Virus record (IMG/VR): IMGVR_UViG_3300032224_000591
Coordinates: 32,001-96,000 of that record
Source of the DNA: a virus
Strand: one strand, 5' to 3'
Length of the DNA: 64,000 nt
The notes beneath the pieces are model-generated. The model saw nothing but the letters and a program-made list of their open reading frames with translations, was not told where the DNA came from and searched no databases. Both the position numbers and the translations under genes were made by a program. This document shows positions 1 to 64,000 of this stretch, one piece after another. Position 1 is the first letter of the stretch. Each line of letters opens with the position of its first letter.

Positions 1-354
1 GAGTCAAGAACTATTGCTCAGATGATTACAACATTTAAGTTTAACATGTTGCCTGATTCTTCTGGTGCCCTTGGTGGAACTCTCCTAAGTTATCCAAATA
101 TTGTACAGCTGAGTATTGCCAAAGCTCGCGGTGAATATTGGAACTATATTTTTAAGCCAGGTGTTATTAAAACCTTTACAGTCAATTATGCACCAGCTGG
201 CCAACCATCGATGTTCAACAGAACAAACGCTCCAACGGCCGTACAAATTTCAATGACTATTCAAGAGATTGAGTTCTTCCTACAAAGAGATTATGGTGCA
301 TCACAAAATGGTGCTTCAGAGCTATTAAATTCAATGGCGAAACTAGGTCTATAA
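1..354 (+). CDS. gp48: Baseplate tail-tube cap gp48-like, C-terminal part (5' truncated by window edge)
   Basis: Frame is open from position 1 (ESRTIAQMITTFKFNMLP...YP...FKPGVIKTFTVNYAP...AVQISMTIQEIE), resembling the gp48 C-terminus; directly upstream of gp53. Confidence 0.65.
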   Translation, partial: ESRTIAQMITTFKFNMLPDSSGALGGTLLSYPNIVQLSIAKARGEYWNYIFKPGVIKTFTVNYAPAGQPSMFNRTNAPTAVQISMTIQEIEFFLQRDYGASQNGASELLNSMAKLGL

Positions 355-1289
355 TGGCAGAGACATACTTCAAAAATTTCAACATTATATCATACGCAAA
401 CAACTATGCCGTCGATCTGACAGAGCGTGTTGTTGGATTAAGAAATGCGTTGAAGAACCCATATATATTCTACCCAATGACTATTGTTCAAGGCGTCAGG
501 CCGGATCAGTTAGCTTATGGTAACTATCAAGACCCATATACTAGTTGGCTTCTGTATATCACTAATGATATTATTGATCCATATTATGAATGGTATCTGA
601 CAGATTACCAGTTGACTCAGTTTATTAAAGAAAAATATGGAACACTTCAAAATGCTATGGATAAAGTAGCATACTATCGAAATGACTATGTCGAAAAAAA
701 TTCAATAACGCCTGCAGCCTATAATGCTTTAACTTATAGACAGAAGGAATATTGGGAACCACAATATGCTGAGGGATCTAGAATTCTTGAGTATACAAGA
801 AAAAAGTTGGATCTAAAAACCACTACTAACTATATCCTTAAGATAGGATATTTCGGTAACGGTGGATTTACAGATTCAAACACCGGTCTATGGGACTCTT
901 ATTTTAAGAGTAATGAAGTCCTAAAAATTCAGCTATATAATAGTGTCACATCTAGATACGTAACAGGTAAAGCACAGTTCATACAGGCTAATTCATCAGC
1001 GATGCTTGTGCAACATGTCTCAGATGATGCTTTCCCGCACAATAATATTATTACTGGTCCAATCGCGTATGTGTATGGAACGGAAAGTGGTGCTAATGTT
1101 AGTATTACAAACAATGATATTAGTTTTGTTTCAAATAACATTCCATCTGATGTGCTTGCTTACTATACGCCGGTATACTATTATGATCTAGAGGTTGAAA
1201 AGAATGAGGGCAACAAAACTATTCGTTTACTTCAACCAGAATACGTTCCTGACTTTCTAAGAAACTTCAAAACACTATTGAGTCAATAA
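354..1289 (+). CDS. gp53: Baseplate wedge protein gp53
   Basis: YFKNF..ISY N-terminus, RPDQLAYGNYQDP..SWLL..TNDIIDPYYEW LysM-like motif, C-terminal E..KNE..K.IRLL.PEY. Confidence 0.85.
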   Translation: MAETYFKNFNIISYANNYAVDLTERVVGLRNALKNPYIFYPMTIVQGVRPDQLAYGNYQDPYTSWLLYITNDIIDPYYEWYLTDYQLTQFIKEKYGTLQNAMDKVAYYRNDYVEKNSITPAAYNALTYRQKEYWEPQYAEGSRILEYTRKKLDLKTTTNYILKIGYFGNGGFTDSNTGLWDSYFKSNEVLKIQLYNSVTSRYVTGKAQFIQANSSAMLVQHVSDDAFPHNNIITGPIAYVYGTESGANVSITNNDISFVSNNIPSDVLAYYTPVYYYDLEVEKNEGNKTIRLLQPEYVPDFLRNFKTLLSQ

Positions 1290-2516
1290 ATGGCAGGTTA
1301 TAATCCAGGTGATATTTTTATCGACGCTGTTACTGTATCATCACCACGTGGTGGGAGCAGGAACTTAGCGCCGCAATTTCTATCGGGTGAAATTACAGAG
1401 ACGATCTTTAGTCCAGGTTGCCTTGTGCAGATTAGGGTTATTGACTTAGATGACTATCTTGGTACATTTGGTAAGTTAACAGGTGACGAGACAGTAAAGT
1501 TCTCATTGCGTAAACCAAATGGTGGCTCAGCCACATATAATCTACATCTAAACTCTGTTAAGGAAGCACAAGGGACTGCTGCTGATAAATCTAAGACATA
1601 TATCCTGGACTGCATCTCAGAGGAAGTATTCCATGGTCAGGCAAAACATGTCCAGAAGGGATACAATACAACCATCGATGGTATTGTTAAGGATGTCTTT
1701 GGCCAACTAGGAAGTAAGTCGCGTATTAATGCTGAGGCTACAAAGGGTAAACGTAATCTGAAGATTACTAATCAACCAATCTTTCATGCTATTGAGATGT
1801 TAAGAAAAGAAGCTGTATCTGAGAAGAACAAGTCATCTAATTTCATGTTTTGGCAGACACATAGTGGATTTCACTTTAAGAGTCTAGAAGAGATGATGAG
1901 TGGCGGTGATGTTAAGACATTTAAGAGATCTAACACAGTCGGCGCAAATCATAATAGTGACTTTGATACTAATGCCCTAGCTTATAAAATTCTCCATAGT
2001 ATGGATGCCATCAATCGTATCCACTCAGGTGCTATGAATCAGAGAGTAGCTACATTCAATACCCATACAAATACGTTTGTATGGAAAGATATTAAGCCAA
2101 AAGGCAGTGATTTACGTAGTCTTGGTAAAGGTATTATTATGACTGCGGCATTTATCGATGCATTTGCTACCGGCATGAGAGCTGTAATGAGGGTGGTCAA
2201 TCATAATGATGATATTAAAATTGATAAGTCGCATGTACCAGAGACAATTCCACATAAGATGCTAGACCTTGCAAGAATGCAAGAGCAGACAATGCATATG
2301 ACAGTTATCGGCGATACAGTACTAGAAGCTGGTTCGACTATTAATAATAATATTCCAAAGATAACAGCTGAGCGGAATAACAAAGAGCAGGATGCGCAAG
2401 CTTCTGGGCGATGGATTATCTCAAAAGTAAAGCATGAAATTAAAGGAGCTGCTGATAGACCTAGATGGGTTTCGCACCTAGAGTGTATTAAAGGTTCATA
2501 TGAGGAGAGTGTCTAA
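1290..2516 (+). CDS. Baseplate hub protein (gp27/GPD/VgrG-N-like)
   Basis: Lies between gp53 and gp5; FMFWQT..GFHFKSLE motif and C-terminal TVIGD..LEAG...SGRWIISKVKHEI typical of hub proteins. Confidence 0.65.
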   Translation: MAGYNPGDIFIDAVTVSSPRGGSRNLAPQFLSGEITETIFSPGCLVQIRVIDLDDYLGTFGKLTGDETVKFSLRKPNGGSATYNLHLNSVKEAQGTAADKSKTYILDCISEEVFHGQAKHVQKGYNTTIDGIVKDVFGQLGSKSRINAEATKGKRNLKITNQPIFHAIEMLRKEAVSEKNKSSNFMFWQTHSGFHFKSLEEMMSGGDVKTFKRSNTVGANHNSDFDTNALAYKILHSMDAINRIHSGAMNQRVATFNTHTNTFVWKDIKPKGSDLRSLGKGIIMTAAFIDAFATGMRAVMRVVNHNDDIKIDKSHVPETIPHKMLDLARMQEQTMHMTVIGDTVLEAGSTINNNIPKITAERNNKEQDAQASGRWIISKVKHEIKGAADRPRWVSHLECIKGSYEESV

Positions 2517-2824
2517 TGACAGAACAAGCTAGTGGTATGCATTTCTTCGTTGCTGATGTTCGTAATATTCAGGATCCGAATGAAGGTGGTAAAGTACAAA
2601 TCTGCGTCCATGGTCATCACAATATTGGTGATAAACCAATTCCGGATGATGACCTTCCATGGGCACACTGCATTATGAATAATAGCCCTTCACTAAATGG
2701 TATTGGTGAATCAGTTGGCTATATTGCACAAAGCACTGTTGTGGGATTCTGGTTAGATGGCGATAGAAAACAGATTCCATATATCATCGGTAGCGTGCAC
2801 CGTGGCGCACAGCCAAAGGGATAA
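2516..2824 (+). CDS. gp5: gp5 central spike N-terminal OB-fold domain, encoded as a stand-alone ORF
   Basis: FFVADV..IQDP..GGKVQICVHGHH...DDDLPWA...VVGFWLDG..KQIPYIIGSV matches the gp5/VgrG OB domain; only 102 aa. Confidence 0.85.
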   Translation: MTEQASGMHFFVADVRNIQDPNEGGKVQICVHGHHNIGDKPIPDDDLPWAHCIMNNSPSLNGIGESVGYIAQSTVVGFWLDGDRKQIPYIIGSVHRGAQPKG

Positions 2825-2826
2825 TT

Positions 2827-4545
2827 ATGGCTATTGGTAAAGACACAATATCAAGCGGTTTAGGTAAAGTAACTGGCTTAGGCGGTGTACAAGGTGAAGA
2901 CCTTGAAGCACCTGCATCAACTAAAGGCAACAAAGGTGCGTCTACGCCTACTACAGACGCACCTAATCCAGGCCATATCCAGGATAATGGTAAAAAGCCT
3001 CCTACTAGCAGTGCGGCTGATATTCTTAAAGCAGCAAGCCAAGGAAAATATGGTCAATCGCCGGTAGGTGTTAAGAAGCCTAGAGAAGAATTAAAGAAAG
3101 ACGATAACGCTGTCAAGAGCGTTAAGGATAAACACACTGAAGATAATAAGGGCAAACCGACAGAGCCTAAGAATCCTACAGCAGGCGCATCAGTAGCAGC
3201 TAAAATTCATGATGCTTTGATGGAGGTTGATCCTGGTCAGATCGCTGCACCATTAAAGATGGCGCTGCAGTCTATGAATATGATACGTATGATGGATAGT
3301 ATGACGTCGCCCGCTGGTATTCTAGCAATGGCATCAGGCGGTATTGGCGGCGCACTCGGCGGATTAGCTGGGGCTGTTGGTCTGGGTGGTGTACAGAATG
3401 CTCTTAATGGTGCAATGGGTGGATTAAGTGCAATTGCTGGCGTAACAAGTACTATGCAGAATGCGCTTCAAGGCGGTATGATGGGTATGATTAGTGGTGC
3501 AGCACAAGGTGTGTTTCATCCGGCAGAGCTTGCGCAGACTATTGAGTCTGCATCTATCCTTCACACGGCCATGAATGAGATTGCAAGCGGTAGTCCATAC
3601 GCTATCGATGCTGTAGCACAGTTTGGTGGTCCAGCATTTGGCCTGACACCTGGTTCACTTGAGGCAAAGATTGCTCTACTCGGTCCTGGTGGACGGATGA
3701 CTCATACTCAGATAATCAACGGTGTGCGAGTTAATACGTATATTCAGACTTCATCTATTCCAATGAATAATTGGAATATGCCAAAGCTGAATGGGTTAGA
3801 ACATGTTGCAATTGCAGCAGGCGCTGTAAGTGATATTGCCGGCTCATTATCAAATTTGATGGGTGTTAATAATCCAATCGGTGATGCTTTAGGCCAAGCA
3901 GCTGATCTTCTTGGTGACGTATCTGATGTTGCGGGTATTGCCGGTAGTGTTGGTCACATTGGCGGTATGGTTGGTGGTCTAATGCAAGGTGGTCCAGCAA
4001 GTATTGCTGGTGGTTTAGCACTAGCATCGACCGCTACAAATGTCATTGGTGGTGTAGCCAATGCTTTAAGCGCCGGCGGATTAGCTGGTGCTCTAAGTGG
4101 TGGTATCGGAGGCATTATTGACGGTGGTTTGAATAAGATTCTCGGCGGCCCGCTTGGTGGATTAATGGATATGGCCGGTAGTTTAATACCTAGTGTCGGT
4201 GGGTCTATTATGGATATTGTTAAAAAAGAAGTACCGGGTATTGCAGCAATTGGTGGTAAGATGCCTAAGCTAGGTGAGACGATGACCGATTCTGTAAAGG
4301 TACTAGCGCTTAGTAAAAAGGGAGCTGACGCCGCACGCAATATATTCGAAGCACCACAAGCTGCGGCCATTGGCGAGATGGTTGGTATGACTGCTGGTCT
4401 TGCTGCCGCAGTAGGTTCGTTTAAAGCTATTACACCATTTGGTGATGTTATTCACTCTGTTGCTGCTGGTGCTGCTATCGGTGCTGTTGCTGGTTCAGCT
4501 ATTGGATCGGTTGCGCAGGGTCTTGGTTCTATTCTTAGGGGTTAA
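2827..4545 (+). CDS. Gly/Ala-rich hydrophobic (glycine-zipper) protein occupying the gp5 middle-domain position
   Basis: 572 aa; charged Lys/Pro-rich N-terminus followed by many GxxxG helical repeats; sits between the gp5 OB ORF and the gp5 C-terminal ORF. Confidence 0.6.
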   Translation: MAIGKDTISSGLGKVTGLGGVQGEDLEAPASTKGNKGASTPTTDAPNPGHIQDNGKKPPTSSAADILKAASQGKYGQSPVGVKKPREELKKDDNAVKSVKDKHTEDNKGKPTEPKNPTAGASVAAKIHDALMEVDPGQIAAPLKMALQSMNMIRMMDSMTSPAGILAMASGGIGGALGGLAGAVGLGGVQNALNGAMGGLSAIAGVTSTMQNALQGGMMGMISGAAQGVFHPAELAQTIESASILHTAMNEIASGSPYAIDAVAQFGGPAFGLTPGSLEAKIALLGPGGRMTHTQIINGVRVNTYIQTSSIPMNNWNMPKLNGLEHVAIAAGAVSDIAGSLSNLMGVNNPIGDALGQAADLLGDVSDVAGIAGSVGHIGGMVGGLMQGGPASIAGGLALASTATNVIGGVANALSAGGLAGALSGGIGGIIDGGLNKILGGPLGGLMDMAGSLIPSVGGSIMDIVKKEVPGIAAIGGKMPKLGETMTDSVKVLALSKKGADAARNIFEAPQAAAIGEMVGMTAGLAAAVGSFKAITPFGDVIHSVAAGAAIGAVAGSAIGSVAQGLGSILRG

Positions 4546-4548
4546 AAC

Positions 4549-5271
4549 ATGGCAAAGCCACCAAATAATCGATTTCCTGATCATCCACCTACACCGAAAC
4601 AATACCTAAGTCACGTGACAACACGTGTTGATGGAAGCTATCGTGCGCACTCAATCGATCCTAGTAATCGAATGAGAACAGTTGGATTCCTAACAGCAGC
4701 GGGTGTATTTTTAGCACATGTTATTGATGCAGCGGGGCATCAGAGTGCAGCTACACCCGGTGGTACAAAGCGATTCTCTCAGAGCGATACTAAGACCACT
4801 ACTAATCATGCTGACGCATCAGCCGGTGGCGGTAAGAGTGATAAGACGGCGGGTGGTGGTGATACGCAGCATGGTGGTGATAAGACAGACTCTGTAAAGG
4901 GTGCCAAATTAGCTGCATCAAAGCAATCTGCAAAGAACTTTGCTTCAGGTGGCAACGGTCGCCATGTAATGAAGGGTGATCAATCTAATGTCGTTGAAGA
5001 AGGCGGCATGCACTTTGACATTTCAAAGGGATATACACTTACTACTAAAGATGGATCAGTAGCATTAAAAAGCACCGGTGGTGACATCAATGTTTCTGCA
5101 CCAGCAGGTAACTATGCTATTACAACTGCCGGTAATCAGACGCACATTGCATCTGATGATATGATATTTTCTAGTACAACACGAATAATTTTACAGGTTG
5201 GTGCATCGTATATTGAGATTACACCAAGCAAGATCACTATTAAATCTGCTAAGGTTGATATTAACCCATGA
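4549..5271 (+). CDS. gp5 C-terminal beta-helix spike (VgrG C-terminal-like)
   Basis: Short beta-strand repeats ending ILQVGASYIEITPSKITIKSAKVDINP, the typical VgrG/gp5 spike terminus; PAAR gene follows. Confidence 0.75.
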   Translation: MAKPPNNRFPDHPPTPKQYLSHVTTRVDGSYRAHSIDPSNRMRTVGFLTAAGVFLAHVIDAAGHQSAATPGGTKRFSQSDTKTTTNHADASAGGGKSDKTAGGGDTQHGGDKTDSVKGAKLAASKQSAKNFASGGNGRHVMKGDQSNVVEEGGMHFDISKGYTLTTKDGSVALKSTGGDINVSAPAGNYAITTAGNQTHIASDDMIFSSTTRIILQVGASYIEITPSKITIKSAKVDINP

Positions 5272-5480
5272 GCCACAAGTTTACCATTCTAAAAGATGGC
5301 GTTCTTATAGACTACGATAAATATGAAGATATACCTGATTCTTTTGAACACGTAATTGCATTTCTACCTGAGATTCCTGATGGTCCACATACTGAGGATC
5401 AACATGATGAGATTGAGCAATGGAATGATAAACTTCAAGCATTAATGAAGAAGGAACGAGAGAATGCCAGCAGTAACTAG
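5268..5480 (+). CDS. Small acidic conserved phage protein next to PAAR
   Basis: 70 aa ORF overlapping both neighbours (ATGA coupling upstream); YEDIP..FEHVIAFLPEIP.GPHTE.QH motif. Confidence 0.6.
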   Translation: MSHKFTILKDGVLIDYDKYEDIPDSFEHVIAFLPEIPDGPHTEDQHDEIEQWNDKLQALMKKERENASSN

Positions 5481-5754
5481 AAAAGGTGATGCTGATGTTT
5501 CTCACTGTAGTGGTATGACTAGAGATGGTTGTTCACCAGATGTTTATGTGAATGGTATTGCAGTTAGTAGACAGGGTGATAATAATACATCTCATCTATT
5601 ACCTGGAGCACCATGTCCTTCCCATGCAGCGCCAATAGATACTGGTTCATCGACAGTGTTTGTTAATGGTAAGGGTATTGGAAGAGTTGGAGATGCATTA
5701 AGTGGCTGCACATCAGTTGCAGCTGGTTCACCAAACGTATTTGCAGGCGGGTAA
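5464..5754 (+). CDS. PAAR spike-tip protein (gp5.4-like)
   Basis: MPAVTRKGD, VYVNGIAVSRQGD, GSSTVFVNGKGIGRVGD, GSPNVFAG with metal-binding His/Cys. Confidence 0.92.
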   Translation: MPAVTRKGDADVSHCSGMTRDGCSPDVYVNGIAVSRQGDNNTSHLLPGAPCPSHAAPIDTGSSTVFVNGKGIGRVGDALSGCTSVAAGSPNVFAGG

Positions 5755-5755
5755 C

Positions 5756-6178
5756 ATGGTTAGCAGAGCAGACAGTATCGGACAACTATATTATAAGGCA
5801 GATACTTACTCTGACTTCTCAAACGCATTTACTAAACATCCGATCACTAAAGAACTTATCACATTAAAGAATGAAGACTCCGTCAGACAGTCGGTAAAGA
5901 ACCTGATCATGACCGGTGTTGGAGAGAGATTCTTCGATCCATTCTTTGGGTCAAATGTTAATCAGTGTTTGTTTGAGAACTTTGGCCCATTTACCGCCGA
6001 GGACATTGTCAAGTATATTAATAAGTCCGTCAGACTATATGAGCCTCGTGTCGATCAGATGATGGTTACACCCCTTAACGATCCTGATCGAAACGGGCTT
6101 GCTATTAACATTGTTTTCACACTAATAAATAAGCCAGATCCGGTTCAACTAAGCATCTTCTTAAAAAGAGTCAGGTAA
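5756..6178 (+). CDS. gp25: Baseplate wedge subunit gp25
   Basis: YSD....F..HP....L..LKNEDSVRQSVKNLIMT..GERFFDP.FGS...LFE and YEPRV motifs; start placed at ATG 5756 just after the PAAR stop. Confidence 0.9.
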   Translation: MVSRADSIGQLYYKADTYSDFSNAFTKHPITKELITLKNEDSVRQSVKNLIMTGVGERFFDPFFGSNVNQCLFENFGPFTAEDIVKYINKSVRLYEPRVDQMMVTPLNDPDRNGLAINIVFTLINKPDPVQLSIFLKRVR

Positions 6179-8011
6179 ATGGCAGCCAATACATCACTAT
6201 CACTGACATCACTAGATTTTGATACCTTAAAGGCAGACTTTAAGAGCTTCCTGACGTCTCAAGCTAAATTCAAAGATTTTAACTTTGAAGGTTCGAACAT
6301 GAACGTCCTTCTGGACGTTATGTCGTACAATACGTATCTAAACTCTTTCTACCTTAATATGGTAGCATCTGAGATGTTCCTGGATACAGCACAGAAGTAT
6401 GATTCAGTTGTATCACACGCCAAAGAGTTGAACTATCTTCCAAAGTCTGCAAAGTCATCACTAGCTACAGTTTCATTTTCTGCTGCTACTATCGGTATTG
6501 CATCACCATTTGCCATCCCCAAGGGAACTACATTCAGTGGTACTAACTCGAATGGTGTATTCACATTCTCAACAAATCAGCTTCATAATTATACCTCAGC
6601 TAATTCTACCTATACTGTAGAAAGTCTAAATCTATACGAGGGTGTATATACAACTGATGTTTTCATTGTTGACTACACTGTAGAGACACAAAAATATCTG
6701 CTAACAAATCAATATATCGATATTGACAGTTTGACCGTAACGGTAACTGAAGGAAGCAGCAACACCACTTTCACGCGTGTTCAAACTCTATTTGGTCTAA
6801 ATGAACTTTCTAGTGTATACTTCCTACAAGCTGCGCAAAATGGCGCATATGAAATAGTGTTTGGTGACGGACTATTTGGTCGTAAGCCTAATAATCTATC
6901 AGTCGTGTCAGTTGAGTATCGTGTTTGTAGTGGTCCATCGGCAGACGGCATTGACTCATTCCTGTGTACTATGGATCTTGGTGCACTAAACGGTGGCACT
7001 GCGGCCATATCAACACCTACCGCTACCGCTATTTCAGCCGGTGGTGCTGACCCAGAAAATATTGAATCTATCAGATTCTCTGCACCACGTTATTTTGCTA
7101 CACAGCAAAGAGCTTTAGCTTCGGATGATTATTCTGCCCTTGTTCTAGATAATTACGGTGGACAGATTGATGCTGTAAGTGTCTATGGTGGTGAAACGCT
7201 TGAGCCTAAACAGTATGGTCGCGTAGTTGTTGCACTAAAGCCAACAGGCGGTATCATTGCTCCTAACTATCTGAAGGATGACATTGCTAAGTACCTTAAA
7301 GATTACACAAGTTTACCTACACGCATTATTATCGCAGATCCTGAATATTTCTATCTAGGTATCGATACTAAAGTACAGTATGAAAAAGCAGCAACCACTA
7401 AATTAGTCAATGAGCTTCAAAGCTTATTAGTCAACTCTATTAATACATGGGGTCTAACAAATCTAGGACAGTTTGGTTCTGACTTCAGATACAGTAAATT
7501 TGTGGCAGCTATTGATGCTGTTGACACAAGTATCACAAGCAATAATACCGATGTCTATATTACAAAAAGACTTTCACCATTATTAAACTATGCAACAGGA
7601 TTTAAGATTGCATTTAACAATGCAGCTAATTCCGAAGGTGAGTCGCCTGGATATGTAAAAAATACACCTATGCACGATGAGCCCGTTTTGACATCTACTA
7701 ATTTTTCATACATGGATGTAGATGGCAATGTCTATGATAACTGCTATTTCAGAGATGACAACGTTGGTGGTATTATCATCTACTCGATGATAAATGGTGC
7801 ATTTACTATGATTAATAGCTTAGCTGGAACTATCGAGTATGATACTGGCCTAGTATCACTTCAGAAGTTTATAACTACTAACTATGATCAATACATAACA
7901 CTCAAATATCGTCCCTTAAATAAAGATGTTATCATCGGACAAAATGCAATTGCACTAATCGATATTAGTAGCCCTGACGTTACAGTTGCTGTTATAGAGA
8001 CATTAAAATAA
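6179..8011 (+). CDS. gp6: Baseplate wedge subunit gp6
   Basis: LDFDTLK..F..FL..Q..FKDFNFEGS, YNTYLNSFY.NM..SEMFLDTA, FGDGLFGRKP, ESIRF.APR.FATQQRA...DY. Confidence 0.93.
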   Translation: MAANTSLSLTSLDFDTLKADFKSFLTSQAKFKDFNFEGSNMNVLLDVMSYNTYLNSFYLNMVASEMFLDTAQKYDSVVSHAKELNYLPKSAKSSLATVSFSAATIGIASPFAIPKGTTFSGTNSNGVFTFSTNQLHNYTSANSTYTVESLNLYEGVYTTDVFIVDYTVETQKYLLTNQYIDIDSLTVTVTEGSSNTTFTRVQTLFGLNELSSVYFLQAAQNGAYEIVFGDGLFGRKPNNLSVVSVEYRVCSGPSADGIDSFLCTMDLGALNGGTAAISTPTATAISAGGADPENIESIRFSAPRYFATQQRALASDDYSALVLDNYGGQIDAVSVYGGETLEPKQYGRVVVALKPTGGIIAPNYLKDDIAKYLKDYTSLPTRIIIADPEYFYLGIDTKVQYEKAATTKLVNELQSLLVNSINTWGLTNLGQFGSDFRYSKFVAAIDAVDTSITSNNTDVYITKRLSPLLNYATGFKIAFNNAANSEGESPGYVKNTPMHDEPVLTSTNFSYMDVDGNVYDNCYFRDDNVGGIIIYSMINGAFTMINSLAGTIEYDTGLVSLQKFITTNYDQYITLKYRPLNKDVIIGQNAIALIDISSPDVTVAVIETLK

Positions 8012-10257
8012 TGGACTTTTCAGTAGAAAAGAAGATCTCTAATTTTATTGAGTCGCAGTTCCCTCAATTCTATCTGGATGAGGGCGAGAATTTTATTGCT
8101 TTCACTAAAGCCTATTATGAGTGGATGGAGACAGAGGGTGGCGCCATATATGGTGCAAGAAATATCTTCGAGTTCAGGGATATTGATAGAACACCTGACA
8201 CTATGCCATGGAACGAAGCCAGTCTTAATGGCTTTCTAGAACATTTTCAGCGTAAGTATCTCTATAGTATCCCATTTAATACGATCATCAATAAGCGCTT
8301 TCTTCTAAAGCATATCCTTGATGTCTATCGTTCTAAAGGAACTATCAGCTGTTATAAGCTTCTATTCCGCCTCATCTATAATGAGGATGTTGATATTTAC
8401 CTACCAGGTGTTAACATTTTACGCCTGTCTGATGGTAAGTGGAATGAGCCACGTTATCTAGAAGTCTCTGATAGTACACTTAACGCAAGTTTTGTAGGTA
8501 AGAAGATTCTGGGCATTGGTTCTGGTACTACAGCAATTATCGAGAGCTATAGCCGCGCGCCGATCAATGAGCAGATTATTGGCACATTCCAGCTTAGTAA
8601 TATATTACCTAAAGGCGGAAATTTCACTAAGGGTGAAAAGCTAATCACTGTAGGCGATGAGAATAATGGTATATTAATTAGTGCTGCTCCCGTCGTTATT
8701 GGTTCACTAGAGACGTTATCCATTATCAACGGTGGGCAGGATTATAAAGTCGGCGACGTTGTTAAGATTGCGCATCTATCATTGACTGGAAATGGTGCAG
8801 CTATTTCTTACGGTATTGATGGATCATTGCGTGTTACTGAGACAACAACTGCAAGCGGTGCAATACATTATGAAATACTAAATCGTGGATTTGGTGTTAC
8901 TGCAAACTCATTAATCTTTCAATATAAGACTTCAGCAAATGGTACGGGTGCAGCATTTGCGCTTGGACCACTAGCATACACAGTCCCAATTACGTACAAT
9001 ACCGATAATATTGCAGACTATCTTGATAAGGCTCTAAATACAACAGCATATGGATTTCCTGGTGCACCTACTGCAAATGCTACAACCGGTACTGTTGGTA
9101 GTGCATTAACATTTGCTACCCAGACTTTTGGGTCTATCTCAACACTGACTAATATGTTTGGTGGAAATGCCTATACCTCAAATCTAAATATTATTATACG
9201 TAGCACTCAGGATGTGACGAATGCTCATTCTGGCAACATCACATATAGTAGCACATCAAATACAATAACTGGTGTTGGAACTAGTTTTGAACGCTACTTT
9301 ACAGCCAATAGTGTTGTCTTACTGCAAGCTAATAGCTCGAATAATAATTCTAAAGAGTATGCTGTCATTAAGACTGTGACAAGTAATACGTCGATGATAT
9401 TATACGGACCACCATCATATAATTCAGTAGCTAATTTAGCATTGCATCGGGTTTCACCGGTTATTCTACCATCAAATTTTGCGCAGTATGAAACGACTGT
9501 GTCAACAAATGACGGTACGTATGCTGGAATTAACTCACAAATTCTAGCATCTCCTGTGACAGGTAGCGGCGTTATTTCTGGTTTAAGCTCAGTAAATTCT
9601 GGTAAAGGATACGTTGATCAAGAGGTTGTCGAGGCATATCTTTATGCTGGTCTAGCGGCTATTAGAATTGAGGATGGCGGTACAGCATATTCGAACGGTG
9701 ATATGATTGTGTTTGCAGGTGTGACTACCGGTACGCGTGCCTCTGGTTATGTAACAACATATGCAAATGGAACAATTATCGCTGCAACTATGACGACATC
9801 CGGATCTGGTTATACCGGTGCACCTCGATTAACAGTAAGATCTATCAATGGTAAAGGCGCTATATTAACAACAAGCGTTACTGAATTTAATGAAGCTAGT
9901 AAGATTACCGGTAGGGTAATCAAGGGCGGACTTGGTAAGACGGCCGGTTTCTGGAGTACAGATGACGGCTTCTTAGATGCGAATAAATACATTCAAGATA
10001 GCTATTTTTATCAGGATTTCTCATACCAAATTAAGACTGCAGCCACTCTTGATAAGTATAAGAACCTTCTGTATGACACATTTCACACCGCAGGTGCTCA
10101 ATTATTTGGTGAATTTAATAAAACAATGGTTGAGTCTGTCACAGCAACTATCGATACTGAATCAACAGCTGCATCGTATCTGAGCTTAATCTTTATTACT
10201 ACTGATACGAATACTATCAAGACTGATTCGAACTTCTACACGGCTGACCAACTCTAA
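8011..10257 (+). CDS. gp7: Baseplate wedge initiator gp7-like
   Basis: IESQFPQF...F..F.KAYYEWME, YRSKGT...YKLLFRLIYNE, C-terminal IQDSYFYQDFSYQIK...H.AG; follows gp6. Confidence 0.7.
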   Translation: MDFSVEKKISNFIESQFPQFYLDEGENFIAFTKAYYEWMETEGGAIYGARNIFEFRDIDRTPDTMPWNEASLNGFLEHFQRKYLYSIPFNTIINKRFLLKHILDVYRSKGTISCYKLLFRLIYNEDVDIYLPGVNILRLSDGKWNEPRYLEVSDSTLNASFVGKKILGIGSGTTAIIESYSRAPINEQIIGTFQLSNILPKGGNFTKGEKLITVGDENNGILISAAPVVIGSLETLSIINGGQDYKVGDVVKIAHLSLTGNGAAISYGIDGSLRVTETTTASGAIHYEILNRGFGVTANSLIFQYKTSANGTGAAFALGPLAYTVPITYNTDNIADYLDKALNTTAYGFPGAPTANATTGTVGSALTFATQTFGSISTLTNMFGGNAYTSNLNIIIRSTQDVTNAHSGNITYSSTSNTITGVGTSFERYFTANSVVLLQANSSNNNSKEYAVIKTVTSNTSMILYGPPSYNSVANLALHRVSPVILPSNFAQYETTVSTNDGTYAGINSQILASPVTGSGVISGLSSVNSGKGYVDQEVVEAYLYAGLAAIRIEDGGTAYSNGDMIVFAGVTTGTRASGYVTTYANGTIIAATMTTSGSGYTGAPRLTVRSINGKGAILTTSVTEFNEASKITGRVIKGGLGKTAGFWSTDDGFLDANKYIQDSYFYQDFSYQIKTAATLDKYKNLLYDTFHTAGAQLFGEFNKTMVESVTATIDTESTAASYLSLIFITTDTNTIKTDSNFYTADQL

Positions 10258-10269
10258 GGAATATAGGCA

Positions 10270-12432
10270 GTGGCACAACAAAATATTCTCGTAGGAACGA
10301 CTGTTAATGATGGTACCGGCGACCCACTACGCACGGCCTTCGTCAAGACACAGAATAATTTCTCTGACCTATACACTAACTATGTTTCAAATGCTCAGCT
10401 GATTGCAAACCTTGGCAATTATGTAACTACTAGTTCACTTTCTGGCAATATCGCCCTCTATTCTTCTAACAACTCATCATATCTTGGTGGTGTTGCTGCA
10501 GCATCTTATCAACTTAATTCTACACTAAATGCTAATATCTCCAGTTATCTACCATCATATGCTGGTGCTCTAAATGCTACATCTATTTCAATTGGTTCAA
10601 ATGTTACGGTTAATACGAGTGGTCTATATACCGGCAATTCGGTTGATCTGACGACTGGCGCCGGCGCAACAGTAGCTAATGACACAATCATCTTTATAGG
10701 CAATAACAGTTCGAACTCATATCTGACGACTGGAATGCTAAGTGTTAACGCGGTAACTATTGCAAACACCTCCGGTGTATACACAGGCACAGTTAACGCA
10801 GCATCTCATACAGTTGGCACCTCAACAATTGCTAACTCAACTGGTGTGTTTACTAGTATTGTAAATGGTGCGTCTATCACTGTAGGAACAACTGTTGTAG
10901 CCAACTCTACGGGTATTGTCACACCTACAGCTACAATTGGTACCTCAACAATTGCTAACTCAACTGGTGTCTATGCTGGTATAATCAATGCAACATCGCA
11001 TACAGTTGGTACCTCAACAATTGCCAACTCAACCGGTGTATATACCGGTGTAGTTAATGGTTCATCGATTACAGTCGGTACTAGCAGCATAATTAATGCT
11101 ACCGGTGTTTGGACTACCGGTGTAGTTAATGGTTCATCATATAGTATCGGTACACAGTTTGTTGCTAATACTGCTGGTGTGTATACCGGTCTAGTTAACA
11201 CTGCTGTTATCTCTATTGGTAACTCATCAGTAAACACATATATGAATAGCTCATCTATTAACATGTATGCTAATGCTGGTATGGTACCAACTCAACTGTA
11301 TATCTTTAACTCGACTATAGCTTCTACACCTTCGTATGTTCTAGCTACTGGTGTTGGCTCAATTGCAGTAACGGCTATAGCAAATGGAAGTCTTGGTACT
11401 GGCATCTATGCTTATGCACCTACCACAGGTAGTGTGGCCGGCCAGTTTGTTTCCGGTCCTTCAGGTAACGGCATTACTGCAACATCAACAAATGGTTATG
11501 GTGTATGGGCGCAGTCAAATGGATCTGCTATCTATGCTATAGCAGGTAATACATCAGCAAATATCGTAACATTAGCATCATCTGTTGGTGCTGTTATTAT
11601 GAACGTATTTGGTAATGGTAGTATTGGTTTTGGTAATACAGCACCTGTTGATCGTCTATCAGTTTCAGGTTCAATTTTCACATCTGGTTATGTTAACTCA
11701 TTCTCACACATCTCTGGTAGTTATGGTTCAGCGACTGGTGGTTCTATTCTAAACAGTACAATCCTTGCAGTTGGTAATAGCACTGTAAATGCCTACATTA
11801 ATACTACAGCGGTTTATTCTAGTTCAAATACCGGCATATACACAGCGGCTAATAGTTATATCTTCTTTAATAGTGGTCTTACAAACCGTGTTATAATTGA
11901 TAATATTGGTAGATTTGGTATTGGGACATTCCCATCACAACCACTTGATGTTAATGGTAATACCTACATCAGTGGTAATGCTCAAATTAATGGTATTGTC
12001 AATGCATCATCACTTACTGTTGGTACATCAGTCACTGCTAATGCAACTGGTGTATATACAACAGGTGTTGTAAACTCTGCCGGTATTTCTACAAGCGGCG
12101 TCTTCAACATTGCTTCTGCAAACGTCCTATCACAGGTTCTAGTTGATGGTACAACAGTCTCTTGGAATATTGCTCTTGGTCAGATTGCAACTATTACACT
12201 AGCTAACAATCGTACGATGGCTGCACCAACTAACTTAAAGGTTGGTAGCTATGTCTTATATGTTAAGCAGGATGCCGTTGGAACAAGACTTATGACATGG
12301 AACTCTGTATTTAAGTGGGCAAATGGTACTGCACCAACATTGACTACCAACGCAAACGCAACTGACGTATTAAGATTTGATTCTGATGGTACTAACTTAT
12401 ATGCCGGTTATAACACACTAAACGTTAAGTAG
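10270..12432 (+). CDS. Tail fibre/baseplate appendage with gp9/gp10-like N-terminal anchor
   Basis: GTG start with AAGGA SD; N-terminal VGTTVNDGTGDPLRTAF.K...NF motif; about 24-aa ANSTG repeats; C-terminal ~100 aa domain shared with two other fibre ORFs. Confidence 0.75.
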   Translation: MAQQNILVGTTVNDGTGDPLRTAFVKTQNNFSDLYTNYVSNAQLIANLGNYVTTSSLSGNIALYSSNNSSYLGGVAAASYQLNSTLNANISSYLPSYAGALNATSISIGSNVTVNTSGLYTGNSVDLTTGAGATVANDTIIFIGNNSSNSYLTTGMLSVNAVTIANTSGVYTGTVNAASHTVGTSTIANSTGVFTSIVNGASITVGTTVVANSTGIVTPTATIGTSTIANSTGVYAGIINATSHTVGTSTIANSTGVYTGVVNGSSITVGTSSIINATGVWTTGVVNGSSYSIGTQFVANTAGVYTGLVNTAVISIGNSSVNTYMNSSSINMYANAGMVPTQLYIFNSTIASTPSYVLATGVGSIAVTAIANGSLGTGIYAYAPTTGSVAGQFVSGPSGNGITATSTNGYGVWAQSNGSAIYAIAGNTSANIVTLASSVGAVIMNVFGNGSIGFGNTAPVDRLSVSGSIFTSGYVNSFSHISGSYGSATGGSILNSTILAVGNSTVNAYINTTAVYSSSNTGIYTAANSYIFFNSGLTNRVIIDNIGRFGIGTFPSQPLDVNGNTYISGNAQINGIVNASSLTVGTSVTANATGVYTTGVVNSAGISTSGVFNIASANVLSQVLVDGTTVSWNIALGQIATITLANNRTMAAPTNLKVGSYVLYVKQDAVGTRLMTWNSVFKWANGTAPTLTTNANATDVLRFDSDGTNLYAGYNTLNVK

Positions 12433-12443
12433 GAAAGCATTTA

Positions 12444-14009
12444 ATGGGAAAGTTATTACCAGGTTTTAGAAAAGCCTTAGTTGATGAGATTCAAAGTGGA
12501 ATTACTACTAACACTGCGCATTACTATGCGTTTGCCGCTTCGTATGTTCCAAACTCTGCTTGGGCCGCCATCTCTTCTTATGCATTACCACAAACTGCTG
12601 ATGATTATAGTGCAACATTTTCATCAGAATGGAAAATGCTCTTTGGTAAAAGAATTAATGCTAATAACATTTTTGCTATGGCAACAAGATATGATTGGGC
12701 AGCAAATACAGTCTATCAATTCTATGATGATAGGATGGATCTAAGTAATTCAAGCTTTTATGTTGTTACATCTCCAGTATCCGGATCCGGATACTTCCAA
12801 GTATATAAATGTATTGATGCTCCGGCAAATGGTGCACCTTCAACTATTCAACCAGACCTAGTACAGTCATTAAGTTTTACTAAATCAGATGGTTATACTT
12901 GGAGATATATTACATCTATTGATTATGTTACATTTGGTAAATATGCAACTACTAAGTATTTTCCAATTACATCTAATACCACAACTCAAGCAGCAGCAAA
13001 TAACTATACCAGCGTTGAGAAGGTTATTGTAACACAGGGTGGAAGTGGGTATCAAACATATCATACTGGCACTATCTCATCTGTGCCAGATCCTTATACT
13101 ATTCAAGTCTCAAGTAATGCTGCAGCTATTGACAATTATTATACTAATAATAGTATCTATATCTATGATAATGGTACTGCACAATTAAGAAATATTACAT
13201 CTTATCGTTCAACTCTTGGTGTAGGTAACTTTATCACTGTAGATACGGCTGTTAATACACAACAGATCACTGCAGGTTCTACTTCCTATAGAATCTCACC
13301 TCAAGTATATTTCGATACTGATGCTACTTCAAAGCCTAAGGCTTACACAACAATTAATGCTGTATCAAACTCTATTCTGAGTGTAGTTATAGTTGAACCT
13401 GGTGCTGGTGCAAATTGGGCCAATGCTAAAATCATCAGTAATACTGCTTATGGTTCTGGTGCATCATTAAGGGCAATTGCTCCACCTCCAGGTGGTCATG
13501 CCTCCAATCCTACAACCGAGCTTCAAGCAGAAGGTATTGGTTTCTCATTTACCTTTGCTAACACAGAAACAAATAAGATTCCAGTTAACGTGTCCTATAA
13601 TAAGATTGGTATCATTAGAAACCCAAAGCTGCTTCTTCAGAATGGCACAGGTTCTGCTAATAATACCGGTTATTTGTATGGTAATACATTTAGCCAAGTA
13701 TTGATGGGAAATATTACCCCAACTGGCGTGGTTTTCACTGTTGGTGATACTATTAATGGCGCTAATTCTAAAGCAACCGGACAAGTGGTATTCTCAAATA
13801 GTACGGTTCTGTATCTAACTGGTGACAAATACTTTTCAAATAACGAGACTGTTGTGTCAAGTGATGGAACGAAGTCCACTGCACTGACTATAAATACGTA
13901 TGGAGACATCTTTGTTGATGACGTATATCCCCTATATGTACAAAACATTGACAATGTCACCCGCTCTAACACCCAGTCTGAGACTTTCAAACTGATCATA
14001 CAGGTTTAA
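12444..14009 (+). CDS. gp8: Baseplate wedge subunit gp8-like
   Basis: MLFGKRI, RYDW..NTVY..YDD, FYVV......VYKCID, DGYTWRY, PPGGH..N...EL, R...Q.E.FKLII. Confidence 0.8.
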   Translation: MGKLLPGFRKALVDEIQSGITTNTAHYYAFAASYVPNSAWAAISSYALPQTADDYSATFSSEWKMLFGKRINANNIFAMATRYDWAANTVYQFYDDRMDLSNSSFYVVTSPVSGSGYFQVYKCIDAPANGAPSTIQPDLVQSLSFTKSDGYTWRYITSIDYVTFGKYATTKYFPITSNTTTQAAANNYTSVEKVIVTQGGSGYQTYHTGTISSVPDPYTIQVSSNAAAIDNYYTNNSIYIYDNGTAQLRNITSYRSTLGVGNFITVDTAVNTQQITAGSTSYRISPQVYFDTDATSKPKAYTTINAVSNSILSVVIVEPGAGANWANAKIISNTAYGSGASLRAIAPPPGGHASNPTTELQAEGIGFSFTFANTETNKIPVNVSYNKIGIIRNPKLLLQNGTGSANNTGYLYGNTFSQVLMGNITPTGVVFTVGDTINGANSKATGQVVFSNSTVLYLTGDKYFSNNETVVSSDGTKSTALTINTYGDIFVDDVYPLYVQNIDNVTRSNTQSETFKLIIQV

Positions 14010-14017
14010 GGATAGAC

Positions 14018-17000
14018 ATGCCTATTAATACAGACTTAAACATTGCACCATTCTTTGACGATTTTGATGCTAACAACCAGTACTACCGCATCCTATTCAG
14101 GCCTGGAACTGCTCTTCAGGCGCGTGAGCTTACGCAGATGCAATCTATTATGCAGGGGCAAATTGAAAATTTTGGTAACTGGGCATTTAAAGACGGTGAT
14201 ATTGTTTCTGGTTGTGCTATTACTGATCAGCCGCAGATTCCATATGTGCGTATGCAGGACGCTCAGACAAATGGTGCAGGATTTAGTCCTACATTACTAG
14301 CTAATACACGTCTAGTCAGTACTTCATCTAATCTTCAGGCGCGCGTTATCCTTGGAAAACAAGGTCTAGGAACAAACTATCCTAATACAAATATCCTGTA
14401 TATTACGTATAATAATACCGGCACGGCTAACCAACAGATTTTCTCTCCGAACGAGACGATTAATGTCTATTCTATTGCAAATGGTTCTCTAGTAGCTGTT
14501 GTCAATACGTTCTCAAATACTGCTAATGCTGCAGTTACTGTAACCGGTTATGCACATGGCATATCAGTAGGTGCAGGTGTCGTTTACTTAAATGGCAATT
14601 TTATTAAGGTATTAGCGCCTACTTATGGTATTGTTAATGCTTATGGTACGGCTGCTGGAAATAACTTTGTTGGTTTCCAACTAACAGAAACAATTATCAC
14701 CGAGAATCAAGATCCTTCGCTTCTTGATAATGCACTTGGTTATCCAAATGAGAATGCTCCTGGAGCATATCGTTTGAAGCTTGAACCAACACTTGTTGCA
14801 ATGGATCAGACAAAGGCTGCAAATACAGATGGGTTTAATCCAATCGCTCAGTATAGCTTTGGTAAGCTTGTCAGTAAGGCAGAAGCTGCTAAAGACTTTC
14901 ACTCGATTGTTGATGATGCTATTTCAACACGTATCTATGAAGAAGCCGGCAACTATGTTGTTAACCCATTTGTTGTTGACACTATCTCTAATGCAGCTGC
15001 CCCCGATGCAGCTAATGCCGCTAATGGTTCATCAGATGCTACTAAAGTTCTAGCTCGTATTAATCCTGGTGTTGGTTATGCACAAGGTCATCGCGTTGAG
15101 CTTATTTCTACGCGTTATGCACCAGTACGCCGCGGTAATGATACTAACTCTTATAAGTCACAACAAGTAACCTTTAACTATGGTAGCTACTTTGTTCTTA
15201 ATGAAGTAGTTGGTAGCTTTAATCTTACAACAGTTCAAACAGTTGATCTATACAATAAGACACAAACAGCTGTAACAAGCAGAACATTTGGTAACTTATC
15301 AGTTACTGGTACTAAGATTGGTACAGCCCAAGTTCGTTGCTTTACATATAACAGCGGTATCCCTGGATTAAGAGACGCAACTTATCTGTTACATGTATTC
15401 AATATTCAGATGATCGCCGGCTATAATGTTAATCAGGTTCTGTCTGTTTACCTAGCAGGTACACCAAAAGCTGCTGGTGACCTTTCAATTGCAGGTCTGC
15501 AATCTCCTTCCACAAAAGATCAGCTATATTCCGTCGGGCGTATTGGTCTTAAGTCATTAAGAGATTCTGCTAATAATAACAATACGCAATATGTTTATAG
15601 AACACAGAACACTGCTGCAACTATGCTTGCTAATGGTTATATCTCTGTATCACTTGGTGGTTCTGCTGCTGGTGGTACTGATATTCTACCATATGGTAAT
15701 ACTGGCTCTGCTACACTTGCTTCTGGTGATGGTCAGTCATTTGTTGTAATCTCCCTGGCTAATAACCAGACAGCTGCACTTACTGGTACACTAAACTGTA
15801 GTACAACTTCAAATGTTGTTACAGCATCTTCACCTATTCTAACTTCAACATTCTATCAGGGCGATCAAGTTCTTGTTGGATCTGAAATTAGAACTGTTAC
15901 AACAGTGTCTAATGCTACAACTATGCAGCTTGATGCTGCATGGACATCTGCGTGTACAACTGCTACGTACTATAAGTTTATCCCAGCTGGTAAGATTATT
16001 CCAATCTATCAAACCGGTTCAACTGGTGGTGTGTATATTACTAATAGTACAAGTTTTGCTGTTGCAACAAACTTAGCATTAGCAGCACCTTCTACTGTAG
16101 CCGTTACTTTTGATGTTCTTAGAACTGGCACAGTGCCTGCCCAGAAAGTTATCAAGAAGAATCGCTTTATCAAGATTCAAGCATCTAATAATGCAGCTGG
16201 ACCACAAGGACCCTATTCTCTTGGTGTAGCTGATGTTCATCAGATTAGAGCAATCTACGGTTCAGCTGATGGTTCATACACAACTAGTGGCGTAGATTTA
16301 TCGGCTGCATTTGCATGGGATCATGGGCAAAAAGATACTCACTATGACTATGGTAAGATTATTCCTACCGGTGGTTATAGCCCAACAACTTATCCATACC
16401 TACTAGTTCAGCTAGATTACTTTACTCCAAACACAACACCTGGTTCTGGGTTCTTTACTGTTGAGTCATATCCAGTTGATGATACAAATTTAGCTAATAC
16501 TAATGGTATTCAGACTAAAGACATTCCTTTATATATCGACGAGGGCGGAACCCAACGTTGGTTAAGAGATTATGTAGACTTTCGTATTCCTGCAAATAAC
16601 GTATCTGCAGATACTGGTGCAATTGATACCAGTAATTCAAGTCAAGTTACTACTGCAATTGCATCGGCTACAGTTAATCCTTCTAGCACATTAACTCTTG
16701 CAGTTCCTACAACAGGATTAATGTCACCTTCATATGGTAAGAATATGCAGGCAGACTATACTGTATATCTGCCCCGCAAAGATCTTGTCATGATCACACC
16801 AGACACAACGATCAAGATTAAAGAAGGTCTATCTTCAGTTGCACCTCAGTCACCATTATCACCTGACAATGGTATGACATTAGCAGTGCTAAATATACCT
16901 GCCTATCCTTCACTGACAACAGATCAGTTAGATTCTAATCGTCTAATTAATCAGAGATCTATTAATCTAGCTAGAGATACTTCAACTGCAATCTCTATTA

Positions 17001-17791
17001 CGCTAGTTATGAATCGTCGTTATACGATGAAGGATATTGGTAAGCTTGATAACCGTATTGGTAACCTAGAGTACTATGCTGCTCTTTCTCTTCTTGAGCA
17101 GAAGGCAAAGGCTACTAACATTACTGATCAGAATGGTTTAAACCGCTTTAAGAATGGTATCTTCGTTGATCCATTTACTGACTTCCTCGGTAGTGATGTT
17201 ACTAGTCCGGAATATTCGATTGCTATCGATAAAAGAAAAGGTGTCGCTAGACCAAAGTTTGTTACTGAAGTTATTAGACTTGATTATAACACAAGCACAT
17301 CAACAAATATTCAAAAGACTGGGCGTCTTTTAACTCTTCCTTACACATCTAACACGTTTATTAGTCAGCCATATGCTACTAAATATAGATCATCAGCACA
17401 CGTAGCATCTGCATGGAATGGAACTGTTATATTAGCACCATCTTACAGCAATCATGTTGATCTAAATAATACAGCTTCTGTAAGTATTACACTTGATAAT
17501 GCAGCTCCATGGCAACAGTTTGCAAACTCACCTATGGGTTCAAACTATGGTGCTTGGCAGACAACATCAAATGTTACATCTAATGTTGTTACAACTGGTA
17601 CTCAGAGTGTAGGTGATAATTTAATGGTCGAGCTTGGTTATCAGTGGATTGATAGTACTGCTCAAGCCGCAGTTGATGCAGCAATTAGTCAATATCAGGC
17701 TCAGGGTTATACAATTGGTGGAACTTCACTTACATTTACCGGCGCGCATGGCGGTATTGGGTCGAATGCATCTGTTACAAAAATTAGTTAA
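14018..17791 (+). CDS. Large virion structural protein, VrlC/DUF4815-like (N-terminal part)
   Basis: LNIAPFFDDFD....YYRILFRPG.ALQARELTQMQS, NAPGA.RLK, RIYEEAGNYVV.PF, RRYTMKDIGKL..RI..LEYY..LSLLE, NRFKNGIFVDPF. Confidence 0.8.
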   Translation: MPINTDLNIAPFFDDFDANNQYYRILFRPGTALQARELTQMQSIMQGQIENFGNWAFKDGDIVSGCAITDQPQIPYVRMQDAQTNGAGFSPTLLANTRLVSTSSNLQARVILGKQGLGTNYPNTNILYITYNNTGTANQQIFSPNETINVYSIANGSLVAVVNTFSNTANAAVTVTGYAHGISVGAGVVYLNGNFIKVLAPTYGIVNAYGTAAGNNFVGFQLTETIITENQDPSLLDNALGYPNENAPGAYRLKLEPTLVAMDQTKAANTDGFNPIAQYSFGKLVSKAEAAKDFHSIVDDAISTRIYEEAGNYVVNPFVVDTISNAAAPDAANAANGSSDATKVLARINPGVGYAQGHRVELISTRYAPVRRGNDTNSYKSQQVTFNYGSYFVLNEVVGSFNLTTVQTVDLYNKTQTAVTSRTFGNLSVTGTKIGTAQVRCFTYNSGIPGLRDATYLLHVFNIQMIAGYNVNQVLSVYLAGTPKAAGDLSIAGLQSPSTKDQLYSVGRIGLKSLRDSANNNNTQYVYRTQNTAATMLANGYISVSLGGSAAGGTDILPYGNTGSATLASGDGQSFVVISLANNQTAALTGTLNCSTTSNVVTASSPILTSTFYQGDQVLVGSEIRTVTTVSNATTMQLDAAWTSACTTATYYKFIPAGKIIPIYQTGSTGGVYITNSTSFAVATNLALAAPSTVAVTFDVLRTGTVPAQKVIKKNRFIKIQASNNAAGPQGPYSLGVADVHQIRAIYGSADGSYTTSGVDLSAAFAWDHGQKDTHYDYGKIIPTGGYSPTTYPYLLVQLDYFTPNTTPGSGFFTVESYPVDDTNLANTNGIQTKDIPLYIDEGGTQRWLRDYVDFRIPANNVSADTGAIDTSNSSQVTTAIASATVNPSSTLTLAVPTTGLMSPSYGKNMQADYTVYLPRKDLVMITPDTTIKIKEGLSSVAPQSPLSPDNGMTLAVLNIPAYPSLTTDQLDSNRLINQRSINLARDTSTAISITLVMNRRYTMKDIGKLDNRIGNLEYYAALSLLEQKAKATNITDQNGLNRFKNGIFVDPFTDFLGSDVTSPEYSIAIDKRKGVARPKFVTEVIRLDYNTSTSTNIQKTGRLLTLPYTSNTFISQPYATKYRSSAHVASAWNGTVILAPSYSNHVDLNNTASVSITLDNAAPWQQFANSPMGSNYGAWQTTSNVTSNVVTTGTQSVGDNLMVELGYQWIDSTAQAAVDAAISQYQAQGYTIGGTSLTFTGAHGGIGSNASVTKIS

Positions 17792-17805
17792 TTTGGAGAT
17801 ATAAA

Positions 17806-20490
17806 TTGGCAGCCGTTCAAACCACATATACCACAGACGTTGAAACATCTACTCGCAGTGGTACCCAATTAACTGTTACAACAGATACTCAAAGACAAAC
17901 TGTAGGTAATTTTGTTACCGACATGTCAATACAGCCATATATGGCCGCTGAAGAAATCTCCTTCTATGCATATAATATGCGTCCAGGTTCACGTATTCAT
18001 TGCTTCTTTGATAGTGTTAATGTGGATGCTTATTGTGCACCTGGTGTATCAACTTCTGCAAATACAACATCAATTGACACGTCAACAAATGCTGCTATCG
18101 TAAAAACCGCTGCTTGGGGAACTGCAATCTATGCTGATTCTACCGGGCATGTGTATGGTAGATTTAATCTACCAGCAGGTAGATTTAAGACTGGTGATAG
18201 AGTATTCACACTAGCTGATACTACTAACCTAATTCTTGGTACTGATGCTTTAACAACTAAAGCTGCTGCTGTCTTTACAGCATCTAATATGAATGTCACT
18301 AAGTCAACAGTGACACTGACTACAATTAATCCTTTGATTGCAGTTATTCCGGTTTCACAGACAGTTGTTAATACGACTTACTCAAATACATCAATTGATC
18401 TACCTGACCTTCCTGGTGTTGTTTTTATTGATGCTCAGTGGGAACCTATTGCCCAAGCATTAAACATTAATACACCTCAGGGCGAAGCAGGCGTCTATGC
18501 GACATCGCTTGATTTATTTTTCAAGCAGAAAGCACAAATGCCTGGTGTTGACCATGGTGTTACTGTTTATCTGACAGAAATGAAGAATGGTTATCCTGAT
18601 GGTAAGTCTATCCTCCCATTCTCAACTGTGCATCTTAGGGATGCTGATATTAATATCAGTGAAGATGCAAGCGTAAAGACTACATTTGTATTCGAATCTC
18701 CCGTGTTCCTTAATAATAATATGGAATATGCTTTCATTGTTAAGCCCGATGCTAATGATCCAGACATCTGGGTGTATAGTGCATCTCTTGGTGATGTTGA
18801 TATTAAGTCTGGGGTTCAGGTATACAGCCAGCCTGTTACCGGTACGGCATTCTTTGGTGCTACCATGACAACATGGAGTGCTTTACAGTCAGAATACATC
18901 AAGCATAATCTAAATATTGCAGTCTTTAGTAATGCTCAGGGTGATGTATATTTTAATAACGCAAACTCTGATTTTGTAACTCTTCAGAATATTTCATTTA
19001 ATAATTCGAATAATACTATTTTACCTGGTGATACAATATATCAAGCAAGTAATAGTACACCTTCTACTGTATCTACATCGATTAATGGAATAGTTAGACA
19101 GTATGATAATACTAGAAATATCATATATGTTAGCAACTCGTCTGCAAATTTCACAAACAATGCCTTCATACAGGTACATAGATATGCTAACTCTACACTC
19201 AAGACATCCCCTGGGCCTAATACAACTACTATAATTGCTTCAGGTAATACGGGTGTACTTAATAATATTGTAGTCGATGGTATTTGTGGTCAGTTCGCAA
19301 CACTACTTCCTGCTGGTACGGGTATTGCATTTGACTACAAGGGCGCAAGCAATACATATCTAGCTGATTCAAATACTAACGTTATTACACCAGGTATTGA
19401 AACAGATATGTTTGATAAGGAAAGAATTGTAGCTAGTTTATCCAATGAAATAAGTGCTTCTAGTGGAAAGACTTTTACTATTCATGGTCGATTCCAGTCT
19501 GACTCTGCTCTTCTTTCACCGGCTATTGATCTAGTCAAAGCTAATGCTTTAAGTATTGCCAATCTAGTTGATCCAGTAGGATTTATCTATAATGAATACT
19601 ATAATAATGGTACATCCAAAACTAAGTATATCTCTCAAGTGGTTACACTAGCAAATGGTCAGGATGCACAGGATTTACAGATTCATATTACTGCGCATAA
19701 ACCAGTAGGAACTGATATTAAGTTATATGTAAAGTTCTTGAATAATCAGGACGTTGAGCCAATTGCCAATAAGACTTGGACACCAATGCTCAATCTAGGA
19801 TATAATATTTATAATACGGTTGAACCAAATGATATGACTGAGTTAGTTTATCAGACATTCCCTTATTATGGTCTAACTCCAACAACTGGGACTATCACTT
19901 CTTCGTTGGGTTCTAATACTATAACTGGTGTAGGAACAAAATTCCAGACAGAGTTAGTAGTTGGCCAATGGATTAATATGCCAGCAAACACAACTTATTC
20001 AGAAACAGCAAGACAGGTTATTGCTATTGCAAGTAATACCTCATTAACAGTGTCTAATACATTTGGTGTCGCATATACTGCAAATGCTTATTATGTAGTC
20101 CCACCACCAACTACAGCTTGGAAGTCTAATACATTCTCTACACTACAGACTGGTACAGTATCTGCTAACACAACAACTAATATTGTGACCGGTTCTGGTA
20201 CTAACTTCTTAAGCTTATTGCCTGGTCAGACTATTAGTTTTGCACAGGACAGCGATATTATTACAGGCATTACTAACTCAACGTCACTTACTGTACGTAC
20301 CCCATGGTCAGCCACTGTGTCAGCACAGACTTTCTATCTGGTAGCAACTGGTGGTGTTTCATACTTAAACTCTAAGAACAGTCTATTCACTAACTTCAGT
20401 CGTTTTCAAATCAAGATGATTCTACAATCAAATGATAGCTCTAAGGTCCCAATTGTTAGTGACATTAGAGCATTGGCTATGCAGCTCTAA
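17806..20490 (+). CDS. Large virion structural protein, VrlC/DUF4815-like (C-terminal part)
   Basis: TTG start after GGAGA; IQPYM...ISF....MRP.SR...FFD, EPIAQ, TSLDLFF..K, T.F.FESPVFL....EYAF, F..FQIKMIL......VP...DIRA.A. Confidence 0.75.
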   Translation: MAAVQTTYTTDVETSTRSGTQLTVTTDTQRQTVGNFVTDMSIQPYMAAEEISFYAYNMRPGSRIHCFFDSVNVDAYCAPGVSTSANTTSIDTSTNAAIVKTAAWGTAIYADSTGHVYGRFNLPAGRFKTGDRVFTLADTTNLILGTDALTTKAAAVFTASNMNVTKSTVTLTTINPLIAVIPVSQTVVNTTYSNTSIDLPDLPGVVFIDAQWEPIAQALNINTPQGEAGVYATSLDLFFKQKAQMPGVDHGVTVYLTEMKNGYPDGKSILPFSTVHLRDADINISEDASVKTTFVFESPVFLNNNMEYAFIVKPDANDPDIWVYSASLGDVDIKSGVQVYSQPVTGTAFFGATMTTWSALQSEYIKHNLNIAVFSNAQGDVYFNNANSDFVTLQNISFNNSNNTILPGDTIYQASNSTPSTVSTSINGIVRQYDNTRNIIYVSNSSANFTNNAFIQVHRYANSTLKTSPGPNTTTIIASGNTGVLNNIVVDGICGQFATLLPAGTGIAFDYKGASNTYLADSNTNVITPGIETDMFDKERIVASLSNEISASSGKTFTIHGRFQSDSALLSPAIDLVKANALSIANLVDPVGFIYNEYYNNGTSKTKYISQVVTLANGQDAQDLQIHITAHKPVGTDIKLYVKFLNNQDVEPIANKTWTPMLNLGYNIYNTVEPNDMTELVYQTFPYYGLTPTTGTITSSLGSNTITGVGTKFQTELVVGQWINMPANTTYSETARQVIAIASNTSLTVSNTFGVAYTANAYYVVPPPTTAWKSNTFSTLQTGTVSANTTTNIVTGSGTNFLSLLPGQTISFAQDSDIITGITNSTSLTVRTPWSATVSAQTFYLVATGGVSYLNSKNSLFTNFSRFQIKMILQSNDSSKVPIVSDIRALAMQL

Positions 20491-20491
20491 A

Positions 20492-20704
20492 ATGACTAAT
20501 AAATATGTTAAGACGGATGTTGAGGGGCTAATTAAGGATACACAGTCAGGCGCAATCTTGAGTGTCGACCATGCTGGCCTTGCAGCTTATAAGAAACAAA
20601 AGAATGCATTGGATATGGCACGAAACACCTCTCAGAGAATAGATCAACTGGAAGGTGATATTAATGACATTAAACAGATGCTACAACTGCTTTTAAAGAG
20701 ATAG
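20492..20704 (+). CDS. Small coiled-coil protein conserved after VrlC-like genes
   Basis: ATG 20492; LIKDTQSGAIL...Y...K...IDQLE.DI.DIKQML. Confidence 0.65.
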   Translation: MTNKYVKTDVEGLIKDTQSGAILSVDHAGLAAYKKQKNALDMARNTSQRIDQLEGDINDIKQMLQLLLKR

Positions 20705-20710
20705 GCTTAG

Positions 20711-21289
20711 ATGACAGTCCTAGTTCAAAATACTCTAACTACTAGTACGTTCGACTACTGGCGAAACCGTACAAACGAACTTGCGACTGCAATGTCAGTA
20801 TCAGTGCTCACTGTTAACTCTAACACAGCAACTGGTAATGCTGCGATCACTGGAACGTTCACTTCTAACGTAATCAATATCTCGAACGGTTCTAGTAATG
20901 TTGTTATTTCATCACCAACGGCTGCACAGAAGACAAGCGGCCAATATCTATTAAATGCTAATAACTCCTGGACATATGACGCAGTAAGCAATGGTTCATT
21001 TGTAACTACCGGCACTCTAATTCAGAATGTCGATAGTTTTGCCATGGCATCATTCAATGCAGCAAAGTATTTGATTAGCATTACTGACAATGTCGTTAAC
21101 AATTTTGTCGCAACAGAACTATTAGTCACACATAATAACAGTAACGGGTTTATCACTGAGTATGGTGGTATCAACACTAATACTGCGATTGGTGTGTTCA
21201 GTATTGGTGCAAATCTAACTCATGCAATCTTAAGATATACACCAACGACCGCTAATGCTACTATTAAATTTGCAAGGACGCTGATCTAA
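20711..21289 (+). CDS. Virion structural/fibre protein
   Basis: N-terminal TFDYWRNRTNEL motif; C-terminal VDSF......AKYLISI......ATELLV.H......TEYG domain seen in phage tail proteins. Confidence 0.6.
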   Translation: MTVLVQNTLTTSTFDYWRNRTNELATAMSVSVLTVNSNTATGNAAITGTFTSNVINISNGSSNVVISSPTAAQKTSGQYLLNANNSWTYDAVSNGSFVTTGTLIQNVDSFAMASFNAAKYLISITDNVVNNFVATELLVTHNNSNGFITEYGGINTNTAIGVFSIGANLTHAILRYTPTTANATIKFARTLI

Positions 21290-21618
21290 TGTCTACGAAG
21301 GCTAATTTAGTCATCGATCAGGGAAGCACATATAATACTGAACTGAATTTAGCAGACCAGTATGGTGACCCGCTATATCTTGGTGGTTACACATGCCTAG
21401 CTCAGATTAGGAAGTGGTATACATCCACAAACTCAATCTCGTTTGCAACTTCTCTTAATGTCGCAAACGGCATTATTAGTCTATCTCTTACTTCAAATCA
21501 AACAGGAAGTATGTTAGCTGGCAGATACGTATATGACGTTGAGTTGACTGATGCCTCCAATAATGTTTCTAGGGTATTAGAAGGTATTGTTACTGTTACA
21601 CCACAAGTGACAAGGTAA
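21289..21618 (+). CDS. Small tail adaptor protein (BppU N-terminal-like Ig fold)
   Basis: ANLVIDQGSTY, AQIRKWY.S, G.ISLSLT..QT..M.AGRYVYDVEL, RVLEGIVTVTPQVT. Confidence 0.65.
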   Translation: MSTKANLVIDQGSTYNTELNLADQYGDPLYLGGYTCLAQIRKWYTSTNSISFATSLNVANGIISLSLTSNQTGSMLAGRYVYDVELTDASNNVSRVLEGIVTVTPQVTR

Positions 21619-21624
21619 TCAGAG

Positions 21625-21849
21625 ATGACTAATACAATCACAGTTAAGCTTAATGACATGGGTGGGCTGACATCCCAGCTGCCAGTCACTATTAAGAATA
21701 CACCAACACTCGTTTCCGGCACTTTAAAGCTTGAAGGACTAACTAATATTGACACTACCCAGGAAGAGAATGGGTCGACCCTATTATATGACTCGATCAC
21801 TGGCAATTGGGTGGCTAGCCCACTCAATGTCGATGGCGGAAATTTCTAA
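21625..21849 (+). CDS. Small tail protein ending in DGGxF
   Basis: 74 aa; L..L.NID......NGS.L.YD...GNW....L..DGGNF. Confidence 0.55.
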   Translation: MTNTITVKLNDMGGLTSQLPVTIKNTPTLVSGTLKLEGLTNIDTTQEENGSTLLYDSITGNWVASPLNVDGGNF

Positions 21850-21851
21850 AT

Positions 21852-21859
21852 CATAAATA
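21852..21859 (+). promoter_or_regulatory. T4-type late promoter (CATAAATA)
   Basis: Intergenic TAAATA box about 35 nt upstream of the fibre gene at 21893. Confidence 0.65.
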
Positions 21860-21892
21860 GAAGAAACGAGAACCTAAAAAAGGGTCAACCAG

Positions 21893-23476
21893 ATGGCGAA
21901 TAATCAGATACAAATTAAGAGAAGTGCGCTTACAGCTGCACCGGGATCATTGGTCGCTGGTGAACTTGCATATGCTAATAGCACTCAAGTCCTTTACATC
22001 GGCTCTACGGACGGTGGAACAGTTGTTCCTATCGGCGGTTATAGAGCACCTGGTATACTAACTGCTAATCAAGCCCTTGTTACTAACTCAACGAGTGGTA
22101 TCAATAAGGTCATTGCTGCAAACCTCCAAGTAAGCTTTATCGAAGCTAACGGCTCAGGTAATACCGGTACTGCTGGTTACTTCTTGATGTCCGGTGGTGC
22201 AGGTTCGAACGTTTACTGGAGCACAACAGTTTCAGCAACGTCGTTAACCACTGGTAATACAACTCTTGGCACTGGTGGCGTTTCTGTTAATACTACAGCT
22301 GTTGAAGTAGGTAATAATACCGTCAACACCATGATGACCAATGCCGGCTATACCTTGAATGGTACGGTCTTCATTGCTAATACAACTGGTATGTACCACA
22401 CTGGCGCAGCAAATGCTGCATCGTTCACAGCGGGTCTAATCGGTACCGGTACTGGCGGCTTTAATGCCAATGCGACGGTTATGACTGTTGGTAATAACAC
22501 AGTTAACACTAACATCACCAACGGCAATATTACAATTAATGGTACGACGTTTATTGCTAACGTCTCTGGACTGTACCATGCCGGCACAGTTAATGCTGCA
22601 TCATATAGCATCGGCACTACTTGGGTTGCTAATTCGACTGGTATGTACCACACCGGTACAATTAATGCTGCATCATTAACAATTGGTACGACAACTACTG
22701 CTAACTCAACTGGTCTATATCAAACTGCTCTAACTTCTCTTGCAAATACCACACTAACTGGTACATATGCAAATGTTCAGGCTACAACGACTACAATCGC
22801 TGGTACGACAACAACCATCTCATCTAACGTTGTGTTTACCGGCGCAACTGTTAATGCAACATCATCTACCTTTAACGTCCGCGATGCAGTTATCTCCGGT
22901 AACCTAACGATCAATGGTACACTAACAACTATTGATTCTCAGAATATCATTGTTAAAGATCCTACAATCAAGCTTGCTGATAACAATACCACAACCGACC
23001 TAATCGATATTGGTATCTACGGTGCACAGGGTAATGTTTCTTCAACATATTACTCAGGTATCTATCGTCATGCAGCAGCTTCGACTCTAACTAATCCAGT
23101 CTTCAAGCTCTTTGCATCTACAACAGAGCCTACTACTACTGTTGATAACACAGCGATCGGTTATACCTCAGGTACACTTATGGCGTACCTGCAAACTCCA
23201 GCCGGTACTGGAGCATTTATTGCTAATGCTTCAGTTGTTAATATTACAGCTAATGCGACTATTTCTGTTGCGCTCGTTGCTAATAGCTTAACACTATCAA
23301 CTCCGCTAGCAGCTACATCTGGTGGTACTGGCTATAACACATATACTTCCGGGGATATTCTAGTTGCTAATACCGGAAATGCTTTAACTAAGCTATCACT
23401 AGGTACGAACGGCTACGTATTGCAGTCAAATGGTACTGCTCTAGTCTATGGTGTTCTAGATGGTGGTACATTCTAA
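21893..23476 (+). CDS. Tail fibre protein
   Basis: N-terminal IQIKRS.....P..L..GELA anchor; ANSTG repeats; GNLTINGT.T.I....I.VKDP.I.L; ends LDGGTF. Confidence 0.75.
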   Translation: MANNQIQIKRSALTAAPGSLVAGELAYANSTQVLYIGSTDGGTVVPIGGYRAPGILTANQALVTNSTSGINKVIAANLQVSFIEANGSGNTGTAGYFLMSGGAGSNVYWSTTVSATSLTTGNTTLGTGGVSVNTTAVEVGNNTVNTMMTNAGYTLNGTVFIANTTGMYHTGAANAASFTAGLIGTGTGGFNANATVMTVGNNTVNTNITNGNITINGTTFIANVSGLYHAGTVNAASYSIGTTWVANSTGMYHTGTINAASLTIGTTTTANSTGLYQTALTSLANTTLTGTYANVQATTTTIAGTTTTISSNVVFTGATVNATSSTFNVRDAVISGNLTINGTLTTIDSQNIIVKDPTIKLADNNTTTDLIDIGIYGAQGNVSSTYYSGIYRHAAASTLTNPVFKLFASTTEPTTTVDNTAIGYTSGTLMAYLQTPAGTGAFIANASVVNITANATISVALVANSLTLSTPLAATSGGTGYNTYTSGDILVANTGNALTKLSLGTNGYVLQSNGTALVYGVLDGGTF

Positions 23477-23503
23477 TATTGACATTGATGGATCTATTAT
23501 ATC

Positions 23504-23740
23504 ATGAATACAGACCTTGTAAACCTTTATATTGAAAAACTACTCTCCGAAATAACTGAGTCTGTCAAGACTAGAATCTTGCTACAGACTCAGTTAACCT
23601 ACACGGAGCGCTTAAATAGTGAACTACAGCAAACTAATGATGAGTTAAAACGTGAGGTTGCTGGATTACAGGAACGTATTATCCAAGTAGAGGCTAACTT
23701 ACATAAGAAAGTCGCTGCTAAGACAAAAGATGATTTCTAG
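23504..23740 (+). CDS. Small coiled-coil protein (possible fibre chaperone)
   Basis: 78 aa heptad-rich ORF between two fibre genes. Confidence 0.55.
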   Translation: MNTDLVNLYIEKLLSEITESVKTRILLQTQLTYTERLNSELQQTNDELKREVAGLQERIIQVEANLHKKVAAKTKDDF

Positions 23741-23774
23741 ACCTCGGCTATATAGCTGATAATGAGGGAGCCAT

Positions 23775-26700
23775 ATGGCTAATAACGTATTTCAAGTAAA
23801 GAGAACGTCTGTAGCTGGCCGTACGCCAAATACGACATCCTCCTACGCTACAAATTCTCAGTATATTGCAGCCGGCGAGCTCGCCCTCAATATGACCGAT
23901 CAGATTCTCTATACATCTGATGGTACTAATATTATTTCAGTTGGCGCTAACATAGCAAACCAACGTATCACAAATTCTCTTACACTTAACAATAACGTAA
24001 AAATCAATTGGCGCGATGTTTATGGTGCTAACGTATCATTAGTTCATCAGAGTGATGATAACTCTGTATTCTATTCAACAAACGTAGCGCATCAACCAAG
24101 AGCTATTTGGTCGGTATTTGCTAACAGTGATACTAGTGCATTTACTATATCAGCACCAACACAATTTAATTCTAATGCTACATATAATGGCACAAACATT
24201 ATCCTTAGTGGTAGTGCTGGTATTGTGGCTAACGGTTCTTTAGGTTCAAATGGTTGGGTATTAACATCAAATGGTACGTCTGCATATTGGATCAGTGCCG
24301 GCGCAAGTTCGACTGATGTTACTGCAAACTTTGTTTGGCAGAACTCACATACATTTCAGAAACAAGTAGTATTTACCGGTAATGGTATTAGTCTTACAAG
24401 TAATACCGGTGGTGTAAACTATAATGGTAATACAGACACTAACTGGAGAATGGGTCGTAATACAGGTCTTACTACTAAGTTTTACTACAGCAATAATACT
24501 ATGGATATTATTGCTGGTGGATCAAATCTTGAAGGTATAGTATTTGGTCAGTCTAGTGGTAATACCTATCTAGAAACCGGTTATGCTGGAACATTCACAA
24601 AGAATCCAATTTATGTTGGTAACGCAACTGTAAACGTATCTATCAACTCTACATCATTTACTGGTACAGCAAACAACGCTACTAATCTTGGCGGTGTTGC
24701 GGCTGCATCATATGTTAATACTTCTGGTAACTATACTGTTTCAGGTAATATTAACTTCACCGGTGCAAACGTATATTACACATCAACATTATATGCTGCT
24801 GGGCAGGTTGTTATTGGTGCAGCTGGTGACCTTATTCTAGCTAATGGTTCAGGTATTCAGGCCAATGGCACATGGGGTGCTGCCGGTTATGCGCTGATGA
24901 CCGATGGTAGTGGTAATGATTACTGGGGAAATCCAGCAACAAATACCTCTGCACAGTATACTTGGTCTAATACACAAACGTTTAGTAATACGATTACATT
25001 TAGTGGTTCATTACTAGGCTCTACTATAAATGCTACATCATATACTACCGGCAACGTTACAACGGGTACTGGTGGTGCCGTTCTTAATACATCAGTATTG
25101 TTTATTGGTAATAATACTGTAAATGCTACATTTACTACATCTGGTGTAACTGTAGGAACATATTGGGTCACAAACTCAACTGGTGTATATCATACTGGTC
25201 TAGTAAATGCTGCATCGTATAACATAGGCTCAACCCTAATAGCTAATACTACCGGTGTATATCATACTGGTCTAGTAAATGCTGCATCGTATAATACGGG
25301 TGGTGGTTATGGCACAGTAACTGGCGGCTCTGTTGTCAATAGTTCAGTTATTGCTGTAGGTAATAGTACAGTAAACACAATTATCAATGCTACATCATTC
25401 AGTGGTGTTGCCAATAATGCTTCCAATCTTGATGGTGTTCCTGCATCAAACTATGTCAATACTAGTGGTGCATATACAATTAGTGGTGTGCATACACATA
25501 CTGCAAACATCTATGCTAACTCTGCATTGTTCTTTGCTAATGCTATAGCACACTCAGTCACAACTGGTGCAACTGCTAACGGCACTACTCAGGCTACAGC
25601 ATATCCTATTGTTACAACTGCAGTTCAATTCACAACTGTAGCAGCCGGTTCCGGGGCTATTCTTCCAACCGCTGTTCCTGGTCAACGTCTATTCATTGCT
25701 AATGATGGAGCGAATCAGCTTCTTCTATATCCAGCTGTTGGTGGTTTAATTGACCAGGCTGCAGTAAATGCGGCTATTACTATTGCCGCCGGCGGTATGT
25801 GGGAGGGTCATTCACTCACAACTGTCAACTGGACATCTATCTCTCCTGATACTCAGGGTTCAAACGGTGTTGTAGTTACGCAGGGCAATGGCGTAGTAAT
25901 GCTGACGGTAAACGCAGCTTACATCAATACTATATCAGCAAACAATGCTGCATATCTTGGTGGTACAGCTGCAGCATCATACCAGCTTAACTCAACACTT
26001 AATGCTAACATTGCTTCTTATCTTCCATTGTATAACGGTGTTGTTAACACATCATCAGTAACTATGGGCAATGCGTCAGTTGGATTTACCGGTAATACGA
26101 CTGGCCTTTATCATACCGGTATTGTAAATGCCGCTACATTTACTACAACTGGTGCTGCAAATGTTGGTTCACTAAACGTCAGTGGTAATGCTAGCATCAC
26201 TGGTAGTATGACTATCAGTGGTAACCTAACAATTAGTGGTAACAGTGTTAGCATCGGCGCTAACAACCTAATTGTTCAGGATGCTGTGATCAGTCTTCAT
26301 ACATACGCTAACCTTGCACCATGGACTGTGAACGATGGTAAAGCAGTCGGTGTAGCTTTCCATTACTTTGATACAGCTGATAAGCAAGGTCTACTTTCAG
26401 TCACCCAGTCAAACGGGGTACTTACCTACTATAGCACATCAACCGATGCTGCTGTTGCTGATCCAGTAGGCAATACTCTTGGAACGTTCCAGGCTGGTGT
26501 CTTGCTTGCAGGTAACTCGACTGTATATACTACTGTTAATGCTACTAACTATACCGGCACATCTAATAACGCGTTGTATCTTGGTGGTACAGCTGCAGCG
26601 TCATACGCACTAAAAGCAGATGTGCACTATATTGGCACAACTTCCGTAGCACTTAATAGAGCGTCAGCTGCATTATCATTAACTGGTGTTTCTATTGATG

Positions 26701-27227
26701 GTACTGCAAACAATAGTACTTATTTTAATAGTCAAGCCGCAACATACTATACGAATGCTACTAACATTACAACTGGTGTCCTTCCATGGGCACAAGCACC
26801 AACAAACACTGTTAATACAAGTGGTGCATTTACTATTACCGGTGTACACACCCATAGTGCTAATGTTAGTGTCACCGGCACGAGTAAGTTTACCGGTGTA
26901 GTCGACGCCGCATCAGCTAATACACTTAACCAGACACTAACTGATGGTGTTACAATCACGTGGGATACTTCACTTGGTCAGATTGGTACTGTAACACTTG
27001 CTGGTAATAGGACTATGGCTGCGCCGACAAATCTTAAGGTGACTACATACATCCTCCACGTTCTACAGGATGCAACAGGCGGCCGAACAATAACATGGAA
27101 CTCAGTGTTTAAGTGGACCGCAGGCGCAGCTCCAGTTCTTTCTACTGGCGCTGGCAAACGAGATGTGTTCTCATTCATCAGTGATGGTACTAATCTTTAT
27201 GGATCTTACTTGCCTGACGTCAGATAA
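23775..27227 (+). CDS. Long tail fibre protein
   Basis: N-terminal FQVKRTS..GR.P....GELALN..D..LY; NA..LGG.AA.SY repeats; shared ~100 aa C-terminal domain. Confidence 0.8.
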   Translation: MANNVFQVKRTSVAGRTPNTTSSYATNSQYIAAGELALNMTDQILYTSDGTNIISVGANIANQRITNSLTLNNNVKINWRDVYGANVSLVHQSDDNSVFYSTNVAHQPRAIWSVFANSDTSAFTISAPTQFNSNATYNGTNIILSGSAGIVANGSLGSNGWVLTSNGTSAYWISAGASSTDVTANFVWQNSHTFQKQVVFTGNGISLTSNTGGVNYNGNTDTNWRMGRNTGLTTKFYYSNNTMDIIAGGSNLEGIVFGQSSGNTYLETGYAGTFTKNPIYVGNATVNVSINSTSFTGTANNATNLGGVAAASYVNTSGNYTVSGNINFTGANVYYTSTLYAAGQVVIGAAGDLILANGSGIQANGTWGAAGYALMTDGSGNDYWGNPATNTSAQYTWSNTQTFSNTITFSGSLLGSTINATSYTTGNVTTGTGGAVLNTSVLFIGNNTVNATFTTSGVTVGTYWVTNSTGVYHTGLVNAASYNIGSTLIANTTGVYHTGLVNAASYNTGGGYGTVTGGSVVNSSVIAVGNSTVNTIINATSFSGVANNASNLDGVPASNYVNTSGAYTISGVHTHTANIYANSALFFANAIAHSVTTGATANGTTQATAYPIVTTAVQFTTVAAGSGAILPTAVPGQRLFIANDGANQLLLYPAVGGLIDQAAVNAAITIAAGGMWEGHSLTTVNWTSISPDTQGSNGVVVTQGNGVVMLTVNAAYINTISANNAAYLGGTAAASYQLNSTLNANIASYLPLYNGVVNTSSVTMGNASVGFTGNTTGLYHTGIVNAATFTTTGAANVGSLNVSGNASITGSMTISGNLTISGNSVSIGANNLIVQDAVISLHTYANLAPWTVNDGKAVGVAFHYFDTADKQGLLSVTQSNGVLTYYSTSTDAAVADPVGNTLGTFQAGVLLAGNSTVYTTVNATNYTGTSNNALYLGGTAAASYALKADVHYIGTTSVALNRASAALSLTGVSIDGTANNSTYFNSQAATYYTNATNITTGVLPWAQAPTNTVNTSGAFTITGVHTHSANVSVTGTSKFTGVVDAASANTLNQTLTDGVTITWDTSLGQIGTVTLAGNRTMAAPTNLKVTTYILHVLQDATGGRTITWNSVFKWTAGAAPVLSTGAGKRDVFSFISDGTNLYGSYLPDVR
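25182..25294 (+). repeat. 41-bp exact direct repeat with a 72-nt period inside the fibre gene
   Basis: ggtgtatatcatactggtctagtaaatgctgcatcgtataa at 25182-25222 and 25254-25294 (GVYHTGLVNAASYN twice). Confidence 0.85.
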
Positions 27228-27230
27228 ATA
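27225..27230 (+). promoter_or_regulatory. Late promoter-like TAAATA overlapping the stop codon
   Basis: GATAAATA 30 nt upstream of the GTG start at 27261. Confidence 0.5.
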
Positions 27231-27260
27231 GATTAAAATGGCAACAGGGGAGAGTGAACC

Positions 27261-27740
27261 GTGCCAGATTCAAGTTTTGTAGTTAAGAATACACTAAGTG
27301 TTAATGGTGCCTTTACGGCCAATTCTACTTCATTGGCGTTTGGTAATACTACCATCTCACCAAACGGATATATTTCTGCTGCATCTGGTGCAACATTAAC
27401 ATTTACCGGATCGGTGAGCACAGCTCAAGCAAATATCATTTCACAGACTCTGACTGATGGTGCTACCATTGATTGGAATGTGGCTAATGGTCAAATTGCA
27501 TATCTTACACTAGGTGGCAATCGAACGATCAATGCGCCTAGTAATATCAAGGTTGGTACGTACATTCTTCATATCAATCAGGATGGTACCGGCAATAGAA
27601 CACTGACATGGAATGCCATTTATAAATGGACTGCTGGCGTTGCACCGGTTCTATCAACATCTGCTAATAGAAAAGATATTTTCACCTTCATGAGTGATGG
27701 TACGTACATGTATGGATCCTATCTTCCGGATGTAAGGTAA
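27261..27740 (+). CDS. Short fibre-tip protein, paralogue of the preceding fibre's C-terminal domain
   Basis: FVVKN.L N-terminus; C-terminal domain ends GSYLPDVR exactly like the 23775-27227 product. Confidence 0.7.
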
Positions 27741-27744
27741 AAAG

Positions 27745-29313
27745 ATGTTTGTAGCGTTTCTACCACGCCCAACTCAGGTTGTCACAATCTCATCTGCGGC
27801 AAACAACATCAACCTGTTCACGCAGGCTAGTAGTCCGCCGTATCCATTGAATCTACTCTGCTTTATCAATGCTGCAGTCGGCTCAACATCAAACACAACA
27901 CCTGCGTTCAGAACTGGTACCGGTTGGGTACCAGGCACATTCCTTTATATTCAAAATTCAAATACAGTTACTGGTGGCGCCGGCCCAACAGGAAGCACTG
28001 GAAGCACAGGAACACCTGGTACAACTGGCTCGACAGGAACTACTGGGCCCGCTGGAACACCTGGTGGAACTGGAACGACTGGAGCAACAGGAAGCACCGG
28101 TCCAGCAGGTGGTGGTGGCGCAGGTGGAGCACAGGGTGGGCACGGAGCAGGCGGCCGTGGTGGTAATGGCGGCGCTAACTATCTAGCAGGTGATGGTGGT
28201 TCCGCAGGAAGTTATGGTGCTACAGGAAATCCAGGTGGCCCTGGCGGAAATGGTACACCTGGTGGAACAGGTGGCACTGGCGGTACTGGCGGAAATGGAA
28301 CTAATGGAACAGCTGGTGGCCCCGGTGGAACAGGTGGCACTGGCGGTACTGGTGGAACAGGTGGTGCCGGCGGCAGCGGTGGTATCGCGCTTCAGGCTGA
28401 CACAGTCACTGGTCTTATCACAGTTGTAAATAATACAACTACAATTAGCGGCGGAACGGCGGGCCCCGGTGGTGCTGGCGGGACTGGCGGGCCAGGTGGC
28501 CCGGGCGGAGTAGGTGGTCCTGGCGGTGCGGGCGGTAATGCTGGGCCTGGCGGGCCTGGTGGTCCTGGCGGACCCGGTGGTGCCGGCGGGGCGGGTGGTC
28601 CTGGAGGAATTGGTGGTTACGGCGGTGGCGGCGGCGGTGGCGGCGGCGGATCCGGATTTTATGCACCAGGTGTTCGATTTGCGCCTACTAGTGCACTAAC
28701 TTATGTCCACGGTGCAGCAGGCGGTGGAGGTGGCGGAAGCTATGGTTCAGTTGGTGCTGGCGGTGATGGTGGTTGGACTTACTCACCAGCGTACTATTCA
28801 CCTGCAGGTAAAGCCGATCCGCCTAACTTGAATCCAGCATTTAACGTATTTGCTTACGGAGGTGCTGCAGGATCTGGTGCATCCGGTGGTTCAGGTGGTG
28901 GTGCCTGGTACGGTGGTGGTGCTGGTGGTCGGGGCGGAGACGCACAAAATTCTGGAGCAGCAGGAAATGCTGGTACTGGTCATCCAGTTTATGCGCCAGG
29001 TGGTAAAGCGGATCCGCCTTATATCTCATATTATGATACATATTGGGGCGGTGGTGCAGGTGGAGCAGCCGGTGGTCAGGGTGGATCAGGATCAACTGGG
29101 CCAGCAGGAACGCCAGGAAGTACTGGACCACAGGGCGCGACTGGCGCAGCCGGTAGTGCGGGATCGCCTGGAGCAACTGGCCCAACAGGGCCAACCGGAG
29201 CGACTGGGCCAACAGGGGCAACAGGAACACCGGGTTCACAAGGACCAGCTATATCAGGTACAGCAAATATTACTTGGATAAACAATGGTACAAGAAACGG
29301 ACCAATAGGATAA
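27745..29313 (+). CDS. gp38-like polyglycine receptor-binding adhesin with collagen-like G-X-Y expansions
   Basis: [13 protein letters not shown], polyglycine tracts flanking aromatic loops, C-terminal GPAISG..NITW...GTR.G.I resembling T2-type gp38; directly follows fibre genes. Confidence 0.65.
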
Positions 29314-29317
29314 AGAC

Positions 29318-29785
29318 ATGGACATTCATTACAAGATTCTAGAAGTAAACCCAAATGAACATGCGATTGTCGTTAGATATTTCAGTGATGTTCTTAGTGA
29401 GGAACAGCTAGTTATAAACGCCGAAGATCCTAATCGTAGAGATGATGGAAGCCCATGGCGTTGTCGCACAGACTATAATTTGAACTTACCGGTACCTGCT
29501 CCAGTAGGAGAGGAACTTCATAAATTTATTGTGATGTCAGCACCAATCGGCTGGTTTGATATGCAGCATAAAGTTGTAAATCCGGACATCGATACTTCGC
29601 TATCACATATCACTGAGTTAGTTGATCAACATATTACTATAACAGGTGAAGACATTTTTAAGGCCTTTAATGTTGAAGTATCTACAAATGAATTAACTGG
29701 ACTATACGAAGAGCCTACTGGACCAATGACAGAAGACGATATTGTAGAACTTTTGAAAAAGGCAGCCGCTGGACAAGTAGGCTAA
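29318..29785 (+). CDS. Hypothetical protein
   Basis: 155 aa ORF tightly coupled to the adhesin gene and the first PP-loop gene. Confidence 0.6.
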   Translation: MDIHYKILEVNPNEHAIVVRYFSDVLSEEQLVINAEDPNRRDDGSPWRCRTDYNLNLPVPAPVGEELHKFIVMSAPIGWFDMQHKVVNPDIDTSLSHITELVDQHITITGEDIFKAFNVEVSTNELTGLYEEPTGPMTEDDIVELLKKAAAGQVG

Positions 29786-29788
29786 TAA

Positions 29789-30859
29789 ATGGCATCTGGT
29801 CTTAAGCTAGGTAAGAATATTTTTTATTATGATGAGCATAATAACGTCTATGATAACAGACACGCTTTATTTGCTAATAGTAATGCAAAAGTAAAGAGAT
29901 TCTACTACTACGATAGAGAGTTCGATAAGGTTGACTGGAGAAAAGAACCTCCAGAAGATCTATGGACTCTCTATTCTAAAAGAGCACAACAGATCAGAGA
30001 TGATTATGAATATGTTGTGTTATGTTACTCTGGTGGTATAGACTCTACTACAATACTTGAAGCCTTTTACTACAACAATATTCATATTGATGAGATATTA
30101 GTAGTAGGTGCATTCTCTCAGGATAAGTTTGAAGGTGATGACACCAATCATAATGGTGACATCTACTACAATGTCTATCCTACGCTGAAGACAATGGATC
30201 TTCCAAACACTAAAATTACCATTAAAGACTACACTGATTATTTTGTAGATCCTAATAACTTTAGTCTAATCAAAGAATATGGTGATGACTTTAGTAAATT
30301 CTTAGGTTCATATACTAGTGTACACAATCTATTCTGGTATGACTTAAAGAAATTCATATCACTACCAGATAAGAAGGCTTGTTATATTATGGGGTCTGAT
30401 AAACCTAGACTAGCATTTCATTATGAAAATAGAAAATTCTTTACTCAGATAAATGACAATGCTGTAACTGACTATGGTGCAGCTATGTTTGATGATAACT
30501 TTACTAGGGTCAATTTCTATACACATCCAGATGCCCAAGAGATCATGCGTAAGCAGCTTCATATGATGATGCATTATTATATGCAGCAGGTCCTAGCAAC
30601 TCAACGGATGACTCATGATGATTATGATAAACACTATATAGCTATAGCAGATGCAATAATATATAACCTTAGAAATCCTCTGCAATTTAAGTCAAAGAAG
30701 TCTTCAATTGCATGCTTAAGTATAAGGGATACGTTTATACTAGATAAGCAAGACTCTAAAATGTTTCAGTTATATAAAGATTCATTGACTAGGATAGATA
30801 AAAAAGTAGCTATACCTAGAACTGGATTTAGGACTAAAGCATATTACATCACGGAATGA
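29789..30859 (+). CDS. PP-loop (adenine nucleotide alpha-hydrolase-like) ATP pyrophosphatase, paralogue 1
   Basis: RAQQIRDDYEYVVLCYSGGIDSTTILEAF; GSDKP motif. Confidence 0.7.
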   Translation: MASGLKLGKNIFYYDEHNNVYDNRHALFANSNAKVKRFYYYDREFDKVDWRKEPPEDLWTLYSKRAQQIRDDYEYVVLCYSGGIDSTTILEAFYYNNIHIDEILVVGAFSQDKFEGDDTNHNGDIYYNVYPTLKTMDLPNTKITIKDYTDYFVDPNNFSLIKEYGDDFSKFLGSYTSVHNLFWYDLKKFISLPDKKACYIMGSDKPRLAFHYENRKFFTQINDNAVTDYGAAMFDDNFTRVNFYTHPDAQEIMRKQLHMMMHYYMQQVLATQRMTHDDYDKHYIAIADAIIYNLRNPLQFKSKKSSIACLSIRDTFILDKQDSKMFQLYKDSLTRIDKKVAIPRTGFRTKAYYITE

Positions 30860-30862
30860 GTT

Positions 30863-31330
30863 ATGGATTATCTTTTCTATTTCCTTTTATGGACATTCAT
30901 GATATATTGGATGCATAGGTTAGTACATGTGGTTCCCTACGTAAGTAAGATCCATGGTGACCATCATGCCCAAGTATCACAGGAGACGATCCGTGGACTT
31001 CACTGGACGAACCTGTTTCTATTCTTTGATAGCTGGAAGAGTACTGCAGACCAATGGATCACTGAAGTTATTCCAACATTCATCTTGTGTTATATTACTG
31101 GACAGTGGTGGTTAATGATTTCTTACTATATCTGGGCAGCACTGATCCAAGAGTCTATTGAACACAATGAGAAGTTTGACTTGTACCCATTCATCACCAG
31201 TGGTAGATGGCATTTAATTCATCATAGAGATCCTAATTCAAACTATGGTGTATTCTTTCCTATTTGGGATGTATTATTTGGAACTTGGAAGGGAATAGAT
31301 GGCAACGTACAAAAATTGGTTCAGAAGTAA
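30863..31330 (+). CDS. Fatty acid hydroxylase/sterol desaturase family membrane di-iron enzyme
   Basis: His boxes YWMHRLVH, HGDHH, EHN, HLIHH followed by NYG....WD.LFGT; hydrophobic segments. Confidence 0.85.
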   Translation: MDYLFYFLLWTFMIYWMHRLVHVVPYVSKIHGDHHAQVSQETIRGLHWTNLFLFFDSWKSTADQWITEVIPTFILCYITGQWWLMISYYIWAALIQESIEHNEKFDLYPFITSGRWHLIHHRDPNSNYGVFFPIWDVLFGTWKGIDGNVQKLVQK

Positions 31331-32135
31331 TATCAGTGCGCGGACAGATCAAGCGTTTGACCTTGATGTTACTATAAAGAAGATTGATCAGTGGAACCTT
31401 GATACTCCATGGGATAAAGCTTCTGAGAACGTAGTAAAGCTTATAACTGACCTTGATAAGCCGATCTTTATTGGTTTAAGCGGTGGTATAGATTCAGAAT
31501 ATGTGTGTACTGTATTTGAAGAGGCTGAAGTCGATTATACTCCTGTACTCATTAGAACACAAGGTAATAAAGCCGAGTTAGAATATGCTTATAGCTTCTT
31601 AGGTAGATGGGGCCGATATGATAAGGCAGTAATAGTTGACAAGAAGAATGTCGACATGCTATCTACCTACTACTATAAATTACTTACCGGCTGTTTTGGT
31701 TATGGTTATAATTCTGTAGCAACGTATATGGTCGGTGAGTATGCAAAACAGAATGATGGTATATATGTTATGGCTGAACACCTGATTGATGATTATGATA
31801 CAGGTGGGTTTAAGGTAGGTTGTAATGAGTGGGACTTCTATAATGACTTGCTTTTAGGTGAGGACAATACACACTACTTCTTCAACTATACACCTGAGAT
31901 TAGTGCTGCTATGATTAGAGAATTCCCTGATTATAGTGATATACAGAAGTCTAAAGCAGAGTTCTATGGTCTAAAGTATAGACTAAAGATGCACTATGAA
32001 TATGATGAGCTTTATAATGATACATTAATGAAGCTTAGAAAGACTATAAAGCTTACACATAATCCAAATTATACATTTGGAACACCAAAAGAATACTTAA
32101 GAATGCTATCAGAGGTGCAAGATGAATCAACCTAA
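31299..32135 (+). CDS. PP-loop ATP pyrophosphatase-like protein, divergent paralogue 2
   Basis: KPIFIGLSGGIDSEYV motif; FFNYTPEI echoes the paralogues' FFWSPD segment. Confidence 0.6.
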   Translation: MATYKNWFRSNISARTDQAFDLDVTIKKIDQWNLDTPWDKASENVVKLITDLDKPIFIGLSGGIDSEYVCTVFEEAEVDYTPVLIRTQGNKAELEYAYSFLGRWGRYDKAVIVDKKNVDMLSTYYYKLLTGCFGYGYNSVATYMVGEYAKQNDGIYVMAEHLIDDYDTGGFKVGCNEWDFYNDLLLGEDNTHYFFNYTPEISAAMIREFPDYSDIQKSKAEFYGLKYRLKMHYEYDELYNDTLMKLRKTIKLTHNPNYTFGTPKEYLRMLSEVQDEST

Positions 32136-33006
32136 AGTACAAATAGGTAATGAGCAAACTCTACTGGAGACAAAGGAAAACCTTAAGTCATTAAGGGCAT
32201 ATAGTGCTGAGTATGCTTGGGGCAGTGACCTCTATACTGACTTTGAGAAAGCTTATGGTAAGTATCTATTAGTTCCATTTGATATTCCAAAGATTGTACC
32301 AAATGATACCAATAAATTTGTGTCATTCTGGTTCACCAGGGCCGCTAATGCTGTTAAGATTAAAACTGATATGCTTAGTAAAGATGGCGTTGGTACCGGT
32401 ACTAGTTCTCCATATCTACAGATAACTAGTACATCTGATAAGCATTCAGATGTCTGGAGCGATAATCCAGTCCCTGACATCTATACTGAGTTTCCGGAAA
32501 TCTTTGAGCAAGTGCATGAATATATGCCATTCATTACGCGCAAAGATTTTAAGTGGTATATGTGGTCATCAAACTGGAATGTGCCACCACACCGTGATTA
32601 TGGTTCACAGCTAGATTGTCCATCAGGTATTCGTATCATGTTGTTTGACAATAATCCAGAACCAACTTTAAGCATGACCGTATCACCTATAGGTAAGGTA
32701 TATGATCGTAAGTATCCTATTATTGTACCTGATGATACCAATAGTTTTGCTTGGAATAACCTTCGTCAGAAGCATGAGAGTGTATACAATAAAGGTCACC
32801 GAAAGGTGTTGTTTATTATCTCCCCAAAAGAGTTAACCTATTTTCTTAGCACTGTTGACAACAGAAAGACTATCAATAAATATGTTGATCTTCTGGACAG
32901 AAGCATAGCTAAATATAAAGATCATGTTATTGTAGATACAGATAATGACTATACAGACTACTTGGCATTGGATAAATCTGACCCAATAAATAGCATTATC
33001 AGATAG
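32122..33006 (+). CDS. Putative cupin/2OG-Fe(II)-type oxygenase
   Basis: VPPHRD (HxD) ... SFAWNN...KHES....RK (distal His), DSBH-like spacing. Confidence 0.45.
   Translation: MNQPKVQIGNEQTLLETKENLKSLRAYSAEYAWGSDLYTDFEKAYGKYLLVPFDIPKIVPNDTNKFVSFWFTRAANAVKIKTDMLSKDGVGTGTSSPYLQITSTSDKHSDVWSDNPVPDIYTEFPEIFEQVHEYMPFITRKDFKWYMWSSNWNVPPHRDYGSQLDCPSGIRIMLFDNNPEPTLSMTVSPIGKVYDRKYPIIVPDDTNSFAWNNLRQKHESVYNKGHRKVLFIISPKELTYFLSTVDNRKTINKYVDLLDRSIAKYKDHVIVDTDNDYTDYLALDKSDPINSIIR
32987..32992 (+). promoter_or_regulatory. Late promoter-like TAAATA
   Basis: AATAAATA 25 nt upstream of ATG 33018 (SD AGGAG). Confidence 0.5.
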
Positions 33007-33017
33007 GAGATATATCA

Positions 33018-33395
33018 ATGGCTGTTTACATCCATCACTACATTCATAAGTCTTCAAACAATACCTTTAATGGTAGGCAAGAGATGAATGCCTCGCAGCA
33101 ACTCGCTTATACAAACTGGAATGAATACTGTGTTCAAGTTCAACCGGGTTGGGTATCAACCGACGGGCCTATCGATATTGATGAAAATACTAGAAAGATA
33201 ACATACACTATCGATATGCAATCATATGATTTTATTAATCCACATGTTACTGATTTTTGGAAGAATACTCATGATGAAAATAATCAATACTATGCTGCAT
33301 ATAAAGCAGCATTTTCAGGTAGACTAAATCATAAATTCAGAGTCACTATTGAAAAAGATGGTGTAGAGACAGACTTTATTCCTCTTCCAGCTTAG
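33018..33395 (+). CDS. Hypothetical protein (module small subunit A)
   Basis: 125 aa, strong AGGAG SD; precedes a PP-loop gene. Confidence 0.6.
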   Translation: MAVYIHHYIHKSSNNTFNGRQEMNASQQLAYTNWNEYCVQVQPGWVSTDGPIDIDENTRKITYTIDMQSYDFINPHVTDFWKNTHDENNQYYAAYKAAFSGRLNHKFRVTIEKDGVETDFIPLPA

Positions 33396-33412
33396 TAAAA
33401 TGTTAGTATATT

Positions 33413-34615
33413 ATGAATCAACTACATTGTGGTTACTATACGTATAATGATAAAATCTATATTTCAAGAAGATCACTTCTTGATGATATAATTGCAGATA
33501 AAAGAAATTATGGTCTAGAGCATGATGTTCAATTTAATTTTAATGATGAAGTATTCAGCAAGTTAGATTGGACAGTTGAACCAGAAATTCCTTTAAAGAC
33601 TCTCTATAAAGACAGAGCACAACAGCTTAGGGATACATACGAGTATCTTATTCTTAGCTATTCAGGTGGTTCTGATTCACATGAAGTATTAAATATATTC
33701 TTAGAGAATGGTATCTTCATCGATGAAATACAGGTGGTTCATCAGTATAAATTAGTCAAAGCTTTACCTAAGAGTGTAATGGATGAAGATCCAGCTCTTA
33801 GAATGTGGTTAGAATTTGAGAAAGTAGCAGCTCCCGCACTACTTAAAGTAAAACAAGTCAGTCCAAATACTAAGCTTACTCTACTCGATGCATCTGACTT
33901 TATTGTTGATGATCTTACTACAAAGAAGTATGCATTTCTTGGACTAGATAAATTTGATACAAATGCTACATTCCTTGTTAGTACTACTCCATTTGCTAGA
34001 AACTACTTTCAACATCAGCATAATAGTAAGGTAACTACTTCTAGTAAGAAGACAGGATTTATACGAGGAACAGAGAAACCAAATCTTAAGATGTATCGTA
34101 ATACATTAAAGTTTAGCTTTACTGATGCTACAATGCATGGTATTAATCTCCTTCAGAATAGGGATATGAATGAGATATATAATATTGAAAATTTCTTTTG
34201 GTCTCCGGATGTTCCGTTGATACCTATCAAACAATCACATATTATTAAGAATGTTCTTGAGAATGACTCGTTATTCTATGCTCAATTCATGATCGCTCAA
34301 GAAAAAGCAATCATGCATACTGAGACAAATAAAAGAGGTATGTCAGGAGAGCAAGACTTTCAAAGAAAATATATTAAGTATATCTACTCATATGGAGATG
34401 AAATTAAATTTATAGCTCCTAAGAGAACATTAATATCACCTGAATTTGTAGCTACTGGGATACTGTTTGGCGAGACATCACATCATGATGCTCTCAAAGA
34501 ACAAAAGACTTTCTACAATACTAAGTATAAATCGATCGATGATCCTCGACTTCTAAATAGATCTATAGACTCAACTCGTTATGAAATTGGAGAGATAAAT
34601 GCAAAATGGAATTAA
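33413..34615 (+). CDS. PP-loop ATP pyrophosphatase-like protein, paralogue 3
   Basis: RAQQLRDTYEYLILSYSGGSDSHEVL..F..N.I.IDEI; RGTEKP; ENFFWSPD.PLIP.KQ.H. Confidence 0.7.
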   Translation: MNQLHCGYYTYNDKIYISRRSLLDDIIADKRNYGLEHDVQFNFNDEVFSKLDWTVEPEIPLKTLYKDRAQQLRDTYEYLILSYSGGSDSHEVLNIFLENGIFIDEIQVVHQYKLVKALPKSVMDEDPALRMWLEFEKVAAPALLKVKQVSPNTKLTLLDASDFIVDDLTTKKYAFLGLDKFDTNATFLVSTTPFARNYFQHQHNSKVTTSSKKTGFIRGTEKPNLKMYRNTLKFSFTDATMHGINLLQNRDMNEIYNIENFFWSPDVPLIPIKQSHIIKNVLENDSLFYAQFMIAQEKAIMHTETNKRGMSGEQDFQRKYIKYIYSYGDEIKFIAPKRTLISPEFVATGILFGETSHHDALKEQKTFYNTKYKSIDDPRLLNRSIDSTRYEIGEINAKWN

Positions 34616-35504
34616 GGGTGCAGTAGCTGGCTTGATGATGATTGGTTCTGCCTCGGCGGCAGAGCAGGTATCTATTATCACAAGCATTCCAACATCTGGG
34701 TCTGGTGGGCAGATCGGTGTCGGCATCACGCAGATTTTGAATAAGGTCCAAACAGAGCGTGAGTATAAGTTCTCACAGATTCCTGGAGCGCAGGGTGATA
34801 CATCAGCGCTAAAGGTATTAGTAGATGCTAAGCTTCAGAATGTAGTAATGTTCAACGGCATCTCCGTGACTACTACAAATCGATTGCTGAACCCAAACGC
34901 TGGATTCGATCGTGATAAGGACTTCATTCAGAGTGTAGGTATTGGTAAGAACTACTATGCCATTATGGTTAACCCTGACTCGCCTATCAAGAACGTTGAT
35001 GACCTAGTGAAGTCGATCAAGAGTAAACCAAAGGCTTTCTTCTCGACCACCCTCACTGCTCCAGGTTCCGTTATCATCAATGACATCTTCCTGAAGAGGT
35101 ATGGAATCACTGATAAGGTTGACTCTATCAATTATAAGTCACCTCAAGATATTATCCTTGCACTGAACAACAAAGAGTCAGACTATACCATCTTCACGGT
35201 TTCTGATATGACTAATCTGAAGGCTATCATGGTATCGTCAGAGAAGCGTTTGATCCAGTTCCCTGACGCACCTACAGCCAAGGAAGCCGGGTTTGATGCA
35301 TTCTCACTATCATCTATTCTGATGTTCTCTATTCCTAAAGAGCGTGCTAGTTTTCAGAAGACCTTTGAGGATGATATGAAGAAGGCTTGTGCTCACCCTG
35401 ACTATGAGCGTGTTGCCATGATTCGTGCTCCTTACAGGTCAGAGTGCATGACACCGGCTGATACTATGGCAACAGTTGTAAACGAACTTAAGACGATCAG
35501 ATAA
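34599..35504 (+). CDS. TctC/Bug-family periplasmic solute-binding protein (divergent)
   Basis: Signal peptide ending ASA-A; IPGAQG; MVNPDSPIKNVDDLV; INYKS; RLIQFPDAPTAKEAGF. Confidence 0.75.
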   Translation: MQNGIKGAVAGLMMIGSASAAEQVSIITSIPTSGSGGQIGVGITQILNKVQTEREYKFSQIPGAQGDTSALKVLVDAKLQNVVMFNGISVTTTNRLLNPNAGFDRDKDFIQSVGIGKNYYAIMVNPDSPIKNVDDLVKSIKSKPKAFFSTTLTAPGSVIINDIFLKRYGITDKVDSINYKSPQDIILALNNKESDYTIFTVSDMTNLKAIMVSSEKRLIQFPDAPTAKEAGFDAFSLSSILMFSIPKERASFQKTFEDDMKKACAHPDYERVAMIRAPYRSECMTPADTMATVVNELKTIR

Positions 35505-35507
35505 ATA
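35502..35507 (+). promoter_or_regulatory. Late promoter-like TAAATA
   Basis: GATAAATA overlapping the TctC stop, 22 nt upstream of ATG 35530. Confidence 0.5.
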
Positions 35508-35529
35508 TTATCAGAAATGGGGGATCTTC

Positions 35530-35940
35530 ATGGTAATTTTAAGACGAATTTATACTAAAAATGACGGTGAAGATTGGAGAGGTGTATGGGTACCAGGTGA
35601 ACATACTGACCCACGCGACTCTAGCATTTTTGATGAGACAGAAGTTCAGCATATTCGTCAATTTAATGATCCAAGAAACTTTGTAGGATATAGTAAATTC
35701 ATACGTAAGTATGCTACTGATAATGAGTTAGTGTTTGACCTATATTTTGACACCCTTGAAAATGCACGTGTGTATTATAAAGCGTGTAGAGATAACCTTA
35801 ATACACCACTTAACACACTTATTCATGAGAAAATTGTTGATAATATGATTCCAGTTTATCAGAAAATATGGAAATTATACAGTATTGAAAATAATATTGA
35901 ATTTGAGTTTCCATTGACCTCAAAAGGATATGTACCGTAA
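35530..35940 (+). CDS. Hypothetical protein (module small subunit B)
   Basis: 136 aa; same relative position as 33018-33395, overlapping the next PP-loop gene. Confidence 0.6.
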   Translation: MVILRRIYTKNDGEDWRGVWVPGEHTDPRDSSIFDETEVQHIRQFNDPRNFVGYSKFIRKYATDNELVFDLYFDTLENARVYYKACRDNLNTPLNTLIHEKIVDNMIPVYQKIWKLYSIENNIEFEFPLTSKGYVP

Positions 35941-37141
35941 TATTATGAATCATGATTATGATCAGCTGCATCTAGGTTATTACATATATGATAACCAGAA
36001 GTTCTTAACCCGTGAGGGTGCTTTAGATATGATGTTAGCTAAAGAGGATTATGAAGGTAATATCCAATTTTATTATAATGATCATATCTTTGATAAGATG
36101 AATTGGCGTATAAATTCTTCAATTTCAATATCAACATTCTATAAAATGCGAGCGCAGCAGCTAAGAGACAAGTACAAGTATCTTATTCTGAGATACTCAG
36201 GTGGAAGTGATTCTACACAGGTGCTAGAATCATTCCTAAAGAATAAAATCTTCCTAGACGAGATAGTAGTCATTAACCATCAGAAAGCGATCAATAATCT
36301 AGATCGAACTATGATGCTTAATGACCCTACTCTTAGTGAGTATTTAGAGTATGAAATGGCTGTAGTACCACAGCTAAAGAGGGTTAAAGAGCTCAGCCCC
36401 AATACTAAGATTACTATATTGGATTCATCTGACAATTTAATTGATCAGTTGGGCAATAAAAAGTATGAGCATCTAGGTAAGAATGATGAGCCTCGATCTT
36501 TAAGATATGTTGTTGGTGGATTGATGAAGAACTGGACACCGGTGCTTATCAAGTATGAACAACAAACAGCAACTAAAGAAGGTGTAGCCGTTATCCGCGG
36601 TTTAGAGAAACCATATATTAAGATTACTGATAGAGGTAAAATTTTATTTTCTTTTTATGACATCACAATGACTGCTACACTGTCTATGCAAAAGTCTGGA
36701 TCACCATACACTATTGAAGACTTTTTTTGGTCACCTGACTATCCACTTATTCCAGCTAAACAGGCACATATGATCGTTGATGCTCTCTCTAAGAATGAGG
36801 CACTGTTCAATGAATGGAAATCTATAAAGGCTATGATTCATCAGGCATGGCTTGATCCTGAATTAAAAAGTTCACCTGGATATATCCTAGATAGATGGTA
36901 TAATAAAATCATCTATCCAGATTGGAATCCAACTACATACGTAGCACCAAAACCTACAAAAATAAGTGCTGATTCTAAACTAGTTAGTACATTAGGTATA
37001 CAACATAATACTTTAGACTTTACGATTGAGTATTCTGAATATAAAAAGAAGCGCTACGAGAAGATAGTAAATAAGCAGCTACTTAACAGGTATATCTTCT
37101 CAAGAACCTATTATCTGGGTGAATTTCAACCACAATTCTGA
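35930..37141 (+). CDS. PP-loop ATP pyrophosphatase-like protein, paralogue 4
   Basis: RAQQLRDKYKYLILRYSGGSDSTQVL..F..N.I.LDEI; RGLEKP; EDFFWSPD.PLIP.KQ.H; closely similar to 33413-34615. Confidence 0.7.
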   Translation: MYRNIMNHDYDQLHLGYYIYDNQKFLTREGALDMMLAKEDYEGNIQFYYNDHIFDKMNWRINSSISISTFYKMRAQQLRDKYKYLILRYSGGSDSTQVLESFLKNKIFLDEIVVINHQKAINNLDRTMMLNDPTLSEYLEYEMAVVPQLKRVKELSPNTKITILDSSDNLIDQLGNKKYEHLGKNDEPRSLRYVVGGLMKNWTPVLIKYEQQTATKEGVAVIRGLEKPYIKITDRGKILFSFYDITMTATLSMQKSGSPYTIEDFFWSPDYPLIPAKQAHMIVDALSKNEALFNEWKSIKAMIHQAWLDPELKSSPGYILDRWYNKIIYPDWNPTTYVAPKPTKISADSKLVSTLGIQHNTLDFTIEYSEYKKKRYEKIVNKQLLNRYIFSRTYYLGEFQPQF

Positions 37142-37149
37142 GGATTATA

Positions 37150-38079
37150 ATGAGAGCTTTAATACTTGCATTATCGATGATAGTGACAAATGCTGCATAT
37201 GCAGCCAAACAAATCGACATCTACTCTATGTTCTCGCCGGGTGCAGCGGGTACTATCATCGGTTACGAAGTAGTCAATAGGCTTAACACTGTACAGAGTG
37301 AGTATGAGTTTCGACTATCATCACTACCTGGTGCTGGTGGAGATATTGCCGCACTAAGAGTAATTGCACTAGCACGTACCGGTCAAGATGTTCTAATATG
37401 GCAGGGAACCGGTAGCTATACATTTGGTAAGTATACCTCTGCAAATATTAATGCATATGACCGTGATAATGATCTAGTACCTATTGCTTCATTCTCAGGT
37501 ACACCATTTCATTTAATGGTTGAACCAGATTCTGAGTTAAAAACATTAGCTGACCTAGTAAGTCAGTTTAATAAGAAGGACGTTGTTTACTTTGGTAGTA
37601 CAGCAACAAATCCGATAACACCATTCCTTAATGCTATCTTCATGAAGAGCAATGGCTTAAAGCCTTCGAAGGATCTAAACTATACAACACCATTTGATAT
37701 TACTAAAAGTGTCCTTAGTAAGGAATCTGAATATACTATATTCTCACCAACAGATGTTAGAGGTTTAAGATCACTAGTTATGTCAGGCCCAGAAAGATCT
37801 AGACTATATCCAAATGTACCTACAGGTAAAGAGCTTGGGATGAAAGACTTTGTCTTTACATCAACAATGCAGATTGCAGTTCCTAAGGAGAAGTCTGAGT
37901 TCGGTCTTAAGTTTACACGGATGATGCTTCAAATCTGCTATGACCAGAAGTTCAATGATGCTGTTGAAAAGATTGGATACGAAACAAAATGCCTCTCCGG
38001 CGATAAGCTAAAGAGCTCAATCAAAGAAGAGGCATTGATGATTAAAAAGTATGAAAACGATGTTGTCTGGAAGCCTTAA
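37150..38079 (+). CDS. TctC/Bug-family periplasmic solute-binding protein (divergent)
   Basis: Signal peptide ending AYA-A; FSPGAAG, LPGAGGDIA, DLVPIA, RSRLYPNVPTGKELG. Confidence 0.8.
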   Translation: MRALILALSMIVTNAAYAAKQIDIYSMFSPGAAGTIIGYEVVNRLNTVQSEYEFRLSSLPGAGGDIAALRVIALARTGQDVLIWQGTGSYTFGKYTSANINAYDRDNDLVPIASFSGTPFHLMVEPDSELKTLADLVSQFNKKDVVYFGSTATNPITPFLNAIFMKSNGLKPSKDLNYTTPFDITKSVLSKESEYTIFSPTDVRGLRSLVMSGPERSRLYPNVPTGKELGMKDFVFTSTMQIAVPKEKSEFGLKFTRMMLQICYDQKFNDAVEKIGYETKCLSGDKLKSSIKEEALMIKKYENDVVWKP

Positions 38080-38690
38080 ATAAACTTAGGTCCAACAACC
38101 CAAACCACGATCGACTTACGTGTTCCACTGGTTACTGGTGTAACACGGTGTCCAATAAATGAAGGGAAGAGAACACATCTTCCCTTTTTTCTTTCAATTG
38201 TAATTGGCTCATCTTGATTACCATCACATACCTGGAAATCACCACCCTCAAAATCATCATTCAGCATTAGTGTCAATGATAGTTTGCGCGTATCGTGCAT
38301 GTTTTGTGGCATATGTCCAAACCCCATATCCATATGCCAGTTATACTCACCTAATTCTGCTGCATCATATGTAGTGTATTGAAATGTTTCATAACCATTT
38401 AGATTAAAGTTATAGTACATCTCATTAATGCTTTGAACAACAAAATTCAACTTATCAAAGATCCAAGATGTTTCTGGATTTCTCATGTGAAATTTAATAT
38501 TTGACTTACGAACCTTTTCAGTAACTTCTTGATCACCTGAGAAAGTAGTACCTCGCTCTGTTCCTTGAGCATCACACCAAGCAATAAGTGTATTAAGCTC
38601 TTCTTCAGTAAATGCGTCATCCCAATATGTCCACGCATGTGTGATACGTGCACGGCGATATGGATCGTTATACAGTGTTGTATATGTCAT
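38076..38690 (-). CDS. 2OG-Fe(II) oxygenase (PKHD/prolyl-4-hydroxylase-like)
   Basis: YNWHMD, RKLSLTLML.DDFEGGDF, FPSF..HRVTPVTSGTRKSIVVW. Confidence 0.9.
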   Translation of the reverse strand: MTYTTLYNDPYRRARITHAWTYWDDAFTEEELNTLIAWCDAQGTERGTTFSGDQEVTEKVRKSNIKFHMRNPETSWIFDKLNFVVQSINEMYYNFNLNGYETFQYTTYDAAELGEYNWHMDMGFGHMPQNMHDTRKLSLTLMLNDDFEGGDFQVCDGNQDEPITIERKKGRCVLFPSFIGHRVTPVTSGTRKSIVVWVVGPKFI

Positions 38691-39376
38691 TTGCGGAAAA
38701 TTCTCCAGTTATATGATGGTTGAATACCGGTAGGCTTTGCCTCAATTTTTCTATAGGTAAAGAATATATCACCAGCAAGGCAGACACGCTTCTTCTTTAG
38801 ATCATCCAAACACTTACAGCCTTCATCAAGCTCTGAGTTGCCATAACCTACAGTATGATGGCTGAGTCTAGCTGGGAATACAAATAGATTGCCTTCACTT
38901 GGAGCAAATCCAGTGTCGTATGCGTTAAACTTATTCTTCTCTGTCGAGTTGAACCTAATCATGCCATAGTATGGGTCGTTCATATGTGGTGGTGTAGATG
39001 AGAAGACAATAGGCTTCTCTAACTGATCGGGTATATTAGCATAGTAGGTGAATGACAGATGAGCATCCTCATGACTGTGGAAAGGTGTATGTCTCTCCTT
39101 GGTAATATTCATCCATGTCTTGACAATGTTAATGTCAAATGTTTCAGGATCAATAGCAAGTGTATGAAGGTACTCCTCAACTACTCCTGTGATATATCCA
39201 AAAAGTGGTGCAAATGCTTCCTCATGATGAATATTGACATGTCCAGTATACTCATTCGAGTAACCTTCGATCGTCATATAGTTCATCAGCTTGCTTAGAA
39301 AGATAGGCTTAAACTTATCAGCATCCCTATACTGATCTTCAATAACGAGAGTTGGGAACAGCGCATGTCTAATCAT
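38687..39376 (-). CDS. Putative 2OG-Fe(II) oxygenase (TIGR02466-like)
   Basis: LFPT N-terminus, W.N......H.H....LS..YY, P.EG.L.VFP..L.H, R.CLAG. Confidence 0.8.
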   Translation of the reverse strand: MIRHALFPTLVIEDQYRDADKFKPIFLSKLMNYMTIEGYSNEYTGHVNIHHEEAFAPLFGYITGVVEEYLHTLAIDPETFDINIVKTWMNITKERHTPFHSHEDAHLSFTYYANIPDQLEKPIVFSSTPPHMNDPYYGMIRFNSTEKNKFNAYDTGFAPSEGNLFVFPARLSHHTVGYGNSELDEGCKCLDDLKKKRVCLAGDIFFTYRKIEAKPTGIQPSYNWRIFRK

Positions 39377-40332
39377 CTATTTGCCTCATTCAACTTTTTC
39401 AGTTCACCTGCAAATTGGCCACCTATCTTAATTTGATACGTAACCAGTTTTTCTGCTTCATTATAATCAATCATATTCACTTCAACGTTCATCTTCATAG
39501 CCTCAGCTAGATAATCAGGGTCGGCTAGGGCTTTCTTGAATGCTTCACGTAGTTCATCTCTAGTCCATGGCGGAATACCCGGCGGCGCAACAAATGGTCT
39601 TAGCATTGAGTAGCTTGCCTCTACAATAGATAGTATTGTTTTGTCCATATCTGATTGTACTACCTCTGCAAGGGTTTGTACATCTTTATATTCAGGATGC
39701 CTATTAGTTCCATTGCCAAATTGCATGCATGCCTTAATACCTGAGTCTGGCTTTAACCAGTGTGGCTTTTGAGTCTTAATACCGACTAAGTTATAGACTA
39801 CGGCATCAACCTCTTTTCTCTCAAGTGCAAGTCTAGCATCACCGGTCGTAGCATAACCGGTGACGATCTTAGCATCTAGCTTAGCTAGGTCACGAACAAG
39901 GAAGGCTGGATTCACACCGGCATAGTTCTCAGAGCCGATGATCTTTGGATTATCAGTATTACACCATACGATGACCGCATCCTTACGGCCATCAACGTTA
40001 GATCCGATCCAGGTGAACTTACTAGCATCATACTGAACATTAGGTCCACCGAGAGCGCCGACTAATGGAATCTCTTTATAGAACGTACCAATGACTGATC
40101 CATCCTTAGGTGCGTGATTATATAGGTAGTTAGCTGCAACCATACTTGCTGCTCCAGGCATAGACTGGATAATAAGTGTAGGATGATTAGGGTGATGCTT
40201 AACTAGGTACTTACCGAGGACTCTGGCATTGATATTATAACTATCGTTGTCAGATGGGACAATAATCTTTAAGGTGTCTGCCGCAACTGATGTGACCATT
40301 AGGGTCAAAGCGAGGGCAATCGCTCGAAACAT
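39373..40332 (-). CDS. TctC/Bug-family periplasmic solute-binding protein
   Basis: Signal peptide; IIVP....YN..AR, MPGAASMVAANYLYN.APKDGS.IG, F.WIGS, GY......LALER.EVD, RPFVAPPG.P. Confidence 0.85.
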   Translation of the reverse strand: MFRAIALALTLMVTSVAADTLKIIVPSDNDSYNINARVLGKYLVKHHPNHPTLIIQSMPGAASMVAANYLYNHAPKDGSVIGTFYKEIPLVGALGGPNVQYDASKFTWIGSNVDGRKDAVIVWCNTDNPKIIGSENYAGVNPAFLVRDLAKLDAKIVTGYATTGDARLALERKEVDAVVYNLVGIKTQKPHWLKPDSGIKACMQFGNGTNRHPEYKDVQTLAEVVQSDMDKTILSIVEASYSMLRPFVAPPGIPPWTRDELREAFKKALADPDYLAEAMKMNVEVNMIDYNEAEKLVTYQIKIGGQFAGELKKLNEANR

Positions 40333-40348
40333 TTACTTCTCCATGAGA

Positions 40349-40354
40349 TAAATA
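40349..40354 (+). promoter_or_regulatory. Late promoter-like TAAATA for gp13
   Basis: GATAAATA in the intergenic region 34 nt before the gp13 ATG. Confidence 0.55.
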
Positions 40355-40371
40355 ACAAAGAATCACGTTTG

Positions 40372-40379
40372 TATTTATA
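40372..40379 (-). promoter_or_regulatory. Perfect T4 late promoter TATAAATA driving the minus-strand TctC/oxygenase operon
   Basis: TATTTATA on the + strand, about 40 nt upstream of the minus-strand start at 40332. Confidence 0.65.
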
Positions 40380-40388
40380 GGACCTCCA

Positions 40389-41129
40389 ATGGCCGCCATT
40401 TCATCAAGAGACGACTTTAAGAAATATTGCCTCCGTAAGCTAGGTGCACCCGTCATTGAGATCAATGTGGATGATGACCAGATCGAGGATCGTGTTACCG
40501 AAGCTATTAGCTACTATTGGGACTATCACTTTGATGGTGCCGAGAAGACTTACTACAAGGCACAGATTACCCGTACTGACATCACAAACAAATATATCAC
40601 AATCCCTGATAATATTATTGGTGTTGTCAACCTATTCCCAATTGGGAACTCATTGAATGTAAACAATCTCTTTAATATCCGTTATCAGATTGCATTAAAT
40701 GATCTATACACATTAACCTCTCAGAGCATGGTGCCATATGTTATGGCCATGCAACACATTCAGTTCCTAGAGCAGATCCTAGTTGGTCAGCAGCCTCTTC
40801 GCTATAACCGTATTATCGGTAAGTGTTACATCGATATGGATTGGACTATTGTCAATCCAGGCGACTTCTTAATCCTTGAAGCTTATCAAGTTGTTGATCC
40901 AGAGATATTCACCAAAGGCTATAATGAACGTTGGCTTCAGAACTATGCTACAGTCCTTATCAAGGAACAGTGGGGAGGTAATATGAAGAAGTTCGAAGGT
41001 ATGACTCTCCCAGGTGGACTAAAGTTTAACGGTCAGAAGATCTATGATGAAGCTCGTCAAGAGCGACTAGCAATGGAGCAAGAAATGATTACTGGCTTCA
41101 GCATGCCTGTTTACGATATGATCGGCTAA
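40389..41129 (+). CDS. gp13: Neck protein gp13
   Basis: YCLRKLGAPVIEINVDDDQIEDR...YHFDG, KEQWG.N..KF.G..LPGG...NG. Confidence 0.93.
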   Translation: MAAISSRDDFKKYCLRKLGAPVIEINVDDDQIEDRVTEAISYYWDYHFDGAEKTYYKAQITRTDITNKYITIPDNIIGVVNLFPIGNSLNVNNLFNIRYQIALNDLYTLTSQSMVPYVMAMQHIQFLEQILVGQQPLRYNRIIGKCYIDMDWTIVNPGDFLILEAYQVVDPEIFTKGYNERWLQNYATVLIKEQWGGNMKKFEGMTLPGGLKFNGQKIYDEARQERLAMEQEMITGFSMPVYDMIG

Positions 41130-41130
41130 C

Positions 41131-41853
41131 ATGGCCACAAACTTTTTCTTCAATAACTTCAAGGCTAGTGGTGAGCAGAACCTCCTCGAGGATCTGATCG
41201 TTGAGTCGATCAGAATCTATGGTGAGGATATGACTTACATCCCCCGTAACTATGGAAATCCAGATGTTCTATATACGGCAGATGATCAATCATATTACAT
41301 GTCAACCTATTCGATTGAAATGTATATTAAGAGTGTCGATGGATTCTCCGGCGATGGCAGCTTCATGTCGAAGTTTGGCCTTGAGATTAGAGATCAGGTA
41401 ATCTTCTCTGTTGCACAACGTGTATTTGCAAATGAAATTGGATTTGAGACCGGATTTACCCGACCACGTGAAGGTGATCTGATATTTTTCCCATTGAATA
41501 AGAAGTGCTTCCAAATCAGATATGTCAATAAGTTTGAGATGTTCTACCAATTAGGCGCATTGCAGACATGGGAAATGACATGTGAACTGTTCGACTATTC
41601 ATCAGAAGTTATGAATACCGGTATACCTGAGATAGACATTCTCGAAGATAAGTTCAGCACAAATATCCTTCAATTTGCACTAAAGACTGAGGAGGATGAA
41701 TTTATGCTTGATCCTAGTGGTGACTATATTATGATTCACGATATAGCATATGATCCTATCGTTGGTAATGATGCGCCTAACGTATTTAATGCAGAGTCCA
41801 ATGACATTATAGACTTTAGCCAGGTCGACCCATTCAGTGAAGGTCATATCTAA
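41131..41853 (+). CDS. gp14: Neck protein gp14
   Basis: EQNLLEDL..ESI.IYG....YIPR, SKFGLEIRD, RPREGDLI.FP, FYQLG, CELF.YS.E. Confidence 0.93.
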   Translation: MATNFFFNNFKASGEQNLLEDLIVESIRIYGEDMTYIPRNYGNPDVLYTADDQSYYMSTYSIEMYIKSVDGFSGDGSFMSKFGLEIRDQVIFSVAQRVFANEIGFETGFTRPREGDLIFFPLNKKCFQIRYVNKFEMFYQLGALQTWEMTCELFDYSSEVMNTGIPEIDILEDKFSTNILQFALKTEEDEFMLDPSGDYIMIHDIAYDPIVGNDAPNVFNAESNDIIDFSQVDPFSEGHI

Positions 41854-42674
41854 TGTTCGGTCAAAATTTCTACTTCTCTACTCTTAGAAAATACGTAACA
41901 CTGTTTGGTACTCTTTTTGATGACATCACAATTATTCGTACGGATGCCGATCAAAATGTAAATGCAGTTATCAAGGTTCCGGTTACCTACTCATCAAATG
42001 ATAAGATGATAGCTCGTATGGAGCAGGATCCGGATATTGATAGACCGACGTCAGTGCCTACACTTCCTATTATGTCATTTGAAATGACTAATCTTACATA
42101 TGACAACACGCGCAAGCTAAACACTATTGGTAGAAGCGCAGTCAAGGCGACAGCAAATACAGAATTTTCTTATCAGTATAATCCAGTCCCGTATAATATC
42201 GGATTTAGACTCTATATCTATGTGAAAAATGCTGAAGATGGTACAAAGATTGTAGAGCAGATTCTTCCATACTTTACACCTGACTTTACGACGACACTAA
42301 AGCTTATCCCAGAGATGAATATTAACATGGATATTCCGACTGTGATGAACACGATCACACAGGAAGACAAATATACCGGTGACTTCAGAGAGCGCAGGGC
42401 AATCGTCTGGACACTAGACTTTACTATGAAGGGTTACATATATGGTCCAGTCAAGAAAGCTCCGATCATCCTGTTTGCCAATACTGTCTTCTATACACCA
42501 AAGGATATTAAAGACCTGGCTAACACTAACTACAGCAGTTATGTCTCAGTTCGTCCAGGCCTTACAGCTAACGGTCAACCTACATCAAACGCTGATCTTT
42601 CTATTAGCCCATATGATATTGTTGCTTCAGATGACTATGGATATATTATCGAGAAGGGTTATAACCAGACATGA
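41853..42674 (+). CDS. gp15: Tail sheath stabilizer/terminator gp15
   Basis: FY....RKY...FGTLF..I, LP.MSFE.....YD..RK, PVPY, IVEQILPYF.P, W.L.FT.KGY.YGP. Confidence 0.92.
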   Translation: MFGQNFYFSTLRKYVTLFGTLFDDITIIRTDADQNVNAVIKVPVTYSSNDKMIARMEQDPDIDRPTSVPTLPIMSFEMTNLTYDNTRKLNTIGRSAVKATANTEFSYQYNPVPYNIGFRLYIYVKNAEDGTKIVEQILPYFTPDFTTTLKLIPEMNINMDIPTVMNTITQEDKYTGDFRERRAIVWTLDFTMKGYIYGPVKKAPIILFANTVFYTPKDIKDLANTNYSSYVSVRPGLTANGQPTSNADLSISPYDIVASDDYGYIIEKGYNQT

Positions 42675-43096
42675 ACGCAAATAATGATCCGTTAGGCGCT
42701 GCGCTTAACCTGACTCCATTAGCTACTGATAATGCAGTTAAATCTATAGTCGCCAAAGCACATGATGATAGTGCAAAAAATGACTTCGAGATGGCACGAT
42801 CAAACATCCATGAAGTTATTCAGAATGGTACATATGCTATTGAGAAGCTATCACAGATTGCTGATCAGAGCCAGCATCCTAGAGCTTTTGAGGTTCTAGC
42901 AACACTCATGAAGACAATGCTTGATGCTAATAAGGACTTACTTGACCTACAGAAGAAGATCCGTGAAATCTCTTCTGCTGATGCACCAACCAATGAAGCA
43001 GCTAAACAAGTGACGAATAACCTATTTGTTGGTTCTACTGCAGACCTTCAGAAAGTCATTGAGGACATGAAGAATGGTGGATCTAAGACAGCTTAA
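42671..43096 (+). CDS. gp16: Terminase small subunit gp16
   Basis: DFE.AR.N, SQHPRAFEV, NNLFVGSTADLQK. Confidence 0.9.
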   Translation: MNANNDPLGAALNLTPLATDNAVKSIVAKAHDDSAKNDFEMARSNIHEVIQNGTYAIEKLSQIADQSQHPRAFEVLATLMKTMLDANKDLLDLQKKIREISSADAPTNEAAKQVTNNLFVGSTADLQKVIEDMKNGGSKTA

Positions 43097-44720
43097 GGGC
43101 TATAACGGCAATAATAACTTAAAGCGATCACGACAGTCGATTGAGTGGACACCCGACCTGGTTAGCGAATACATTAAGTGTTCTGATGATCCGATCTACT
43201 TTATTGAAACCTATATGAAGATCATCAATATCAATGATGGTCTGGTAAGCTTCAAGCTATATGACTATCAGAAAGAGATGGTCTTAGCTATGAAGGAGAA
43301 TCGCTTCAATATCATCGCAACGGCTCGTCAGGCCGGTAAGTCGACGGTAACCTGCGGATTTATCCTTTGGTATATCATCTTTCATTCAGATAAGACCGTT
43401 GCACTGCTTGCTAACAAGGGTGAAACAGCTCGAGAGATTCTTGGCCGTGTTCAGTTGGCCTATGAGCATCTTCCCCGTTGGCTGCAGCATGGTGTTGTTG
43501 AGTGGAACAAGGGTTCATTTGAGCTTGAGAATAACTCGAGAGTTATCGCAGCAGCTACCTCTAAATCAGGTATTCGTGGTTACTCCATCAACCTACTATT
43601 CATCGATGAGGCTGCATTCATCGAGAACTGGGATGACTTCTTCACATCGGTATACCCTACCATCTCGTCTGGTAAAGAATCTAAAGTCATCCTCGTATCA
43701 ACACCAAATGGTTTGAATCACTTCTACTCTCTATGGATCAATGCCCGTGAGCAGAGAAATGGGTATAAACCTATTCAGGTTATGTGGGATGCTGTTCCTG
43801 GACGTGATGAACAATGGAGACAAGATACACTAGCCTCGATGAACTTTGACACAGAAAAGTTTGACCAGGAATATTGTGTTGAATTCATGGGTTCATCTGG
43901 CACACTTATCGCTGGTTGGAAGCTCAAGGAGCTTGTCCATCAGGTGCCTATCGTCTTAAAGCAAGGTCTATCACAATACGTCCTTCCTGAGAAGGGTCAC
44001 TCATATGTCATCATGGCAGACGTGTCCCGTGGTAAGGGATTAGACTACTCTGCTTTCCATATCATTGACGTCACAAAGATGCCATATAATCAGGTATGCG
44101 TCTATAGGAATAACTCAATTACGCCTTTAGACTACGCTGCTATTATCCATAAGATGGCCATGGCCTATAACCAAGCTTCTGTTATGGTTGAAATCAACGA
44201 CATTGGTGAGCAGGTTGGCCAATCACTACACTTTGATTACGAGTATGAAGGTGTCTTGTTGACTGAATCAGCTGGTAGAGCCGGCAAGAGAGTCACGCTT
44301 CGAAGCAGTGGACCATCAGTTGATTGGGGTATCAGAACAACAAAGAATGTTAAAGCTGCAGGTTGCTCTATCATTAAGCTGCTAATAGAACAGAATCAGT
44401 TGATCATTAATGACTTCCATACAATCGAGGAGCTAGCAACTTTCTCTCGTAAGCTTAACAGCTATGAGGCCGAAGAAGGTAAGCACGATGATCTTGTCAT
44501 GGGGCTTGTGCTGTTTGGTTGGTTATCCGATCAACAATACTTCAGAGAATACACAGACATAAATACACTACAGAGACTACGTGAGAAGTCAGAAGAAGAG
44601 ATCATGGATGATATGCTTCCATTCGGTTTCATCGATGACGGCAGAGACGACGTTATCGAACAACTCGAGTTGCCAAGGGGCAACTGGCTGGTGTCTGATA
44701 TAGAGAACGAGTTTTTATAA
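43074..44720 (+). CDS. gp17: Terminase large subunit gp17
   Basis: ARQAGKST Walker A, LLFIDEAAF Walker B, VSTPNG, DVSRG.G.DYS, HDDLVM. Confidence 0.97.
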   Translation: MVDLRQLKGYNGNNNLKRSRQSIEWTPDLVSEYIKCSDDPIYFIETYMKIININDGLVSFKLYDYQKEMVLAMKENRFNIIATARQAGKSTVTCGFILWYIIFHSDKTVALLANKGETAREILGRVQLAYEHLPRWLQHGVVEWNKGSFELENNSRVIAAATSKSGIRGYSINLLFIDEAAFIENWDDFFTSVYPTISSGKESKVILVSTPNGLNHFYSLWINAREQRNGYKPIQVMWDAVPGRDEQWRQDTLASMNFDTEKFDQEYCVEFMGSSGTLIAGWKLKELVHQVPIVLKQGLSQYVLPEKGHSYVIMADVSRGKGLDYSAFHIIDVTKMPYNQVCVYRNNSITPLDYAAIIHKMAMAYNQASVMVEINDIGEQVGQSLHFDYEYEGVLLTESAGRAGKRVTLRSSGPSVDWGIRTTKNVKAAGCSIIKLLIEQNQLIINDFHTIEELATFSRKLNSYEAEEGKHDDLVMGLVLFGWLSDQQYFREYTDINTLQRLREKSEEEIMDDMLPFGFIDDGRDDVIEQLELPRGNWLVSDIENEFL

Positions 44721-44723
44721 ATA
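44716..44723 (+). promoter_or_regulatory. T4 late promoter TATAAATA for gp18
   Basis: Perfect consensus 45 nt upstream of gp18. Confidence 0.8.
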
Positions 44724-44768
44724 TCGTAGAATCTATAGCATACATTTTCCACTGGGAGGAGAACTCAA

Positions 44769-46913
44769 ATGCCTTTTCAACTAAGTCCTGGCGTAAACGT
44801 CACTGAGATCGATCTAACAACGGTCGTTCCTGCAGTCGCTACTTCAACAGGCGCTATCGCCGGTATCTTCAATTGGGGTCCGATCGGCGAGCGTGTCCTT
44901 ATCGACAATGAGACGAAGCTCTTAAATATCTTTGGTAAGCCTAATGCAAACAATGCAGAAACATGGTTTACTGCCGCTAACTTCCTAAGCTATACCAATA
45001 CCCTTTATGTTGTTCGTTCAGCAAATACGACATCGGCTGATGCTAACGTTGGTGCAACATGTGCTACCGGTAACCTTGGCCCAGTTGGATCAATTCTGAC
45101 GGAAGTTATTAAGTCTCAGGCACATTTTGATACTAAGTATATTCCTGCTAACAACTATAATGCATTTGATGCAAATACGCGCTGGGTTGCTAAGTATCCT
45201 GGTACTTTGGGCAACTCACTTTACGTTTCAGTGTGTGATAGCGCAGCCCAATATGTATCGAACATATATGCTAACGGTGCAGCAGTTAACTCAACTTACG
45301 CTAATACTGAAATGACAACAACGATTGTTATTGGCGGTAACGTTGCACAGATTTCTGTAAAGTCAACACAGGGTAACGTCGCTGCAAACATTGCAGCATC
45401 AAACGCATATCTTTCATATTCACTTGGTACAATTACTGTTGGTGATTACCTAATGGTAGGTAACTCGACTTCTGGTATTCAGTATCTTCAGATAACAGCC
45501 AATAGTGCTCTATCAACAAATAGTACACATACACTAGCTAACTTGTATTTTAGTGATAATTTTATGTTAGGTAGTGACTTCGTTTCTAACAATGCACAGA
45601 ATTCTACACTGACTCACTATTGGGAATTCTTTAATCTAGTTGGTGCTGCGCCATCTCAGACAGACTTTGTTGCTAACTTTGGCAACACAGCAGCTAATAC
45701 ATCTGATGGTATGCACGTTGTAATTCAAGACCGTAACGGTAAGTTTACCGGCGTCCCTGGCACAGTTCTAGAATCATACGAGAATCTTTCTCGTGCGACA
45801 GATGCTAAGACGACTGGTGGTGCTTCTAACTACTATAGAGATGTTATCAATCAGAACTCCAAGTATGTTTGGTCAGTTCGTGATCGTACAAATGCACCTT
45901 CGAATACAGCATTCAACGTTGCTAACTCTACATCAGCTAACGTCGCTCGCTACTTCTTCACCGGTGGTCAGGATGGTTATACTGAAGCTACGGCTCCTCT
46001 ATACATCCTATCTGACGGTTATGATAAGTTTGCTTCAGCTGAAGACGTCGATGTTTCCCTAATTCTTCAGGGTAAGCCAACTGGTGGTTCAACATCTTCT
46101 GGTGGTATGACTGTCAGTAAGTTTCAGCTAGCTAACTATCTGATTGATAATATCGCAGAGACAAGAAAAGATTGCGTTGTATTCGTCTCGCCTGATGATG
46201 GTGTTGTAACTAGCAATATGGGTAATGAAGCAACAGCTCTTGTTAACTGGCGTAACACGGTTCATGATAGTTCATACGCTGTTATTGATTCTGGTTATAA
46301 GTATCAGTATGATCGCTACAATGACGTGTATCGCTATCTGCCTTCAAATGGTGACGTAGCTGGCCTATGCGCACGCACAGACAATACACGTGATCCATGG
46401 TGGTCACCTGCGGGCTTTAATCGTGGTCAGCTCAAGAACATTGTTAAGGTTCGCTTTAACCCACGTAAGGCCGATCGTGATGCTCTTTATAGCAAGGGTA
46501 TCAACCCGATCGTTACCTTCCCTGGTCAGGGGACTGTATTGTTCGGCGATAAGACAGCTCAGACGAAGCCATCTGCATTCGATCACATCAACGTTCGTCG
46601 TCTGTTCATTGTCCTTGAGAAGGCCATTGCAACTGCTGCGAAGTTTACCCTGTTCGAGTTCAATGACGAGTTCACAAGAGCACAGTTCAAGAACCTAGTA
46701 ACTCCTTTCCTACGTGACGTTCAAGGTCGCCGTGGTATCACTGACTTCCTAGTGGTCTGCGATGCAACTAACAACACACCGGAGAGAGTGGATCGTAACG
46801 AGTTCTGGGGCGACATCTATATCAAGCCTGCACGTTCTATCAACTATATCCAGTTGAACTTCGTTGCGGTTAGAACCGGTGTTCAGTTCTCTGAAGTCGT
46901 TGGTCAGTTCTAA
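44769..46913 (+). CDS. gp18: Tail sheath protein gp18
   Basis: MPFQLSPGVNVTEIDLT, PWWSPAGFNRG, FDHINVRRLF, FEFNDEFTR, IKPARSINYIQLNFVA. Confidence 0.97.
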   Translation: MPFQLSPGVNVTEIDLTTVVPAVATSTGAIAGIFNWGPIGERVLIDNETKLLNIFGKPNANNAETWFTAANFLSYTNTLYVVRSANTTSADANVGATCATGNLGPVGSILTEVIKSQAHFDTKYIPANNYNAFDANTRWVAKYPGTLGNSLYVSVCDSAAQYVSNIYANGAAVNSTYANTEMTTTIVIGGNVAQISVKSTQGNVAANIAASNAYLSYSLGTITVGDYLMVGNSTSGIQYLQITANSALSTNSTHTLANLYFSDNFMLGSDFVSNNAQNSTLTHYWEFFNLVGAAPSQTDFVANFGNTAANTSDGMHVVIQDRNGKFTGVPGTVLESYENLSRATDAKTTGGASNYYRDVINQNSKYVWSVRDRTNAPSNTAFNVANSTSANVARYFFTGGQDGYTEATAPLYILSDGYDKFASAEDVDVSLILQGKPTGGSTSSGGMTVSKFQLANYLIDNIAETRKDCVVFVSPDDGVVTSNMGNEATALVNWRNTVHDSSYAVIDSGYKYQYDRYNDVYRYLPSNGDVAGLCARTDNTRDPWWSPAGFNRGQLKNIVKVRFNPRKADRDALYSKGINPIVTFPGQGTVLFGDKTAQTKPSAFDHINVRRLFIVLEKAIATAAKFTLFEFNDEFTRAQFKNLVTPFLRDVQGRRGITDFLVVCDATNNTPERVDRNEFWGDIYIKPARSINYIQLNFVAVRTGVQFSEVVGQF

Positions 46914-46919
46914 TAAATA
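46914..46919 (+). promoter_or_regulatory. Late promoter (AATAAATA) for gp19
   Basis: TAAATA immediately after the gp18 stop; AAGGAG SD downstream. Confidence 0.7.
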
Positions 46920-46943
46920 GATCAAAGGACAAGGAGTAATCAA

Positions 46944-47540
46944 ATGGCCTCAGGTTTCAATATCAGCACATTCAAGGCAAGAGGTCTAACCTCTGGTGGC
47001 GCACGCCCCTCGCTCTTCGAAGTGTATCTAACAATCCCGAGCTTCGTAGCAGCCGCTACGGGCTCGGACACAAAGTTCCGCTTTACCTGCCGCGCAGCAG
47101 CGATCCCGGCAGCAACAATCGGTACGGTCAATGTTCCATACTTTGGTCGTACAATTAAGCTAGCTGGCGACAGAACATTTGCTGACTGGACAGTCACAAT
47201 CATGAACGACGAAGACTTCATCGTTCGTGCAATGTTCGAGAAGTGGTCTAACGAACTTAATAAGCTTCAGGCTAACGTTCGTAAGGCTTATAACTCAGAG
47301 AATGACTATAAGGCAATCCTTAACGTCATTCAGTACAGCAAGGACGGCATTCCGATTCGTTCATACGATATTATCGGTGCGTTCCCAACTTCGGTTGATG
47401 CCATCACTCTTGACTGGGATACTACAAACCAGATCGAGCAGTTCGGTGTTACGTTTGCCTACGACTATTGGCTGCCAACCATTGGTTCAGAGTTAGTTAA
47501 CTCTTACTATGGTGATGCCGTTAGCCCAGTAGCGACCTAA
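46944..47540 (+). CDS. gp19: Tail tube protein gp19
   Basis: GGARPSLFEV, VPYFGRTIKLAGDRTFADWTVTIMNDEDF, FPT.V..I.LDW, F.VTFAYDYW. Confidence 0.96.
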   Translation: MASGFNISTFKARGLTSGGARPSLFEVYLTIPSFVAAATGSDTKFRFTCRAAAIPAATIGTVNVPYFGRTIKLAGDRTFADWTVTIMNDEDFIVRAMFEKWSNELNKLQANVRKAYNSENDYKAILNVIQYSKDGIPIRSYDIIGAFPTSVDAITLDWDTTNQIEQFGVTFAYDYWLPTIGSELVNSYYGDAVSPVAT

Positions 47541-47559
47541 TATCCTGATTGGTTATTGA

Positions 47560-47585
47560 GGGGGAGCTAGTCTCCCCCATTTTTT
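47560..47585 (+). terminator. Rho-independent terminator after gp19
   Basis: GGGGGAG-ctagt-CTCCCCC hairpin followed by ATTTTTT. Confidence 0.8.
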
Positions 47586-47601
47586 GAAAAAAGGAAAATA
47601 G

Positions 47602-49386
47602 ATGGCAGAACTATTTGGTTTCGAGTTTAAACGCAAGGTTGCAGAAGATATTGCGCCCTCCTTCTCCCCAAAAGAGAATGAAGATGGCGCGCTTGTCGTT
47701 GCAGCTGGCGGTTCCTTTGGAACGTACGTTGACCTTGACGGTACCGTACGTACAGAGGCAGAACTCGTAACAAAGTATCGCGATATGGCTCTTCAGCCAG
47801 AATGTGATGCAGCTATTGATGAAATTATCAATGAGATGATTGCTCTTGATGAGAAAGAACTTGTTAAGATTGATATTGATGGGTTAGATATTCCATCTAA
47901 TCTTAAGAAGGCTATTACAGAAGAGTTCAAGAATTGCTTGAACATTTTAGATTTTCGCCGCCATGCCTACGAGATTATTCGTCGCTGGTATATCGATGGC
48001 AGATTATACTATCATAAGATTATTGATGAGACGGATCCTAAGGCTGGTATCAAGGAGCTTCGCTACATTGATCCACGTAAGATTCGTAAAGTTCGTGAGG
48101 TAGTAAGAAAAAGAGTTCGTGGTGGTCAGCAGGGCGAACCTGTCATGACTAAGACACAGAATGAATATTACCTGTTTAATGATAAAGGCTTCTCCTTTAG
48201 CAATAGATCCACAGCGCCTGCGACTGCAGGCTTAAAGATTGCTAAAGACACTATTCTACATGTGACATCAGGTTTAACTGACACAAATGGCGCTATGGTG
48301 CTGTCACATCTACATAAGGCTATTAAGCCTCTTAATCAGCTGCGTACACTTGAAGATGCTCTTGTCATCTATCGTCTTGCCCGCGCGCCTGAGCGTCGCG
48401 TATGGTATATCGACGTTGGCAACCTTCCTAAGATGAAGGCAGAGCAGTACATCCGTGATATGATGGTTAAGCATAAGAATCGATTAATCTACGATGCTGA
48501 GTCCGGCAACGTTAGAGATGACCGCAAGTTCATGACCATGCTAGAGGACTATTGGCTAGCTCGTCGTGACGGAGGCAAGGGTACGGAGGTTACTACTCTT
48601 GCTGGCGGTCAGAATCTTAGTCAGATGGATGACGTTCTGTACTTTCAGAAAAGATTCTATGGTACACTAAATGTACCTATCAACAGAATTAACTCCGATG
48701 CATTGTTCTCCCTTGGAAGAGCAACCGAAGTTACCAGAGACGAGCTGAAATTCTCACGCTTCATCTCAAGAATGCGCGGAAAGTTCGCTATCCTATTCAC
48801 GAAGATGTTAGAGACTCAGCTCGTACTAAAACAGATTATGACTATTGAAGACTTTCATAATATTGCTGCTGATATTAAGTATGACTTTGCTAAGGACAAC
48901 TACTTCGCTGAACTTAAAGACGGTGAGATTGCTGATAATCGTATCAATCTTGCACGTAATATGCAGGATATGGTTGGCAAGTATTACTCACACGAGTGGC
49001 TTCGTAAGAATATCCTTCAGCAGTCGGATGATGATATTGAAGAGATGGATGAAGAGATTATCGCAGAGAATGAATCTGGTGATCCTCGTTGGATTAATCC
49101 AGCCATCCTACAGAATGAGCAGATGGAACAGCAGATGAACGCACCTATTGGTCCAGATGGTCAACCGGTACCGGGTGGCCAACCTGGTGATCCAACCGGC
49201 GGTACTGATCAACAGCCTTTGACTGATGACGATGGTGCAGCAGTAAGCGCTCAAAATGATCAACAGACCGCTAAGATGCAGACCGCACAATCAACTTATA
49301 ATTTGCTCATCAGCAAAAGAAATAGAACATTAGCTGATGAAGCTAAATTAAAATCAGCTACTCAGATCTTAGCTAAGAATAAATAA
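47602..49386 (+). CDS. gp20: Portal protein gp20
   Basis: RWYIDGRLYYHK, LHKAIKPLNQLR.LEDALVIYRLARAPERRV.YIDVGNLPK.KAEQY, EDYWL.RR.GGKGTEVTTL.GG. Confidence 0.97.
   Translation: MAELFGFEFKRKVAEDIAPSFSPKENEDGALVVAAGGSFGTYVDLDGTVRTEAELVTKYRDMALQPECDAAIDEIINEMIALDEKELVKIDIDGLDIPSNLKKAITEEFKNCLNILDFRRHAYEIIRRWYIDGRLYYHKIIDETDPKAGIKELRYIDPRKIRKVREVVRKRVRGGQQGEPVMTKTQNEYYLFNDKGFSFSNRSTAPATAGLKIAKDTILHVTSGLTDTNGAMVLSHLHKAIKPLNQLRTLEDALVIYRLARAPERRVWYIDVGNLPKMKAEQYIRDMMVKHKNRLIYDAESGNVRDDRKFMTMLEDYWLARRDGGKGTEVTTLAGGQNLSQMDDVLYFQKRFYGTLNVPINRINSDALFSLGRATEVTRDELKFSRFISRMRGKFAILFTKMLETQLVLKQIMTIEDFHNIAADIKYDFAKDNYFAELKDGEIADNRINLARNMQDMVGKYYSHEWLRKNILQQSDDDIEEMDEEIIAENESGDPRWINPAILQNEQMEQQMNAPIGPDGQPVPGGQPGDPTGGTDQQPLTDDDGAAVSAQNDQQTAKMQTAQSTYNLLISKRNRTLADEAKLKSATQILAKNK
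49380..49385 (+). promoter_or_regulatory. Late promoter-like TAAATA
   Basis: AATAAATA at the gp20 stop, before the prohead core genes. Confidence 0.55.
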
Positions 49387-49398
49387 TGGAGATGACAA

Positions 49399-49653
49399 AT
49401 GACTGAAGTACAATACTCTGTCCAAGACTTAATTTCTACAGCGTTCGATCAAAAGCCCGTCGATTTCGAGAATGCGTTTAGTTCGCTTATTGTTGATCGT
49501 CTAGCGGCTGCTGTAGAAACAAGAAAGATTGAAGTAGCCCAGGCGATGTTTGGTGATCAAGCATCAAGCGAGGACTACTCATCTGATGAAACAGAGGAAG
49601 AATCAGAGGTCGAAACAGAACAAGAGGAAGAGCAAGATGGCGAAGTCGCTTAA
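49399..49653 (+). CDS. Small acidic prohead core protein (gp67-like position)
   Basis: 84 aa, Glu-rich C-terminus, directly after the portal gene. Confidence 0.6.
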   Translation: MTEVQYSVQDLISTAFDQKPVDFENAFSSLIVDRLAAAVETRKIEVAQAMFGDQASSEDYSSDETEEESEVETEQEEEQDGEVA

Positions 49654-51391
49654 CGATATTCTGAAAGTAGCACACGATAGAATCAGAGGCGTGCACTCTT
49701 CTACTACTTCCGACCTTTCAACAGGTAAGGATCCTGGTGTAGACTATGCACCTAGAGCTGCTGGTGAGCAAGATTTTATTGCAAAGCATTCTGTACAGAA
49801 GTGGGATGAGCCTGAGGGTAATCCTAACTATGCTGATAAGTTAAAGTATTCTCTTGATAAAGAGACACGCCATGGCTATACAGAGCCAAAGGCCAAGAAA
49901 GTCAATGAGTCAAAAAAAGCCGAGGACACTAAGTGCAATAAAACTCCAGGCCAAACTTGGTGTCCGCTTCATGAGATGGCCGACTGCTCTAAGTCGACTA
50001 CAATTAAAGAAGATTCTGAATATGGTATGGCTCGTAATGAGCTTGCTACAGCTTCGCGTGCTATCGATAGATTAAATGCTAAGATGGGTAAGGGCGAAGG
50101 CGAGCTTGAGGCTTGGGTCCAGGCTAAAATTACTAAGGCTTCTGATTACTTAGACACTGTAGCTGACTATATGGAAAGCGGCACTATTAAAGAAGCCTAT
50201 GATGACAACAGCACTAAGGTAAGTGACTGGTCAGATAAGAAGCTGAAGTGGCATGCTAGTGATGATAGAAAGCATTCATCATCACATGTGCCGGCATGGT
50301 CAGAGCTTAAGCGCCGCGCCAAGACTTCAGCACCGAAGAAAACTAATGAAGAAGTAGAAGAGATTGAAGAACTTTCATCCGCACTTCTTTATAGAGCTAA
50401 ACAGTCTGCTCAAAAGAAAGCTGGCTGGTTAATGCCAGGTGATGGTGGCAAGGGTGACAAAGCATGGAACAGAGTTAAGAAGTTCCGTGATGCTGGCGTA
50501 GCAAAAGAAAAGCAAGAAAAAGCTGCTGTCAAGGAAGAAGTCCTCGATGAGAAGATGACAGATATGCAGAAGAAAACAGTTAAAGCTATTCAGACTTATA
50601 GAGATAAGGCTGGTATTGCTAAGCCGTCTATTACTGACACTAAGCGTTCTATTAAGTTCGTAAAGCAGAATGAAGAAGTAGAGCAGATTGATGAGCTTTC
50701 ACCTGCAACTCTTACTTCATATAAGGCTAAAGCTGCAGGTTCAGAGAAGGCATTAACAGATAAGTCTTCTACACTTTCTGTTCCTGCAAAGGACCGTAAT
50801 GTCGCTGCTGCAAAAGCTAACCAGCGCAGACAAGGTATGAATCTTGCTACCAAGAAACTTGGTGAAGAAGCTATCGATGAGATTTCGAAAGATCTTACTA
50901 AGAGCTATATTAGAAAAGCAACTCAGGATGTGGATAATACTCCAGAGGATGATGATAATGCAACAAGGAAGCTTAACAATCGTGAGAGCGGTATTCGTAC
51001 TGCTTCGATGAAGAAGAATGCTTCGAAGTATGTTAAAGTGCCGGCAACTGAAGAAGTAGTTAGTGAAGTTTTAACTAAATCAACAACTGCTGATAAAACT
51101 ATTGATGACTTTGTTCATTCAAAGAATCCACAGTTTGCTGGTAAGTCAAAAGAGAAGCGTAAGCAAATGGCTCTTGCAGCTTACTATGCTAAGCAGCGTA
51201 ACGAAGAGACTGATCCCGGTTTTAAGGAAGGTCATGTCCCTGATCATCAGCCGAAGCTTGCTCCAAAGGATGCTTCTACAATGTCAAAGGTTGCAGCTAT
51301 GATGGCTAAAGAGAGAGAATCTTTTCGTCAAAGGCAAGCAGGTAACACTGCTAAGCTAGTAGCCGCAAATAAGTCTGGGAAGGATTCCTAA
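49637..51391 (+). CDS. Prohead core/internal head protein with repeated EE.E.IDE[LI]S motifs
   Basis: ATG 49637 after GAGGAAG; Lys-rich modules separated by acidic I/L-x-E motifs; located between portal and protease genes. Confidence 0.6.
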   Translation: MAKSLNDILKVAHDRIRGVHSSTTSDLSTGKDPGVDYAPRAAGEQDFIAKHSVQKWDEPEGNPNYADKLKYSLDKETRHGYTEPKAKKVNESKKAEDTKCNKTPGQTWCPLHEMADCSKSTTIKEDSEYGMARNELATASRAIDRLNAKMGKGEGELEAWVQAKITKASDYLDTVADYMESGTIKEAYDDNSTKVSDWSDKKLKWHASDDRKHSSSHVPAWSELKRRAKTSAPKKTNEEVEEIEELSSALLYRAKQSAQKKAGWLMPGDGGKGDKAWNRVKKFRDAGVAKEKQEKAAVKEEVLDEKMTDMQKKTVKAIQTYRDKAGIAKPSITDTKRSIKFVKQNEEVEQIDELSPATLTSYKAKAAGSEKALTDKSSTLSVPAKDRNVAAAKANQRRQGMNLATKKLGEEAIDEISKDLTKSYIRKATQDVDNTPEDDDNATRKLNNRESGIRTASMKKNASKYVKVPATEEVVSEVLTKSTTADKTIDDFVHSKNPQFAGKSKEKRKQMALAAYYAKQRNEETDPGFKEGHVPDHQPKLAPKDASTMSKVAAMMAKERESFRQRQAGNTAKLVAANKSGKDS

Positions 51392-51636
51392 TGTCTAATA
51401 TTGTAAAGCCAACAGCTAATCAAATCTCACTAACAACAGCTAATACTGTTTACGGTTCACAGATCGTTTATATCGCTGCCACAACAGCTGCTGTAATTAC
51501 TACAGCTAATTCATCTGGTCAAATTGGTTCGTTTACACTTCCTGCTAATCAGTGGGTATTTGTTGCTAAAAATGCAACTGATACTATTGCCGCTAACGTA
51601 GCAGTATTTGCAACAGCTGCATCGTTTAGAGGGTAA
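51391..51636 (+). CDS. Small beta-rich virion protein
   Basis: 81 aa Ala/Thr-rich ORF coupled to both neighbours, upstream of gp21. Confidence 0.55.
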   Translation: MSNIVKPTANQISLTTANTVYGSQIVYIAATTAAVITTANSSGQIGSFTLPANQWVFVAKNATDTIAANVAVFATAASFRG

Positions 51637-51637
51637 C

Positions 51638-52315
51638 ATGAAGCTCATCACAGAACTTTTCGAGGGTGTAGATTATCTTTCTGAAGCTAAGGAAACTGGC
51701 GAGAAGGAACACTATATCCATGGTATCTTCATGCAAGCTAATATGCGTAATAAGAATGGTCGTGAGTATCCACATGACATTATGGAACCAGCAGTTAACA
51801 AGTATGTCAATGAGCAGGTTATGAATAACCGCGCTTATGGTGAACTAGGTCATCCTGCTGGTCCGTCTATTAATCTTGATCGTGTATCGCATCTTATCGT
51901 GTCACTTCACTTCGAAGGTCACAATGTCATTGGTAAGGCAAAACTTACCAATACGCCAATGGGTAATATTGCTAGAGGTCTATTAGAGTCAGGTGCAAAC
52001 CTAGGTGTTTCATCACGTGGTCTTGGCACACTAACAGCCGGTAAAGATGGAGTGATGGTTGTTGGTCGCGACTTCCATATTGCTACAGCAGCTGATATTG
52101 TAGCGGATCCTTCTGCACCTCATGCATTTGTGAAGGGTATCATGGAAAATGCTGAATGGGTATATGATCCTGTTAAGGATACATGGCATGAAGAAAGACT
52201 AGACAATATTAAGAAGGGTGTACATAAGATGTCAAAAAGACAGCTTGAGGAAAGCAATCTTCGCATCTTTGAGAACTATCTGAGTTCACTTGCTTTCAAG
52301 AATAAATCTATATAA
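51638..52315 (+). CDS. gp21: Prohead protease gp21
   Basis: MKLITE, GIFMQ....NKNGR.Y, AYGELGHP, LGVSSRGLG, ADIVADPSAP.AFV. Confidence 0.95.
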   Translation: MKLITELFEGVDYLSEAKETGEKEHYIHGIFMQANMRNKNGREYPHDIMEPAVNKYVNEQVMNNRAYGELGHPAGPSINLDRVSHLIVSLHFEGHNVIGKAKLTNTPMGNIARGLLESGANLGVSSRGLGTLTAGKDGVMVVGRDFHIATAADIVADPSAPHAFVKGIMENAEWVYDPVKDTWHEERLDNIKKGVHKMSKRQLEESNLRIFENYLSSLAFKNKSI

Positions 52316-52318
52316 ATA
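52311..52318 (+). promoter_or_regulatory. T4 late promoter TATAAATA for gp22
   Basis: Perfect consensus 29 nt upstream of gp22. Confidence 0.8.
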
Positions 52319-52347
52319 ATTGTAAATCAAAGGGGGAGACCTTTCAA

Positions 52348-53382
52348 ATGACAGATCAAGTACAAAACGACATTGAAGAGGGCACGACTGCTGCTGACTC
52401 ACTTCATCCTGCTTCTCAGTCAGGCGGTTCTGATGAGGATTCCAAGTTTAGTGTAATCGCAAAGGCTATCGGTGCGATGCATGCCATGCGCAAGGAAGAC
52501 CTTGTTAAGTGGTTCGATCAGCAGCAAGCTGTATTCGGTCCTGGTAAGGATTATGGTGTCGGCGACAAGTCTGGTGCAAACCAGTCATCAATTGACATGG
52601 CAGCAGGCGCTGGTCCTAAGACACGTGACCCAATGCCGAAGCTCTCTGTCAAGGAAGATGTCGAGGAGATGTTCTCTGGTTCTGACCTTACTGAAGAGTT
52701 TAAGGAGAAGGCATCAACTCTATTCGAAGCAGCTCTCCATGCGCGCGTTATCGCTGAGACAGTACGTCTTGAGGAAGAGTTCGATGCTCGCCTTGAAGAG
52801 GCAGTTTCTGAAATCAATGAAGAGCTAACAACTAAGGTCGATTCCTATCTTGACTATGTAGTCGAGAGCTGGATGGAAGAGAACGCAGTTGCAATTGAGT
52901 CTACACTTCGTAACGAAGTTATGGATGAGTTCATTGAAGGCCTTAAGGGTCTATTCAACGAGCATTATATCAATATTCCTGAGAACAAGATTGACGTCCT
53001 TGAGTCCCTAGCTGACAAGGTACAAGAGCTCGAGGCACAGCTTGATGATTCAATCAACGAGAACATCGAAATCAAGCAGGCTTTTGTTGAAGCTGAAAAG
53101 GAAAATGTGTTCGAGTCGTTTGTTGATAGTCTAGCACTATCTCAACAGGAAAAGTTTAAGGCCCTCGCTGAGGGTATTACTTTCGACGGCGACGTTGAAA
53201 CATACGCTAAGAAGCTTTCCATCATTAAGGAAAAGTATTTCAACGGCGAGAAGACTGCACCCGTCTCAACTAATATCGAAGAAGAGACATTCGAGGGTGG
53301 AGAGACGCTTACAGAGTCAGTGTATGTTGACCCATCTGTAAACAGATATGTGCAGGCTATTTCGAGAACCCTTAAGAAGTAA
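52348..53382 (+). CDS. gp22: Prohead scaffold protein gp22
   Basis: LTEEFKEKASTLFEAA, VDSYLDYVVE.WM.EN..AIE, FIEGLK.LF.EHYI.IP, KL..IKEKYF. Confidence 0.93.
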   Translation: MTDQVQNDIEEGTTAADSLHPASQSGGSDEDSKFSVIAKAIGAMHAMRKEDLVKWFDQQQAVFGPGKDYGVGDKSGANQSSIDMAAGAGPKTRDPMPKLSVKEDVEEMFSGSDLTEEFKEKASTLFEAALHARVIAETVRLEEEFDARLEEAVSEINEELTTKVDSYLDYVVESWMEENAVAIESTLRNEVMDEFIEGLKGLFNEHYINIPENKIDVLESLADKVQELEAQLDDSINENIEIKQAFVEAEKENVFESFVDSLALSQQEKFKALAEGITFDGDVETYAKKLSIIKEKYFNGEKTAPVSTNIEEETFEGGETLTESVYVDPSVNRYVQAISRTLKK

Positions 53383-53389
53383 GTCCTAA

Positions 53390-53395
53390 TAAATA
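53390..53395 (+). promoter_or_regulatory. Late promoter (AATAAATA) for gp23
   Basis: Intergenic TAAATA 31 nt upstream of gp23; AAGGAG SD. Confidence 0.75.
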
Positions 53396-53426
53396 ATATA
53401 CAACCAGAAACACAAAGGAGACACAA

Positions 53427-54854
53427 ATGTTTCTAGCTGAGGAAATTCAAAAGAAGTGGGCACCAGTCCTTGATCACGAAGGTCTTGGTGCTATTAAGGA
53501 TCAGACCCGTCGTTCAGTAACGGCAGTCGTCCTCGAGAATACAGAGCGCGCTCTTCGTGAGGCCGGCTCTCATGGTCAGTACCAGACACTTTCAGAGGCG
53601 CCTACAGCTGCTTCTGTAATTCCTGCGAACTTCATGGGCGGCTCGTCTTCAACAGCAGCAGCTGGCGGTATCGATACGTTCGATCCTGTTCTTATCTCTC
53701 TAGTCCGCCGTGCAATGCCTAACCTCATTGCATACGACATCTGCGGCGTTCAGCCGATGACTGGCCCAACCGGCCTGATCTTCGCAATGCGCAGCAAGTA
53801 TACAAACCAGGCTAACGGCAACAGCGGTTATACTGGCAACCAGAACAATGAAACTTTCTACAACGAAGTTAACACTGCGTTCTCGACTGTTTCTGGCAAC
53901 GTCACTACCTCAGCTGTTGGCTTTGGTCAGGGTAACACCACACAAGGTGCATTCACTGGTACAATCCCAGGTGCTTCTAACACATCTCCTCTATCAGCTG
54001 TTGGTACATACAACACTGGTACTGGAATGTCAACAGCACAGGCTGAAGCTCTTGGTACTTACAACAACTCAGACTTTGCTCAGATGGCATTCAGCATTGA
54101 GAAGGTTACCGTCACTGCAAAGTCACGTGCCCTTAAGGCTGAGTACTCAATGGAGCTAGCACAGGATCTTAAGGCCATTCACGGTCTAGATGCTGAGACA
54201 GAGCTTGCAAACATTCTTTCGGCTGAAATCCTTGCAGAAATCAACCGTGAAGTTGTTCGTACAATCAACATCACTGCTGTTGCCGGTGCTACCGACAATA
54301 CAACAACATCTGGCGTATTCGATCTTGATACAGATTCCAACGGTCGTTGGTCTGTTGAAAAGTTCAAGGGTCTTATGTTCCAGCTTGAGCGTGAAGCTAA
54401 CCAGATTGCTAAGCAGACTCGTCGCGGTAAGGGTAACATTGTTATCTGCTCTTCAGACGTTGCTTCAGCTCTTCAGATGGCCGGCGTTCTTGACTACACA
54501 CCTGCTCTTGCTAGCAACAACCTTCAGGTTGACGACACTGGCAACACCTTCGCTGGTGTTCTTAACGGTCGCCTAAAGGTCTATATCGATCCATACGCAA
54601 TCGGCGGTAACTACCTAGTGGTTGGTTATAAGGGCGCTTCAGCATTCGATGCTGGTCTCTTCTACTGCCCATACGTTCCGCTTCAGATGGTCCGCGCTGT
54701 TGACCAGTCAAGCTTCCAGCCTAAGATTGGTTTCAAGACTCGTTACGGAATGGTTGCAAACCCATTCGCAGAGGGTCTGAACCAGGGTTCTGGTGCTCTG
54801 ACAATCAACACCAACAAGTACTATCGTCGCGTTATCGTCAACAACCTGATGTAA
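53427..54854 (+). CDS. gp23: Major capsid protein gp23
   Basis: FDPVLISLVRRAMPNLIAYDICGVQPMTGPTGLIFAMR, KSRALKAEYSMELAQDLKAIHGLDAE, FQPKIGFKTRYG. Confidence 0.98.
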   Translation: MFLAEEIQKKWAPVLDHEGLGAIKDQTRRSVTAVVLENTERALREAGSHGQYQTLSEAPTAASVIPANFMGGSSSTAAAGGIDTFDPVLISLVRRAMPNLIAYDICGVQPMTGPTGLIFAMRSKYTNQANGNSGYTGNQNNETFYNEVNTAFSTVSGNVTTSAVGFGQGNTTQGAFTGTIPGASNTSPLSAVGTYNTGTGMSTAQAEALGTYNNSDFAQMAFSIEKVTVTAKSRALKAEYSMELAQDLKAIHGLDAETELANILSAEILAEINREVVRTINITAVAGATDNTTTSGVFDLDTDSNGRWSVEKFKGLMFQLEREANQIAKQTRRGKGNIVICSSDVASALQMAGVLDYTPALASNNLQVDDTGNTFAGVLNGRLKVYIDPYAIGGNYLVVGYKGASAFDAGLFYCPYVPLQMVRAVDQSSFQPKIGFKTRYGMVANPFAEGLNQGSGALTINTNKYYRRVIVNNLM

Positions 54855-54889
54855 TTCAGGAAAGAAGACGGTTTCAAGCCGCAAACTTT

Positions 54890-54915
54890 AAGGGCAGCTT
54901 CGGCTGCCCTTTTTT
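54890..54915 (+). terminator. Rho-independent terminator after gp23
   Basis: AGGGCAGC-TTCG-GCTGCCCT hairpin (UUCG tetraloop) followed by a T run. Confidence 0.9.
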
Positions 54916-54919
54916 AGTA

Positions 54920-54948
54920 TGTACATCTGAGTCTATCTGCTGTATAAT
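54920..54948 (+). promoter_or_regulatory. Sigma70-like promoter upstream of gp3
   Basis: TGTACA-17 nt-TATAAT. Confidence 0.45.
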
Positions 54949-54968
54949 AGCTATATCAGGGACAACGA

Positions 54969-54974
54969 TAAATA
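54969..54974 (+). promoter_or_regulatory. Late promoter-like TAAATA for gp3
   Basis: GATAAATA 23 nt upstream of ATG 54998. Confidence 0.6.
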
Positions 54975-54997
54975 GGTAACCAATATGGAGACCTTGC

Positions 54998-55522
54998 ATG
55001 GCAGCCACTGATAACACCCCAACAAATAAGAACTTTCTAAGTCCGTTGAACTTTAAGTTCCTTCTGAAGAGAGCGCCTCATATTAATTTCTTTGTAGTCA
55101 AGGCTAATATCCCATCTATCTCACTTCCTGTGATTGATATTCCTAACGTCTTTATTGATATTCCTACCACTCAGACACATCTTAAATATGGCATATTCTC
55201 GATTACCTTTCAGGTTGATGAGGATATGCTGAACTATATGGAAATCCATGATTGGATCCGTGCACTCGGTTTCCCTGATAATTTCGATGAGTATAAGAAG
55301 CTGACTATGGTTCCTCAGTACACGGGCGAGGGACTACGCTCTGATATTGGATTAGTTATTCTCAACTCCACAAAGACACCAAACTTCGAGTTTGCCTTTC
55401 GTGATGCCTTCCCAACATATTTGTCAGATGTTACTTTTGACACGACCCTTCAAGATGTACAGTATATCACGGCTACGGCTGAGTTTGCATATACTATGTA
55501 CGATGTCACTCGACCTGACTAA
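54998..55522 (+). CDS. gp3: Tail tube terminator/completion protein gp3
   Basis: NFLSP..FKF...RAP...FF...ANIP.I.L, F.VDEDM.NY.EI..W, F.DAFP..LS...FD. Confidence 0.85.
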   Translation: MAATDNTPTNKNFLSPLNFKFLLKRAPHINFFVVKANIPSISLPVIDIPNVFIDIPTTQTHLKYGIFSITFQVDEDMLNYMEIHDWIRALGFPDNFDEYKKLTMVPQYTGEGLRSDIGLVILNSTKTPNFEFAFRDAFPTYLSDVTFDTTLQDVQYITATAEFAYTMYDVTRPD

Positions 55523-55529
55523 AAACTAG

Positions 55530-55558
55530 TTTACATTCACTGAAATCTGTGGTATAAT
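55530..55558 (+). promoter_or_regulatory. Sigma70-like early/middle promoter for the uvsY operon
   Basis: TTTACA-17 nt-TATAAT with extended -10 TG. Confidence 0.7.
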
Positions 55559-55586
55559 TAAACCTCAGAATAAGTCAGGATGTATT

Positions 55587-56021
55587 ATGAAGCTAGAAGA
55601 CATTTATGAAGAGTGGAAGAAAGACTCAGACATCGACAAGACAGAGCTCGGTGATGAGGCATTAAAGATCCCCAAACTCCATCATAAGTACTATCAGATG
55701 TTCACACATGAGCGTCTGCTTCTTCGTAAATACGAGGCTGATTTCAAGAACCTCAAACTCTCTAAGTATGAGTTCTATACTATGGGGCCGACTGAGGAAT
55801 CTAGGGATAAAGGTTGGCAGCTACCTGCGCGCGGTATGATCCTTAAATCGGATCTACCTATGTACATGGAAGCTGATAAAGATATTGTTGACATGTCGCT
55901 ACGAATTGGTATGCAGCAGGAGAAGATTGAGCTCCTAGAGTCTATCATCAAGAGCCTTGTTAATAGAGGGTTTCAAATTAAGTCTGCAATTGAGTGGACA
56001 AAATTCACCATGGGTGCTTGA
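55587..56021 (+). CDS. uvsY: Recombination mediator UvsY
   Basis: W.KDS.ID...L..E.LKIP.LH.KY, Y.EAD.DI, RGFQIKSAIEW.KF. Confidence 0.9.
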   Translation: MKLEDIYEEWKKDSDIDKTELGDEALKIPKLHHKYYQMFTHERLLLRKYEADFKNLKLSKYEFYTMGPTEESRDKGWQLPARGMILKSDLPMYMEADKDIVDMSLRIGMQQEKIELLESIIKSLVNRGFQIKSAIEWTKFTMGA

Positions 56022-57475
56022 TGGAAATAATTGAGATCAGTCGATCTGATCACATATATAATAAGATTAGTGCTGAACCTAGTATCATGATGGAGCTCAA
56101 TGAGCACTTCACATTTGAGGTACCAGGTGCAAAGTTTATGCCATCCTATAAGAGTAAGTTCTGGGATGGTAAGATTCGTTTGTTTAATCCAATGACTGGA
56201 CTATTGTATGCCGGACTTAACTCTAAGGTAGAGAAGTTCGCCAACAGCCGTAACTATCAAATCATCTATACGTCAGACTTCTCGCAGGCAGAGTTCTCTC
56301 TAAAAGAGGCCAATGACTTTATTGACACACTAGGTATCCCCGATAAATACGAGCGTAGAGACTATCAAGTTCAAGCCTTTGCTCACGCAGTACGTAATCA
56401 TAGAGCCTTGATGCTATCGCCGACGGCTTCTGGTAAGTCGTTTATCATATACCTATTAGTGAGATACTATCATGCACGCACTCTTATTATTGTGCCAACT
56501 ACTTCTCTGGTTAGTCAACTTGCCTCTGACTTTGCTGACTATGGTTTTGTATCTGATCGGTTCGTTCATCGAATCTTTGCTGGACAAGATAAACAAACGG
56601 ATAAACCGGTTACCATCTCAACCTGGCAGTCCATATATAAGATGCCTAAAGAGTACTTCCAACAATTTGATGTGGTCGTAGGTGATGAAGCTCACCTCTT
56701 TAAAGCAAAGAGTCTTACTTCTATTATGTCTAAGCTTAGCGGTTGCGCATATCGTTTTGGTTTCACTGGTACTCTTGACGGCGCCGAGACGAACGAACTC
56801 GTGCTTCAGGGTCTCTTCGGCGATGTTAAAAGAGTTACAACAACCTCAGAACTGATCGAGCAGAAACATCTATCAGACTTTAGAATCAAGATCATAGTGC
56901 TCAAGTACTCTGATGAGATTAAGAAGTCGCTGAAGGATACTGACTATCAGGCTGAGATGGACTTCTTAGTCAGGAACGAAGCGCGTAACAACTTTATTAA
57001 GAATCTAGCGTTATCACTTGAGGGTAACACACTTTTGCTGTTTCAATTTGTTGAAAAGCATGGTATAATGTTACATAATGAAATTAAGAAGGCTACAAAT
57101 AAGCCTGTTCACTTTGTCTATGGAGGTGTTGATGGGGATGATCGTGAAGCAATACGTAAGCTCGTGGAAGAGTCGACATCCAGTATTATCGTCGCTTCTT
57201 ACGGAACTTTCTCTACCGGTGTCAACATTCGTAATCTGCATAACGTTATATTTGCAAGTCCTTCAAAATCTAAAATAAGAAACTTACAGTCCATTGGACG
57301 CGGTCTAAGGAAAGCCGAGTCGAAGGAGGAAGCTGTACTCTACGATATAGCCGACGATCTTACGTGGAAGACACGTAAGAACTTTACACTACTTCATTTG
57401 GCAGAACGTGTCAAGATCTACAACGAGGAAGGGTTCGACTACAAGATCTACCAAGTCGCCCTCAAGGAATCATAA
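56021..57475 (+). CDS. uvsW: DNA helicase UvsW
   Basis: WDGKIRLF, SPTASGKS, VVGDEAH, GFTGTL, ASYGTFSTGVNIRNLHN, LQSIGRGLR; start at ATG 56021 (TGATG coupling). Confidence 0.95.
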   Translation: MEIIEISRSDHIYNKISAEPSIMMELNEHFTFEVPGAKFMPSYKSKFWDGKIRLFNPMTGLLYAGLNSKVEKFANSRNYQIIYTSDFSQAEFSLKEANDFIDTLGIPDKYERRDYQVQAFAHAVRNHRALMLSPTASGKSFIIYLLVRYYHARTLIIVPTTSLVSQLASDFADYGFVSDRFVHRIFAGQDKQTDKPVTISTWQSIYKMPKEYFQQFDVVVGDEAHLFKAKSLTSIMSKLSGCAYRFGFTGTLDGAETNELVLQGLFGDVKRVTTTSELIEQKHLSDFRIKIIVLKYSDEIKKSLKDTDYQAEMDFLVRNEARNNFIKNLALSLEGNTLLLFQFVEKHGIMLHNEIKKATNKPVHFVYGGVDGDDREAIRKLVEESTSSIIVASYGTFSTGVNIRNLHNVIFASPSKSKIRNLQSIGRGLRKAESKEEAVLYDIADDLTWKTRKNFTLLHLAERVKIYNEEGFDYKIYQVALKES

Positions 57476-58047
57476 TGGAAACATATGTTAAACCTAAAGC
57501 TAAAAAGCACTATGTAAATAATAAGGACCTCTACCTTGCTATGGTAGCATGGAAGGAGAAGGTCGAGTTAGCTAAAACTCAAGACAGGCAACAACCTATT
57601 ATTCCAGATTATGTAGGCACGTGCTTTATGTTGATTTGCAATAAGCTATCAACCAAGCCAAACTTTATGAACTACTCTTATAGAGATGAGATGGTAGCTG
57701 ATGCGATCGAGAATTGTGTTGCAGCGGCACACAGCTTTGATCCAGCCAAATCAACCAACCCATTTGCATACTTTACGCAGATTGCATGGAATGCAATGTT
57801 GAGACGTATTGCTAAAGAGAAGAAGCAGTCATACGTCAAGCATAAGAACTTTGAGCATATCAATATGTTTGGCGAATTATCTGCTGAAGTCAACCATGGT
57901 CAGAAACTACACAACGAGTACTCTGAGGATCTAATTAGAAACTTTGAGGAAAAGCTTTTAAAGAACTCTAAGAAGGCTAAAGAAGCCGGTCTTGATAAGT
58001 TTATCGAGGAAGTGAAAAATGAAGAACCTACATCTAGTGCCAGTTAA
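57475..58047 (+). CDS. gp55: Late transcription sigma factor gp55
   Basis: HYVNNK, PNF.NYSYRDEMV.DAIENC, FDP.KS.NPFAYFTQI..NA.LRRI.KEKKQ. Confidence 0.95.
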   Translation: METYVKPKAKKHYVNNKDLYLAMVAWKEKVELAKTQDRQQPIIPDYVGTCFMLICNKLSTKPNFMNYSYRDEMVADAIENCVAAAHSFDPAKSTNPFAYFTQIAWNAMLRRIAKEKKQSYVKHKNFEHINMFGELSAEVNHGQKLHNEYSEDLIRNFEEKLLKNSKKAKEAGLDKFIEEVKNEEPTSSAS

Positions 58048-58207
58048 TATCCAAGACCTCGTCGAGAAGATGATGGACAAGAACACAAGAGATAACGAGA
58101 AGTATAACTATACTATTCGTGTAGAGGCTATTCGTGACTTTTGTAGTGAGGCAATTCGACAGACAGAGAATAAGATCTCTGCTCAGAAGAAGTTCGTTCG
58201 TAAATGA
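58019..58207 (+). CDS. Hypothetical protein
   Basis: 62 aa ORF between gp55 and gp47 with GAGG SD, overlapping both. Confidence 0.55.
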   Translation: MKNLHLVPVNIQDLVEKMMDKNTRDNEKYNYTIRVEAIRDFCSEAIRQTENKISAQKKFVRK

Positions 58208-59268
58208 AGATAGCGCTGATCACTGATACACATTGGGGTGTTCGTAATGATAACATTGCGTTCATGGACAACAGTAAGAAGTTCCTAGATGATATTTTCT
58301 TCCCATATCTGGATCAACACCATATTACCACTGTATGTCACCTGGGCGACCTGGTTGATAGGCGTAAGTACATTAACTACAATACTGCTTTCCGCCTTAG
58401 GCAAGATTTTCTCGCTCCAATTTTTGAGCGTGGCATCGATCTACACATTATTGCTGGCAACCATGATACTTATTTCAAGAACACTAATAGAGTCAATGCT
58501 CTAGATGAACTTGTAAGAGGTCGTTACAAGTTCAATGTTTACGACCAGATTCCACGTGAGGTGGAGTTTGATGACTGTACTGTTCTAATGCTACCATGGA
58601 TATGTGATGAGAATAGAGAAATCTGCCTACAAAAAGTCCGCACAACTCCTGCTTCAATCGTTATGGGACATCTCGAGCTTGCTGGTTTTGAAATGTACAG
58701 AGGCTCTATGGTCTCTCATGGAGATGATCGCAGTCCTTTTGATCGTTTTAATATGGTTCTTAGTGGTCACTATCACCATCGTTCCTCTGACGGCACTATC
58801 TATTATTTGGGAAGCCATGCGGAGTTCACGTGGTCAGACTACGACGATCCGAAAGGATTCCATATCCTAGACACTGATACAAAAAAGTTGGAGTTTATCA
58901 AAAATCCATTTTCAATGTTCGAGAAAGTGTGGTATAATGATACTGATCCTGGAAAAGAACCACAAGGTATTGATCTAAGTTACTTGAAGGGTAAGATCGT
59001 CAAGGTCATCGTCACTAGTAAGTCTAATCCATATCTGTTCGATAAGTTTATTGAGCAGATTGAGAAGGTTGGTGTTCTCGAGATGCAGATCGTTGATGAT
59101 CATATGAACCTTGGATTAGTGAATGATGATGACATCGTGAATGAGGCAGAGTCAACTATTGACATCTTCAAGACATACATATCCGGTATGGAGGTGCAGA
59201 ACGTTGACAAGCGTCGCCTCGAGAATACTATCACTGAACTTTACAATGAAGCGTTGACAATCGAATGA
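58204..59268 (+). CDS. gp47: Recombination endonuclease gp47 (Mre11/SbcD-like)
   Basis: ITDTHWG, LGDLVD, AGNHD, GHLE..GF, SGHYH metallophosphoesterase motifs. Confidence 0.95.
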   Translation: MKIALITDTHWGVRNDNIAFMDNSKKFLDDIFFPYLDQHHITTVCHLGDLVDRRKYINYNTAFRLRQDFLAPIFERGIDLHIIAGNHDTYFKNTNRVNALDELVRGRYKFNVYDQIPREVEFDDCTVLMLPWICDENREICLQKVRTTPASIVMGHLELAGFEMYRGSMVSHGDDRSPFDRFNMVLSGHYHHRSSDGTIYYLGSHAEFTWSDYDDPKGFHILDTDTKKLEFIKNPFSMFEKVWYNDTDPGKEPQGIDLSYLKGKIVKVIVTSKSNPYLFDKFIEQIEKVGVLEMQIVDDHMNLGLVNDDDIVNEAESTIDIFKTYISGMEVQNVDKRRLENTITELYNEALTIE

Positions 59269-60974
59269 TCCTTTTCAAAACCCTGAGATGGAAGAATATC
59301 CTTAGTACTGGGAATATCTTCACCGAGGTTGACTTAAACAAATCTAATACAACGTTGATCGTCGGGGAGAATGGAGCTGGAAAGTCCACAATCCTCGACG
59401 CTTTGACGTACGCTTTGTTTGGTAAACCATTCCGTAAAATCACGAAGCCACAGCTTGTAAACTCTATCACTCGTAAGGACATGGTTGTAGAGATTGAGTT
59501 TGCTATTGGCCGTAATGAGTACATAATTCGTCGTGGCATGAAGCCTAACCTGTTTGAGGTATACCAGAATGGTACCATGCTCAATCAGTCTGCTGAGATG
59601 CGTGACTATCAAGAGTATCTTGAGAAGCATATCCTGAAGCTGAACCTTAAGTCATTCTGTCAGGTTGTCGTACTTGGTTCTGCAACATTTCAACCATTCA
59701 TGCAGCTTGCAGCAGCGCAGCGCAGAGAGATTATTGAGGACCTATTGGACCTACAGATCTTTACAACAATGAATACTCTGTTGAAGGATCGTGTCGCAAA
59801 GAATAATGAAGAGGTATCTGATGCCAATACTGACCAGAAACTTATCCTTGAGAGAATCAAGCTTTTCCATGAAGCCATGGCGGAGAAGCAAAATAGTAAT
59901 GAGAAAATCATTGCTGACAAAGTGGAGCGTATTGAGGAGACGAATCAAAAAGTCGAGTCTCTTAACGAACAATACTGGGAATTTGACAAAAAGATACAAA
60001 GCGGTCGCGAATCTACTGGGGACATGGATTCCATAAACAAGAAGATCACACAGCTCTCACAACTAAAGCATAAGATCGAAGCAAGGAAGTCATTGCTACT
60101 CAATGATGTTCGCTTCTTTGAAGAGCATGATGGTTGTCCTACATGTAAGCAAGAGATTGATGCATACTTTAAGGATGAAACTCTAAAGTCGAAGAAGAGT
60201 GAGATTCAAACTATCGATGGTGGGCTTGAAGAGCTGGTCAATCAGTACAACGCAACTAATCAGCGTCTATCTGATATTATGGATATTCACTCTCAGATCA
60301 ATAATGATAGTATGTCACAGTACAAGATTAAGAGCAATATCGACGCTCTCATCAAGTATCGTGAACAGCTTGAGAGAGACATCAGCCAAATCAATAGTGT
60401 TCAAGCTATTGATGAGGACTATAAGATCTCTGAGCTTGAGCAAGCACTATCTGCATCAACTGATGCGCTGACAAAATTGCTTGAGCAGAAGCAGGTATAT
60501 GTTGCAGCATCTGCCCTGTTGAAGGATGGTGGTATCAAGGCAAGGATTATCAAGCAGTATGTTCCTGTTATTAATAAGCTCATCAATAAATATCTTAGTT
60601 CTATGGATTTCTTTGTGCAGTTCGAACTCGATGAAGAGTTTAATGAAACAATCAAGTCCAGGTTTAGAGATGCCTTTTCTTATGCTTCCTTCTCTGAAGG
60701 GGAAAAGATGCGCATTAACCTTGCGATCCTGTTTACTTGGCGTGCTGTTGCTAAACTCCGCAATTCAGTTAGCACTAATCTACTCATTCTCGATGAGATA
60801 ATGGATAGCTCGCTTGATAACAATGGTACCGAGGAGTTCCTGAAGATTCTTCTTCAGTTCACAAAGGATACTAACACCTTCATCATCAGTCATAAGACAG
60901 ACCAACTTGTCGATAAGTTTGAGTCGGTGCTTAAGTTTGAGAAGAAGCAAAACTTTAGTAAGGTAGCTGCGTGA
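59265..60974 (+). CDS. gp46: Recombination ATPase gp46 (Rad50/SbcC-like)
   Basis: GENGAGKST, CPTCKQ zinc hook, FSEGEK.RI, LILDE..D.SLD, IISH. Confidence 0.96.
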   Translation: MILFKTLRWKNILSTGNIFTEVDLNKSNTTLIVGENGAGKSTILDALTYALFGKPFRKITKPQLVNSITRKDMVVEIEFAIGRNEYIIRRGMKPNLFEVYQNGTMLNQSAEMRDYQEYLEKHILKLNLKSFCQVVVLGSATFQPFMQLAAAQRREIIEDLLDLQIFTTMNTLLKDRVAKNNEEVSDANTDQKLILERIKLFHEAMAEKQNSNEKIIADKVERIEETNQKVESLNEQYWEFDKKIQSGRESTGDMDSINKKITQLSQLKHKIEARKSLLLNDVRFFEEHDGCPTCKQEIDAYFKDETLKSKKSEIQTIDGGLEELVNQYNATNQRLSDIMDIHSQINNDSMSQYKIKSNIDALIKYREQLERDISQINSVQAIDEDYKISELEQALSASTDALTKLLEQKQVYVAASALLKDGGIKARIIKQYVPVINKLINKYLSSMDFFVQFELDEEFNETIKSRFRDAFSYASFSEGEKMRINLAILFTWRAVAKLRNSVSTNLLILDEIMDSSLDNNGTEEFLKILLQFTKDTNTFIISHKTDQLVDKFESVLKFEKKQNFSKVAA

Positions 60975-61558
60975 TGTTTGAAACACTGGTTATTGATGAT
61001 GTACTAGATAGAGTGTATGCGCGTGATCTACATACTATGATCATGCGTGATGCGACATGGAAGTTTCTTAATGATGTGAGCGGAGCCGAGAACCAGTCAT
61101 TTCCATCACATGGGTTTTCCCATCTGATGAAGCATCCTGATGCTGATAATGTCAGCAATCTATATAAACCGGTAACTGGTCTTTTTACTGATGTTTTTAA
61201 GAGCTTTGATCTTAGTGACATCTATCATACGCGTATCTTCCTTCAGTTGCCATTGGCTGAACCTTATATGAAGGAACATAATGGTGTGCATGTGGATCTT
61301 CCTGCGACAATGCCCCATGTTGCTGCAGTTTACTATGTAAATGGCAGCGATGGTGAGACGATCATCTATGAACAAACGTCTGATGCTGTTGTAGGTGGTG
61401 CAAATGTAAAGCTTGACGAGCATGCAAGAGTAAAACCTAAGCGTGGTCGTATGGTACTATTCGACGGCTTACGCTATCATTGCAGTTCACAACCAAAGAT
61501 CAACTATCGCTGTATCATCAACTTCGACCTATTAAAGGGTGAAAATGCTTCTAGTTAA
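60974..61558 (+). CDS. 2OG-Fe(II) oxygenase-like protein
   Basis: HVD, YYVN.SDG.T, PKRGR.VLFDG..YH.S..P....R..INF. Confidence 0.8.
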   Translation: MFETLVIDDVLDRVYARDLHTMIMRDATWKFLNDVSGAENQSFPSHGFSHLMKHPDADNVSNLYKPVTGLFTDVFKSFDLSDIYHTRIFLQLPLAEPYMKEHNGVHVDLPATMPHVAAVYYVNGSDGETIIYEQTSDAVVGGANVKLDEHARVKPKRGRMVLFDGLRYHCSSQPKINYRCIINFDLLKGENASS

Positions 61559-62051
61559 ACACACTGATCCTATTCTGCATGAAACATGCAAACCATTTGA
61601 CTTCTCGAATCCACCTATGGATTCAGTACAATTAGCTAAAGACATGGTTCACTTTATGTACGAAGTCAATGGTATCGGCTTAGCTGCAAATCAGGTTGGA
61701 CTTCCTTATCGAGTTTTTGCTATGCGTGGCCACCCTGAAAACTTTGTATGTTTCAATCCAAAGATTGTACATTTCGGTGACACCGTGGTACAATTAGAAG
61801 AAGGTTGCGTTACGTATCCTGGTATGATAGTCAAAGTCAAGCGACCGCAGTCTATCAGAGTTAGGTACCATATGGCAAATGGTGATGTGCGCACTGATAC
61901 CTTTACCGGTATGTCGGCTAGAATCTTTCAGCATGAGCTAGACCATCTAGATGGCATCATGTTCTACGAAAGAGCTAATCGATACCATCGCGAATTGGCA
62001 ATGAAGAAGTGGAAGCGAAATGAAGTACTCGTTAGTTCGTCAGGGGGATAG
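61545..62051 (+). CDS. def: Peptide deformylase
   Basis: GIGLAANQVG, EGCVT (variant of EGCLS), ARIFQHELDHLDG; alternative GTG start at 61539. Confidence 0.92.
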   Translation: MLLVKHTDPILHETCKPFDFSNPPMDSVQLAKDMVHFMYEVNGIGLAANQVGLPYRVFAMRGHPENFVCFNPKIVHFGDTVVQLEEGCVTYPGMIVKVKRPQSIRVRYHMANGDVRTDTFTGMSARIFQHELDHLDGIMFYERANRYHRELAMKKWKRNEVLVSSSGG

Positions 62052-62304
62052 AAGCGCTGGTGATTCTGGACCTATGTCTGAAATCCTAGATGCTGAAAGC
62101 TATCAGCCAATTCCAGGAGAGGTGTATCCTCGAGTTGGTTGTGGCATTCGAGTTGGTTCACCGTATGGTCGCACCTACTCAGCACAAGATTATTGGCAGA
62201 CCACACCTATCACAGAAATTACCGATGAATGGGTTGATGAAAATGGATTCAGCCATGTCAGGTTTAAGACTAAGAATTCTGTGTATATCTGGAAGGAGTT
62301 TTGA
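62020..62304 (+). CDS. Hypothetical protein
   Basis: 94 aa; YWQTTPITEI...F.T.NS.Y motif. Confidence 0.6.
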   Translation: MKYSLVRQGDRSAGDSGPMSEILDAESYQPIPGEVYPRVGCGIRVGSPYGRTYSAQDYWQTTPITEITDEWVDENGFSHVRFKTKNSVYIWKEF

Positions 62305-62873
62305 TGAATATCTTTTATGTAGATCGTGACCCCGTAGTTGCGGCTCAGTGTCTAGTTGATAAGCATGTAGTCAAGATGATCCTCGAGAGCGCTCAGTTGC
62401 TCTCGACGGCTCATCGTATCCTTGATGGTGAGGAACGTGTTCAACAACGTTTAATACCTGGCACACTAGAGAATCCCATGTATCGTAAGCATCGTACGTG
62501 GAAGCTTCCCGACTCTCGGGATGATACGATGTATCAGGCTACGCATGTCAATCATCCATCTGCTGTGTGGTGCCGAACTTCGATAGAGAACTATAATTGG
62601 CTGGCAGATCACTTCCATGCTCTGCTGTGCGAGTATACGTATCGCTACGGAAAGATCCACAAGTGTGCACTAGATATTAGCTATCTGCTTATGTCCCCTC
62701 CACTAGAGTTGAAGGAGTGGGACATGACTACGATGCCGAGCTGTATGCCTGATGAGTACAAAGTTTCTGATGACCCATGTACAAACTATCGAATGTACTA
62801 TACAATAGGTAAATCAAAGTTGCACAAGTGGACTAAGCGCCAACCTCCGGAGTGGATTAATGGAAACGACTAA
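62301..62873 (+). CDS. Pyrimidine-dimer DNA glycosylase/DenV-like family protein
   Basis: MNIFY.D.DP..AAQ...DKHVVKMILESAQLLSTAH, THVNHPS..W, P.CMPD.YK, YR.YY. Confidence 0.7.
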   Translation: MMNIFYVDRDPVVAAQCLVDKHVVKMILESAQLLSTAHRILDGEERVQQRLIPGTLENPMYRKHRTWKLPDSRDDTMYQATHVNHPSAVWCRTSIENYNWLADHFHALLCEYTYRYGKIHKCALDISYLLMSPPLELKEWDMTTMPSCMPDEYKVSDDPCTNYRMYYTIGKSKLHKWTKRQPPEWINGND

Positions 62874-63063
62874 AGTAGCAGATAGAATGGCAGAGCTCAT
62901 GCTGCCAGTAGATGAGCAGATCATGATGTGTGATGGTGCTGAGGACGTTATGATGATGGCTTGTGCCATGCTTCAGAGGGTCACTGAGATGCTTGATGCA
63001 ACTATGGGTGTAGAAGGTCGTATGCAGCTTCTTAAAGAAATGGCAAATGGAGAGATTCAATGA
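62860..63063 (+). CDS. Hypothetical protein
   Basis: 67 aa Met-rich ORF with GGAG SD, coupled to neighbours. Confidence 0.55.
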   Translation: METTKVADRMAELMLPVDEQIMMCDGAEDVMMMACAMLQRVTEMLDATMGVEGRMQLLKEMANGEIQ

Positions 63064-63263
63064 GCCGATTTGAATGGGACTGGTTTATTGGATGGACATG
63101 CGCGACAGTTACAATTTTAGGGATTGTAACTGCAATTTATTTTGGTGTTCAGGATACTAACGCTAAGTATTATGCATCTATGGATAAGTGCACTACTGCT
63201 GGTGGTTCATTTATTCCTCAGAGTCAAGGTAGCGCAATTTGTATGATGGGAGTTAAGCAATGA
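63060..63263 (+). CDS. Small single-TM membrane protein
   Basis: Hydrophobic N-terminal helix followed by C...GG.......C. Confidence 0.6.
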   Translation: MSRFEWDWFIGWTCATVTILGIVTAIYFGVQDTNAKYYASMDKCTTAGGSFIPQSQGSAICMMGVKQ

Positions 63264-63658
63264 GTCGTGATTGGGTAAGAGACATCTTTACGATGCATAG
63301 CCATTATAAGCAACATAATGCTTTTGATAATATGGACAAGGAGAAGCTACAGAAGTTTCTTGAGTTCCGTATCAACTTCCTTCAGGAAGAACTTGATGAG
63401 ATGAAGAATGCTAAGAATGCGGACAATGTTGTGGATGCTCTTATTGATCTATGTGTGGTGGCTATCGGCACACTTGATGCGTATAATGTAGATGCATACA
63501 AAGCATGGGATGAAGTCCTGGATGCTAATATGAAGAAGGAAGTTGGTATCAAGGAAGGTCGACCTAATCCTCTTGGATTGCCTGACCTAATGAAGCCAGC
63601 TGGTTGGACTGCACCCTCACACATTGGCAATGAAGGCAAACTTAAAGAGATCTTCTAA
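63260..63658 (+). CDS. MazG-like/PRA-PH nucleotide pyrophosphohydrolase
   Basis: FLQEELDE...VVDALIDL..V..GT, V..ANM.K, KP.GW.AP. Confidence 0.75.
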   Translation: MSRDWVRDIFTMHSHYKQHNAFDNMDKEKLQKFLEFRINFLQEELDEMKNAKNADNVVDALIDLCVVAIGTLDAYNVDAYKAWDEVLDANMKKEVGIKEGRPNPLGLPDLMKPAGWTAPSHIGNEGKLKEIF

Positions 63659-64000
63659 TGTCTATCCATGATTATGCGAAGCTGCTTATGCCAAAGAATA
63701 GCTTCATCCTTGAAAAGACACCTGAGCTCAGAGACTTTATTGCCCATAAGGCACATGAAATCTTCCATAATAAAAAGCCTGGTGATAAAAGAACTGTAAC
63801 GCAAGTTTTCTGGGATACAGAAAATTCTGCACCAGAATTTATCATGCATCAAATCAATCCTAACTTTGTTAAAAATCCATGGAATGAAAATTTTAACTCC
63901 AGGGATCCTAAAACTTTTGCTTGGGATGTAAACTATGGTGACGATACTTTTGAACTGAAGCGTTGGCCAGATGATGATCGAACATCATGGTTTAGCTATT
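63658..64000 (+). CDS. Hypothetical protein, 3' truncated by window edge
   Basis: ATG overlapping the previous stop (TAATG); frame MSIHDYAKLLMPKNSF... stays open to the window end. Confidence 0.55.
   Translation, partial: MSIHDYAKLLMPKNSFILEKTPELRDFIAHKAHEIFHNKKPGDKRTVTQVFWDTENSAPEFIMHQINPNFVKNPWNENFNSRDPKTFAWDVNYGDDTFELKRWPDDDRTSWFSY

Follow-up and report, generated by a model that had tools for sequence, protein, structure and literature searches.

A mosaic late-region island of PP-loop enzymes, TctC proteins and oxygenases behind a gp38-type adhesin in a T4-like phage, with a proposed role in adhesin modification

The lasso-peptide cyclase, a stand-alone AsnB-like isopeptide synthetase, needs no glutaminase for amide formation on a polypeptide. 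T4-like cyanophages and pelagiphages carry hypervariable tail-adjacent islands that contain 2OG oxygenases. In the Straboviridae, the gp38 adhesins of S16 (6F45) and PP01 (9V85) (PMC12032242, PMC12892980) are polyglycine-II (PGII) sandwiches whose variable receptor loops lie between motifs rich in glycine, and term look-ups in the two papers found no mention of modified loops. Here we describe an island that shares elements with each of these systems.

The window (the whole stretch of DNA that was analysed, 64,000 nucleotides) comes from a complete T4-like phage genome of 168 kb. The nearest cultured capsids are those of DLP_6 (68%) and phiM12/phiN3 (64%), and a Porin_2 gene in the genome suggests an alphaproteobacterial host. 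A sequence-only reading had reported 13 tightly packed genes in the late region between a receptor adhesin and gp13. The location stood with small corrections, and the count rose to 14 ORFs, which fill positions 29318-40332, 11 on the plus strand (29318-38079) and a convergent trio on the minus strand (38076-40332). The adhesin assignment agreed with a gp38 fold found by Foldseek, and the late-region placement with late promoter motifs ahead of the island units. The four SGGxDS PP-loop proteins, the three signal-peptide TctC/Bug proteins and the His-box di-iron hydroxylase of that reading were all recovered, while of its three 2OG-Fe(II) oxygenases two were supported by Pfam (PF13640, PF13759) and the third by an invariant motif.

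The genes are arranged in modules. The first comprises a chaperone-like gene, a long PP-loop gene of subfamily A (PP-A), the hydroxylase and a short PP-loop gene; the second, present twice, a late promoter, a small ORF, a long PP-loop gene of subfamily B (PP-B) and a TctC gene; and the third, on the minus strand, a TctC gene and two 2OG oxygenases. The island is a mosaic of interchangeable modules rather than a single fixed pathway, and its transcription from late promoters is predicted from motifs. Of the 208 ORFs, 25, including many structural ones, have an ATAAATA-like late motif upstream, where ~2 would be expected. It precedes the fibre-tip/adhesin operon (T4-type ATAAATA, 27224..27230, plus strand) and all three other units, namely the first and second small ORF-PP-B-TctC units (ATAAATA at 32986..32992 and 35501..35507, both plus) and the minus-strand operon (TATAAATA, 40372..40379, minus). 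The exact count of this last sequence is at chance level, and only its placement ahead of genes is informative. The small ORF of the first unit encodes a 125-aa protein (33018..33395, plus) from a phage family seen beside PP-B/TctC pairs, and that of the second a 136-aa protein (35530..35940, plus) weakly related to this family (HHalign probability 67%).

The three long PP-loop proteins, PP-A (356 aa, 29789..30859, plus) and two PP-B enzymes (400 aa, 33413..34615, plus; 403 aa, 35930..37141, plus), belong to one unnamed family found in viruses only, which comprises at least 1,569 clusters at 50% identity. The second PP-B is 39% identical to the first and has its nearest counterpart (68%) in L030, a phage that is more distant; a fifth long paralog is located elsewhere in the genome. 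The SGGxDS loop, carried by these three and by the short protein at 31299, is nearly invariant across the long proteins and sits in a HUP-type alpha/beta fold, which places them in the PP-loop superfamily. None of the four island proteins matched Pfam or PHROGs, NCBIfam gave nothing useful, profiles of the long family gave chance matches only against PDB sequences, and a single-protein pattern scan of GTDB genomes, which detects close relatives only, returned no relative. The model of 33413 (pLDDT 94) resembled the synthetase domain of AsnB (Z 11.6, rmsd 4.5, 279 residues aligned), followed by beta-lactam synthetase (Z 10.1), TsnB9 (9.6), CarA (8.6) and QueC (5.7). The N-terminal Ntn glutaminase of this fold class is absent from 33413, in which the PP-loop begins at residue 84 and there is no N-terminal Cys, and no GATase_7 (PF13537) was detected anywhere in the genome. 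Across 97 long PP-loop proteins the G-E-G-x-D-E motif was never found, and 94 carry G-x-[DE]-K-P instead. Assignment to QueC was rejected on this Z score and on the absence of a CxxC zinc motif from all 97 long and 37 short proteins, as was a tRNA-thiolase or TilS assignment by structure comparison and motif evidence. A search of the genome for QueF was negative, and Pfam-type profile searches recognised no Que genes in the island.

The short PP-loop protein (278 aa, 31299..32135, plus) overlaps the hydroxylase gene, matches NAD synthetase (E 2e-7) and TtuA, and is fused to a long PP-loop protein in four homologues. The hydroxylase itself (155 aa, 30863..31330, plus) belongs to the His-box di-iron fatty-acid hydroxylase superfamily, with three conserved His boxes and a score above the Pfam cut-off (PF04116, 63 bits). 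Downstream, a 294-aa protein (32122..33006, plus) is probably a cupin/2OG-Fe(II)-type oxygenase, judging from the invariant pattern H157-x-D159...H218...K228; it has no Pfam, PDB or other profile match, and a paralog lies at genome position 119715. The minus strand encodes a PKHD/prolyl-hydroxylase-type 2OG-Fe(II) oxygenase (38076..38690) and a TIGR02466-type one (38687..39376), the two with Pfam support. The PKHD-type gene is the island gene most frequently retained beside the adhesin, even in the absence of PP-loop genes.

Two TctC/Bug solute-binding proteins are paired with PP-B (34599..35504 and 37150..38079, both plus), and a third (39373..40332, minus) belongs to a separate lineage, with best matches of 44-92% followed by bacterial ones at ~40%. 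The second paired copy is nearest to that of L030 (80%), the same phage as for its neighbouring PP-B. PF03401 scores were 49, 44 and 24 bits, the third below the cut-off of 27, and all three proteins have N-terminal signal-like hydrophobic segments and are predicted to be exported. The usual N-terminal GGxxD motif is missing from the paired copies, which have an invariant Cys pair. Because of the signal peptide and the Cys pair, the paired TctC proteins probably reside in a different compartment from PP-B.

Immediately upstream of the island lies a Gly-rich 522-aa gene product (27745..29313, plus), for which the best Foldseek matches were gp38 of PP01 (E 3e-5) and of S16. The model is a PGII sandwich with protruding variable loops, with a TM score that is low owing to length, and on this modelled fold we assign the ORF as a gp38-type adhesin. 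A loop motif, Y-x-x-[G/S/P]-K-[G/A]-[V/D]-P, is repeated in its sequence, and the only lysines of the window's adhesin, Lys356 (28810..28812, plus; modelled at the tip of a hairpin, pLDDT ~55) and Lys421 (29005..29007, plus), both lie inside it. Directly after the adhesin, even in loci that lack the island, follows a conserved 155-aa partner (29318..29785, plus) with no family match in Pfam or PHROGs, which we infer to be an assembly chaperone.

The same core gene order recurs in ~30 dereplicated related phages, and the arrangement is therefore not due to chance. PP-B adjoins TctC in 31 of 33 cases. In T4-like phages the island follows the adhesin and chaperone, and in unrelated small phages a TctC and PP-loop pair lies downstream of a related adhesin. 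Among 69 viral loci anchored on the PP-loop gene, a binding protein adjoins it in 37, and an adhesin or chaperone gene was near it, within flanks of up to 10 kb, in only 19; no such adhesin was seen on jumbo-phage fragments. Distances among PP-B proteins track those among TctC proteins even when the chaperone is controlled for (partial Mantel r 0.53, p 0.001). The earlier proposal of a biosynthetic or modification cluster holds in that the genes are conserved and uncharacterised, but in place of one pathway we find swappable modules. PP-loop and TctC co-occurrence proved to be conserved rather than scattered, and fold Z and motifs set the PP-loop proteins apart from QueC and TilS. That no characterised pathway of this composition was recognised agrees with our search of a mostly open-access literature, which found no description of such a system.

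The loop lysines of the adhesin tend to go together with the PP-loop genes. By a definition of the motif made post hoc, after inspection of the data, a first-loop Lys was present in 31/38 PP-positive loci and 1/13 PP-negative loci, whereas the corresponding counts for Arg were 14/38 and 5/13. Lys makes up 0.4% of these adhesins overall, with both Lys codons in use, and Arg did not replace the motif Lys in any of the loops listed. Among loci retrieved without a PP-loop query, a PP-loop gene accompanied the motif in 23/23, as against 7/21 otherwise, and in four near-complete genomes with motif-less adhesins a long PP-loop gene was nowhere to be found (positive controls 5/5). In motif-less lineages, sulfotransferases, an amidoligase or a lone prolyl-hydroxylase-like gene occupy the slot behind the chaperone. 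PP-loop state changes only ~3 times on the tree behind this link, and across phylogenetically independent pairs the link was not significant in a test that was underpowered. Loosening the Lys definition and adding the small phages weakens the table to 29/5/6/8. One complete small phage, G020, combines a loop Lys (GKDF) with the lack of any long PP-loop gene, and conversely L093/L099/L118 and L192/L271 have PP-loop genes and Lys-less adhesins. No one PP-loop subfamily is needed, as some Lys loci have A only and others B only. Motif count equals the count of PP-B/TctC pairs in the window, L004, L006 and L020, and differs from it in L007, L013 and L030. Motif type (KAD versus KGV) did not sort with PP-B subclades.

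Taken together, the evidence leans towards virion decoration, and specifically towards the adhesin loops. We tentatively propose that the island is a late cassette that modifies the phage's gp38-type adhesin by acylating the loop Lys with a tailored carboxylate. The long PP-loop enzyme would adenylate a small carboxylate using ATP and, since it lacks a glutaminase, would take as acceptor the epsilon-amine of a protein side chain, that of the loop lysine, to form an isopeptide (amide) bond. The di-iron hydroxylase, short PP-loop protein and oxygenases would tailor the acyl group, and the PKHD-type oxygenase may hydroxylate prolines in the Gly/Pro repeats. The co-travelling periplasmic TctC would bind the same chemical group as is placed on the adhesin, either feeding a host Tct permease or masking the group or its receptor at lysis, and the decorated loop would become the host-recognising element. 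A more general version, which we consider doubtful, is that in phages that have gp38-like adhesins a large virus-specific family of AsnB-fold ligases attaches a small-molecule ligand to a loop lysine of the receptor-binding protein, and that these phages swap the enzyme cassette together with its matched periplasmic binding protein, so that host specificity is changed chemically and not by sequence, while in related lineages sulfotransferases or other enzymes would fill the slot.

A rather unlikely reading, but the strongest of the alternatives, is that late in infection the island enzymes produce or alter an envelope or lipid-like molecule of the host by acyl-amide formation, hydroxylation and desaturation, which could, for instance, shield the receptor from superinfecting phages or keep progeny from adsorbing to debris. 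The loop Lys would then be an unmodified receptor contact, and the island would lie beside the adhesin because both follow the receptor. AsnB-type enzymes are known to amidate peptidoglycan and O-antigen, and Llp of T5 is a receptor blocker whose gene adjoins the receptor-binding gene. The membrane-type di-iron hydroxylase in the island core and the predicted export of the TctC proteins fit such a role, as do distant phages in which the PP-loop gene is paired, away from any adhesin, with a fatty-acid desaturase, an NMO/FabK-like flavoprotein, a Rieske oxygenase, a B12 radical SAM protein or DctP. An unmodified loop Lys can also serve receptor binding, as PMC12892980 implicates Lys168 of PP01 gp38 in recognising and contacting LPS. 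However, there is no glutaminase as ammonia source, a plain charge contact should tolerate the Arg that the listed motif loops never show, and late rather than early promoters suit virion maturation better than exclusion.

We regard as unlikely a diffusible small amide or lactam metabolite or signal, built from a carboxylate taken up by the cell, for which TctC would be the importer or sensor and the adhesin a mere neighbour. The beta-lactam and carbapenam synthetases and TsnB9 among the nearest folds, the chaperone-independent co-variation and the frequency of adjacent binding proteins in viral loci would suit it, but gene content is highly variable, non-orthologous PP-loop replacements occur beside TctC, the genome has no TctA or TctB, the island has no exporter or regulator, and the Lys motif is left unexplained. 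A recombination hotspot gathering unrelated auxiliary genes with no shared pathway is very improbable, for although paralogs are scattered through the genome, gene order is shuffled and inverted between relatives, and unrelated CsgF/CsgG/CHASE2 modules occupy the same slot, the fixed overlapping pairs, the near-constant PP-B/TctC adjacency, the fusions of short and long PP-loop proteins and the recurrence behind a related adhesin in unrelated small phages argue against it.

What is new is the composition of the modules; the adhesin chemistry remains a proposal. No member of the long PP-loop family occurs in the cultured-phage collection that was searched, and the family is frequent on contigs of uncultured, apparently aquatic phages. 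If the adhesin is decorated, host range in these phages would hinge on a chemical modification invisible to sequence-based receptor prediction, and many orphan oxygenases, sulfotransferases and binding proteins would be virion-maturation genes and not metabolic auxiliaries. Two defined lysines make this question directly testable. Even with another target, an enzyme that stays tied to an orphan binding protein of the periplasm would be an unexplained unit.

Compared with known systems, AsnB (1CT9), beta-lactam synthetase (1JGT), CarA (1Q15) and TsnB9 (7YLZ) share the SGGxDS PP-loop with 33413 and resemble it over most of its 400 aa (Z 8.6-11.6) at 7-10% identity and rmsd 4.5-6.0 A; in contrast to these enzymes, the island family has no full Ntn glutaminase domain, occurs in viruses only and has no Pfam match. 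The lasso-peptide cyclase is, by analogy, the closest mechanistic counterpart of the proposed adhesin modification, but here the amine would come from a loop Lys internal to a structural protein, and no lasso precursor, leader peptidase (B2) or B1 RRE was recognised in the island by Pfam or NCBIfam. The QueC and 7-deazaguanine DNA-modification clusters have the PP-loop in common with the island proteins, and weak QueC labels occur on some Atlas clusters of PP-loop proteins (14-38% of members), but the long proteins are ~2x the length of QueC. Like the islands of cyanophages and pelagiphages, this one lies beside fibre genes, has multiple 2OG oxygenases and is mosaic in content, whereas neither the long PP-loop protein 33413 nor the short one found a match in 50,697 phage records, in which one TctC gave only a weak match, to a Salmonella record. 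The TctC proteins resemble TctABC/Bug proteins in their PF03401 match, signal peptide and PDB relatives, and differ in that no TctA or TctB membrane subunits accompany them in the genome and the paired copies co-travel with an enzyme. The adhesin, finally, shares the PGII sandwich and variable receptor loops of Straboviridae gp38, but has twice their length, GxxGxx extensions, a partner gene of its own downstream and a Lys motif conserved in the loops.

The island is real: its genes are present and the block is conserved among relatives. The sequence-only reading placed it correctly but counted 13 genes, whereas we find 14 ORFs (29318-40332), 11 on the plus strand and 3 convergent, with a GC content of 35-38% versus about 40-43% in the structural genes on either side. 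Four ORFs carry the SGGxDS PP-loop motif, three match TctC and one matches FA_hydroxylase, as had been proposed; of three claimed 2OG oxygenases, two were matched by profile and the third, 294 aa long and recognized from an invariant HxD...H...K pattern only, is probable. More 2OG-Fe(II) oxygenases lie outside the island, at 60971-61558 and at genome positions 113994-115099. The virus record is complete (167,756 bp, direct terminal repeats; the window covers bases 32001-96000), and the capsid of this T4-like phage is 64-68% identical to those of DLP_6 and phiM12/phiN3. A Porin_2 gene in the genome hints at an alphaproteobacterial host. ATAAATA occurs upstream of 25 ORFs out of 208 (about 2 expected), and many of these 25 are structural. 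Because the motif also stands before the adhesin operon, 33018, 35530 and the trio on the minus strand, we infer late expression of the island.

The Gly-rich gene upstream of the island (27745-29313) has a fold resembling gp38 of PP01 and S16. This 522-aa adhesin has lysines only at 356 and 421, both inside Y-x-P-x-G-K-A-D-P-P, the first sitting at the tip of a hairpin that is modeled with low confidence. Relatives' adhesins keep Y-x-x-[G/S/P]-K-[G/A]-[V/D]-P inside otherwise unrelated loops. When only the first loop following the polyglycine run was scored, a rule free of the motif, Lys was found in 31 of 38 loci with and 1 of 13 without a PP-loop gene, counts that are not independent; Arg showed no comparable difference, and both Lys codons occur. 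Among the loci retrieved by queries other than a PP-loop, strict motif against PP-loop gave 23/0 versus 7/14, again non-independent: the tree shows only about three changes of PP-loop state, and an independent-pair test had too few pairs for significance. The long PP-loop gene was absent from four near-complete and two partial genomes with motif-less adhesins (positive controls 5/5). One complete small phage lacks a long PP-loop gene although its adhesin has a loop Lys, and two lineages with PP-loop genes have Lys-less adhesins. In two loci (L001:7050-8330 and L006) the place of the 136-aa ORF is taken by a radical SAM/SPASM gene; the L006 adhesin motif contains Cys (PKGCSP), that of L001 none. 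We tentatively favor the reading that the island acylates the adhesin lysine.

Modification of envelope or lipid instead is somewhat less likely, though an unmodified loop Lys can bind LPS (PMC12892980) and desaturase, Rieske, flavoprotein and DctP genes, together with B12 radical SAM genes, adjoin family members elsewhere; against it, no glutaminase was found for the long PP-loop enzymes. Because the adhesin or its partner is nearby in only 19 of 69 PP-loop-anchored loci, others lying beside the genes just named, the family overall may serve more than one target. Synthesis of a free metabolite is improbable, and an unconnected pile of genes more doubtful still.

In a dereplicated set of 29 adhesin-linked loci that have PP-loops, the most frequent island gene was the long PP-loop (27 loci), followed by the PKHD-type oxygenase (25), the short PP-loop (23), the hydroxylase (22), the TIGR02466 oxygenase (21) and the two TctC types (19 and 16). 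In small unrelated phages, genes for a related adhesin, a chaperone, a TctC and a PP-loop protein stand one after another. Long PP-loop enzymes divide into clade A (chaperone-adjacent), clade B, which adjoins TctC in 31 of 33 members, and others. Clade B and TctC distances still covary once the chaperone is accounted for (partial r 0.53, p 0.001), and both genes of the window's second pair are closest to the pair of one more distant phage, so the pair appears to travel as one unit, which physical linkage by itself could explain. Between close relatives the paired TctC (34599-35504 versus L004:11172-12080) is 90% conserved and its clade B partner 59%; some relatives swap this partner for other PP-loop families and keep the TctC neighbor. 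The TctC proteins carry signal peptides and share two invariant, paired cysteines; neither TctA nor TctB was found in the phage genome. A fifth long PP-loop paralog, outside both clades and the window, lies with a Porin_2 porin, DUF2061 and a radical SAM/SPASM gene (genome 15689-20013; L292:1690-6014), a cluster kept in relatives and joined in some (L050, L069) by the 294-aa probable oxygenase. Many relatives have a CsgF/CsgG/FecR/CHASE2-adenylate cyclase module between island and gp13 (L002:14770-20322); similar ORFs lie at genome positions 146155-152647 in the window phage.

Where a lineage has neither the motif nor a long PP-loop gene, the position following the chaperone is either vacant or taken by a prolyl-hydroxylase-like gene or by sulfotransferases; in other relatives an amidoligase, a cupin pair or a metal hydrolase occupies it. 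At L194:2198-4008, L264:1531-4211, L288:1776-3198 and L208:985-3592, sulfotransferases and 2OG oxygenases fill this position behind motif-less adhesins, whose loops are often rich in Tyr/Trp, a candidate parallel tailoring system. Extremely His-rich loops, possibly metal-binding tips, occur in one lineage of the same adhesin family, which has no PP-loop island (L102:10001-11197, L113, L123, L284, L287). In small phages (L147:9637-10868, L172:7556-8784) the chaperone is followed, instead of by TctC and PP-loop, by an uncharacterized gene of 169 aa and a His-motif (cupin-like) gene of 240 aa, neither with a Pfam match. An Amidoligase_2 gene occupies the place of the clade B/TctC pair in loci whose adhesin has no loop Lys (L093:10032-10898, L099, L118).

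An unnamed family of viral enzymes forms the basis of this conserved and undescribed module. For the long PP-loop type, a word search found 102 homologues, IMG/VR contains 506 stretches that match, and there are at least 1,569 clusters (50% identity, E up to 1e-10); its Atlas clusters are unnamed and 85-100% viral, its viral structure matches are uncharacterized proteins from uncultured Caudovirales, and a search of 50,697 phage records returned no PP-loop protein match among cultured phages. The short type, distantly related to the long one, is fused to it in four homologues. The folds nearest to the long PP-loop model (pLDDT 94) are AsnB (Z 11.6), human ASNS, beta-lactam synthetase, TsnB9 and CarA. 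QueC was rejected, with a structural Z of 5.7, well under the AsnB-type folds, and the zinc cysteines absent. By the features tested (glutaminase and motif, zinc cysteines, TctA/TctB), the island falls outside AsnB, QueC and TctABC; where AsnB has G-E-G-x-D-E, the long PP-loop proteins have G-x-[DE]-K-P. Judging by the chemistry of AsnB-type folds, the long PP-loop enzymes likely adenylate a carboxylate, which an amine would then attack in place of ammonia derived from glutamine. In its mode of action the island would most resemble an AsnB-type amide ligase system that lacks a glutaminase.

Follow-up and report, generated by a model that had tools for sequence, protein, structure and literature searches.

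The locus raises the question of what two side-by-side cassettes, each encoding a small protein (S), a PP-loop enzyme (PP) and a TctC-type binding protein (TctC), do for the phage that carries them. We analysed a window of 64,000 nucleotides (positions 32,001 to 96,000 of IMG/VR record IMGVR_UViG_3300032224_000591) from an uncultured, T4-like phage, in which two old versions of one S-PP-TctC cassette adjoin each other. The tandem triplets described in the initial annotation are indeed present, all six open reading frames being found in place on the plus strand (Table 1).

Table 1. Features of the two modules and of their surroundings (positions in the window)
Feature	Position	Strand	Remarks
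C5	29318..29785	+	Island gene, conserved directly behind Gly-rich tail-tip gene; no S paralogue
PP0	29789..30859	+	Distant PP paralogue, about 30%; own clade
Fatty-acid-hydroxylase-family (FAH) di-iron enzyme	30863..31330	+	PF04116, E 4e-17
PPB	31299..32135	+	Short PP-loop protein; distant PP homologue, hhalign 96.5%
Probable AspH/LpxO-like 2-oxoglutarate oxygenase (candidate)	32122..33006	+	Atlas feature match 0.94
T4-type late promoter motif AATAAATA, module 1	32985..32992	+	GGAG ribosome-binding site downstream
S1	33018..33395	+	125 aa
PP1	33413..34615	+	400 aa
TctC1	34599..35504	+	301 aa
Late promoter motif GATAAATA, module 2	35500..35507	+	Overlaps TctC1 stop codon; retained in L083/L084
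S2	35530..35940	+	136 aa
PP2	35930..37141	+	403 aa
TctC2	37150..38079	+	309 aa
Convergent operon: third TctC-like gene and two 2OG-Fe(II) oxygenases	38076..40332	-	TATAAATA at 40372-40379

The two modules are related gene by gene. PP1 and PP2 share 38.8% identity over 402 aa (E 3e-81) and all the motifs first read from them, and TctC1 and TctC2 share 31% over 296 aa (E 4e-49), with a common motif that is as annotated except for its first residue, which is V in TctC2. The small proteins had been taken as dissimilar; S1 and S2 do lack pairwise similarity, but at the level of families homology is evident (hhalign 93.8%, E 1.8e-7; cross-HMM matches down to 5e-6 and 1e-10). All three module genes are thus paralogous, and the repeat unit extends beyond them to the late promoter. 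A recent tandem duplication was rejected, as the remaining DNA similarity amounts to short patches of ~65% identity, and as PP2 and TctC2 share 67% and 79% identity with their counterparts at another phage locus with one module only (L029), against 39% and 31% with module 1; PP2 belongs to a different subclade from PP1 and groups with L029 and L019. A profile search of the genome found two copies of S only, S1 and S2, so that the number of S copies equals that of modules. No short precursor peptide, RRE or leader peptidase was found among the neighbouring genes, and no gap within the modules exceeds 25 nt. Neither PP-TctC nor S-PP fusions were found, whether among the matches of 651-689 aa or in a search of proteins of 756-2155 aa, whose emptiness is weak evidence.

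A third pair of small gene and PP-loop gene had been proposed upstream, formed by C5 and PP0. This was not borne out: C5 is unrelated to S (hhalign <3%), its family has a late promoter in 1 of 14 cases, and PP0 has no TctC downstream and lies in a clade that is not TctC-linked. A possible C5-S fusion at locus L080 is weak (hhalign 28%), and a candidate S at L026 was not supported (hhalign 1%). Four database proteins join PPB to a PP1-type enzyme, the matches of 651-689 aa being PPB-PP fusions. The Atlas match of the oxygenase candidate, to a cluster in which 27% of the members carry PF05118, is a lead only. The location and content of this island recall the host recognition cluster of pelagiphages and cyanomyophages, a variable island of enzyme cassettes lying between tail-fibre and neck genes (PMC7029224). 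Passages of that source describe glycosyltransferase/LPS and radical SAM genes, with no PP-TctC-S cassette among them, and its text does not contain the word "asparagine"; the literature searched gave no account of such a cassette.

The PP enzymes have a recognisable fold and no name. The structure model of PP1 (pLDDT 93) predicts the synthetase fold of asparagine synthetase, with the PP-loop SGGSDS at residues 84-89 and VIA Z scores of 11.2 to ASNS, 11.0 to AsnB and 10.1 to beta-lactam synthetase, the AsnB-type match covering 270-290 residues. More broadly, AsnB (1CT9), ASNS, the beta-lactam and carbapenam synthetases and TsnB9 share this fold with PP over 240-293 aligned residues (Z 9-11), together with the SGGxDS loop and, presumably, acyl-adenylate chemistry. 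In contrast to these relatives, at 8-10% identity, PP has no Pfam Asn_synthase match and no glutaminase domain, is found here in viruses only and is paired with an exported binder. Only ~55 residues precede the synthetase core and PF13537 does not occur in the complete genome; membership of AsnB proper was rejected, since the N-terminal Ntn glutaminase domain with Cys1 is missing. The PP-loop and further polar residues are at least 92% conserved across 159 diverse enzymes. The family comprises 1,807 clusters at 50% identity and has no name in Pfam, PHROGs or NCBIfam, where neither PP nor S has a match; a PDB sequence search gave no match for PP. No cellular relatives were found in two pattern scans of GTDB genomes, which are of limited sensitivity, nor any relatives in cultured phages, and in the data examined the family is confined to uncultured aquatic phages. 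No acyl carrier protein was found in the genome. Phages are known to repurpose the AsnB-like fold, as exemplified by CmoY of Synechococcus phage S-B43, a ligase that adds glycine to carboxymethylcytosine (PMC12783734). CmoY (~270 aa) is a phage-encoded PP-loop amide ligase, as PP would be, but it sits among the CmoA/CmoX DNA-modification genes, whereas the PP module is apparently late, TctC-linked and flanked by FAH, PPB, oxygenases and TctC. PP as CmoY was rejected, the PP profile missing CmoY (hhalign 2.7%) and no CmoA/CmoX adjoining.

The TctC proteins are members of Pfam PF03401, both scoring above its curated cut-off of 27 bits (TctC1, E 8e-13, 49 bits; TctC2, E 3e-11, 43.7 bits), and TctC1 matches Bug/TctC structures in the PDB down to E 4e-15. 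Homology to TTT/Bug proteins, including orphan Bugs and BctC, extends over most of their length, and with the latter they share a signal peptide and orphan status (PMC5812351); by a hydropathy heuristic, a signal-like N-terminus is present in 31 of 32 clade members, TctC1 and TctC2 included. The phage proteins differ from the TTT/Bug family in being phage-encoded and tied to a ligase, in a C-terminal Cys pair (32/32 clade members) and in lacking the signature pincer motif P-F-x-A-G-G-x-x-D, which is missing from TctC1 and TctC2, complete in 0/32 clade members and complete in 3/89 phage TctCs. The pincer loops of TctC1 are divergent. Lacking this carboxylate-pincer motif, the TctCs may thus bind a ligand that is not a carboxylate. 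The genome has no TctA or TctB, and so no complete TTT transporter. TctA does occur within PP clusters at three independent loci (L189/L196, L075 and L144), and whole-record searches showed it in only 3 of 40 records from relatives, most of them incomplete; at L196 a 276-aa gene upstream of tctA looks TctC-like, with no Pfam match and hhalign 25%. Some loci have DctP beside PP, and the PP3 clade has a porin ahead of it. Bacterial TTT binding proteins adjoining the enzymes that they feed have been described (PMC5812351).

An exported binder that is an orphan, has altered pincer loops and is presumably made late could also belong to a signal circuit, in which an amide signal made by PP would be freed by lysis and sensed by TctC in neighbouring infected cells through a host kinase, tuning lysis timing, with alleles as signal dialects. 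TctC signalling is known in Bordetella, where BctC acts with the sensor BctE (PMC5812351), and module genes undergo allelic exchange. We regard this as decidedly improbable, since no sensor or regulator was seen to recur beside PP, the TctA permeases of some clusters argue for transport and, as described below, TctC1 was retained when PP1 was replaced.

Is the triplet a unit? PP-TctC adjacency is the fixed core, found in 32 of 36 clade members; family-wide, PP lies next to TctC or DctP in 66 of 144 cases, in all four orientations, and in more than half of the wider PP family no binding protein adjoins the enzyme. Conversely, 72 of 87 TctC genes touch a PP gene (PPB touches TctC in 7/53 cases and FAH in 1/26), these adjacency counts being inflated because loci were collected by PP similarity. 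The third gene is less constant. The order is S-PP-TctC in 9 loci and PP-TctC-S in 7, others being inverted or without S, so that a conserved triplet order did not hold; S was not detected at 11 of 36 clade loci, a radical SAM gene occupies the S2 slot in close relatives, and S is also found after PP0-type enzymes (L032, L173).

In a near twin of the phage, S1 and PP1 were exchanged as a block (difference at four-fold sites 0.79 and 0.61, in the flanks 0.31 and 0.26) while TctC1 was kept at 96% identity. This argues against allele-to-allele matching and weakens the first suggestion of TctC as the cognate binder. As TctC is exported and PP needs cytoplasmic ATP, the two would be linked through the ligand and not as a complex. 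Each module had been proposed to be a unit with its own specificity; the PP-TctC adjacency and the joint exchange of S1 and PP1 support behaviour as a unit, the varying order does not. In further support, module types are replaced independently of the flanking island genes, and S, PP and TctC co-vary (Mantel r 0.68-0.78, most neighbours giving -0.02 to 0.42). Inside a single clade, by contrast, they co-vary no more closely than they do with neighbouring PPB (0.84), a level that does not exceed plain linkage; gene-specific co-evolution was rejected as an established result. Linkage alone could also be the explanation, PP-TctC being the functional pair and S an independent late gene that lends its promoter, with the triplet a mere recombination block. 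The variable position and orientation of S, with its own promoter always coming along, agree with this, as do within-clade correlations equal to those of unrelated neighbours. Yet when the whole records of five T4-like relatives were searched, S was found nowhere but close to PP genes, the number of S copies in this genome follows that of modules, and S subtype tracks module subtype across rearrangements, all of which make linkage alone very unlikely.

The expression signals set S apart. A late unit was defined by a TATAAATA-type motif 20-50 nt upstream of the start codon (positive control gp13, 11/12); judged by motif sequence, both modules would be T4 late transcription units, S1 and S2 each having its own late motif and ribosome-binding site. 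The identical motif precedes the sheath, tube, scaffold and capsid genes of the same phage. It was found ahead of 21 of 27 S genes, against 39 of 362 other island genes; an SD is present in 24 of the 27, these shares standing at ~10% for the enzymes. Sigma-70 promoters and terminators were no more frequent than expected by chance, and codon adaptation does not set S apart. These signals resemble those of an abundant, stoichiometric protein, which would fit a carrier, substrate or specificity role.

S itself is hypervariable and the fastest-evolving gene of the module (mean tree distance 2.43, against 1.27 for PP and 0.78 for TctC). S1 has no signal peptide and no Atlas match. Its structure model (pLDDT 83) has a ferredoxin-like fold resembling the ABM/NIPSNAP/DABB dimeric alpha-beta barrels, with a best Foldseek match at E 2.7e-3 (TM about 0.5) and a middling VIA comparison (Z 7.2, rmsd 3.1, 94 aligned residues). 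The predicted topology is consistent with theirs, but S has neither a sequence match to these proteins nor a conserved active site: in the alignment only K11 is conserved at 90% or more, mean column identity is 21%, and there is no conserved catalytic residue, no invariant His or acidic residue. The best fold matches are ABM/NIPSNAP/mutarotase proteins almost without exception, which might suggest that S is a tailoring enzyme in need of no cofactor (an oxygenase, a cyclase or a mutarotase) in a three-step mini-pathway, possibly one that remodels an envelope lipid or LPS against superinfection. A radical SAM enzyme fills the S slot in relatives, the island neighbours are of hydroxylase and oxygenase type, and envelope remodelling has been proposed for such islands (PMC7029224). 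The middling match and the poor conservation, together with expression signals unlike those of every island enzyme, render this distinctly unlikely.

The late promoter, the strong SD, the rapid evolution and the joint swap with PP1 would also suit a covalent acceptor, in line with the substrate role first suggested, S being amidated or acylated by PP and perhaps decorating the virion or acting on the host. S1-type proteins keep to the PP1 clade even when located after TctC, and there is a precedent in QatC-QatB and Cap9-CdnD, where a PP-loop enzyme modifies a partner protein (PMC13376578), adjoining it as PP adjoins S. QatC and Cap9, however, are QueC-type host defence enzymes, and in fold PP stands nearer to ligases of small molecules (Z 11) than to QueC/QatC (Z 5.6-5.8). 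Beyond K11 no acceptor residue or terminus is conserved, many PP-TctC pairs have no S or have the radical SAM gene instead, and S also follows PP0-type enzymes. We consider an acceptor role unlikely. A complex prediction for S1 and PP1, both as alignments, counts neither way (score 0.01, mark 0.32).

We tentatively favour, at somewhat less than an even chance, a reading in which each module takes up a small carboxylate and, in a coupled process, adenylates it and ligates it as an amide, S being an abundant non-catalytic helper. A T4-type late promoter and a strong ribosome-binding site, both seen in the sequence, would drive S highly and, presumably, late, PP and TctC being transcribed by read-through. 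TctC would be exported to the periplasm, bind a small carboxylate and, as in its family, deliver it to a permease of TctA type, which would come from the host here and from the phage itself in some relatives. To judge from fold and conserved residues, PP would then adenylate the carboxylate with ATP and join it to an amine in AsnB-fold style; in the absence of a glutaminase domain, the amine source would be an organic amine or free ammonia. S, produced in surplus and swapped jointly with PP, may help as a carrier or in specificity. Further tailoring could fall to the hydroxylase, the oxygenases and PPB nearby, the product most probably being a conjugate of the cell envelope or of a small molecule, and the two modules, old paralogous versions stacked in one slot, would provide two specificities. 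The AsnB-type fold and conserved polar residues of PP support this reading, as do the PP-TctC adjacency and the TctA, DctP or porin genes at some PP loci; the helper role of S is supported by its promoter and SD signals, its lack of catalytic residues and the block swap. The reading is weakened by the absence of the pincer motif and of TctA/TctB, by the loci where S was not detected, by within-clade co-variation that equals linkage, and by the lack of an adjoining binder in more than half of the wider PP family. Late expression is also odd timing for nutrient uptake.

Such phages load their tail-neck islands with "auxiliary" enzymes whose purpose is obscure, and solute-binding proteins that are apparently late and tied to a ligase would clash with the usual nutrient-uptake view of auxiliary genes. 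In this cassette such an island is reduced to three proteins that are soluble and can be expressed, and nature supplies both cognate and non-cognate alleles, two of them within a single genome and others in the near twin with its swapped S and PP, so that what these islands make becomes directly testable. It might be, although we hold it doubtful, that the cassette represents a widespread, virus-only system of a new kind for the late capture of an environmental metabolite by a lytic phage with a periplasmic binder of its own, the metabolite being ligated onto S, a virion or an envelope target, or released as a signal between infections, with interchangeable alleles of enzyme and small protein and tandem paralogous cassettes that would confer several specificities.

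The duplicated cassette of a small protein (S), a PP-loop enzyme of AsnB fold (PP) and a TctC-type solute-binding protein is real. All six open reading frames of the two triplets described in the initial annotation were verified, together with their sizes and shared motifs. PP1 and PP2 are 38.8% identical (E 3e-81), and TctC1 and TctC2 31% (E 4e-49). The small proteins, at first thought dissimilar, indeed give no pairwise alignment, but profiles built for each from related phages do align (93.8%, E 1.8e-7), and a single S profile recovers exactly two copies genome-wide, S1 and S2; the repeat unit thus comprises three genes. A supposed third pair upstream had to be abandoned, as its small ORF belongs to another family (C5) and its enzyme, PP0, to another clade. 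The modules are old paralogues: phage L029 carries only the module-2 type (PP 67%, TctC 79% identical) and L007-L012 only the module-1 type. Both modules, in unchanged order, are found in the near twins L083 and L084.

Coordinates of the features discussed (window positions unless a genome or locus is named)
Feature	Position	Strand
Gly-rich tail-tip gene	27745-29313	
C5-family gene	29318 (start)	
PP0	29789-30859	
PPB, short PP-loop protein	31299-32135	
AspH-like gene	32122-33006	
AspH-like paralogue	genome 119715-120503	
S1	33018-33395	+
PP1	33413-34615	+
CTAAATA	34553-34559	
TctC1	34599-35504	+
S2	35530-35940	+
PP2	35930-37141	+
TctC2	37150-38079	+
gp13, neck gene	40389	
Fourth PP paralogue	genome 17083-18204	
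Fourth PP with flanking genes	genome 15719-20013 (L001:7720-12014)	
C5 with weakly S-like extension	L080:4378-5184	
Uptake-plus-ligase cluster	L196:4407-12946 (G013)	-
tctA genes remote from PP	L195:7461-9419 (G012)	
456-aa membrane-like protein	L119:1362-2732	

The virus record is complete (167,756 bp, direct terminal repeats, of which the window spans 32,001-96,000), with a T4-like gene content, and it encodes a Porin_2 gene (PF02530, E 4e-45), which suggests an alphaproteobacterial host. Both modules lie inside an island bounded by the Gly-rich tail-tip gene and gp13, which is where aquatic myophages have their 'host recognition cluster' (PMC7029224). The tail-tip gene, directly before the island, contains collagen-like Gly-X-Y runs, and its product is a possible target of the island 2OG oxygenases. 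The AspH-like gene has a paralogue (46% identity) elsewhere in the genome.

PP has no name in Pfam, PHROG or NCBIfam. The model of PP1 is confident (pLDDT 93) and matches best human ASNS (Z 11.2, rmsd 5.4, 293 aligned), then E. coli AsnB (11.0), beta-lactam synthetase (10.1), and carbapenam synthetase and TsnB9 (9.3), with other PP-loop enzymes below these at Z 7.7 or less. The synthetase fold of the asparagine synthetase family is present, and the glutaminase domain is absent from the protein and from the whole genome; PP is also distinct from CmoY, a characterised phage ligase. Across 159 diverse PP, the residues S84-G-G-x-D88, R68, R73, D104, E105, G219, K222, D238, F261, K273, Q274, Y325 and K337 are 92-100% conserved, as would be expected of an active enzyme, equivalence to AsnB having been compared for the PP-loop alone. 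The family numbers 1,807 representatives at 50% clustering; its Atlas clusters are 99-100% viral and IMG/VR holds more than 500 matches, with none in cultured phages or, by pattern scans of limited sensitivity, in GTDB. Four database proteins (P0007, P0022, P0023, P0028) carry a PPB-type domain fused N-terminally to a PP1-type enzyme, forming tandem PP-loop didomains, so that PPB is probably in the same pathway as PP. One PP clade is positioned after a porin gene. The fourth PP paralogue, outside the window, is flanked by an alphaproteobacterial porin gene and by DUF2061 and radical SAM/SPASM genes, an arrangement shared by 10 or more related phage loci.

The model of S (pLDDT 83) shows a ferredoxin-like topology, and nearly all its top matches, at middling scores, are ABM, NIPSNAP, mutarotase or DABB proteins. 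S has no signal peptide; in its alignment K11 alone comes close to invariance, and the columns average 21% identity. That S is a covalent substrate seems unlikely, and that it is a tailoring enzyme less likely still. In L080, a complete 60-kb phage carrying C5-T3-PP-OG (T, TctC; OG, 2OG oxygenase), C5 bears a C-terminal extension that is weakly S-like (hhalign 28%, E 6e-4).

Ahead of each module copy stand a TAAATA late-promoter motif, at a distance of about 30 nt, and a purine-rich ribosome-binding site. Among 27 non-redundant S upstream regions the motif occurs in 21 and an SD in 24, as against 39/362 motifs for six other island families and 11/12 for gp13, the positive control; the significance of the enrichment over the other families (p = 4e-14) is overstated because the loci are related. 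The CTAAATA within the PP1 3' end, 46 nt 5' of TctC1, may act as a late promoter inside the module, but just 13% of TctC genes are preceded by such a motif, near background. Phage genes for DctP, the TRAP binding protein, have the motif in 10/12 cases and an SD in 11/12 (L047, L069, L070, L077, L117 and others).

With loci retrieved via PP, which biases adjacency counts of TctC, PPB and the fatty-acid-hydroxylase-family gene upward, TctC adjoins 32 of the 36 non-redundant enzymes of the PP1/PP2 clade, 66 of 144 PP in the whole family have a TctC or DctP neighbour, which may lie upstream or downstream or be in convergent or divergent orientation, and 72 of 87 TctC genes are adjoined by PP; TctC rarely adjoins PPB (7/53) or the hydroxylase gene (1/26). 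A triplet order that is not conserved in related phages was part of what, by the initial annotation, would refute its interpretation, and this is partly the case: PP-TctC adjacency persists, but S is a looser member than either. S-PP-T order is found in nine clade members (L019 included) and PP-T-S in seven, single loci are inverted (L016) or ordered S-T-PP (L101), S is undetected in 11, and the S2 slot is held by a radical SAM/SPASM gene in two close relatives. In L016, L017 and L019-L021 the PP-TctC pair runs counter to the remaining island; of these, L016, L017 and L021 have S on the opposite strand with its own promoter.

Across modules, PP, TctC and S tree distances correlate (0.68-0.78), driven largely by one deep split between module types, and most flanking genes do not track the modules (-0.02 to 0.42; the third TctC versus PP reaches 0.66). 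Within clade 1, the values (PP-T 0.49, PP-S 0.61, T-S 0.70) do not exceed that of PP-PPB (0.84). The co-phylogeny suggested for PP and TctC thus demonstrates block exchange, but does not demonstrate gene-specific co-evolution. That linkage alone accounts for the cassette is improbable, and we rank it below a tailoring role for S. In the near twin L083, the remaining island and neck proteins are 78-99% identical (TctC1 96%), against 35% for S1 and 65% for PP1, and synonymous sites are near-saturated in S1 (0.79) and PP1 (0.61), versus 0.31 and 0.26 in the flanks. S1 and PP1 were therefore replaced as a block, with TctC1 unchanged, a single event, which links S to PP and weakens the tie of TctC to a particular PP allele.

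TctC1 and TctC2 both exceed the Pfam threshold and match Bug/TctC proteins of known structure; a signal-like N-terminus is present in 31/32 clade TctCs and a C-terminal Cys pair in 32/32. They differ from the TctC/Bug family in that the pincer motif, described as almost ubiquitous there (PMC5812351), is missing (n=32). Neither tctA nor tctB was found in this genome; TctA permease genes lie inside PP clusters at three independent loci. Phage tctA had been noted previously, without assigned function (PMC4164917). L196 has the most complete uptake-plus-ligase cluster seen, in which tctA and a TctC-like gene are accompanied by two PP, oxygenase-like and radical SAM genes and an AMP-binding enzyme. 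In the large phage records G012 and G024, a tctB-tctA pair or two tctA genes occur remote from PP, and a 456-aa membrane-like protein without Pfam match, possibly another transporter, follows PP in L119 and L151.

Beyond the anatomy, predicted folds, promoter motifs, linkage and S1+PP1 swap established here, we tentatively favour one mechanism, in which TctC would be exported and bind a ligand, a TctA-type permease would import it, PP would adenylate and then form an amide, S would serve as stoichiometric helper, and island oxygenases would tailor the product further. The lost carboxylate motif of TctC and the missing permease are among its main weak points; a signal circuit is the least probable of the readings considered. 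The folds of the module parts and the island type are already known, and we found no published description of the PP family or of the S-PP-TctC cassette in the literature. What is new is the homology of S1 and S2, the dedicated late promoters of S, the S+PP allele swap, TctA within related clusters, and a negative control on co-evolution.
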